From the NCBI RefSeq assembly GCF_009914755.1, contig NC_060927.1: a stretch of DNA of 64,000 bases. The stretch is one strand, 5' to 3'. The stretch is from the human T2T-CHM13v2.0 reference genome, Homo sapiens. Position numbers and translations under genes: made by a program. Under the pieces are notes generated by a model, which saw only the letters and a program-made list of their open reading frames with translations, was not told the DNA's origin and did not search any database. Positions 1-64,000 of the stretch are shown piece by piece. Position 1 is the stretch's first letter, and every line of letters begins with the position of its first letter.

Positions 1-45
1 TGAATACATGGACGTAGAACCTGTGGATACAGAGAGCTGGCTGTA
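1..45. mobile_element. Terminal fragment of a Tigger/MER2-group DNA transposon
   Basis: agaacctgtggatacagagagctggctgta resembles a Tigger-family terminus ending CTG-TA. Confidence 0.45.
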
Positions 46-600
46 AAACATGGTCAGGGCCCAGATATGGTGCCAACTGTGGTGCATGATTTTTAGCAAT
101 TGGAGTGTTAGGAAACTGTGAAACTGATACAGGTGGTATTCTTTAGCACAGGGGTCATGACATTAGAAACCATGGGGAAAGAAATAATAATTGTAGCCTT
201 TTTGCTTCTGCAGTGAACAATATTTACATAATTGTGATCATATAAATGTTATTTGTTTTGAACTTTGAGAATCAACCTGTTAGACAAAGCACAAAATAGT
301 TAATTTGAGAACAATATAATGTAAATGTCCGATTTTGACTAATGTGAATATAAAGGAAGAGCTGACAGAAAGTGAGAGGTACAAACAAAGGAGCAGAGGT
401 GGAGGGAAGGAATAGAGGCACTATTATCCTTTCACATAAAGCTGGGGGTGGGTTCAAGAGATTCTGCTGAAAGAAACAGAGATTTAAGTATTTTCAGTTA
501 CAAAGGCCTGGAAATAGTGATACAGCCATCAAAATGTTTCATGGTGGGTAAGGAAACTGGAGGATAGTTTGACGAACTAAATCTTTATTCATCATAGCAA

Positions 601-916
601 TTTTTTTTTTTTTTTTTTGAGATGGAGTCTCGCTCTGTTGCCCAGGCTGGAGCGCAGTGGCACAATCTCAGTTCACTGCAACCTCCCCCTCCCGGGTTCA
701 AGCAGTTCTCTGCCTCAGCCTCCTGAGTAGCTGGGATTACAAATACCCACCACCACACCCCACGCCCAGCTTAAATTTTTTTTTTTTTTTTTTTTTTTTG
801 GTAGAGATGGGGTTTCACTATCTTAGCCAGGCTGGTCTTGAACTCCTGACCTCATGATCCACCTGCCTCTGCCTCCCAAAGTGCTGGGATTACAGGTGTG
901 AGCCAGTGCCCGGCTG
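601..916 (-). mobile_element. Alu (S-like)
   Basis: poly-T followed by gagatggagtctcgctctgttgcccaggctgg...cccaaagtgctgggattacagg. Confidence 0.95.
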
Positions 917-1321
917 CAGCAAGGTTTTTTTTTTACTATGTAAGCATCTTGTTTAGTGAATTGGAAGTAACCAGAAAGCAGTAAAAACAGGTTAAAAGTG
1001 CTGCCTCTGGAGAGTAGGAATAGAAAGCAGGAGAATAGTGGGGTGAGGGACTGTTGCTTTTTATTAGAAGTTCTTTTGTACTATTTGATTTTTTTAAATT
1101 TGTATACATTTATTACACTGAAAAATATTTAATAAATTAATTCAGATGCCCAGTTCCGCACCCAAGATGTTGATTTATTATATCATGGTGGGGTTCAGGT
1201 ACTTATTTCTTACAAGCTAAGAAAAAGTAATGGCTACTTTTAATGTTCATTTTTATTTTGAATATACATAGGGTTTATCAACTTACATTTAATGAATTTT
1301 TTTTATTTTTTTTGAAACTAG

Positions 1322-1396
1322 ATGGCGGACTTCCACCACAAATGGAGGGATTTTGACTGTATCTATTGACAATCCTGGAGCAGTGCAATGCCCAGT
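1322..1396 (+). CDS. FYTTD1: FYTTD1/UIF internal coding exon, 75 nt (WRTSTTNGGILTVSIDNPGAVQCP)
   Basis: T-rich tract + ctag acceptor, gtaagt donor; phase 2/2; peptide recognised as UAP56-interacting factor. Confidence 0.93.
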
Positions 1397-2732
1397 GTAA
1401 GTTGTTTCTTTCTTTTTGCAAAAATTATAACCTCTCATTACATGAGATCATAAGAAAGTATTGGACTTCTGCTCAGAGAATGATGTCCAAGTTGGGATGA
1501 ACCAGGAAGACAGTAATACCTGTGATACAATATGGAAACAGTATATGGTGTAAAGTAAAGTAAGAGCTTTCTTGATTCCTGATTCTGCAGCCCTAAATGA
1601 CCACGTTGGAACAGTGTTTTTTATGTTTTAAAAATTATGTGCATGTATACTCTGTGTACCCTTTTTTTGGAGGCAAGGTCTGGCTCTGTTACCCAGGCTG
1701 GAGTGCAGTGCCATGATCATGGCTTATTGCAGTCTTGACCTCCCAAGCTCAAGCGATCCTCCTGCCTCAGCCTCCCGAGTCCTGAGGAGCTGCAGCGACA
1801 GTTGCCCACCACCATGTCTGGCTTTTTTGTTTGTTTGTGCCCAGACTGGTCTTGAACTCCTAGACTTAAGCAGTCCTCTTGCCTTGGCCTCCCAAAATGC
1901 TAAGGTTACAGGTGTGAGCCACTGCACCTGACCCAATATATATATTTTTGTGTACAATAATAAACGAGATGATGGTATACATGCTACTTCTCCTAATCCC
2001 TGTAATGTTTTCGATGTCTTTATTTTTCAGACCATACAGACCTACGTTCTCTTTAAATTTATTGCTTTATAAACTTTGTCAATTTATGGAGCTTATGTTC
2101 TATTCAACCATCTCTTGATTTTTTTAAGAGATAACGTCTCACTCTGATGCCCAGGCTAGAGTGCAGTGGTGCCACCATAGCTCACTGCTGCCTCGAACTC
2201 CTGGGCTCCAATAATTCTCCTGCCTCAGCCTCCTGAGTAGCTGGGAACATAGGCATGCACCACCACACCCAGCTAATTTTTTTTTTGTACAGATGGGGGT
2301 CTTGCTGTGTTCCTTAGGCTGGTCTCTAACCCCTGGCCTCAAGCGATCCTTGTGCCTTGGCCTCCCAAAGTACCGGGATTATAGGCCCGAGCCACAGTGC
2401 CTAGCCCTCCAGCCATCTTAATGATTGAAATGAAAAGCATGTAGGATGGGTACCTAGGACTTTAGAGGTTGCTTTATTTTAATGGAAGATCAAGAGTTAG
2501 GAATCACCAAACATTCCAACTTGTTGAAAAGTTTGTAGTTCTATTTAAAGAGATATTCTCTGAACAATTATATATTTTAGTCTAGAGTAGCCAGTGAAAC
2601 TTTTTTTTTGAGAACACAAATAAAATGGCCCTAATACATTTGAACATGTGTACAAGATGTCTTAAGTACCAAGTGAATTTATTTTTCTTTTCATTGTTAA
2701 GCTGCTCTGATATTTTAATATTTTTCTAATAG

Positions 2733-2859
2733 AACTCAGAAACCACGATTAACTCGTACTGCTGTACCTTCATTTTTAACAAAGCGGGAGCAAAGTGACG
2801 TCAAGAAAGTTCCTAAAGGTGTTCCCCTGCAGTTTGACATAAACAGTGTCGGAAAACAG
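2733..2859 (+). CDS. FYTTD1: FYTTD1 penultimate coding exon, 127 nt (TQKPRLTRTAVPSFLTKREQSDVKKVPKGVPLQFDINSVGKQ)
   Basis: ttttctaatag acceptor, CAG/gtaaaa donor; frame continuous with flanking exons. Confidence 0.94.
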
Positions 2860-3530
2860 GTAAAAAAACGTTTTCTGTATTTTCTTGGGTCATTTGCTGA
2901 GTATTTTAATTAACAAAGTATTTATTATAATAGTGAATTATAAACAAGGTATCCTAACTGCCCCCTGAAACCTAGGGAACCACTAATCTGCTTTTGTCTG
3001 CCATTTGCCTATTTTGACATTTCATATAAATCAGCTCATACGGTATACATTTGTGACTGAATTCTTTCACTTAGCATAATGTTTTAAAGGTTCATCTATA
3101 TTGTATGCGTGTTTAATTTTGTTTTCCTGCTGAACAGTGTTCATCATATGTATATACCACATCTTATTTATTCCTTCATTACTGGATGGGTATTTGGGGT
3201 GTTTTCAGTCCTCGGATATTAGGAATAATACTGCTCTGAGCATTTGTGCAGAAGTTTTTGTGTGAGCATCTGTTTTCATTTCTCCCTGGTAAATACCTAG
3301 GAGTAGAATTGCTAGGTTTATAGTAACTCTGTATCTAACCTTTTGAGGAACTGCTGGACTGCTTTTTTCCTAGAAGAGTCTGTGCTACAGCTTAATATTC
3401 CCACCAGCATCTATGAGGGTTCTGAATTTCTCTACATCCTCACCAACACTCACTATTATCTGCTGTTCGACTATAGCCATCTAGCAAGATTACAGGATAC
3501 AAGGTTAATAACAAAATTGTCAAAACCAAC

Positions 3531-3820
3531 CAGGTGCGGTGGCTCACGCCTGTAATCCCAGCACTTTGGGAGGCCGAGGTGGGGAGATCACCTGAAGTCA
3601 GGAGTTCGAGACCAGCCTGGCCAACGTGGTGAAATCCTGTCTCTACTAAAAATACAAAAATTAGCCTGGTGTGGTGGCTCATGCCTGTAATCCCAGCTAC
3701 TAAGGAGGCTGAGGCAGGAGAATTGCTTGAACCCAGGAGGCAGAGTTGGCAGGGAGCTGAGATCGTGCCACTCACTCCAGCCTGGGCAACAGAGCAATAC
3801 TACATCTCAAAAAAAAAAAG
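3531..3820 (+). mobile_element. Alu (S-like)
   Basis: ggtgcggtggctcacgcctgtaatcccagcac...poly-A. Confidence 0.95.
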
Positions 3821-3924
3821 GTCAAAACCACATTGACAATTTTGTATTAACCATATTAAGCTTGTATCCTATAATTTTGCTAAATTCACTTACTTTTGTA
3901 TTGACTTTGTGGATTCCTTAGGAC

Positions 3925-4717
3925 TTTTTTTTTTTTTTTTTTTTTGTGAAACAGTCTCACTCTGTCACCAGGACTGGAATGCAGTGGCATAATCATAGCT
4001 CACTGTAGCTTTGACCTCCCAGACTCAAACGATCCTTCCTCCCACCTCAGCCTCCTGGGTAGCTGGGGATACAGGCACACACCACCACACCCAGGGATTC
4101 AGGCACACACACCACCACACCTGAGGATACAGGCACACACACCACACCTGGGGATACAGGCACACACCACCACACCTGGGGATACAGGCAAACACCACCA
4201 CACCTGGGTATGCAGGCACACACCATACCTGGGGATGCAGGCACACACACTACACCTGGAGATACAGGCACACACTGCCACACCTGGGGATACAGGCACA
4301 CACCACCACACCTGGGGATGCAGGTACACACACCACACCTGGGGATACAGGCACACACCATACCTGGGGATGCAGGCACACACACTACACCTGGAGATAC
4401 AGGCACACACTGCCACACCTGGGGATGCAGGCACACACCACCACACCTGGGGATGCAGGCACACACACCACACCTGGGGATACAGGCACACACACCACCA
4501 CACCTGGGGATATAGGCACACACATCAGCACACCTGGGGATACAGGCACACACCCACACCTGGGGATACAGGCACACACACCACACCTGGGGATACAGGC
4601 ACACACACCATACTTGGCTAATTCTTATATTTTTTGTAGAGACAGGGTTTCAGATAGGGTTTCGCTACATTGCCCAGGCTGGTCTTGAACTCCTAAGCTC
4701 AAGCCACCGCCTGCCTT
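3925..4717 (-). mobile_element. Old Alu (J-like) with an internal minisatellite
   Basis: Alu sequence at 3925-4062 resumes at 4614-4717. Confidence 0.85.
4063..4613. repeat. Minisatellite, 20 units of about 26-31 bp (ctggggatacaggcacacaccaccacac)
   Basis: Counted 20 caggc/caggt/taggc cores. Confidence 0.95.
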
Positions 4718-4943
4718 CTGTGGCTGGCCAGCTTAGGATTTTCTGTGTAAACAATCATTTCATTCTCCTAATTCCTTTCCAATCTTTAAACCTTTTCTTT
4801 TTCTTGCTTTGTTACAAAGGCTAGGACCTCCAGTCCAATGTTGAGTAGAAGTGGTAAGATGTATACTTGTATGCATGCCTTGTTCCAAAGCCTGAAGAGA
4901 AAGCACTAAATATGTCACCATTTAGTATGATATTAGGCATAGA

Positions 4944-5240
4944 TTTTTTTTTTTTTTGAGATGGAGTCTTGCTCTGTAGCCCAGGCTGGAGTGCAGTGGC
5001 ATGATCTTGGCTGACTGCAACCTCTGCCTCCTGGGTTCAAGCAATTCTCCTGCCTTAGCCTCCTGAGTAGCTGGGATTACAGGCATGTGCCACCACACCC
5101 GGCTAATTTTACTGTATTTTTAGTAGAGACAGGGTTTCACCATATTGGCCAGGCTGGTCTCAAACTCCTGAACTTTTGATCCGCCTGCCTTGGCCTCCCA
5201 AAGTGCTGGGATTACAGGCGTGAGCCACCATGCCTGGCCC
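4944..5240 (-). mobile_element. Alu
   Basis: Full-length antisense Alu. Confidence 0.95.
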
Positions 5241-5428
5241 AGTTTCTTTTTTTTTATTTTTTATTTTTATAGATTCTCTTTGTCAGATTGAGGAAGCTCC
5301 CTTCTATTCCTGATATGCTGAGAATTTTTATCAAGAATGGGTATTCAATTTTGTCAAATGCTTTTTTGGTATCCTTGAAATAATGTGAAATTGAAGATAC
5401 AAAGGATGGATAGAAATTTGACCAAATT

Positions 5429-5724
<296 letters not shown>

Positions 5725-6207
5725 ATTTTGACCAAATTTGTTTTGCTTATTTTTATTTTGTTGCTATTATTGTTTTCCAGAAATGGTATAGTTTGTAGAT
5801 GCTGTTGTTAATAAAAAAAAAAACAGATTTTCATTTGAATTTGATTTGAATTTCTGTGTTGAACTCACCGTAATTCAAGAAAATTTGCTATAAAATATTT
5901 ACAGGTCTGAAGAGTTCTTACTTTTATCAGTGACATCATGAGTTGGTGGCAGTGTTTACAGAGCCTGAAAATAATTCAGATAGGGGCTTTGGGTGTATGA
6001 CTTCTAGGCATTATAGCATATGTGTGTTTTATATAGTATATAATGTAGGCTTTATATGAGGTCATACATGTAAATATTTAGGAAATTTTAGCTGTCATTA
6101 CTTGTAATTAATCATAAGATCACATTATTGTTCCAAAGCAAATATGGCCTTCAGTAAAGTTGTTAATTGTTGCTTTGTTGTTGTTTTTGTTTTTTTCTTT
6201 TCTCTAG

Positions 6208-6306
6208 ACAGGGATGACGTTGAATGAGCGGTTTGGGATCCTGAAGGAACAAAGAGCCACTCTCACATACAACAAAGGGGGAAGCCGCTTTGTCACCGTG
6301 GGATAG
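6208..6306 (+). CDS. FYTTD1: FYTTD1 last coding exon ([32 protein letters not shown]-stop)
   Basis: Long pyrimidine tract + tag acceptor; phase 0; TAG stop at 6304-6306. Confidence 0.95.
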
Positions 6307-8695
6307 GTCCCATGTCAAAGGAACTTTTGAGTGATGACTCTGAGAAGTTGAATTGCTTGAAGAGTTCATCACGGAAATTCAAGAAACTTTACTTCAAAAT
6401 ATTCACAAGGCTAAATAACTCTTATTTTTATTTTTGAAGGTTTTTTTTTTTAAAAAAAAAAACGTATAAAATAATGCCCTGAAAGAATAATAGGGATTAT
6501 ACCTGTCTGTTCTTAAAGATTTCATGGTTGGCTCAGACAGAACAATCATCTGTTTGACTTCTTTGGTTCCTCATGCAGCAGAAGGAAGACAGAAAGATAG
6601 AAATTGATTATTTTTATGATAGCGGTATTCAGGATCTCATCACCTTTGCCCGTGTTTTAGACTTTGTCATGGTAAATCCTGGTCTTCATAAACATGAGTA
6701 GGTCCCTTGGTTGCTGTCACTTGCCCTTTAATAGTGTTGATGTAGTCAGTGCCGTTGCCTTTTCTTCATTAGAGACACAGAACAATGTATTAGAATTTCC
6801 AGCTGTGGGTTTGAAGACTTAGGGGGACATCCAGAACGTGCTTCCTCTTTCAGACGGTGTAAAGTCCCCTGGAATTACACAGCTTTAGTGCTGAGCTTTT
6901 AACAGGAAATGTGGCCCTAGGTATTAGTCTTAGTTTAAAATGTTGGTGTTTAGAGACTGTAAATGCATATTCACAAAGTTATCTGATAGGGCCTTGGAGG
7001 AGAAGGTCCAGTTTTAAAAAATGACAGTTTGTGTTTAATAAATGAAGGCATGAGAGGAAGTAAGTAGCAAGTTGAAGGACAGGTAGTTGAGATGAAACAC
7101 TTCAAAACCCTGGTTATAGATGTACTGTTTGGATGTAGCATAGTCTTGAGTCTAGCGTCCACAAAGAATTATTCAAATGATATTTAGAAGAATTATAACT
7201 ATTACATTGAATGGAGTCCCTTGGATATTTTGATAGTAAAATTAATAGCCATAAAGTCCTAGACTTCTTATTTGAAGTTAAAATTTCTTATTTGAAAAGT
7301 TGAAATTTATGAGCTTTGAAGATTGCTAAATTAAATAATTTATAGCTCCAAAAACAAAAATATACTTGTATATGTCACAGAGAAAAAAAATGCAAAATTT
7401 ATAATAGAGTTACATTAACCTTGTTGTTTACCTTTCACTGATTTCTTATATGGTATAAATTAAAGTTCAGGCATTTATGGGGAGAAAAGGCCCTCCCCAC
7501 CGACCCGCCACCTGCCACCTCTGACGGAGTGGGAGAAGTTAGTCTGTGCTAAGATAGTACTGAGTCCCCAGATGTTGTATACTGTAAATTACAGTATAAT
7601 GCCAAATGCAGCAAAATCTTCCAGCTGTACGTTACAAGTTTGGTCATTTTGAAGCTTGACATTTTAGTTTGCCATTATGTTAAAAACATCTAAATAGGTG
7701 TTAGTTTCTCAGGAGTAGATTGTTAGTGTTGACTTTTCCTGTAAAGCAGACATCGTTCTTGGCCTGCCCTGCATTGTATACTAGATTTCATTGTTGTCTC
7801 TCATGCTTCTTGAGTTGCTTCATGGTTTATGCTCGCCATGGAAAGCTATCAGTAACAGTTTCATGCTTATACCAAAGAATTAAATCTGATCTTTAATATC
7901 TGATATTTTCCTGGTACTCGTACTGATAAGGGATTATTGGAAGTCAGTCACAGAATTTGGAAATAAATTCTAGTCTCTCCTTAGCTATTTGATGCTTTTC
8001 ATATAGGCCAAGAACTCATTGCAAAACATTTTTGCAAGGATGAATGCCTGTATTTGGTCTAGGAACAGTACATTTTAGTCTGATTTAGAATTACTGGTAG
8101 CTTATTTTAAAGCAAGGAAAAGCAGCTGAGCTCAAGTTTGCTGTCTTTAGAATGGTTTGTGAAAATATGGTATAAAGGTGTTTTCATTTTCCTGTTCTTA
8201 CCTATTATTGTATAGAGCTATTCATGCCATTTTTTGGGAAAACTTTAAAAATTGCCCCAAATACTGACATTGAGTGCATTAAATAACAAATTATCTTTGA
8301 TACATTAAACTTTTATTCTTCATGCATCTGTAATTTAATTTTAAGTATAATGTTTTGCCTTTGGTACAACTAAATTAAAACTCTTGGTGGTCACATATTG
8401 TATATAAACAAAACAATATGCTTTGTTGAAGGAAAATTTTCTTTATTGGAATGTGGTTGTAATCCTTGTTCAGTTCTTAAGTTTCGGTTTTTTTTAAAAA
8501 CAGGATGCAACTTAAACTTTTCTTTGCATCAAGGTATATGCAAAACATTGGTGCCGTGCATCACCAAATGAAAGTTTGTATTTAACGAGGAGGTGCTTTA
8601 CACTGTACTTTTTGGTGTTTTTTGGAAAAGTTACATTTAGATCTATTCTGAAGCTGTTCATTTTTAACAAATAAAATGTTACAGGTTTCACATGA
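6307..8695 (+). other. FYTTD1: FYTTD1 3' UTR (repeat-poor proximal form)
   Basis: AT-rich, repeat-free stretch after the stop, ending at AATAAA plus a GU-rich downstream element. Confidence 0.7.
8670..8675 (+). terminator. Polyadenylation signal AATAAA (proximal/major candidate)
   Basis: Followed by gagttgtggtttttagattgtt at about 8718-8740; other AATAAA at 7037 and about 7962. Confidence 0.7.
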
Positions 8696-8910
8696 TTTAT
8701 TCTCAGCTCTAAAGATTGAGTTGTGGTTTTTAGATTGTTCTATGTTACGAAGAACTTTGTAGTGGTTATCTATATTTGTAGTTTTTAGGGTGTGAAACCT
8801 TATCTACTAGCAAAATTGGTAAATCACTGTAGACTCTTCTATTAGCATCCCTCTCTCTTTTGATGATTTCATTTGTAGCTCCAACAAATGAATCTAAAAA
8901 GAAGAATCCA

Positions 8911-9267
<357 letters not shown>

Positions 9268-9623
9268 TTAACCCCTCCTTTTTACACCTTAGTAAAGTGA
9301 GTCCTAGTGTTTTCAAGACTTGCATGTGGCAGAGTTATTTTTTGAGCTCAGATCTTCTAATTCTTAATTGATAATAAACTGCTTTGGTGAATTAACACCC
9401 ACAGAAAATAGTGGAATGGTGTGTGGTTTTCAAATACCTAAGAATTGGTAATAGCCATGCTTTAGCATTTTTAGCATGGTAAGTAAATCTATTCTACCAG
9501 TGATGGTTATACTTTATTACTTTGCTATTTGGGTTAGGTAGACCTGTTAGAAAAGTCCAGTGTTCCTAATCAGATATGCATTTTTTAAAAACAGGCATAA
9601 ACTCTTCACCACAATTTTAATTA

Positions 9624-9833
9624 CAGTCATCCCTCAGTATACACGGAGGATTGGTTCCAGGACCCTTGTATATACCCAACCCTGCGCAATACTGAAGTCC
9701 CACATCTGTGTAAACGAAAAGTTGGCCCACTGTGTACATGGATTTTCCATTCCAAGATGTTTTTTTGGTTCAAAACAATTTGCTTATAAGTAGACCCAGG
9801 TAATTCAAAGCCATGTTGTTGAAGGGCCAACTG
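9624..9833. mobile_element. MER2-type Tigger DNA transposon (internally deleted)
   Basis: tacagtcatccctcagtat...ttggttccaggaccc start and ccatgttgttgaagggccaactg end. Confidence 0.75.
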
Positions 9834-9868
9834 TTTAAGCCAATCGTAAAATACTGTGTCTGAGGAAA

Positions 9869-10082
9869 CAGGCCTCATTGCTCAGCAGTGAGTTTTTATT
9901 AGACTAGGTATGTATATCATTATTAATATTTTACTGTAAATAGCTTTGTAATTCACACAAAGTATACGGGCCCAGCAGGCCTCATTGCTCAGCAGTGAGT
10001 TTTTATTAGACTAGGTATGTATATCATTATTAATATTTTACTGTAAATAGCTTTGTAATTCACACAAAGTATACGGGCCCAG
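9869..10082. repeat. Perfect 2 x 107-bp tandem duplication
   Basis: 9869-9975 reads identical to 9976-10082. Confidence 0.97.
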
Positions 10083-10450
10083 AATAATTTTTGTTGATTT
10101 ATTTTTACTATAAGGAGATAAGAGAAAAAATAGCTCACTTGGCAGCACAGAAAATGAATACCATATTGGCAATATTAAAGCAGAAAATAATTCATTTCTG
10201 ATCAGTAGTGCTTTCAGTTTTCATCAGAATTATTATTATTATTATTATTTTGCCACTGTGAAAAAGCAGTTAAGCATGTAAAACTTCCCTTTAGAGAGGG
10301 TTCTTTTTGGATAGATCAATTTGGAACTAGCTTCTTTTTTTTTTTTTTAAATGATACTTCAGTAAACACAGCATTTACAACAAGAATTGTGGACTATGGT
10401 GGACCATTAATAGGGATTTAAAGATTTACTTAGAAATTGTAGACTTCTAA

Positions 10451-11786
<1,336 letters not shown>

Positions 11787-11956
11787 AGAAGTGGAGTCTT
11801 AGAAGGAGTGACCATGATATGTTTCTACTGAGTAGAAGGGGGAAGGGAGGACATAACCTTTGCATGATATAGTGAAATGCAGAGCTGGAAAGAACTATTA
11901 AGATTTGAGTGAAACTTTTGCCCCCTGTGTTGAATGAGTTAACTTTCAGTCTGTAA

Positions 11957-11962
11957 AATAAA
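11957..11962 (+). terminator. Candidate distal FYTTD1 polyadenylation signal AATAAA
   Basis: AATAAA preceded by UGUA (ctgtaaaataaa); use is inferred. Confidence 0.5.
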
Positions 11963-12279
11963 CAGGAAGAACTGGGAAGTACACTGTATCAATTGCTAAC
12001 ACTGAATAACCTGCGCTGCCTGTTTTTTCAGCTTCTGCTCCCAGACCACAGACCAGTGGTGGAAGAAGTTACAGATCCCTGTAAGCCACTTTGCTCCTGG
12101 CCTTTGTACAACTATCTTTCATCATTTCTTTTATTCATCATTAGACTCTTTGGTGAACTCCCCACAAAGACTCCATTTCCTATATCTCTTTCTCATAAGA
12201 CGCTGTCACCTACTTTATGGAGATGACTGAGAGAGTAGGGTAAGAATTCCCTCATAGTCTACCTTTACTTTGTAGCTGA

Positions 12280-13390
<1,111 letters not shown>

Positions 13391-14914
13391 TTTAACTCCT
13401 AAAAATATACTCAGTCCTATGATAGCATAGAGTTTAATATATTAAGGACCTTAAAATCTTGTTGAATATTCAAGCATCAATCTATAAGCTTGGTCAGTTC
13501 AGGGCTAGCATAGTATGTTGCTATTACAATGGGATGTATTCATACATATAGATAGGAATGAGGCCTATTACAGAGAACTTGACAGAATTTAGTGTAGATG
13601 TGGAAGGTAATAAGCAATCAGATGACAATGGTGCATTTGAAAAGGTACATCTGGCAACTAATTCTACAGCATTGTAGCATTAGTGTGGAGTATATGAATA
13701 GATAATCAGTCATTGTAGTTGAAATCTCCCTAAAAAGTAAAAAAACTGCCCTTAAATAGCTTAATATCTTTCGAAGAATAACAGTTTTAGGAAGCCCAGG
13801 ATAACAAAAAGCTATATATGCATTGGATAAATGTTATTTGCTGGGGATGACAAATACGTCACCTGCCATTGTGACCCACGCTCATAACATGTATGAGCTC
13901 ATAACATATGTATGGTTATGTATCATGGAACTTGTTGCTGAAGTAACTAGAATGTATTGAGAGTTTATAGAACAGCTCTCTGGGCAGCTGTTACTAATCA
14001 ACTTTGGCACTGGGATTAAACATTTTTATACCTTCTAGCATTTAGCAATTCATGCCAATTGAGGTGTCATTGAAGAGTTGGGGCTTGAATGAGAGGATCT
14101 CTCCATCCTTATTTTTCTTTTGCTCTCTGACACGAACTTTCTGATCTGTGGCCTTCGTATCCTCCACATGTTACCACTTTAAGTCGTATCTGGATGTGTT
14201 CATGCTGATCCATCTTCTAGTCTCACCTTCCAGTTTGTCCTACTTTATAATCCTTCAGGTTTAATTCAAAACCGAATTTATCCATGATATAGCTTTCTTT
14301 TCTCTGGACTCATAAGTAAGCCCCATCACTCTTAGCCCTTTTTTGTGGGCCTGTCTGGGTTCCATAATTAGATTGTGATCCTCTAGGAAAGGATTGTACC
14401 TGACAGCCTCTTCTATTTCCCATAGTAAAACTAGTTGATTAATTGTTGGTAAAATTTACATCATATAGCAGAAATGGCTTCTTCAGTAAAACAGACTGAA
14501 GAATATGCTAGAGACTGGCTGCAATATAAGTGAGGTCTAATTGGTTTTAAATGAAGTATTTTCCACTCTTTCATTTCTTGAGTGGTTTCAATTTAGAGCA
14601 TCTCTTCGGTTCTACCTTTAATTCCCACATTTAGATTACAGTGAGATCATTTTCTGTTCCTCAATTTTGGTTCCAGACCAACATTTTAGATTTTAATACT
14701 ACTATAATCTTGCTTTATCCAACAATAAAATCTTGCCAAAAGTACAAGTACTATTGAAGATATTTGTTGTATTTTCATTAAGAAAAGCTATTTTATAAAA
14801 GGGATGGATGATATAAAATAATACGTTTTTAATGAGAATTTTGAGCCCAATTAGCACGTTTGTTTGTTTGTTTTCTCTCCAGCAACCATAGTAAGTCCAC
14901 CAAACCTTGATTTA

Positions 14915-15325
<411 letters not shown>

Positions 15326-15489
15326 TTAATGCTTAGTCGACTCCTCCACTACTGAGGGAGCAAGGCGGAGAAGTTTTGATGCGGAGCGTTGCCTGAAAGA
15401 TGTTTTTGTAGAGGCATTTTAGAAATGCCCCTGGGAGGTTAGAGTAGGGGGCTGCTCTGGATTTGTGAGGTCCGTTTTAACTTCCCTTG

Positions 15490-16330
15490 AAAAGCGCATC
15501 ATGTGGGCGGGGGCAAGCGCCTGGCTGCGCCGGGGGGCACCACGGTGCTGCCCATCACGGGAACCGTCCGGGGTCGGTCCGTGAGCCCCTTTCTCCGCCC
15601 ACCCAGCGGTCCGGCCGCGCATGCGCTGAGCTGGCGGGCCCGAGTGTTGTCGGCTGGGAAATGGCGGCCGCGGGCTTGGTCGCTGTGGCAGCGGCTGCCG
15701 AGTACTCTGGCACGGTAGCGTCGGGAGGTAACCTCCCTGGTGTTCACTGCGGCCCAAGCTCCGGGGCAGGCCCTGGTTTTGGCCCGGGCTCGTGGAGCCG
15801 CTCTCTCGATCGAGCCCTGGAGGAGGCGGCGGTCACTGGGGTGCTGAGCCTGAGCGGCCGGAAACTGAGGGAGTTTCCCCGGGGAGCGGCCAACCACGAC
15901 CTGACGGACACCACCCGGGCGGGTGAGCGGGGCGGGGGGCGTCTCTGCCCGTCGGAGACCCGGCGCCGGGAGCCGCCCCGGCCGGGGGAGGCGGATGCGG
16001 GGGAGTTACAGCAGCTCGTCCCGTAGGCGCCGGGTCCGGACCCGGGTAACGGGGAGAAGCCGACGGCGCCAGCCCTCCGGGCCTGCGCCAGACCCAGAGC
16101 CTGGGGAGAGGCGGCGGGCGGCGGCATCTCTCGGGGAAGGGGGCCGGAGTGATTGATGGATGATTTTTTAGGCTTTCTGAGGAAAATCAGTTTCTGCCAC
16201 GGCGGAGGTAGACCCTTGCCCCGCCCCGGTTTCTGCAGGCCCTTTCGGATTTGGGGTGCCGAATGGACCTGCTAAGACGGGAACGTTAGCGCGAGCTCTT
16301 CACAGATCAGAGTAGCAGGGGTGTCTGGAC
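15490..16330 (+). promoter_or_regulatory. LRCH3: CpG island / TATA-less LRCH3 promoter and exon 1
   Basis: Dense CpG; GC box gggcgggg 15505-15512; NRF1 palindrome GCGCATGCGC 15617-15626; YY1-like aaATGGCGGC over the start codon. Confidence 0.9.
15661..15922 (+). CDS. LRCH3: LRCH3 exon 1 CDS (MAAAGLVAVAAAAEYSG...SLDRALEEAAVTGVLSLSGRKLREFP...TTRA)
   Basis: gaaATGG Kozak context; G/gtgagc donor, phase 1; LRCH-family N-terminus. Confidence 0.96.
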
Positions 16331-16375
16331 GAGCTGCATTGTCAGGAAGGGTCGGTCTCAGCCCTGGAGTTTTTT

Positions 16376-16531
16376 CGAAAGAAGTGTTGGGGAGCGTGTG
16401 TTTAAAGTGGACCCGAAAGAAGTGTTGGGGTGTGTGTGTGTTTAAAGTGAACCCGAGAGAAGTGTTGGGGTGTGTGTGTGTTTAAAGTGAACCCCAAAGA
16501 AGTGCTGGGGTGTGTGTGAAGTGAACCCGAA
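16376..16531. repeat. Minisatellite, about 4 x 38-40 bp (gaaagaagtgttggggtgtgtgtgtgtttaaagtgaaccc)
   Basis: Read directly. Confidence 0.9.
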
Positions 16532-16854
16532 CGCTGGAACGTCTTTCTTCGCCTCCATCTAGTTGACTTACAAAATAAATACGCTTGTAAAAATAACTAG
16601 AGCCCACTTTCCGACTCCCATTAGTTTCCTCTTCCACTCCTCATGTCCTCCAAAAAAAAGTTGAAGCAAACTACTTAGAAAAGATAGTCTAACATATTTG
16701 TACTTGCTATTCCTTTTTAAAGCATTGCTTCGTGTTATGTATGTTTTCGAACACAGGAAAGAGAATAAGAAAGTAGGTATTATTTGGCTTTCTTAGTTGT
16801 GGCGAACAGTGTCTGGTGCCCGAGTTGTTCATCATCATGTTTGCAGTGCCGTCA

Positions 16855-17499
<645 letters not shown>

Positions 17500-18491
17500 A
17501 GTACTTGGTGTCTTATTTTATTTTAAAATCTTAGATTGAGCACATTTTCTATGCTTTGCAGTCATTAAAAATTTATAAGTATTACATATGATTCACTCAT
17601 TTTGGAAAAATAAACAGAACTGTTAAACTAAAGAAGCGATTCTTTCCAAAGAAACTTTTGCTGTAGTTTAAAATAGAAGAAATTAAATGCCTGCTTATTT
17701 AATCTCTTTTTGGAAACAGTTGAACTGAATATTTTTTAGTGATTTAAAGTTTCTTGCTAAGGTAAATATGAGCAGCCACTTTCCTTTTGTGTGTGTTCTG
17801 GTAGACGGCATGTAAAATTATCATTCACACCTCAGATTTCCTGCTTCTGTTTAGGAGATGGCTATATGGTATAGTGATTTCATATTGGTGTGAGTCATTT
17901 CATTGTTACTACATCAAGCCTGAAGCTAAAGAACAAGTTGATTACAGGAGTCTGTCTAGCTCATTTTCTCACCTGCTTTTCAGTAGGTCTAGGAGCACCG
18001 TGTTGAGTCCTTAAATATTTTATTGACTAAGAAAATCCAAGTGCATTTATGAAGAATAATAAGTAATACCAAAGAGGTTTTTCCTTACTGTGCTCTGAGT
18101 TTTTAAGTATGGTGTTGCCTACACTTTAATAGTTTTGTATAGAAACCACATTTTTTGTTGGTTGATTTTTCATCTGGTCAAAACGTGTAAAAAGAAAATA
18201 AAAAGATTACAAGGTATTTTATAAGCTATTAGACTAGATTCATTTCTAACATGTAGTAATATCACTTATGAAATATAAAAAAAAATCTTTGGCAGACCTT
18301 GCTCGTTACCCAGTCTCTGTTTTAAACAGATAATTTAATGCCAATGACATCATTTATTGAGTGTTCACTATTTGTAATTCACCGTGTTAGATATTTTGAA
18401 ATATACTGCCTTGTTAAATGCACACAATAATTTGTGGATTAAATACTATCCCCACTTTACATGTGAGGGATCACCTAGAGAAAGTCATATG

Positions 18492-18635
18492 GCTATCACC
18501 ACTATATAGTATCACTGGTAGGATTTTGGCCCAGGTTATAGCTATCACCACTATATAGTATCACTGGTAGGATTTTGGCCCAGGTTATAGCTATCACCAC
18601 TATGTAGTATCAGTGGTAGGATTTTGGCCCAGGTT
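18492..18635. repeat. About 3 x 49-bp tandem repeat within MIR-like sequence
   Basis: gctatcaccactatatagtatcactggtaggattttggcccaggttata starting at 18492, 18541, 18590. Confidence 0.93.
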
Positions 18636-19130
18636 CATCTAACTCTGTTCTTTCCACTGTACCATGCAACCTCTTCATATAGAAATAGGTGTTGCTGTTC
18701 CTGTTTTTACAGATGGTGGAAACCAGCATTTAGAGATGTTCACTAATTTGCTCAAAGATCTGTGGCTAAAGGACAGAGGAGACGGTATTAGCCAGGAGTT
18801 TAGTCTAGTTTGAGGTGACTCCAAAAGCCATAGTCTGTTTTTATGGCAGGTACTTTGATTAATTTGGAACCAACTTATGGTAGTTATTAGGTATGCTTAG
18901 ACCTTATAGAAAATTTAAAGCCAAGTAAAATTAGTTGAATGCTAATATATAAAAGTTGCCTTGCATACTGTTTTTTCATAATGTGTAGCATGTACATGGT
19001 AGAGCTGTTGTCCTTCAAATTCGTATCCTAGGGAACAGCATATATTGCCCATATTTATAATTAGACATGATTTTGAACTTATTGGGAACGTTTTCTTGGG
19101 ACTTTCTGTGCTGTTTATTTTGAAAGGTTA

Positions 19131-19505
<375 letters not shown>

Positions 19506-19664
19506 TTAGAAGACATCACAGAAGACTTCTTGAAGCAGAAAGGATATAACTTGGATTTGGGCAAGCAGAAACAAGAAGGAAAGCTATTTTAGGCAGTGGT
19601 GGACAGCACGCAAAAAATGTTAAGAGTATAAGGGACATCAGTTAATTTTGCCAGTCCATTATTC

Positions 19665-20080
19665 AGTCCCTTCTGGTAACAGTACTCCAATTTTCCTAGG
19701 GAACCACCCCTCTCAGTTATATGAACCCCACCCTGGCATAGGGTATGCCAGTGACTCAGGCCTAGCTAATGGTCAGTCAGTATATAGTCCATTGCTCTGG
19801 CCATAGTGATTGTTCAGAGGTGGGCCCATTTTGCAATCAGCACACATGAGTAACTGAATTTTTTGTTGAACTATTGAGAAAGAGGCATGCTTTGAGCCCT
19901 GGGGTTGCTGAGACAATAGGATGTTAGCCTGGAAGTTACCAATAAGTGGGAAGCAGAGCCAAAAGATGGAAGTTCTGATGGCAGTGTTTGTACCTTTGGG
20001 TCAGCCGCCATGCCTAAAGTCAGTGCTATCTCTGTACTTTCAAATTATGTGAGCTAATAAATTCTTCTTTCTGCTTAAGG
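19665..20080 (+). mobile_element. Degenerate MLT1 (MaLR) LTR
   Basis: ctctggccatagtgattgttcag...ttatgtgagctaataaattc resembles MLT1J-type LTRs. Confidence 0.55.
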
Positions 20081-20098
20081 TGAGTAAAAAAAGTTGTT

Positions 20099-20404
20099 GT
20101 TTTTTTTTTTTTTTTTTTTTTTTTGAGATGGAGTCTCGCTCTGTCACCCAGGCTGGAGTGCAGTGGCATGATCTCGGCTCACTGCAACTTCTTTCTCCTG
20201 GGTTCAAGTGATTTTCCTGCCTCAGCCTCCTGAGTAGCTGGGACTACAGGCGCCCACCACCACGCCTGGCTAATTTTTATATATTTAGTAGAGATGGGGT
20301 TTCACCATATTGGCCAGGCTGGTCTCAATCTCCTGACCTTGTGATCCGCCCGCCTTGGCTTCTCAAAGTGCTGGGATTACAGGTGTGACCCACCGCACCC
20401 GGCC
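20099..20404 (-). mobile_element. Alu
   Basis: Full-length antisense. Confidence 0.93.
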
Positions 20405-21359
20405 AGAATTTTTTGATGATAAAAAGGTCCTGACTAATACAGTGAAACTACCCGTGATGATATTGTGGTGAGACAAATTTGGTCAAAATAAATTATTGGA
20501 TTAGAGAATATAAGAGCTGCCTTTCATATATGAGGAAGCTAGATAGCCAATAGCTTTAGAGGTCAGCATTCATTCAACAGACATTTATTGACTAAAGGAC
20601 TTCGGCAGTTATTGGTGTATGAAGAGGACCAAGACACTCCCTGCCCTGACAGAACTCAAGGGATCTAATGGGGAGATAGACGGGTGGAAGGATTGTTTGA
20701 ATTGTGCAATAATAGCACAACTACTATGTTTTAGGCATTATGCTGGGTAATGTAGAGGAAACAAAAATGAGGCCTTACGAATATTTTTAAATCTAGTAAT
20801 CTGGTTGGGTAGCTGCATAACAGAAAGCTGTGAGGGAATGAAATCCTGGTACACTGAGATCATACTGGACAATGAAAATGTACAAATGCTGATTGAATTT
20901 ATTTAAAAAAGGATAGGAGTCCAAGATCACTGTTAAACCTGTAAGACTAGAAAGATGGTAATGCTATTGCTTATAATAGTAGCTAACATTTATTGAGGTC
21001 TTAACATATTCCAGGTATTGTGCTAAGCTGTGTGTGTCTATATATAACATGAACAAAAACAACCATAGTAAGTTGTAAATACTATTTTTGACCCCATTTT
21101 ACGTGTGAGAAAATTGAGGCTCAGGAGATTAAATAATTTGATCAAGGTCTCCCAGCTAATAAGTGACAAAACTAGGATTCAATTTCTGATACATTTGACC
21201 CTAAAATTTGTGTTATTGATCAATAATTATACCGACAAGTTGGTTTCCTGTAATTTCTTTGGTTTGCCCAATATCTTTGAAGGGTTGGTAGCACATCTAG
21301 TGAATCATGTGGGACAAATAGAAACAAATAGAAACTAGAGCTTTAGAATGTAGAGTGAC

Positions 21360-22774
<1,415 letters not shown>

Positions 22775-23991
22775 TCATAGCTGAAGCTTGAAGAAAACTC
22801 TTGAATGAAATACAGAAAATGAGAAAGCAAAGACTCACCATTGGTGTAAAGCCTACAGGTGAGAGCAGGATGCTGTGGGCAGGTGGACTACGATCACACA
22901 CAGAAAAAGGAAACATTGACATGTGGCGGGTGAGCCAAAGTAATGCAGTGTCATTGGAGCTATGAGAATTAAAATTTTCAAGAAATGAATACTTTCTAGG
23001 TAAGAAGAATGAGGACTGCTAAAATGCCATTTAATTTTCCAAGGAGGCAGTCTGTAACTCACAAAATTATGGTTTCATTAGTCTTGGAAATACGGACTAG
23101 AGTACCAGGTCTTAATTTGAGATTGTGTTTTTCTTGGATCCTTGTTTATGTCTATTTTGTAACAGTCACAGTATATGCACTATGAATTTTTCTAGAACTG
23201 TGCTGTGTAGTATGGTAGCAACTAGCCGTAAGTGGTTATTAAAATAGAAATTTAAAACTTGGTTCTTCATTTGCACTAGCCACATTTCAAGTGCTCAGTA
23301 GCCACATATGTCATTTTGGACAGCACCTTGGACCAACCTCCTCTCTGTCATACTGGACAGCACAGATAATAGAACTCTCTCATCACTGCAGGAAGTTAGG
23401 TTAGACAGTACGTTAGACTCCCCTGAGATTGGTCTTAGAAGGGAAGGGGAGGTAGTAGGATGGTTTCTTTAGGGGAGGTGAGAAGATGAACCATAGAGGA
23501 CCACTGAACCAGTTTTGAGAGTACGGGAGTGACAGCAGTGCTGGGGCTGAGGAGTTCCCAGGTTCCAGTTCCTTTTACAGTGGCTATATTTGGGAGCTGG
23601 ATGGTTAACGTTACTTCATGTTAGAACATCAAGTATGACTTTAAGTGGTGTGGTTATATACATGTTTCTTGTTCTTTCCAGTTCCTCTGTAAAATATCCC
23701 AGGTGCGCTTGGGAAAAATGTATGGTCAATGTGGTAGTTCACACAAAGGAATATTATTTTGAATTCCTGAAGCAGCCAGCAATATCAAATGCAGTGTGAC
23801 TAATTTTAGAATCAAACTAGTAGTAAAAATGTAAAGCATTTCCTTATTCACTTTTAACTTTCTTCTTTGCTCTTCACAATTTCTAAATTTTTATTGTTTG
23901 AAGGAAGTCTTAAACCTTGGATTTAAACTGGTTTAACTGATTTCTTATTTAAAAACTGGGTAATAGATTTTCCCATTAAAAACAGGTTTTT

Positions 23992-24618
23992 GGCTAGGCG
24001 CGGTGGCTCATGCCTGTAATCCCAGCACTTTGTGAGGTCAAGATGGGTGGATCACCTGAGATCAGGAGTTTGAGACCAACCTGACCAACATGGCGAAACC
24101 CCGTCTCTACTAAAAATACAAAAAATTAGCTGGCTGTGGTGGCACGCGCCTGTAATCCCAGCTTCAGCTACTCGGGAGGCTGAGGCAGGGGAATTGCTTA
24201 TCCCGGGAGGCAGAAGTTGCAGTGAGCCGAGATCACGTCACTGCACTCCAGCCTGGGCAGCAGAGTGAGACTCGCTCTCAAAACAAAAACAAAAAACAAA
24301 AGAACAGGCCGGGTGCAGTGGCTCATGCCTGTAATCCCAGCACTTTGGGAGGCCGAGGCAGGTGGATCATGAGGTCAGGAGTTCAAGACGAGCCTGGCCA
24401 TGATGGTGAAACCCTGTCTCTACTAAAACTACAAAAAAAAAAAAAATTAGCCAGGCGTGCTGGCAGGTGTTTGTAATCCCAGCTACTCGGGAGGCTGAGG
24501 CAGGAGAATTGCTTGAACCCCGGTGGTGGAGGTTGCAATGAGCCAAGATCACGCTGATCGCACCACTATACTCCACTCCAGCCTAGGCGACAGAGTGAGA
24601 CTGTCTCAAAAAAAAAAA
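23992..24618 (+). mobile_element. Two tandem sense Alus
   Basis: Second Alu begins in the A-tail of the first at about 24307. Confidence 0.92.
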
Positions 24619-24699
24619 CCCCACAGTTTTTTAAAAATGATTTTCATATCATAGAGAGTGGGAAGGTAAGCCACAGTCTTCTTAAGATTTCCAATAAAT

Positions 24700-25850
<1,151 letters not shown>

Positions 25851-26119
25851 AAATTGAATTGTATGTTTATGATTTATTCACTTTTCTTCATTTATGTTCG
25901 ACTTTTGTTGAGGCTAACTTCTTCATTGTTAACTCATGTATTTCTCATGGCACCTCTTCTTTTTGGCCATCTCTTTTTAAATTCTCTTCCTTTCTCTCTA
26001 CCATCCCTCCTCCCCAGTTAGGCACTTATTGTTTTCTTAATACCCTGTGCACATTTTTTTATTGTCACAGTAAACAATATCATCTTTTCTTCTACTAGAT
26101 TGGCAGCTTCTTGAAGGAG

Positions 26120-26835
26120 GTATATTAGTTTTCTGTTGCTAAATAGCAAATTATTACAAATTTAGCAGCTTAAAATAGCATCCATTTACTATAGTTCTAT
26201 AGGTTAGGAGTCTGGACTCAGCTGAACTCAAGGTTTCACAAGACTGAAATTAACGTGTTGTCAGGATGGGCTTTTATCTGGAGGCTTTGGGGAACAGTTT
26301 GCTTACAAGTTCATTCGAGTTTTGGCAGAATTCAGTCTTTGTGGTTATAAAACTGAGGTTCTTATTTCCTTTCTGGTTGTCAGCCTCAGGCCACTCTCAG
26401 GTCCTGGATGCCACTTGTACTCTTACAACATGGCCCCCTCCATCCTCAAGCCAGCATTGGTGTGTCATCAAACACTTCTCGTGCTTCCAGTTTCTCAGAC
26501 TTCCTCTGCTGCTGCTATCCAGAGGGTTGATGTGATGAGACTGGGTTTACCAAGATTGTGCCTCTTTTGATTAATTCTAAAGTCAACTGATTAGTAGACT
26601 TCATTACATCAGCAAAATCCCCTCTTCCACATAAGGAAGATACTCAGGGTATGAGATCCTGTATTCACAGTTCCAGGAATTAGAGTGGTGTCTTTGTCCA
26701 TTTTGTGCTGCTATAACAGCATACCACACACAGACTGATTAATTTATGAGTAGAAATTTGTTGGCTCACAATTTTGGAGGTTGGAAAGACCAAGATCTAG
26801 GTGCTGCCATCTAGTGAGGGCCTTCTTGCTGTGTT
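26120..26835 (-). mobile_element. MaLR LTRs (MLT1-like 26120-26680; MST-like 26688-26835)
   Basis: tattagttttctgttgct...aatttagcagcttaaaa; ttttgtgctgctataacag. Confidence 0.7.
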
Positions 26836-27190
26836 ATATTTTGTTGAAGATTTTTCCATGTATGTTCATCAGTGATAGTGGCTTGTAATTTTATTTTTTG
26901 TGTCCAGCTTTGGTATCAGGGTAATGCTGGCCTCGTAAAATGCGTTTGGAAGTATTCCCTTCTCTTTAGTTTTTTTAAGAGTTCGAGAAGGATTGTTATT
27001 AGTTCTTTATATGTTTGGTAGAATTCAGCAGTGAAACCATGGCTTTTCTTTGGTGAGAGACTTACTGATTCAATCCTTACTCATTAATCTGTTCAGATTT
27101 TCTGTTTCTTCATGATTCAATCTTGGGAGGTTCTATGTTCCTAGGAATTTATGCGTTTCTTCTGAGTTATCCAGTTTGTTGGCGTATAAC
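26836..27190 (-). mobile_element. L1 ORF2-region fragment
   Basis: tttggtatcagggtaatgctggcctc, gtttggtagaattcagcagtgaa. Confidence 0.8.
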
Positions 27191-27925
27191 TTTTGAGTAT
27201 TTGTTGAATGAATGGATGGGTGAATGATAAAGCGAAAAGAAGTGATTGAGAGCCTGTTCACTTTCATAGCTTTGGAACAGTGACACCTGCCTGCTGTATA
27301 AAGTAACTGGTTTCAGTGGGGACCCTGGGAGTTTCAATCAGAACATTCTCAAGGATAATACTAGTGAGTATGCTTCTCTTTGGTGTGAAAAAGTCAAGCA
27401 TTCAGAACTTTTAAAATTGGTGTCATAGAGGATAAGAGAAATGATGTTACATGTGCTAAGAGTTGTTTTCTCAAAATAAATGTCAACTTCTAGGTATTTG
27501 GGAACTTTCACAGTGGATTCATTGATTATAATAAAAGGAATAAAAATGTTAAACCTTATATGTAGTGAAGGAGGCTTTCTCTGTTTATCCAGTGTTTTCA
27601 ACTTTGGTAGTTATATGTCTCACTTGTGTAAGGAAAATCTTAGTCAGATAATGTGGTCATGCTTCTTTTAGCCTATAAAATTTGTGGCTTCTGGCCATCT
27701 ATTATCAAGTGACAAGCTGTAGCATATTGATTCTCAGGCTTTAGTGTTGTGCATAGAATCACCTGGGGCTCTTTTTAAAAAATACGCATCCCTGGGTGAG
27801 ATTACTAGAGAGATTCAGGAGATCCGGGGTGGAGTCCATTAAACTACATTTTTAACAAGCACCCTGATGGTACTAGGTGCAGGTAGTTAAGAACCACCTG
27901 AAAAACATTTCCTTAGAATTTGCTA

Positions 27926-28357
<432 letters not shown>

Positions 28358-28374
28358 TCAACATCAGTCTATTA

Positions 28375-28521
<147 letters not shown>

Positions 28522-29845
28522 TTAGCCAGGCGTGGTGGCGTGCACCTCTAGTTAGTTCTAGGTACTAGGGAGGCTGAGGTGGGAGAATTGCTCAAACCCC
28601 AGAGGTGGAGGTTGCAATGAGCCAAGATTGTGCCACTGCAGTGGGCGACAGCGTAAGACCCTGTCTCAAAAAAAGAAAAAAAAAAAGACCCACTTTGTGG
28701 GTGGCAATAAGCAAAGAAGAAAGTTATGACACCAGTTGCCTTGTTCCTAGGACATGATGTGCTGAACATATCATGGATATGTACATGGTTAGAGTTTGAT
28801 GTTAGCAAGTCCTTTTAGACTGTGCCTTGCCTCAGCTGCACCCCTCCTTAAGTTATACTGGAAAATAAAAAAACCTTCGTATGTCATCCCAGTAGGTATG
28901 GTAAGGATCCAGAGTGCAGAAATCCCATCGTGTATCCAGAGCTCAATTATCTTGTCCTCACTCCTATCCTGAGGACTGGGGCTTTCCACCCAAAATTGTT
29001 ATACCAGAAACAGGGCTCTACTACTCATTGGTGTATTTGTTTCTAGTACCTACTTTTAAAAGACTGTTACTTGCTCAGCTGCTTATCTTGCTTGTGAAGA
29101 CAATGTTTAGTAACACGAGGAGAACTACAGACATTATCGTGGTCCAATCAACAGTGACCATCACAGGTTTGTTAATTTTGCTGTTTTATCATAATACTTG
29201 CAGTTAGTAAACACTTCCTTATTTTCTAATGTAAGAATGACAAATAGAACTTAAAGACATTTCCAATAGAATCTATCTGTACCTCGATTATCCACTCCTT
29301 TTTTTTTTTCTTTTTTATTTTTTTGAGACAGAGTCTCACTCTGTCGCCTAGGCTGGAGTGCAGTGGTGTGATCTTGGCTCACTGCAACCTCCACCTCCTG
29401 GATTCAAGCAATTCTCCTGCCTCAGCCTCCTGAGTAGCTGAGATTACAGGTGCGTGCCACCACACCTGGCTAATTTTGTATTTTTGGTAGAGCTGGGGTT
29501 TCACCGTGTTGGTCAGGCTGGTCTCGAACTCCCGACCTCAGTGATCTACCCGCCTTGGCCTCCCAAAGTGCTGGGATTACAGGCGTGAGCCACCGCGCCT
29601 GGCCAAGAAAGCCATTTTTTCAAGTCATTCAGAATATGTGATTGCTTTTCCTGAGGGGCAAACTGATAAAACATGACATGTTGGACTATCCTTGATAACT
29701 TTTCCAGTAAGACACTTTTTTCTTAAGGGTCTTACCTCTATCATATTTTTGAAGGAGAAGAACGTGCAACAGAAAAATCAAGGAGGCTTTTTCTTCAGAG
29801 GGCTGGGACTAAAACTGGGTCTGGATTTGGGTGTAGGCTTGCTAA

Positions 29846-30187
29846 AGAGGGGGACACGCCTCCAAACTGAAAACCTAATGACAGCCGACATGCAGAATGG
29901 TAAGATCTCTAGGCATCTCCCTGCTTGGCTGATATACTCCTCTGATTATTGGAGTTTTTAGAGGGGGACACGCCTCCAAACTGAAAACCTAATGACAGCC
30001 GACATGCAGAATGGTAAGATCTCTAGGCATCTCCCTGCTTGGCTGATATACTCCTCTGATTATTGGAGTTTTTAGAGGGGGACATGCCTCCAAATTGAAA
30101 ACCTAATGACAGCCGACATGCAGAATGGTAAGATCTCTAGGCATCTCCCTGCTTGGCTGATATACTCCTCTGATTATTGGAGTTTTT
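29846..30187. repeat. 3 x 114-bp near-perfect tandem repeat
   Basis: Units start at 29846, 29960, 30074; the third has 2 substitutions. Confidence 0.96.
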
Positions 30188-30250
30188 GGAGAAAATCTAG
30201 GGGAAAAGAGAAAAGATTTTAAGGTATCGGTACTTACAGAACCCAAATGA

Positions 30251-30516
<266 letters not shown>

Positions 30517-31009
30517 TAGTAGAGACAGGGTTTCTCCATATTGGTCAGGCTGGTCATGAACTCCCGACCTCTGGTGATCCACCTGCCTCGGCCTCCCAAA
30601 GTGCTGGGATTACAGGTGTGAGTCACTGCGCCTGGCCTATGTTTTTAAATATGAAAAGAAAACTAAATACTACTAGATAGTTGAAGAACATTTCTCTTTT
30701 TTCTTTTTTCTAATTTTAGTAGAGACAGGGATCTTACTGTGTTGCCCAGGCTGGTCTCAAACTCCTGAGCTCAAATGATCCTCTCACCTCAGCCTCTCAA
30801 AGTGCTAGGATTACAGGCATGAGTGCCTGGCCTTGAAGAACATTTCTGACATCAAAGAGAAGAACATAACAAAAGGAACCCAGAGAAAACAGACAGTGCT
30901 GACAAAAGAAAAACTTCCAAAAATCTGGAATCAATATCCTAAAAGTCAGAAAAGAAGGTACTGCAGACATGAAATATAATAAGGGTCTCTAAGAAAAGGG
31001 CATAGGAAT

Positions 31010-31262
31010 GCCGGACATGGTGGCTCACTCCTGTAATCCCAGCACTTTGGGAGACTGAGGCAGGTGGATCACCTGAGGTCAGGAGTTCAAGACCACCCTG
31101 GCTAACATGGTGAAACCCTGTCTCTACTAAAAATACAAAATTAGTTTGGTGTGGAGTTTCACCATGTTGTCCAGGCTGCCCTTGAACTCCTGACCTCAAG
31201 TGATCCACCCGCCTCAGCCTCCCAAAGTGCTGGGATTACAGGTGTGAGCCACTGCATCCGGC
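31010..31262. repeat. Inverted Alu left-arm pair (107-bp arms, 39-nt spacer)
   Basis: 31010-31116 is the reverse complement of 31156-31262 with about 13 mismatches by eye. Confidence 0.92.
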
Positions 31263-31539
31263 TCCTGAGACCCCATTTTTACAAAAGATTTAAAAGAAAA
31301 ATTAGCCTGACATGGTTCCGCATTCCTGTGGTCCCAGCTACTCAGGAGGCTCAGGTCAGAGAATCACTTGAGCCCAGGAGTTCCAGGTTTCAGTGAGCTG
31401 TGATTGCACCACTGCACCCTAGCCTGGGCGACAGGGCGAGACCCTGTGTCAAAAAAAAAAACAAACAAACATGCATACACACATACAAGAGTTAAAAGTG
31501 ATTGCTTTAGGGGAGCAGGTATTGGGAGTTAATGAGGAA

Positions 31540-35200
<3,661 letters not shown>

Positions 35201-36419
35201 TAAAATGGCATTTAAAGTTATATAAATATACTATTTTGATAAAAATAAAAGTTAACAGTTTTTAAAAGATAACCTAAAGTCAGGTTAAAAAAAATAAGAC
35301 TTTTGAATGAAAAGCATTAGAAAAACTATGTTTTGTGATCTCCCTGGGTTACATAATTAATATTAATAGCTAAAATGATTTTTATTGCATTATCTCAGTA
35401 AAATTTTCATGGGAATGGTAAGGTGGTTGAAAACGAAAAGGAAATACCTAAGCAAGGAGTGTTTTTAAATGTGACAGATGTAAACAGAAAGTCTGAAAAG
35501 CGTAACCCACTCTCATGACTCATCACGGGGTCTTCAGTGACTGCGCTGCCGTCTATGTTCTTGGTGTTTAAACTTTGGTCTGTGGGACGCACCATGAACA
35601 GTATCATTGTGATATGTTACATAGCTATCAAATAATATTTTAAATTATTACTTTTATATAATTCTTTAGGGACTTTTTGAAAATTACTTTTTAGTTTATT
35701 TCATACTGATTGTGTATTTCAGAAATTTTCATAGTTTGCATTTACCATTTCTTTATATGTTAAAGAATATTATTCCTATAATATTCTTTACAGTTTTACA
35801 TTGCTCAGTGTTGAAAATCTCTTATACAGATTATTTGTCATCATCCCTGGCCATTTTCGCATTCATAGTAGTGTCTGTTCTCACAGAAAATGATGGTACT
35901 GTACATGTGGGTTTTGCATAATGGGCTGATTGGGTAAGGATGATGTCACTGCGTGGGACCGCCTGGAGGAGTTATTAGAAGAACACAAGACTTTTGACTG
36001 CTAGCATTTCTTAATAAATGCCATACTGTTGAAAACATTAATTTGTGTTTGGACTGGAATGAACCTTGGTTTTCCTGGCTTAGTTACTGAGATTTAAAGA
36101 AATAAGTCCTAATGTCATAATTACATAGCCAAATAGAATGAAATATGAAGCATTTTTCTCCCTGGCAGAGAGAAATGGGGTTAAGAAGGAAAGAAGTTAC
36201 TAACTGCCAGTCTCTGTTACACAGTTGTGAGACTAATTTTTGAGATTTGAAGTTCAGGAATACTTTGAAATTTTGTTTCTGTAATTTGTGTATTATTCAT
36301 TTTATTGCTGAGACATAAGATATGGTTATTAGAAAAGTCCATAATTTTAGAGATTTTTAAGGTACATGTCACTAAGAAGAGGCAGATTACATTTCTTTTC
36401 TACTTTGAGTACTACATGT

Positions 36420-36914
36420 TTGATTTTTTAAATTGTTGTGGTAAAATATGCCATTTTATCCATTTTTAAGCATCTGTTCAGTGGTATTAAGTACCTTCAT
36501 ACTGTTGTGCAGCTATCACCAACTAAATCCACTTCCAGAACTTTTTTCATTATCCCAGACTGCAACACTGTATGCGTTAAACACTAACTCCTCATTACTT
36601 CCTGGTAATCATTCTGCTTTATGTCTTTTATGAATTTGGCTGTTCTAGGGACTTCATATAAATGAAATCATATTTATCCTTTGATGTCTGGCATATTTCA
36701 CTCCATAATGTTTGCAAACTTCATGTTGTACCATGTCAAAGAATTTTATTCCTTTTTGAATGTAGAATAATATTCCATTGTATGCATATAACACATTTAT
36801 GGAAATATCTGTTCACCCATTGGTAGACATTTGGTTTGTTTCCATCTTTTGACTGTTGTGAATAATGCTGATGTAAATATTGGCCTACAAATATCTGTTC
36901 AAGTCTCTGCTTTC

Positions 36915-36956
<42 letters not shown>

Positions 36957-37720
36957 GTGGAGTCTCACTCTGTCGCCCAAGCTGGAGTGTAGTGGCGCCA
37001 TCTCGGCTCACTGCAACCAAGCTGGATCATATGGTGGCTCTGTTTTTAGTTTTTTGAGAAACATTCAAACAGCCTCCTGGGTTCAAGTGATTCTCCTGTC
37101 TCAGCCTCCCAAGTAGCTGAGATTACAGGCACATGCCACCATGCCTGGCTAATTTTTGTATTTTTTGTGGAGACGGGGTTTCGCCATGTTGGCCAGGCTG
37201 GTCTCGAACTCCTGACCTCAAGTGATCCACCCACCTCGGCCTGTCAAAGTGCTGGGATTACAGGCGCAGGCCACCACACCCAACCAGTTCTTTTCATTCT
37301 ATTCCCAGAAGTGGAATTGTTGGATTGTATGGATCATAAATATACTTCCGTGTTTGATTTTTTGAGGAACTGCCATATTCTTTTCCACAGTGGCTGTTTC
37401 CACCCAGCAAAGCGCAAAGGTTCCAATTTCTCCACATTCTTAACAACACCTGTTGTTTTTTCCTTTTTTAATAATAGTTATCTGAATGGGTATGAAGTGG
37501 TATCTTATAGTTTTTTAAATTTCTTTGAGTACGTAGTGGCTGCATATATTTATGGGGTCTGTGAGGTACTCTGATAGAGCCATACAATGTGTAATAATCA
37601 CATCAGGGTAAATGAAGTATCCATTACCCCAAGCATTGATGCTTTGTGTTACAAACAATCCATTTATACTCTTTTAGTTATTTCAAAATGTACAATAAAT
37701 GATCGTTGACTGTAGTCATT
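36420..37720 (-). mobile_element. L1M 3' fragments with an inserted Alu (36917-37285)
   Basis: gaataatattccattgtatg, ttttgactgttgtgaataatgctg motifs. Confidence 0.75.
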
Positions 37721-37920
37721 CCCAAAAAGAGAAAACAGTGGTAAGCAAATGAATCTCACAGTAATTAATTAAATCAAAATGGGTAATGATAGAGGGGTGG
37801 TTTGTCATCATATTCCTTTGTCCTCTGCATTTTCTGAAAGTTTGCAAGTGATCCAGATGCTTAATCAGACTCAGGTTCTGTTCCTTTGGCAAGACCATAG
37901 GTAATGTTCCGTTCTTCTAA

Positions 37921-38265
<345 letters not shown>

Positions 38266-38502
38266 TGATTATCTTTTGTAAAGATAACAGTCATTGATGT
38301 TCAATTCTAGATCCATTAATTCATAGGGGTTTTAAAATTGTGATATTCTATCGTTCTTTTTTATTCATAACTAGAATACTTTTATACAGAGATGCTCCCA
38401 TCCATCTATTGTTTACTCAGTGATACCTTTATATAGGGAAGGCAGGATAAATGTTTGATTTTTTTCTCTTTATTTCCTCAAATGTTTGATTTTTCCTTCA
38501 GT

Positions 38503-38857
38503 TGCATTAGTTCGTTTTCATGCTGCTGATAAAGACAGACGTGAAACTGGGAACAAAAGGAGGTTTAATGGAACTTAAAAGTTCCACATGGCTGGGAAGC
38601 CTCAGAATCATGGCGGGAGGCAAAAGGCACTTACTTACACGGCAGCGGCAGGAGAAAATGAGGCAGGAACAAAAGTGGAAACCCCTGATAAACCCGTAAG
38701 ATCTCGTGAGACTTAGTCACTATCACGAGAATAACACGGAAAAACCGGCCTCCATGATTGAATTACCTCTCCACTGGGTCCCTCCCACAGCGTGGGGGAA
38801 TTCTGGGGAATACAATTCACGTTGAGACTTGAATGGGGACACAGGCAAACCGTATCA
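38503..38857 (-). mobile_element. THE1-family solo LTR
   Basis: TG...CA ends, gttttcatgctgctgataaagaca, gttccacatggctgggaagcctcagaatcatggc; 5-bp flanks tcagt/ccagt. Confidence 0.85.
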
Positions 38858-39326
38858 CCAGTTTACAAGATAGTGTATTAGTTCTCTGTCATCTTTTTTG
38901 GGTGTGTGTCATAAACTCATGTAGTTCAATATATGTGATGAATTTCAGTCTACTGCAGTCATCTTTATCAAAGCTTAGATTGCCTCATCTTTGGCCATTG
39001 GGAACAAAGATGGTTCCTGAGTCTTTGTGACCTGACCTTGATCATCTTTGGTGAATAAAGGGACAGTGTTTTTTGTTTTGCTTTTCAAAAACCTCAGCAT
39101 ATTTTCTGTGCCTTTAGGAAGGTGGATTTTAGGGATCTATTTGTTTTAGGATATTTGGAACTGATTGATACGATCTTTGATATAATTTGTAAGCAGATAT
39201 GCCTTAGAAGCTGTTTTACTTTTAAAGAATAATAGTTTTATTTTTTAGTTTATGTGGAAAATCAAAAGATTTCAATAAAATAAGTTCCAAGGACTGATTT
39301 TAAACCTAATTTAATTTTTCTTTTAG

Positions 39327-39471
39327 ACCTGTCGCGAAATCGCCTTTCAGAAATTCCTATAGAAGCATGTCACTTTGTTTCTCTGGAAAATCTCAACTTG
39401 TACCAAAATTGTATTCGTTATATTCCAGAGGCAATTTTAAACCTACAAGCTCTAACATTCTTAAATATTAG
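39327..39471 (+). CDS. LRCH3: LRCH3 exon 2, 145 nt, LRRs (DLSRNRLSEIPIEACHFVSLENLNLYQNCIRYIPEAILNLQALTFLNI)
   Basis: ttttag acceptor, AG/gtaaga donor; LxxLxLxxNxL pattern. Confidence 0.96.
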
Positions 39472-39661
39472 GTAAGAATATTGTTTTCTTATTTTAAATT
39501 TTTGGTTTTATGTGATCTTTTCGATTTTCCCCTTTCCCTAAAATATTTACCTATATATATGCTATCTATTCATATCAGCAGTTTCTGTATGTGCTCTTGG
39601 ATATATTAACAGTATTTCCTATGTCCCTCCAGTTTCTCTCTTTATCTTTGGCTTTGCAGTA

Positions 39662-39975
39662 CAGATGCTCCCTGACTTACTACAGTGGGATTACATCCCA
39701 GTAAACCCATCTAAGTTGAAAATGCATTTCCCACATAATCCACCAAACATTATAGCCTAGCCTAGCCTACTTTAAATGTGCTCAAAACACTTATCTTAGG
39801 CTACAGTTGGGCAAAATCTTCTAACACAAGGCCTATTTTATAATAAAGTATTGAATAGCTGATACAATTTACTAGATAGTGTAGTAAAGTGTGGTTTCTA
39901 CTGAATGTGTATTGCATTCCCACCATCATAAAGCCAAAAAATTTTAAGTCAGCTGTTGTTAGTTGGGGATGCCTG
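39662..39975. mobile_element. MER47A-like Tigger MITE
   Basis: TA-cagatgctccctgacttac...gttggggatgcctg-TA terminal inverted repeats. Confidence 0.8.
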
Positions 39976-40645
39976 TAATTAACAAACCTTACTGAGCCAT
40001 TTGCCTGAGGAGCTTGCAGCAGTCTTGTAGCAGTGCTTCTCCAATTACATTTTCTAATTAGCTTCATTAAATAAGAATAATAGATCTGAAATTACTTTGT
40101 TTCTTGTGACCATGTATTTTTGCATATTAAGTTCCGAATGTATGAATGCATTTATTCAACTAGTCTACTCCACTTTCACATCTTAAAATAACTCTTGTTG
40201 TTTTATTTCACTATAAAAGTTGCAAATGTTCATTGAATATAATGTGCAAATGTGGAAAAATATAAAGGAAATTCATCAAAATGTATCTTAATTTTATAAG
40301 TGATCTTTTCCTTCTGTTTTTCCAGGCTTTTAGTCAAATTTTTAAATGAGTTTTCCTCTTATCATGAAACATTCTTTAAAACTATTTTTGTATGTAATTA
40401 TTTTGTTGTACAGTTTATATACTGTTGAAAATAAATTTTCCTCTGGGATCTTAGTTTCTTCCAGTTTTTCACCATGATAAAAATAATATTAGTAGAGAAT
40501 TTTGTATGTAAATGTTTACTTTTCTCTTTCCTTAAGATAGATGTCTGGGAGTGGAATTGTTACTGGATTAAAAAGTGTGGCTTATCATCTCAGTAAAAGA
40601 TCTTACAAATGGGGAGGGAATTGGTCCTAAGGAATAAGAGGTTAA

Positions 40646-41050
<405 letters not shown>

Positions 41051-41594
41051 TAAATAAAAATTCTTTACCTGTAACTTAGTTGGTGTGATCTATGAAATCA
41101 CAACTTACTGCTTTTTTTTCCACAGAGCTACATTTTCACCATTTATGTGCATTTGATTATAATATTGTAATGATGAGGGAAGTAGATTATAAGTTTTGTT
41201 TATAATCTTCAGAAGTAAGGAGGATGATATTATCCACCTTTTAAAAAATCTTTTCCTACCTAAATGTTACTTTAATAAAATAATACTATGTTTATGTAGT
41301 ACCTCATTATTTACAAAGGAGTTATATTCTGCAAGAGCCCTATAAGATAGGTAGGGAGATACTAAGATCTTCAGTTTACAGATGAGAAATCTCTGTAAGA
41401 TGCAGATTAAGTTCAACACTGTGCCTGTAACCATAAAGCTGACCACCAGTAAAACGAAGGCTAGAACTCCAGTACCCTGTTTGTTTCTTGCAAGACTCAT
41501 ATTTGTTATTTTACTGAGTATAGCGTGAGAAAGAGAGAAAATTTTTCTTCAGTGGTGGACTCTGATTCTTCTCTCTTTCTACTTACCCATTTAG

Positions 41595-41721
41595 TCGGAA
41601 CCAACTGTCAACATTGCCGGTACACTTGTGTAATTTGCCATTGAAAGTCTTAATTGCTAGTAATAACAAATTGGTGTCACTTCCAGAAGAAATTGGACAC
41701 CTTAGACATTTGATGGAACTT
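41595..41721 (+). CDS. LRCH3: LRCH3 exon 3, 127 nt (RNQLSTLPVHLCNLPLKVLIASNNKLVSLPEEIGHLRHLMEL)
   Basis: tttag acceptor, gtaagt donor; frame continuous. Confidence 0.96.
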
Positions 41722-41748
41722 GTAAGTTAATATTTTTGATTGTCCAAC

Positions 41749-41794
41749 GTGTGTGTGTGTATTTTGTGTGTGTGTGCGTGTGTGTGTGTGTGTC

Positions 41795-41849
<55 letters not shown>
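41749..41849. repeat. Compound (TG)n(TA)n microsatellite
   Basis: Read directly. Confidence 0.95.
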
Positions 41850-41853
<4 letters not shown>

Positions 41854-43306
41854 CCTTGGAGAGAGAGATGTATACAAAGTCATACCATAGTCTTTTATAT
41901 GGCAAAGATTTATTATTGATATATGTTTTTGACTTATTTTCCAGTATTGGTAATGAATCATATACTGAATTTTCCGTACTCAAGTGGTTGGCACACAGAA
42001 TTAAGAACGGAAAGTACAAGCCTAATTGGCCCACACAGATGGGAAAAGGTCATTAGAATTAGGTTCTAACCAATATTAAATGATTTCTGTGTCATTAAAT
42101 TTTTGAGATATGTTAATATAATTGAATTTTTCAAAATAAATTTGTTTGTATCATCAATATTCTGATTTTTGATTAGCTCCTGTAGGGGAATGGCACTACA
42201 AAGGTCAGGTTTATTTTTTGCCTTACATTATATCTTTAGACGCTATCTCCCACTCTATAAAGTAAAATATACTTCATTGCCATGTTTGTTTGTTTGTTTG
42301 TTTGTTTTGAGACAGAGTGTTGCTCTGTCACCTAGGCTGGAGTGCAGTGGCGCAATCTCGGCTTACTGCAAGCTTTGCCTCCCAGGTTCACGCCATTCTC
42401 CTGCCTCAGCCTCCTGAGTAGCTGGGACCACAGGCGCCCGCCACCATGCCTGGTTAATTTTTTTGTATTTTTAGTAGAGACAGGGTTTCACCGTGTTAGC
42501 CAGGATAGTCTTGATCTCCTGACCTTGTGATCTGCCCACCTCGGCCTCCCAAAGTGCTGGGATTACAGGCGTGAGCCACCGCGCACGGCCCTGTTGCCCT
42601 GTATTTTCTAAGACACTTAATTGAACTCCTTCACCAAATCACTTCTTGAGTATTTACCTTCTGAGCATGGGAATAACAATTTTCTCATTTAATCACCATA
42701 ATAATATTATGAATTGATTACTAAAATTATTTTCATTTTATAGCTGAGGAAGCTAGCACTCAAATAGGTTAAATAACTTGCCTAAGGTTATATAACAGAA
42801 ATAGTATTTGAAACCAGACTACCTTAACTCTTTCTGAAGTGGTCAAATACAATTATGTCCATTAGGATTTAGGGGTATGGTTTCGTGTAGGTTTATTAAC
42901 AAAGATGGAAGATGGTTATCATAAATTAATACATATGTAATATAGTTGGATCACTTTTTCCAGGTAGATTATGAATATAAGAGGTTACGTGGGAGAATCC
43001 ACAAATATATTTAAACTAGAGTCTACATTCTAGACCACTATTTTTGGAGCCAGTTAGAACTAGGACATAAAGATCAGAATGTATGTTTATCAGCATCTCT
43101 TCAGAACTTGGGTTAAAAACATGAACTAGAAGTAAACTATAATTCAAATTCTTATTTTCAAATCATTTAAACATTTTGTTTCTACTTATTCAATCCTAAA
43201 TACTTAAAAGGTAGAGATGTGTTATAGAAGCTGCTTTTTGTTTTCTACAAAAGAGGTTAATTGATATCCTCAGTCATATAAGGAACTTGTGGCAGAATAA
43301 GAATTA

Positions 43307-43816
<510 letters not shown>

Positions 43817-43874
43817 CTAGCTAGGATTTGAACCTATTTCCTTTCAACTTCTTTTAGAACCATTTTAATGCCTA

Positions 43875-44183
<309 letters not shown>

Positions 44184-44296
44184 TCAAAAAAAAGAAAAAA
44201 AAAAGTCTAGCTTCTGATTCTACTTCAATTATTAATTGGTAGGAAAAGTAAAAATAGTATTTTCTCTAAGGATACTTTAAGGAAATTAACGTTTGA

Positions 44297-44497
<201 letters not shown>

Positions 44498-44793
44498 TAG
44501 TAAATGTATTGTTTTCTTTTAGTCATATTGGAAGAATTTTAAGTGTTAATGTGGCAGCTTCCCTCTGTTCATATAATGATGGGTTTACAAATTATTTTGG
44601 CTGATCTCAGAATTATGGTATTCTGAATTTATTAATCTTCGAACCTGTAGGTAGTCTCTTTTCAGAACCATTGAATTAAGCTATTAAGTGAGATACCAGA
44701 AGGTCTCCCAAACATATCTAATTTTATAGACAGTTTAAAGCAGACAAGTTTGTAATGTTAGGACAATCTTTATTTTGTATCTTTTCGAAATAG

Positions 44794-44899
44794 GATGTGA
44801 GCTGCAATGAAATTCAAACTATACCTTCCCAAATTGGTAACCTGGAGGCCTTGAGAGACCTTAATGTAAGAAGAAATCACCTAGTACATTTGCCTGAAG
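44794..44899 (+). CDS. LRCH3: LRCH3 exon 4, 106 nt (DVSCNEIQTIPSQIGNLEALRDLNVRRNHLVHLPE)
   Basis: aatag acceptor, G/gtaaga donor. Confidence 0.96.
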
Positions 44900-44997
44900 G
44901 TAAGAAACTATGAAATAAGAAACCATGAAATAATTGTTTTATTATTTTAAAGCTCTCTCAGACCAATCAAGACAAAAATGTATAAGGGTTACATCTA

Positions 44998-45283
44998 GGC
45001 TGGGCGCTGTGGCTCCTGCCTGTAATGCCAACACTTTGGGAGGCCGATGAGGGAGGATTGCTTGAACCCAGGAATTCGAGACCAGCCTGGGCAATATAGG
45101 GAGTCTGTCTCTACAGAAAATTAACAAATTAGCCCAGGGGGCTGGCGCACTCTTGTAGTCCCAGCTACTCAGGAAGCTGAGGTGGGAGGAGTCCCTGAGC
45201 CCAGGAGGCCAAGGCTGCAGTGAGCTGTGGTGGGGTCACTGCACTCTAGCCTGAGCACCAGAAAGAGACCTTTTTTAAAAAAA
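44998..45283 (+). mobile_element. AluJ-like element followed by (GA)n(TG)n
   Basis: ggctgggcgctgtggctcctgcctgtaatgcc... Confidence 0.88.
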
Positions 45284-46249
45284 CGGGGTGGGGAGAGAGA
45301 GAGAGAGTGTGTGTGTGTCTGTGTGTGTTTGTGTGTGTGTGAGAGAGTATGTGTGTGTTACCTCCAGTGTTTGAAATCTAATGGTTTATTTAATAGTGTT
45401 ATCTGTTCCATTGTGGATTTTAAAAGCCTCTTCAATGAAAAGGTTTGATAACTCTTGACCTTTGATTTTTATTTTTAGATCTTGTCAACCGATGTAATTA
45501 ATAACTCAGGGTAGGGTCCCTGGAAATTTCAGTAAGCATGACTGTTTGGGGGAAATGTAACATGTTTGGATAAGGGGATAGTGTAGTATAATGAAAAACA
45601 TTTCTGCAGTTAGCACTCACTTAAAAATGGACTTTGACCTGAACTTAACCGGTCACTGGAGATGTTCAAACAGAGGCTAATGAACCATGTGGAGGTGATG
45701 TGTAGAGTGAATGATAAATGGGGTGAGAGACTGCGCTAAGAGACGGGTTATTTACTTAGGCTGACTACAAGCTCTGATATATGTATTTGATAAAAATGAT
45801 TAAACATTAATGAAGTCTAGTTTATCAATCTTTCACAAATTAATGAAACAGAATGCTAGAAAGGAAGATGAAAATGAGAGCTATTATTTTATGAGATCCA
45901 GAATATATATTTCTTCCTATATGTTTCTGCTCATCACCCAGCAGTAAGAGTCATCAGCTCATGGCAAGTCTTGTCTCAACTGTGCTCTCATTTACTTTCC
46001 CCTGCACTATTCTCTAGATTAATTTGAATCAAATACAGAAATTTATTGGTAAACATTCCAGAAAAACAAGGAATCTTCTCAAGGTATTTTCATGACAGTG
46101 CTTTTCTGGGTTCTTTGACAAAATATGACTTACAGTGTACAATCAATATTTTGTTTGTTTTGAGACAGGGTCTCACTCCCATTACTCAGGCTAGAGTGCA
46201 GTGGCACGAACATGGCTCACTGCAGCCTCGACCTCTCAGGTTTAGGTGA

Positions 46250-46459
<210 letters not shown>

Positions 46460-47211
46460 TAACTAATGATGTTTTCGCTTTCCCTGTGGAATTCAAATAT
46501 TTATACCAATTTGATACAGCATAATATTTAGTTCTAACATACTAGTGGAGCTTTGACATTTTGGATTCCAAGTAAATGTGTAAGAACGTGACCTTTTCAG
46601 TCCACTTTTATATACTTACTGCAACCAAAACCTTGCGTGTCTTTCCTCTCACTTGGCTTGTCCAGGAACCTTCACACTTTTTATCCTCAGGGCCTTCCTT
46701 ATTTTCTCCTGGTTCTGTTTGCTACCAACTCAGGAATGTAAATGAAGGTTAGCAAAACCAAAATCATGACCTCTAGGACCTTATAACCCCAAATTTCTCC
46801 CTAGGGTTACCTCTGTACTCAGGACTCGCCTACTGTGGTTGGTCTTCAAAGACTTACTCCTATAATAATATTTAGTGTGAAATCAATTAATGAGAATATT
46901 AGGGTTTTAATCAAAATGAAAATTGAGCATTTCAGATGACAATGGAAGCTTAATAGTTTTATCAACTAATTTATTTCTGTATCTTATTTTGATTGTAGAC
47001 TGCTGACAAAATGGTTTATCACACAAATAGTTTCAATTTTTTTAACAGTTTATTTTATAATCTCAGCACATATAGTTGAACTGAGTTAGCAAGTGAAGCT
47101 TTATTCCAACAGCTACATTCGTTCGTGTGGAAGTTTGTGTTACTTAATTGGTAATTTCTAACATTGCAATTTGGTACATGTCATATATCTTTTGTTATAT
47201 TGCCATTTTGA

Positions 47212-47900
<689 letters not shown>

Positions 47901-48541
47901 AAGAATCTTAAATAGTGTCGTTCCCCTGCCTCAAACTTCCCTGCACACCAATTTCAATGGCCAAAAGTATGTACCTTCATTAAACTCCTTTGACTCTTTT
48001 TTTTTTTGAGATAGGGTCTCACTCTGTTGCCCAGGCTGGAGTGCATGGCGTGACCAGAGCTCACCGTAGCCTCGAACTCTGTGGGCTGAAGCCATCCTCC
48101 CATCTGAGCCTTCCAAGTAGCTGGGACTGCAGACATGCACCATCACACCCAGAAAATTTTGTATTGTTTTGTAGAGACAAGGGTCTCACCATGTTCCCCT
48201 GGCTGGTCTCCTGGACTCAAGCAATCCACCCACCTCAGCCTCCCAAAGTGCTGAGATTACAGGCATGAGCCACAGTGCCCAGACTGCTGACATATTTCTA
48301 ACTGATATGTTTTTATAGCTATTGCTGGTTTGGGCAACTTTGACACTTATGTCAGCTTCCTATTGTGATGATAGATGAGGATTTAGTTTCCTTACACTGT
48401 CACCATACCATGCCTTTACTGCTTTCCTCCCATCTTCCCAGTGTAGTTTTAGCACAACTTCTGATTAAATTGTTACTCAGTGTTCACATTACTGTAATTA
48501 TGTAAACATTGTTCCCTGCCAATTCAAGTGATGTACTCTGA

Positions 48542-48844
<303 letters not shown>

Positions 48845-49943
48845 TGAGCCATCACGCCCGGCTTTTTTTTTTTTTTTTCCCCTGGAGGTAATAGTTTCTT
48901 ATCTTTTTATATGCTTATTTTTATGTGTGTCTATGGCTAATTCCACCCTCTTTTTCCAGCAGGCTTTCTGGTCAGACCAGATTCTCTATCCCTTTTTTCC
49001 CTGCACTTCCACCTCACTGAGCCCTTTTTTTCTCTTCTGATATGGACTGGCTGTTCTCTAGTATTGCTGCCCAGCTTTTTTTTTTTTTGAGACAGTCTCA
49101 CTCTGTCACCCAGGCTGGAGTACAGTGGCGCGATCTCGGCTCACGGTAACCTCTGCCCCCCCGTCCCGGGTTCAAGTGATTCTCTGCCTCGGCCTCCCAA
49201 GTAGCTGGGATTATAGGAGCCCGCCACCACGCCTGGCTAACTTTTGTATTTTTAGTAGAGATGGGGTTTTACCATCTTGGTCAGGCTGGTCTTGAACTTC
49301 TGACCTCGTGATTCACCCGCCTTGGCCTCCCAAAGTGCTGGGATTACAGGCGTGAGCCACTGCACCTGGCCTGCTGCCCAGCTTTCTTTCTTCTGTGTTA
49401 AATACTCTGAGTCCTAGACTCTGGATCTTCCTCAGTTACTCCCTGTTTTGCTGGAGGACATCTCCTAGTAGCTTCCCAAGAACACGTCATGGGAGAACAT
49501 ATTTTTGAGACTTCACTGGAAAATAAATGTCTTTATTCTATGTTCCCCCTTGATTGTTTGATTATAAATCCAGGTTGAAAACTATTTTCTTTCAAGACTT
49601 TTAAGTGTTTTTTCACTTTCCACTTTCAGTGTTTAAAATTGATGGTTGAAAATCTGATGCCATTCATTCTTAATCCCAGTATTTTGTGACCAGCTTTTGC
49701 TCTCTGGAAGATTTTAAGATGGTCCCTGTTTATCTGCTGCTCTGAAATTTTATGTTAATGTGCCATAGCATGAGTTGTTTTAATTTAATGTGCTGGATAC
49801 TTGGTGGGCCCCTTTCCAAACCAGAGATCCATATCTTCCGTTTTGGGAAATTGTTTTATATCTTTTTTTTTTTTTTTAAATAATTTTCTTTCTTCTGGTT
49901 TCTCTGTCCCCTTTTTGAATTATTTTGAATTGGATGTTATTAG

Positions 49944-50187
<244 letters not shown>

Positions 50188-51380
50188 TAGCCAGGATGGT
50201 CTCGATCTCCTGACCTCGTGATCCGCCTGCCTCGGCCTCCCAAAGTACTGGGATTACAGGCTTGAGCCACCGCGCCCAGCTGATTTTTCTTATATTTTTT
50301 ATTATTCATTTCTGTGTCATTTTGTGTTACCTTATGGTAAAATAGTTCCAACCATTCTTATGAATTTTTAATTGCTACCATTATATTTTTTCATTTCTAC
50401 AAACTCATTCTGTGATTTTTAAAAAATATTCCTTTTATGTTTCAGTGATTAAAGACCTTCTCTTTCTGAAACTAAAGATAGTCTAGCTTTTCAAAATTTT
50501 CTTCTGCTTTCTATAAAATACCTGTTTCTTCTGAGTTCCTTTTTTTGGTTAGTTAGTTGGTTTTGATGTTGGAGATGTCTAAATGTCTGTGGATCATATA
50601 CTATCTTTATATGGCTGATTAGAAGTTCTCAGTATACTGGGCAGAAATTGTATAATGGTAATTAAACAACAAGCTGTGTATTTTATTAGAAGAAATTCTG
50701 TATCATTATATAAAGGCCTTTTATATGGGACTGTGAAGTTTATCCAGAGAAAGAAGCTCCATTTCTTCTTCGTTATTGTGTATATTCTTAAGTACAGCCA
50801 TTCCTGGGATGAAGTGGGATAGGGTGGGGTGAGAAGGTGCTGAGGTCTTAATGTTAAGTGTGTAGACTTTGACTTAACTCCTCCATTTTTAGCTGGCAAC
50901 TCCTCCTGACTTTTGTCATCCTATTGTGCCTGGGATCCCTTAGTTCCGAGCATTTTTGATTCAATTTCACTAGAAAATAACTTGCTGATTCCTGGGAACA
51001 TTGGAGAAGGATAGTGCCCCAGCTGTGTTAGTGGGGGCTGTTGACCCAGGCATTTAACTGTTCTTTATGTAGAGTGTTATCTAATCCTTTTGTTATCCTC
51101 ACCTTCTTGTGGTATCAGGGCCTCCAGCTTCTGAGACTTTCTGTAGTTCTGAGCGGGTCAAAGCTGCTTTTTATTAGTAATCCTGTCTATAGGCAACTGG
51201 ATCTCATTTTTACCACTTTGCTACCACTTTTCTCATTTTTACCACTTTGCTACCAGTTAATCACTAAAAGAGAATGGGAGTAAATATCTATGTTAAAATC
51301 ACATTTAACTAGAAGCTTTGTAAAAATTCTCTAGTTGTAAAACATCATTAATTGTTCATTTCCATTTTACCTTCTTGCAG

Positions 51381-51517
51381 AGCTGGCGGAGTTGCCTTTG
51401 ATACGGTTAGACTTCTCATGCAATAAAATTACCACAATCCCTGTTTGTTATCGGAACCTCAGGCACCTACAGACGATCACCCTAGATAACAATCCACTAC
51501 AATCACCTCCTGCACAG
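51381..51517 (+). CDS. LRCH3: LRCH3 exon 5, 137 nt (LAELPLIRLDFSCNKITTIPVCYRNLRHLQTITLDNNPLQSPPAQ)
   Basis: cttcttgcag acceptor, CAG/gtaaac donor. Confidence 0.96.
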
Positions 51518-51974
51518 GTAAACCATAGTGGAAGCATCAGGTAAACCATGGTGGAAGCATCAGGTAAACCACGGTGGAAGCATCTGGTGAACCATAGTGG
51601 AAGCATCAGGTAAATCATAGTGGAAGCATCAGGTAAACCACAGTGGAAGCATCAGGTAAACCATAGTGGAAGCATCAGGTAAACCATAGTGGAAGCATCA
51701 GGTAGACCATGGTGGAAGCATCAGGTAAACCATGGTGGAAGCATCAGATAAATCATGGTGGAAGCATCAGGTAAACCATAGTGGAAGCATCAGGTAAACC
51801 ATAATGGAAGCATCAGGTAAACCATAGTGGAAGCATCAGGTAAACCATAGTGGAAGCATCAGGTAAACCATAGTGGAAGCATCAGGTAAACCATAGTGGA
51901 AGCATCAGGTAAATCATAGTGGAAGCATCAGGCAAATCATAGTGGAAGCATCAGGTAAACCATAGTGGAAGCAT
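51515..51974 (+). repeat. Minisatellite, 20 x 23 bp (caggtaaaccatagtggaagcat), starting at the exon-5 donor
   Basis: 460 bp = 20 exact-length units. Confidence 0.97.
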
Positions 51975-52473
51975 CGCATGGACTTTTTTTGGACAAAGGA
52001 TGAAATTTAAAATTTCATGTACATTTATCATTCGGTTAGAAAATAATTTCTTTTAAAATGGATTCACATACATATGTATTTTTGAGAAGCCTTGAATTAA
52101 TGGATTAGAAGATAATGTTTCCAGAAGTATTTTTCCTTTCTCTAAATTGGTATTTCTTTTTAAATTGAAGAATTCTTCCCTAAATTTTTTTCTAATAAAA
52201 TTTTAGTTAATTTCTTAATTTTTTCTTGTAAAATTTTAGTTAATTTCTTTATTTTTTTCTAGTAAAATTTGAGTGTAGACACCATAAATGCTAGAGACAG
52301 GCCAGGTGTGGTGGCTCATGCCTGTAATTCCAGCACTTTGGGAGGCCGAGGTGGGCAGATCATGAGGTCAGGAGATCGAGATCATCCTGGCCAACATGGT
52401 GAAACCTTGTCTCTACTAAAAATACAAAAATTAGCCAGGTGCGGTGGTGGGCGCCTGTAGTCCCAGCTACTCA

Positions 52474-52638
<165 letters not shown>

Positions 52639-52811
52639 CTATCAGTAGATTTCTTTTTCTGATCATTGTTATTATAACCTTCCTAATTCTAAAGTCACAA
52701 ATTCCTACTTTAGACAGTTTGGTCATTTGTTTACCAGTGACTGAAGTGAAGCTATACAGTAATAATTATAAAGTAGCTTTACATGTAGATGCTGGACATC
52801 CTACAACCTAG

Positions 52812-53054
<243 letters not shown>

Positions 53055-53230
53055 TAGCCAGAATGGTCTCAATCTCCTGACCTCATGATCCACCTGCCTC
53101 GGCCTCCCAAAGTGCTGGGATTACAGGTGTGAGCCACCGCGCCCGGCCCCCTTAGCTCTTTTTAACTCTGCAGTTTATTGACGATTTTGTACAAGCATAT
53201 GTTACTCTTTTTTTTTTTTTTTTTTTTTGA

Positions 53231-53431
<201 letters not shown>

Positions 53432-54067
53432 TGAACTCCTGACCTCAGGTGATCCACCCACCTCAGACTCCCAAAGTGCTGCAATTACAGGTGTGAGCCA
53501 CTGTGCCCGGCGGCATATGCTACTCTTTATGGCAACTATAAAACTTTATGAGTAAACTTCCTAACAATAGAAGGGTCTTATAAGCCTCAAGAATTTGTGT
53601 TTTGACTTCTGGGACAAGTAGCAACAGAAATATATGTAATGTTTCATGATTTCCTGCTCTTCTCTCTCAAAGCAGAATCAAAAACTTAGTTGTATATGAT
53701 TGTTGGATTCCTAAAAGTAAAAGTTGCTTCATGTAATCTAATGAGGAGAAATGCTTTAAATCTCTGACTATGCAAACTAGTCAGTGTGATAAGTTTACTT
53801 GGTATTTGAACAGTATAATCAAAAGTTATTTATTTATATATTACTGAAATGTATTAGTGACTAGAAAATGAAAACATATTTACCAGTTAAACACCTAAAA
53901 TAACACTTAACCAAATAATATAATTTATTAGTTTTTAAATATTACTGTATGTACTTGATAGAAATGCCTCCCTTTCCCAATGTATGTTACATAAAATGTT
54001 GATATGATAAAAAGGAGCATACTTCAGATGAGTAATAATTTGGCTACATCTGTGTGACTTTATTTAG

Positions 54068-54177
54068 ATATGTATAAAAGGCAAAGTCCACATATTTAAA
54101 TACCTGAACATACAAGCTTGTAAGATTGCTCCAGATCTGCCGGATTATGATAGGAGACCGTTGGGTTTTGGCTCCTG
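54068..54177 (+). CDS. LRCH3: LRCH3 exon 6, 110 nt (ICIKGKVHIFKYLNIQACKIAPDLPDYDRRPLGFGS)
   Basis: tttag acceptor, TG/gtaagt donor. Confidence 0.95.
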
Positions 54178-54351
54178 GTAAGTATATTCTGTCCCTTTAT
54201 CTATCATATTTTTTGTACAGAGAATCAAATAAAATGGATACTTAAATTTGCCTGAATGTTTGACTAAAGGGAAATAACCTGTTTTAACACTGTTATTCTC
54301 AGAATGCTTGTATTGTAAAGTTGATTACCTAGATCTGGCAAAGTCTAGTTC

Positions 54352-54537
54352 TAAGGGTTTCTCAACCTTGGCACTGTTGACATTTTAGATCAGATAATTC
54401 TTTGTTGTGATGGGCTGTCCTGTACATTGTAAGACATTTACCAGCATCCTTGGTGTCTGCCCATTAGATAGATGCCAGTAGTACCCTCGCAAAGTCTCCA
54501 AATGTCACCTTGGGGCCCTCCAGTTGAAAACTACTGG
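54352..54537. mobile_element. MER20 (hAT-Charlie) element
   Basis: ggtttctcaaccttggcactgttgacatttt...cagttgaaaactactg. Confidence 0.8.
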
Positions 54538-55273
54538 TCTGAGTGACTTGAACGCTAACTTTAGCTCTGCTGCTGAGGTAACTAGCCGAAGGCAAGTCAT
54601 TCCTACTTTTTGAGTTTCATTTTTTCTACAAGGAGTCAAGAGTTGGATTTGTTGACCATTAACATCACTTCAGGATCTTTTAATCTATGAGTCCCTCAGC
54701 TACACAGCCTGTGACTTATAAGGTCATCTGCTTGGCAGTCCCAACCATCTGGAACAATCTCTTTTTTTTGAAACAAGGTCTTACTATGTTGCCCAGCCTG
54801 GTCTCAAACTCCTGAGCTCAAGCATTCCTCCCACCTCAGCCTCCTGAGTATGGAGCAGTCTTAAGTAGCAAGAATTAAATTCTTAGGCCTTTAAACAAGC
54901 AGGATAGATGTTTCAGTCAAAGTGAAGTAATGTTTATGGACTTTACTCAAAAGAGAACCTCTCAGGCCTTCTCTTGAACCTCTCAAATTTTGCTTAAAAG
55001 CACAGTCCTAGTAAACTCGCCTCATTGGACGAACAAGAATTGCAGAGGTGTGATTGTTTTGAAGCTGGATAATAATGAGTACATGAGGTCTCATGCTATT
55101 CTGTTTGCTTTGTTTCTATTTGGAATTTTTCATATTAAAAAATTAAAGCCCATTTAGTTCTAATAGTTAAGTGACTGCCACATTTCTTGTTTTTTAGAAA
55201 ATTGATCTGTTTAATTTCAAATTTTAATTGTTAAAATAACAAACTTTGCAGTAACAGAGTCTCTTTTTGGCAG

Positions 55274-55367
55274 CCATGAAGAACTGTACTCAAGTCGCCC
55301 TTATGGAGCCCTTGATTCAGGCTTCAATAGTGTGGACAGTGGTGATAAGAGATGGTCAGGGAATGAA
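55274..55367 (+). CDS. LRCH3: LRCH3 exon 7, 94 nt (HEELYSSRPYGALDSGFNSVDSGDKRWSGNE)
   Basis: ggcag acceptor, gtaagt donor; LRCH-family DSGFNSVDSG...RWSGNE motif. Confidence 0.95.
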
Positions 55368-56700
55368 GTAAGTGTTTTTTATGTTCCGTGTGTTATAACA
55401 CCTGATTAAGAGAAAACAGAATGATGAAAATGAAAAGCGTCTTAACTGGATTCAGTTTCTCACTACATAAAATACAGAAAAGTCAAGGTGGAGGCAAGAT
55501 TCCCACCCTCTCCAGCAGAATTGGCATTCTGCGTCCTTACCGGCTTTCTGTCACGTGGATTTCCGCCTGTTTCCTCATTGCCTCATGGAAATAGTTTCAT
55601 ATCATAGAAAGGCAAACAGGAGCTGAGCCAGTTGAAACTGAAGCCTACAATCTGAGGTGGGGGGTAATCTCGAGCAGAGGTGCTAGATGGTGAGAAAACA
55701 AGTAGGACTTTCGGCTGATGGGTAGAGACAAGGACCTTAGTAAAGAGTATTCATGTGCTCAAGAGGAATAACTTCCTGGCTAATTCTGTCGTTTTTCTCG
55801 TTTTTAAATTATTGATATTATGTTTTCTGCTCTTAAAAATTACTGTGTCCACAGAGGTCTACAGAAGAAAAAAAGTAAAAAAATAAATAAAAATTACTAA
55901 TGTGTAATATTTTAGCTATGCATTAAGTTATTAAGTAAACTTTTGTTAGCAAGACTGATAACCTACTATTTATAACATTGTTTTACTGTGAATTGAAACC
56001 AAATTAATTTTAGACCACATCCCGTTTGAAATTTGGAATTACTTGTGTTTGTATGTCTTGGTGGGTGGGTTCATAAATGTGGCTGTATCAATACAGATAT
56101 ATATGTAGATATTTTAAATCTATATATATATAATTTATGGAGTCATGAATCTTTTATATTTTTTGAGACAGAGTCTTGCTCTTTCACCCAGGCTGGAGTG
56201 CAGTGGCACGACCATGGCTCAAGCAGTCCTCCCACCTAAACCTCCTGAGTAGCTGGGACTACAGGCTTATGCCACCATGCCTGGCTAATTAAAAAAAATT
56301 TTTTTTTAGAGACATGCTCTCCCTATATTGCCCAGGCTAGTCTCAAACTCCTGGGCTTGTCATTCCCATCTTGGTCTCCCAAAGTGTTGGGATTATAGGC
56401 ATCAGCCACCACTCCAGACCAGATTTTTATTTTTTTGAAATAGGATCTCGCTTTGTCGCACAGGCTGGAGTGCAGTGGTGGAATCCTATCTCATTGCAGC
56501 CTCGAACTCCTGGGCTGAAGCGATCGTCTCGCCTCAACATCCCAAGTATTAGGATTACAGGCATGTGTGAGCACATCTAGCTAATTTACTCCTGGCCTCA
56601 AGTGATCCTCCTGCTTTGGTCTCCCAAAGCGCATGGATTACAGGCATGATCTGCCAGGCTCTAAAATGATTGTTTTTAATGTTTCTGCTTCTTTTTTAAG

Positions 56701-56821
56701 CCTACAGATGAATTTTCAGATCTGCCTCTTCGAGTAGCAGAGATTACTAAAGAACAAAGACTACGAAGAGAAAGCCAGTACCAAGAGAACCGCGGCAGTT
56801 TGGTAGTAACAAACGGCGGAG
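56701..56821 (+). CDS. LRCH3: LRCH3 exon 8, 121 nt (PTDEFSDLPLRVAEITKEQRLRRESQYQENRGSLVVTNGG)
   Basis: ttttttaag acceptor, G/gtaaac donor. Confidence 0.94.
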
Positions 56822-57674
56822 GTAAACATAATTCCGGTGACAGCTAAAGTGTTTGCAACCATTTAACTTTTTAAAGTTGTCTTTTTCATACCCACTCCTT
56901 TTGTTGGTGTATCTATAGCTTCTTCACTCTTCTTTTAAAGACTTCTTTTCATATATGATTGAAAAATACTATTTTCCATTGGGATGAAACTATGATTTCT
57001 GGTTTCAGTCAGAGTTAAAATACACTATTTCTCCCTTGTTTTTATTTTGGGAGGAAACTTTATTAGAGACAGTACACCTGGAGCAGATCTTTGTTAATCT
57101 GGATTTAATCACGACCTTTTGAAGTAACATTCTCCCTTTTTAAGATTCTTGCTGTGGTCATTATTTGATCTCTTTTAGGAATTTAGTCCTTTTTTTTTTT
57201 TTTTTCAGTGTTTACCTTTTCTTCACCTGGAATTGTCAGATGCTCTTCAAAGTCATCTGAATCACAGTTTTCCTTATTCTGACATTAAAAAATTTGTAGT
57301 TCATTAGCAAGCAGCACTCTCTCTACTTGCTTATACTTCCGAAGCAGACTCTTGATTTTCGCATTCAATTCTGTATTGCTTGAATTGGTTTGAATTTAAT
57401 GTTTAATGTTTAATTTCATATTTAAATTTTGAGGGCCAGTTATAATGGAAAATAACTTTGATTTTCCAGAAACCTATTGCTTATCCGAGGAGAGCTTTCA
57501 TTTCTCAGTGACGATTTCAATTAAATGGTTTGCTGTCCTTTTCCTTACCATCTTAGATTCTTTACTCCTGTCGTTACCATTTCATTTACATTTCAGTAGT
57601 TGTCTTTTAAGTGTTTCTCTCATATGAGGTATCTTTCTCCATCAGTTTATTTAAGACTTAAAATAATGTTGAGA

Positions 57675-58322
<648 letters not shown>

Positions 58323-59369
58323 TCTAGATTGGATGAAGAAGTAAAGTTACTTTCTTCAGAAATCGTCTTAATATAAACCATTAATTTAGTCAGAAAAGTT
58401 TTAGCACATTTAAAAAATGCATTTATGTACCTGGTTTCTAATGTGGATGTAAACTTAGAACCTTTTCATCTTTTTTAGCTATTAATAAAACTCTAATAAC
58501 TCAAAATTCAATTTTATATTAATTGTAGTCACAGAATTATTTGTCAATAATTGAGTCAGAAGACTAAATTGAGAAATAGGCTTCCCCAAGTTCACTGTTC
58601 CAGCAACTGCGATTTTTAGGCAGCCTGTAGAACGTCATGAAGTAACGGGTTGTGGTTTAATGCATCTCTGGAAAAACTATCTTAGTAGGAAGTTTTTTTT
58701 TCTAGTGTGCCATTTTAAGTAGTTGTTTCATTACTTTTAAACTTAAAAATAATGGGGGATTCCCAAACTTAGCAGATGAACAAGATGTGGCTAAAAATAA
58801 TTTATATACGTCTCCTCACCCTAAAGCATTTTGAGAAGAAGAAACTCCTCAAATGAATCCCTTCCCATCCATAAACTATTATAAAATATCTACATTGCTG
58901 ACCTCTAGCAGATAGTTTTCCAAATAGGACAATCTTTGTTCTGATCTTTTTTGTTTCTGCTTAATTGACAACAATTACAGGAAGGGAGATAGTAGTCAGA
59001 AACTCTTTCTTTCTCGAGTCCAGTTTACTCCTACCTTTTCTCTTTTTTGTGTGTGGCCTTTGACTTTCTCTTGAGTTGACTGTGTTCGGTTTTCCACCTG
59101 CCATCTCCTCACGGAGATATTAAGCCCCAGACCTAAAACACGAAAACACAAAGATGCACCTTTCAGTCTTTAAAAATTGGTCTTCGCTCTTTGTCTCACA
59201 AACTGAAACTACTGTGTTTAAAACAGTAAGGAGCTGTCCAAAGAAAAATGGTAGAGGTCTCTATTTCAATAATTATCATCAATTGCTACATTCTTTAGTG
59301 AACTAGGACTAAGGTTTTCTGGAGCCTATTTTTGTGAGTGGCCATGAACTAAATAATAAACACTTGTGT

Positions 59370-59987
<618 letters not shown>

Positions 59988-60179
59988 TTGGACATAAAAT
60001 GGGTTAAAAAAAAAAAAAAAAAAAGACTTAAGTAATTTAAAGTTTTTATCATCCCTCCCACTTTCAAAATAGAAAATCATGGGGAAAAGGAAATAAGTAA
60101 ATGTCTTTTATTGGCTATCTAATTTGAATGTTTTTTTCTGGTGTGTGTGTGTGTGTGGGTGTGTGTGTGGTGTATACAG

Positions 60180-60328
60180 TGGAACATGATCTGGATCAGA
60201 TTGACTACATAGACAGCTGCACCGCAGAGGAAGAGGAGGCCGAGGTGAGACAGCCCAAGGGACCAGACCCAGACAGCCTTAGTTCACAGTTTATGGCGTA
60301 TATTGAACAGCGGCGAATCTCTCATGAG
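60180..60328 (+). CDS. LRCH3: LRCH3 exon 9, 149 nt (EHDLDQIDYIDSCTAEEEEAEVRQPKGPDPDSLSSQFMAYIEQRRISHE)
   Basis: tacag acceptor, GAG/gtagta donor; alternative in-frame donor after 60244. Confidence 0.9.
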
Positions 60329-61205
60329 GTAGTACACAGATTGAAGCCTAAATATGTTGCTATCCCTTCATAAAAATAATTCATAATAGTATAAAGTTTT
60401 GTTATATCAGTGATTTGTTGACTGAAGCCTAATTGTTTTCATTATGTTCACTTCTGATTTCAGTCCTGAGTTTTTCAGATTTATTCAGAAAACTCAGACA
60501 GCAGCCTCAAGTAGGCTTTAGGTTTATTTTTCAAACAAGAAGAAAGATTTCAGAATTTTGCAGGAGGAATAAAAGAAGTCTAGGTACTGTTAAGGCCTTG
60601 GAAGAAAGTACAAAGAAAAATACAGTGATGCTTTTCATTGTTGTTTTTATTGCTTTTTTATTGTTACTAACTGATAAATCATAGTTTGGTCAGTAGTTAA
60701 TTAACAGTTAAACCAAAAAGTTGACTTTTGTGGCAACATGCAGACTTAACCATAGAATTTTTATAATATGCTGAATTATATTGGAGCTTTTGTGCTAAGT
60801 CACACAGAATGTAAATTGTTTGCTATTAAAGTTCTTGGGTATCTCTTAAGTGGAGCATTGAATTGCCTTAGAAAACAAATGTGCATTCAGCCCACTACAG
60901 AATCTCTGCCAATTCCCCAAGGGTCTCAGATAGAATAGCATTCTTCAGTCTATCTTGTCAGCATAATAAAATGGCTTCACTTTAGTGGATGTGATGTTGA
61001 TGTCTGGAGCTGGTTTCAGGCTCTGAGCAGTGATTATTTGAGAAACACTTGGGCCCTTTTAGAGAATGATGTATTATCCTTTTAGAAATAGAGAAGAATC
61101 TCTTTGGTCTGAGACAGCTAAAAGGAAAGAAAAAAAAAGAAATAGAGAATAATCATTTCAAGTGGGACATGTTGTAGAGTGATATTATCATTCTTTATTT
61201 AATGA

Positions 61206-61541
<336 letters not shown>

Positions 61542-62333
61542 TGAACACCGTATTTTTTGTTGGTAAAGAGACACACTTGTATTTAAAGTTGGATAAAATT
61601 AGATAAGTCAAAGTCCTACAGCCCAGAGATGGCAGTGTACTAGGTGACTGATGAAACTACTTGTTGAGGCTGCTGGAGCAAGGGGCAACTAACTATTTTG
61701 CAATAAAATTAAAAATGACACATTATAATCCTTAAAGGAATTCATTTTCTTTTTTCCTGGTCTTTCTCTTTGATCATGTTATGGTTACTTAGGCTGTATA
61801 AATGGAGTATCTCTACTAAAAGTGAAAATGCCTATTATACTACTATAAAAAAATAGTATTTCTTTAATTCATTGTATTGTTTTGTAATAATATTTTTAAA
61901 ATTCTGGCTGCCTGTTACGTATGGTAGTCTTTATGACTTCTGTGTCATAAAGCTTTCGTAAAATTTAGCATCTGTGAAAATGTGATGAGGCAGCATTATT
62001 TTAGATGGTTTCACAACCAGTGAAGTATCTTTTTATTTTCCTGAACACTATCTAAAAATGGAATGTTAAAAACTAACCTATGTGAGGTGTTAAACACTCT
62101 ACTATTATTTAATTTTATTATAATACTTGTCACATACATAGACCATTCCTGTCTGAACATGGTATGATTTTTTTTTTAATTAAACCAATGTCACATTCAT
62201 TTTGTCATGAAAATTTCGTGTGCCTCTTAGAATAATTTTAGATAATTGCAGTATCATAAAACTAGGATGGGGCTGGACATGGTGGCTCACACCTGTAATC
62301 CCAGCACTGTGGGAGGCCAAGGCAGGTGGATCA

Positions 62334-62624
<291 letters not shown>

Positions 62625-63826
62625 TTATTGTTTAAAGTGGTGTAGCTTGGCCTGGTGGCTCCTTCCTGTAGTCTCAGCCACTCGGGAGGCTGAAGTAGGA
62701 AGACTGCTTGAGCCCGGCAGTTTGAGGCCGGCCTGGGCCACATAGCGACACTCTGTCTCCAGATAAGCAAAAATTTTAAAATGGTGTCTTCACTAAAATT
62801 AGAGAAATTATTTTTGCATCAGAGTTGTAGAATTGTAGTTTATTATTTGGGATCTCATGTCCAGACTTTAAGACAGTCAGTTGTTAGCCCTTTGAAGTAA
62901 CTCACCAAAAGTTTCTAATGATGTGTGATATACCTATTTCTTGGAGGTAGATGCTATTTCTTGGAAGTAGATGGTAAGTAGTTTTATGTTTGATTTGTAG
63001 ATATCCTTTTTGGGAAAGTTGTTTTCTTATTTTTCCCTTGATGAATAACCATTTTGATGATTATTTTTGGTGTTGAAACAAGATTGTATTGCTTCTATAG
63101 GTTTTCCTTTGATAACCTTTAATCCTCTACCTTTGATTTATAATTTTATTTTTCAGTGCGTGGTCTGTATTTTAAACCAGTTTAATTTTCCTCAGTAATA
63201 CTTTTTGAAAATGACGTTTTACTCTTTGGTTTGTAGATAAGTAAAATTGCCAATAATATTTTCCTTTTAAATACGGTATTTTACCATAAATAGAAATTAC
63301 TTTTTGTTTTGTCTTGATATTCACCGACACACTCAAGACTGTTTGTATGAGTATGATAAGAGACAATTTGTTGTGATGGATAAATAAAGAAATGTAACCT
63401 GCCCAGTGAACTCACTATTACCAGAAATATTCAAGAGAAACTGAGCAAATGTTAGGGTAGGGTAGGTGGGAATTTCTGTCCTAAATGGAAGTCTGTTAGT
63501 GACCTCTTCGGTTCCTTTCTAATTCTAACATCTTATTATTCAGTAAATATTACTGTGCTTGGTCACTGTAATGTATATAATACAGTGAGAAGGAAATCTA
63601 CTTTCTTATAAAATAAAATAAATGTTTGTGGATTGTGAATGTTTTTGTTTATTAAAGCAGCAGTATAGCATATGATGCTTTTAAACTTAAAGTTTACATT
63701 TGAAGAGTCTATTAAAATGTTTTTTAGTGTAATATATAAATTAAATGACAAATTGGATGTGAACTGTGTAATCGCAGTGTTCTGGATTAATATACTAAAT
63801 TTATTTATTTCTGTCCTCTGGCCTAG

Positions 63827-63903
63827 GGTTCACCAGTAAAGCCAGTAGCCATTAGGGAGTTTCAAAAAACAGAAGATATGAGAAGATATTTACATCAAAA
63901 CAG
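63827..63903 (+). CDS. LRCH3: LRCH3 exon 10, 77 nt (GSPVKPVAIREFQKTEDMRRYLHQN); gene continues beyond the window
   Basis: ctctggcctag acceptor, AG/gtttga donor; phase 0 matches exon 9. Confidence 0.88.
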
Positions 63904-64000
63904 GTTTGAAAAACCAATTCTACTTAATTTGTTTCTGTCTTAATCATGAGAGCATAAAGTAATTTTGGTTTTATGCAGATCTGTGTGTAATAAAGATGTT

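What the first reader, a model, noticed from the sequence alone, without database searches (positions are those of the whole stretch)
51515..51974. Minisatellite built from a splice donor: 20 tandem copies of the LRCH3 exon-5 5' splice site
Seen: the 23-bp unit begins with the last 3 exon bases plus the donor (CAG/GTAAAC), so the true donor is unit 1 of 20. Eighteen units keep GT (unit 11 has AT, unit 19 has GC). Units 5 (51607) and 18 (51906) read CAG/GTAAAT, closer to the U1 consensus than the real site. Use of donor 2 adds 23 nt (frameshift); any later donor includes an in-frame TAA (GTA AAC CAT AGT GGA AGC ATC AGG TAA). Inference: only the most 5' copy is productive, so the array could act as a copy-number-tuned U1 decoy or NMD rheostat, or yield an LRR-only truncation. 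It is also a natural test of how one donor is chosen among many identical ones.
Basis: partly seen in the sequence, partly recalled or inferred. Interest (0 to 1): 0.8.

Follow-up and report, generated by a model that had tools for sequence, protein, structure and literature searches.

The report
Minisatellite repeating the LRCH3 exon-5 splice donor
A 23-base unit that starts with the end of LRCH3 exon 5 and its splice donor is repeated 20 times into the intron; this is real, but it is one more example of a kind of repeat already studied in F7, IFI6, CBS and ABCA7.

Summary
Tandem Repeats Finder gives 51515-51975, period 23, 20.0 copies, 94% matches, no indels. Unit 1 holds the last 3 bases of exon 5 and the annotated donor. 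18 of 20 units keep GT. 14 of 20, the true site included, are identical from -3 to +8. Exon 5 ends in phase 0. Donor 2 adds 23 nt and stops at 54075-54077 in exon 6. Donors 3-20 all read into the TAA at 51542-51544. The unit occurs nowhere else in the T2T genome, and the paralogue exons on chr13, chrX and chr7 share the junction but have no array.

The kind is known. Borensztajn 2006 used the F7 intron-7 minisatellite, whose first unit spans the junction, as this same natural test. Only the most upstream donor was used, and the identical pseudo-sites were functional but silent. That paper lists IFI6, CBS, LMNB2 and PDGFA. ABCA7 is a later case, where single-unit retention was about 2% and did not depend on repeat length.

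I found no mention of the LRCH3 array. Verdict: a new member of a known kind. The decoy or rheostat reading is not supported.

The parts
51381..51517 (+). LRCH3 exon 5 (137 nt). It encodes the last leucine-rich repeat and ends in phase 0 with ...PPAQ (CAG).
   Evidence: Hub annotation; translation; Pfam LRR_8 at 8.8e-07 and LRR_4 at 1.5e-06 on the exon peptide.
51515..51974 (+). Minisatellite of 20 head-to-tail units of 23 bp. It takes up the first 18% of intron 5 (2550 nt).
   Evidence: TRF; units; intron share.
51515..51523 (+). Authentic 5' splice site CAG|GTAAAC (unit 1), with 7 contiguous pairs to the U1 5' end (-3..+4).
   Evidence: exon end from the hub annotation.
51538..51546 (+). Pseudo-donor of unit 2, identical to the true site. 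Its use would add 23 nt and shift the frame.
51542..51544 (+). In-frame TAA reached by any transcript spliced at donors 3-20 or retaining the intron (VNHSGSIR*).
   Evidence: open frame 51341..51544.
51584..51606 (+). Unit 4, weakened donor CTG|GTGAAC.
   Evidence: duplex -5.4 against -8.3 kcal/mol.
51607..51629 (+). Unit 5, donor CAG|GTAAAT (extra pair at +6).
51745..51767 (+). Unit 11, GT lost (CAG|ATAAAT).
51906..51928 (+). Unit 18, donor CAG|GTAAAT.
51929..51951 (+). Unit 19, GC in place of GT (CAG|GCAAAT).
54068..54177 (+). LRCH3 exon 6 (110 nt), the acceptor partner. The TAA at 54075-54077 is the stop reached after use of donor 2.
   Evidence: Hub annotation.

Best explanation
This is a locus-specific intronic minisatellite. 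It arose by tandem duplication of a 23-bp segment that spans the exon 5/intron 5 junction of LRCH3, so the 5' splice site is reiterated down the first 457 nt of the intron.

Shown here: the anatomy, the frame consequences, the uniqueness of the unit in the genome, and the absence of an array in the paralogues.

Inferred from the studied cases F7, IFI6, CBS and ABCA7:
- The splicing machinery takes the most upstream functional donor, the one that closes the 137-nt exon. It leaves the identical downstream copies unused.
- At most the next one or two copies are used, at a few percent (+23 nt, +46 nt).
- Those products carry a stop far upstream of the last exon junction and should be removed by nonsense-mediated decay.
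- The array is most likely a neutral or slightly costly by-product of minisatellite mutation, not an evolved regulator.
For: Structure.

Frame.

Origin:
- The unit is found only here in the 3.1-Gb assembly: 19 matches at up to 2 mismatches, all in the array.
- The three paralogue exons (chr13, chrX, chr7) end with the same ...PPAQ CAG|GT but have no tandem repeat at the junction.

Annotation: the hub's RefSeq table lists no other exon end in this stretch among 18 transcripts.

No sign that the donors are kept or removed by selection: 9 of 180 substitutions at unit positions 1-9 against 8 of 280 at positions 10-23, p = 0.31.

No special RNA fold: z = -0.29.

Precedent:
- In F7, only the most upstream of 5-9 identical donors is used. 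All of them are functional, and 50 constructs support oriented 5'->3' selection (abstract, introduction and discussion read).
- In IFI6 and CBS, only the two nearest pseudo-sites are used besides the true one.
- In ABCA7, the one-unit retention isoform is 2 +/- 1% and does not depend on length (passages read).
Against: - No transcript data were available, so the use of donors 2-20 in LRCH3 is untested.
- Work with two strong sites in vitro and in HeLa cells finds the opposite rule: the intron-proximal site wins at separations of 45 nt or more. 'Upstream wins' is therefore not universal.
- The LRCH3 donor (7 contiguous U1 pairs) may be stronger than the F7 site UGG|gugggu; I did not compare them.
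- In ABCA7, expression and skipping of the next exon do scale with repeat length. A length effect in LRCH3 cannot be excluded.
- Unit positions 15-23 are invariant in all 20 units (0 of 180 against 17 of 280, p = 2e-4). This could hint at constraint, although the units are not independent.
Confidence: 0.75

Rival explanations
1. Length-dependent modifier without design (ABCA7-like). The array is polymorphic, and longer alleles lower LRCH3 expression or raise skipping of exon 5 or exon 6. Both skips shift the frame (137 and 110 nt). The effect would come through intron length, bound proteins or many U1 sites, not through use of the pseudo-donors.
For: - In ABCA7, repeat length tracked lower expression (33% between extremes). 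Downstream-exon skipping was 3.2-fold higher at the largest than at the smallest allele combination.
- Secondary citations say the intronic CUL4A VNTR alters splicing.
- In F7, exon skipping rose as the first usable donor moved further from the exon.
- Exon 5 and exon 6 lengths are both 2 mod 3.
Against: - The ABCA7 effects involved alleles up to 10.7 kb, whereas this array is 460 bp.
- No LRCH3 entry appeared in the held supplements of three VNTR expression studies.
- No paper holds both LRCH3 and sQTL.
- Copy-number variation was not testable here.
Confidence: 0.17
2. The array is a copy-number-tuned U1 decoy or NMD rheostat: the pseudo-donors draw off splicing in proportion to their number and so set the LRCH3 output.
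For: - 13 of 19 downstream units carry a donor identical to the true one, and 2 more have an extra +6 pair.
- All of their products are unproductive.
- Two U1 snRNPs can sit on two alternative sites in complex E.
Against: - F7 pseudo-sites do not compete even when strengthened to a consensus value of 91.
- ABCA7 unit retention and NMD did not depend on repeat length.
- Surplus U1 is purged before commitment, leaving one per complex.
- The 23-nt spacing is below the roughly 30-nt threshold that those authors ascribe possibly to steric interference between U1 snRNPs.
- The donor positions are not better kept than the rest of the unit.
Confidence: 0.05
3. The array yields a stable LRR-only LRCH3 protein (259 aa plus VNHSGSIR) with a function of its own.
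For: - Exons 2-5 hold the leucine-rich repeats, with exons 2 and 5 above the Pfam cut-offs, and exon 6 holds none.
- The stop comes 8 codons past exon 5.
- A single AATAAA lies at 52194, 220 nt past the array.
Against: - The stop lies many exons upstream of the last junction of a 21-exon transcript, so NMD is expected for spliced forms (established rule, recalled).
- The hub's RefSeq table shows no transcript ending in intron 5.
- By recall, arrays of U1 sites suppress nearby polyadenylation (telescripting) and favour nuclear retention. Neither was tested here.
Confidence: 0.02
4. Assembly artefact or chance similarity.
For: None found.
Against: TRF score 803 with no indels. The 460-bp array lies within a telomere-to-telomere assembly. 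The reversed control pattern gave 0 genome-wide hits.
Confidence: 0.01

Closest known systems
F7 intron 7 minisatellite (37 bp, 5-9 copies; Borensztajn et al. 2006, PMC1557585)
   Same: The first unit spans the exon-intron junction, so the true donor is followed by identical pseudo-donors. Only the most upstream is annotated or used. It was already proposed and used as a natural model of 5' splice site choice.
   Different: The unit is 37 bp and holds 4 exonic bases, and the donor is weak (UGG|gugggu). LRCH3 has a 23-bp unit, 3 exonic bases, 20 copies, and a donor with 7 contiguous U1 pairs. F7 has minigene and patient data; LRCH3 has none.
ABCA7 intron 18 VNTR (25 bp, about 12-427 copies; De Roeck et al. 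2018, PMC5954066)
   Same: The array flanks the exon and begins at its donor GT. Use of the second donor retains one unit, shifts the frame and gives a premature stop. The unit size is nearly the same.
   Different: The ABCA7 unit starts at the GT and is C-rich, and alleles reach 10.7 kb. Length associates with exon 19 skipping, lower expression and Alzheimer's disease risk. None of this is known for LRCH3.
IFI6 (6-16) intron 2 minisatellite and CBS exon 13/intron 13 31-bp VNTR
   Same: They reiterate the donor 25 times (IFI6) and about 15-20 times (CBS). Only the two nearest pseudo-sites are used besides the true one. The CBS name c.1444_1467+7(16_21) shows that it spans the junction.
   Different: Both are known here only from secondary descriptions. 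Turri 1995 is not held, and Yang 2000 and Lievers 2001 were seen only as reference-list entries. The title of Yang 2000 reports that a substitution in the second CBS repeat prevents multiple alternative splicing. LRCH3 units 2 and 3 keep intact donors.
LMNB2 (100 bp x 10-15) and PDGFA (81 bp x 16-18) junction-reiterating repeats
   Same: The exon-intron junction is reiterated and only the true donor is used.
   Different: The units are much longer. Known here only through the F7 paper's introduction.
Duplicated strong 5' splice sites in model pre-mRNAs (Hodson et al. 2012, PMC3413131)
   Same: Several equivalent donors compete for one acceptor, and more than one U1 can bind before commitment.
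   Different: There the intron-proximal (downstream) site wins at separations of 45 nt or more. In LRCH3 the annotated site is the most upstream, and the spacing is 23 nt.

Membership tests
Minisatellite whose first unit spans an exon-intron junction and reiterates the 5' splice site (F7 / IFI6 / CBS / ABCA7 type) | Head-to-tail array of units of about 10-100 bp | tested here: met
   Period 23, 20.0 copies, 94% matches, no indels.
Minisatellite whose first unit spans an exon-intron junction and reiterates the 5' splice site (F7 / IFI6 / CBS / ABCA7 type) | The first unit contains the last exonic bases and the authentic donor | tested here: met
   The array starts at 51515 and the exon ends at 51517 (hub annotation). 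Unit 1 is CAG|GTAAAC. The upstream 23 nt match the unit at only 4 of 23 positions.
Minisatellite whose first unit spans an exon-intron junction and reiterates the 5' splice site (F7 / IFI6 / CBS / ABCA7 type) | The donor sequence is repeated unchanged in downstream units | tested here: met
   13 of 19 downstream units are identical at -3..+8. 2 more have GTAAAT, and 4 are weakened or lack GT.
Minisatellite whose first unit spans an exon-intron junction and reiterates the 5' splice site (F7 / IFI6 / CBS / ABCA7 type) | Only the most upstream donor is used, with at most the next one or two | not testable with these tools
   No transcript data were available. The hub's RefSeq table lists only the 51517 exon end among 18 transcripts.
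Minisatellite whose first unit spans an exon-intron junction and reiterates the 5' splice site (F7 / IFI6 / CBS / ABCA7 type) | Copy number varies between individuals (VNTR) | not testable with these tools
   Only one human assembly is held. LRCH3 was absent from the held supplements of three VNTR surveys; stored files may be cut.
Decoy 5' splice sites that hold back splicing (RSV negative regulator of splicing, P-element pseudo-sites; recalled) | The pseudo-sites bind U1 and lower use of the true site | not testable with these tools
   U1 complementarity is present, but binding and effect were not measured. The F7 and ABCA7 analogues argue against competition.
VNTR derived from a dispersed element (for example the SVA-internal VNTR) | The unit is found at other places in the genome | tested here: not met
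   All 19 genome-wide matches at up to 2 mismatches lie in this array.

The most novel reading that the evidence does not exclude
The LRCH3 array is copy-number polymorphic, and its length changes LRCH3 output in cis. The route would be exon 5 or exon 6 skipping, or use of donors 2-3 followed by NMD.

Its 23-nt spacing is below the roughly 30-nt separation at which paired U1 sites begin to behave independently. Its donors may also be stronger than the F7 site. It would therefore separate 'oriented scanning from the exon' from 'intron-proximal site wins' more sharply than F7 does.
Probability: 0.2. Interest if true: 0.45.

Novelty: new member of a known kind. Interest (0 to 1): 0.3.

Why it matters
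Junction-spanning minisatellites place many equal splice donors in a row, so they are natural experiments on how the spliceosome picks one site. In ABCA7 such a repeat has been associated with disease risk. The LRCH3 array adds a 20-copy example with short spacing and a well-matched donor (7 contiguous U1 pairs). I found no mention of it in the searched literature. It could be read out cheaply from existing RNA-seq and long-read assemblies. The principle, the expected outcome and the experimental design have been in print since 1995-2006, so it would refine what is known and not change it.

Tried and rejected
- RNA structure that might hide the pseudo-donors: the fold of exon 5 plus the array was no better than shuffles (z = -0.29, 9 of 20 shuffles as good).
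- Known RNA family: 0 Rfam matches in 50500-54500.
- Coding potential of the array: no open frame of 25 aa or more runs through the array on either strand. The longest that overlap it are the 67-aa exon 5 read-through and a 67-aa minus-strand frame at its 5' end (51448-51651). The other four sit at its 3' edge.
- Dispersed-repeat origin: rejected.
- Selection for or against the donors: no difference between the donor positions and the rest of the unit (p = 0.31).
- Mukamel 2023 (CUL4A), Turri 1995 (IFI6) and Sulovari 2019 are not held. CUL4A and IFI6 details therefore rest on secondary citations.
- Hamanaka 2023 sized only motifs up to 20 bp, so a 23-bp unit falls outside its catalogue.
- One search was badly framed: its minimum of 2 of 5 terms did not force LRCH3, and none of the 25 listed papers held LRCH3.
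- One search was rejected for a term with an apostrophe. It was replaced by a differently worded search.
- Orthologues in other primates and other human haplotypes could not be reached with these tools.

Full report
**What is there**

Tandem Repeats Finder reports one array at 51515-51975: period 23, 20.0 copies, 94% matches, no indels, score 803, consensus CAGGTAAACCATAGTGGAAGCAT. I cut it in register from 51515.

- Unit 1 is CAG|GTAAAC. By the hub's annotation the CAG is the last three bases of LRCH3 exon 5 (end 51517), so the GT is the annotated donor.
- 18 of 20 units keep GT. Unit 11 has AT and unit 19 has GC.
- Units 5 (51607) and 18 (51906) read CAG|GTAAAT.
- Two further departures were not mentioned: unit 4 is CTG|GTGAAC and unit 9 is CAG|GTAGAC.
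- 14 of 20 units, the true site included, are identical from -3 to +8.
- 9 of 20 units equal the consensus over all 23 bases.
- The borders are sharp. The 23 nt before the array match the unit at 4 of 23 positions and the 23 nt after it at 9 of 23.
- The array fills the first 18% of the 2550-nt intron 5.

**Chance and origin**

- A scan of the whole 3.1-Gb assembly for the unit, with up to 2 mismatches, found 19 matches. All lie inside this array, none on the reverse strand, and none for the reversed control pattern. It is therefore a locus-specific repeat, not a piece of a dispersed element.
- The exon 5 peptide finds three paralogous exons, on chr13, chrX and chr7, at 60-76% identity. All three cover residues 1-45.
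- Each paralogue exon ends with the same ...PPAQ and CAG|GT. None has a tandem repeat at the junction.
- The junction is therefore old and the array is a later, LRCH3-specific addition.
- I could not date it. No other primate genome or human haplotype is within reach of these tools. Shared variants between units (T at position 9 in units 5, 11, 18 and 19; G at position 13 in units 2, 3, 9, 10 and 11) show spread by duplication, which spoils any clock.

**Consequences for the message**

- The coding sequence through exon 5 is 777 nt, so the exon ends in phase 0.
- Splicing at donor 2 would add 23 nt, shift the frame and stop at 54075-54077 in exon 6 (VNHSGSIRYV*).
- Splicing at donors 3-20, or retaining the intron, reads VNHSGSIR and stops at the TAA at 51542-51544.
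- Exons 2-5 carry the leucine-rich repeats. Exons 2 and 5 score above the Pfam cut-offs, exons 3 and 4 below them as fragments, and exon 6 has no match. A product ending here would be LRR-only.
- The stop lies many junctions upstream of the last exon of a 21-exon gene. By the established rule (recalled), such spliced messages are NMD targets.

**Strength of the sites**

- In the canonical register the true donor and its 13 exact copies make 7 contiguous pairs with the U1 5' end. The computed duplex energy is -8.3 kcal/mol.
- The GTAAAT units gain one pair at +6. It is isolated behind the +5 mismatch, and the computed energy does not change.
- Units 4, 11 and 19 are clearly weaker, at -5.4, -1.6 and -4.5 kcal/mol.
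- The RNA of exon 5 plus the array folds no better than shuffles (z = -0.29), so nothing suggests that structure hides the copies.
- There is no Rfam match.
- No open frame runs through the array on either strand; the six frames of 25 aa or more that overlap it all sit at its two edges.

**What is known**

The literature search turned up a direct precedent. Borensztajn et al. 2006 (PMC1557585; abstract, introduction and discussion read) describe the F7 intron 7 minisatellite.

- It has a 37-bp unit in 5-9 copies, and its first unit spans the exon 7 junction.
[quoted passage not shown] - Pseudo-sites raised to a consensus value of 91 still do not compete.
- Exon skipping grows as the first usable site moves away from the exon.

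Their introduction lists earlier cases:

- IFI6/6-16 has 25 pseudo-sites, of which the two nearest are used.
- CBS has 15-20 repeats, with two pseudo-sites used.
- LMNB2 and PDGFA use only the true site.
- The CBS repeat's systematic name, c.1444_1467+7(16_21), confirms that it spans the junction.

De Roeck et al. 2018 (PMC5954066; passages read) describe a 25-bp ABCA7 repeat that begins at the exon 18 donor.

- One-unit retention (frameshift and premature stop) was 2 +/- 1% of transcripts.
- It did not vary with repeat length, and length had no effect on NMD.
- Exon 19 skipping and lower total expression did scale with length.

The intronic CUL4A VNTR is cited by others as altering splicing. 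The primary paper is not held.

**A real tension**

Hodson et al. 2012 (PMC3413131; abstract, introduction and passages read) studied two strong sites.

- Both sites bind U1 in complex E, and the surplus U1 is purged on the way to complex A.
- The intron-proximal (downstream) site wins almost wholly at separations of 45 nt or more.
- There is a threshold near 30 nt that the authors suggest may reflect steric interference between U1 snRNPs.

The LRCH3 spacing is 23 nt and the annotated site is the most upstream. LRCH3 therefore follows the F7 rule and not the model-substrate rule. This is the one respect in which the locus could still teach something.

**Best explanation (about 0.75)**

This is a junction-spanning minisatellite of the F7/IFI6/CBS/ABCA7 kind.

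- Shown here: the anatomy, the frame consequences, the uniqueness of the unit, and the lack of an array in the paralogues.
- Inferred by analogy: the first donor is chosen because it is the first functional site after the exon. Copies 2-3 are used at most at a few percent, and their products are degraded. The array has no evolved regulatory role.
- In keeping with that, the donor positions are no better and no worse kept than the rest of the unit (9 of 180 against 8 of 280 substitutions, p = 0.31).

**Rivals**

- A length-dependent side effect on expression or on exon 5/6 skipping, as in ABCA7 (about 0.17).
The F7 and ABCA7 results speak against it.
- A stable LRR-only protein (about 0.02).
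- An artefact (about 0.01).

**Is the LRCH3 array in print?**

I found no mention of it.

- Full-text searches for LRCH3 with VNTR, 'tandem repeat', minisatellite and sQTL gave 1, 1, 0 and 0 papers.
- I read the LRCH3 passage of the VNTR hit, and it concerns a transposon insertion in the promoter region.
- I did not open the 'tandem repeat' hit. By its title it is a breast cancer metastasis study.
- LRCH3 does not occur in the held supplementary files of three VNTR surveys: Bakhtiari 2021, the Cell Genomics 2024 study and Eslami Rasekh 2021.
- Stored supplement files may be cut, PDFs are not held, and most subscription papers are not searched. The absence is therefore not proof.

**Verdict**

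This is a new member of a known kind, of modest interest.

Noticed in passing
window 51515-51974, unit positions 15-23: The last nine bases of the unit (TGGAAGCAT) are invariant in all 20 units: 0 of 180 substitutions against 17 of 280 at positions 1-14, Fisher p = 2e-4. The units are not independent, so this may be homogenisation and not constraint.
   Followed up: partly
window 51976-51980: A single GCATG lies directly after the last unit. By recall this is the pentamer bound by RBFOX proteins. One copy is within chance.
   Followed up: no
window 52184-52274: A 33-bp repeat of 2.7 copies (87% matches) contains the only AATAAA/ATTAAA hexamer of intron 5, at 52194, 220 nt past the array.
   Followed up: no
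window 9869-10082: A perfect tandem duplication of 107 bp (2.0 copies, 100% identical) lies inside the FYTTD1 last exon / 3' UTR (6208-11978). It looks recent and may be polymorphic.
   Followed up: no
window 4063-4617: A second 20-copy minisatellite: 28-bp unit, 85% matches, with higher-order periods of 83 and 135. It lies in the FYTTD1 intron before the last exon.
   Followed up: no
window 18488-18635: A 49-bp repeat of 3.0 copies at 96% overlaps the RefSeq enhancer feature 18494-18573 in LRCH3 intron 1.
   Followed up: no
window 29846-30191: A 114-bp repeat of 3.0 copies at 98% identity in LRCH3 intron 1.
   Followed up: no
window 51538-51583: Units 2 and 3, the pseudo-donors most likely to be used by analogy with IFI6, CBS and ABCA7, keep donors identical to the true site. 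In CBS, by contrast, a substitution in the second repeat is reported to prevent multiple alternative splicing (title of Yang 2000, seen in a reference list).
   Followed up: partly
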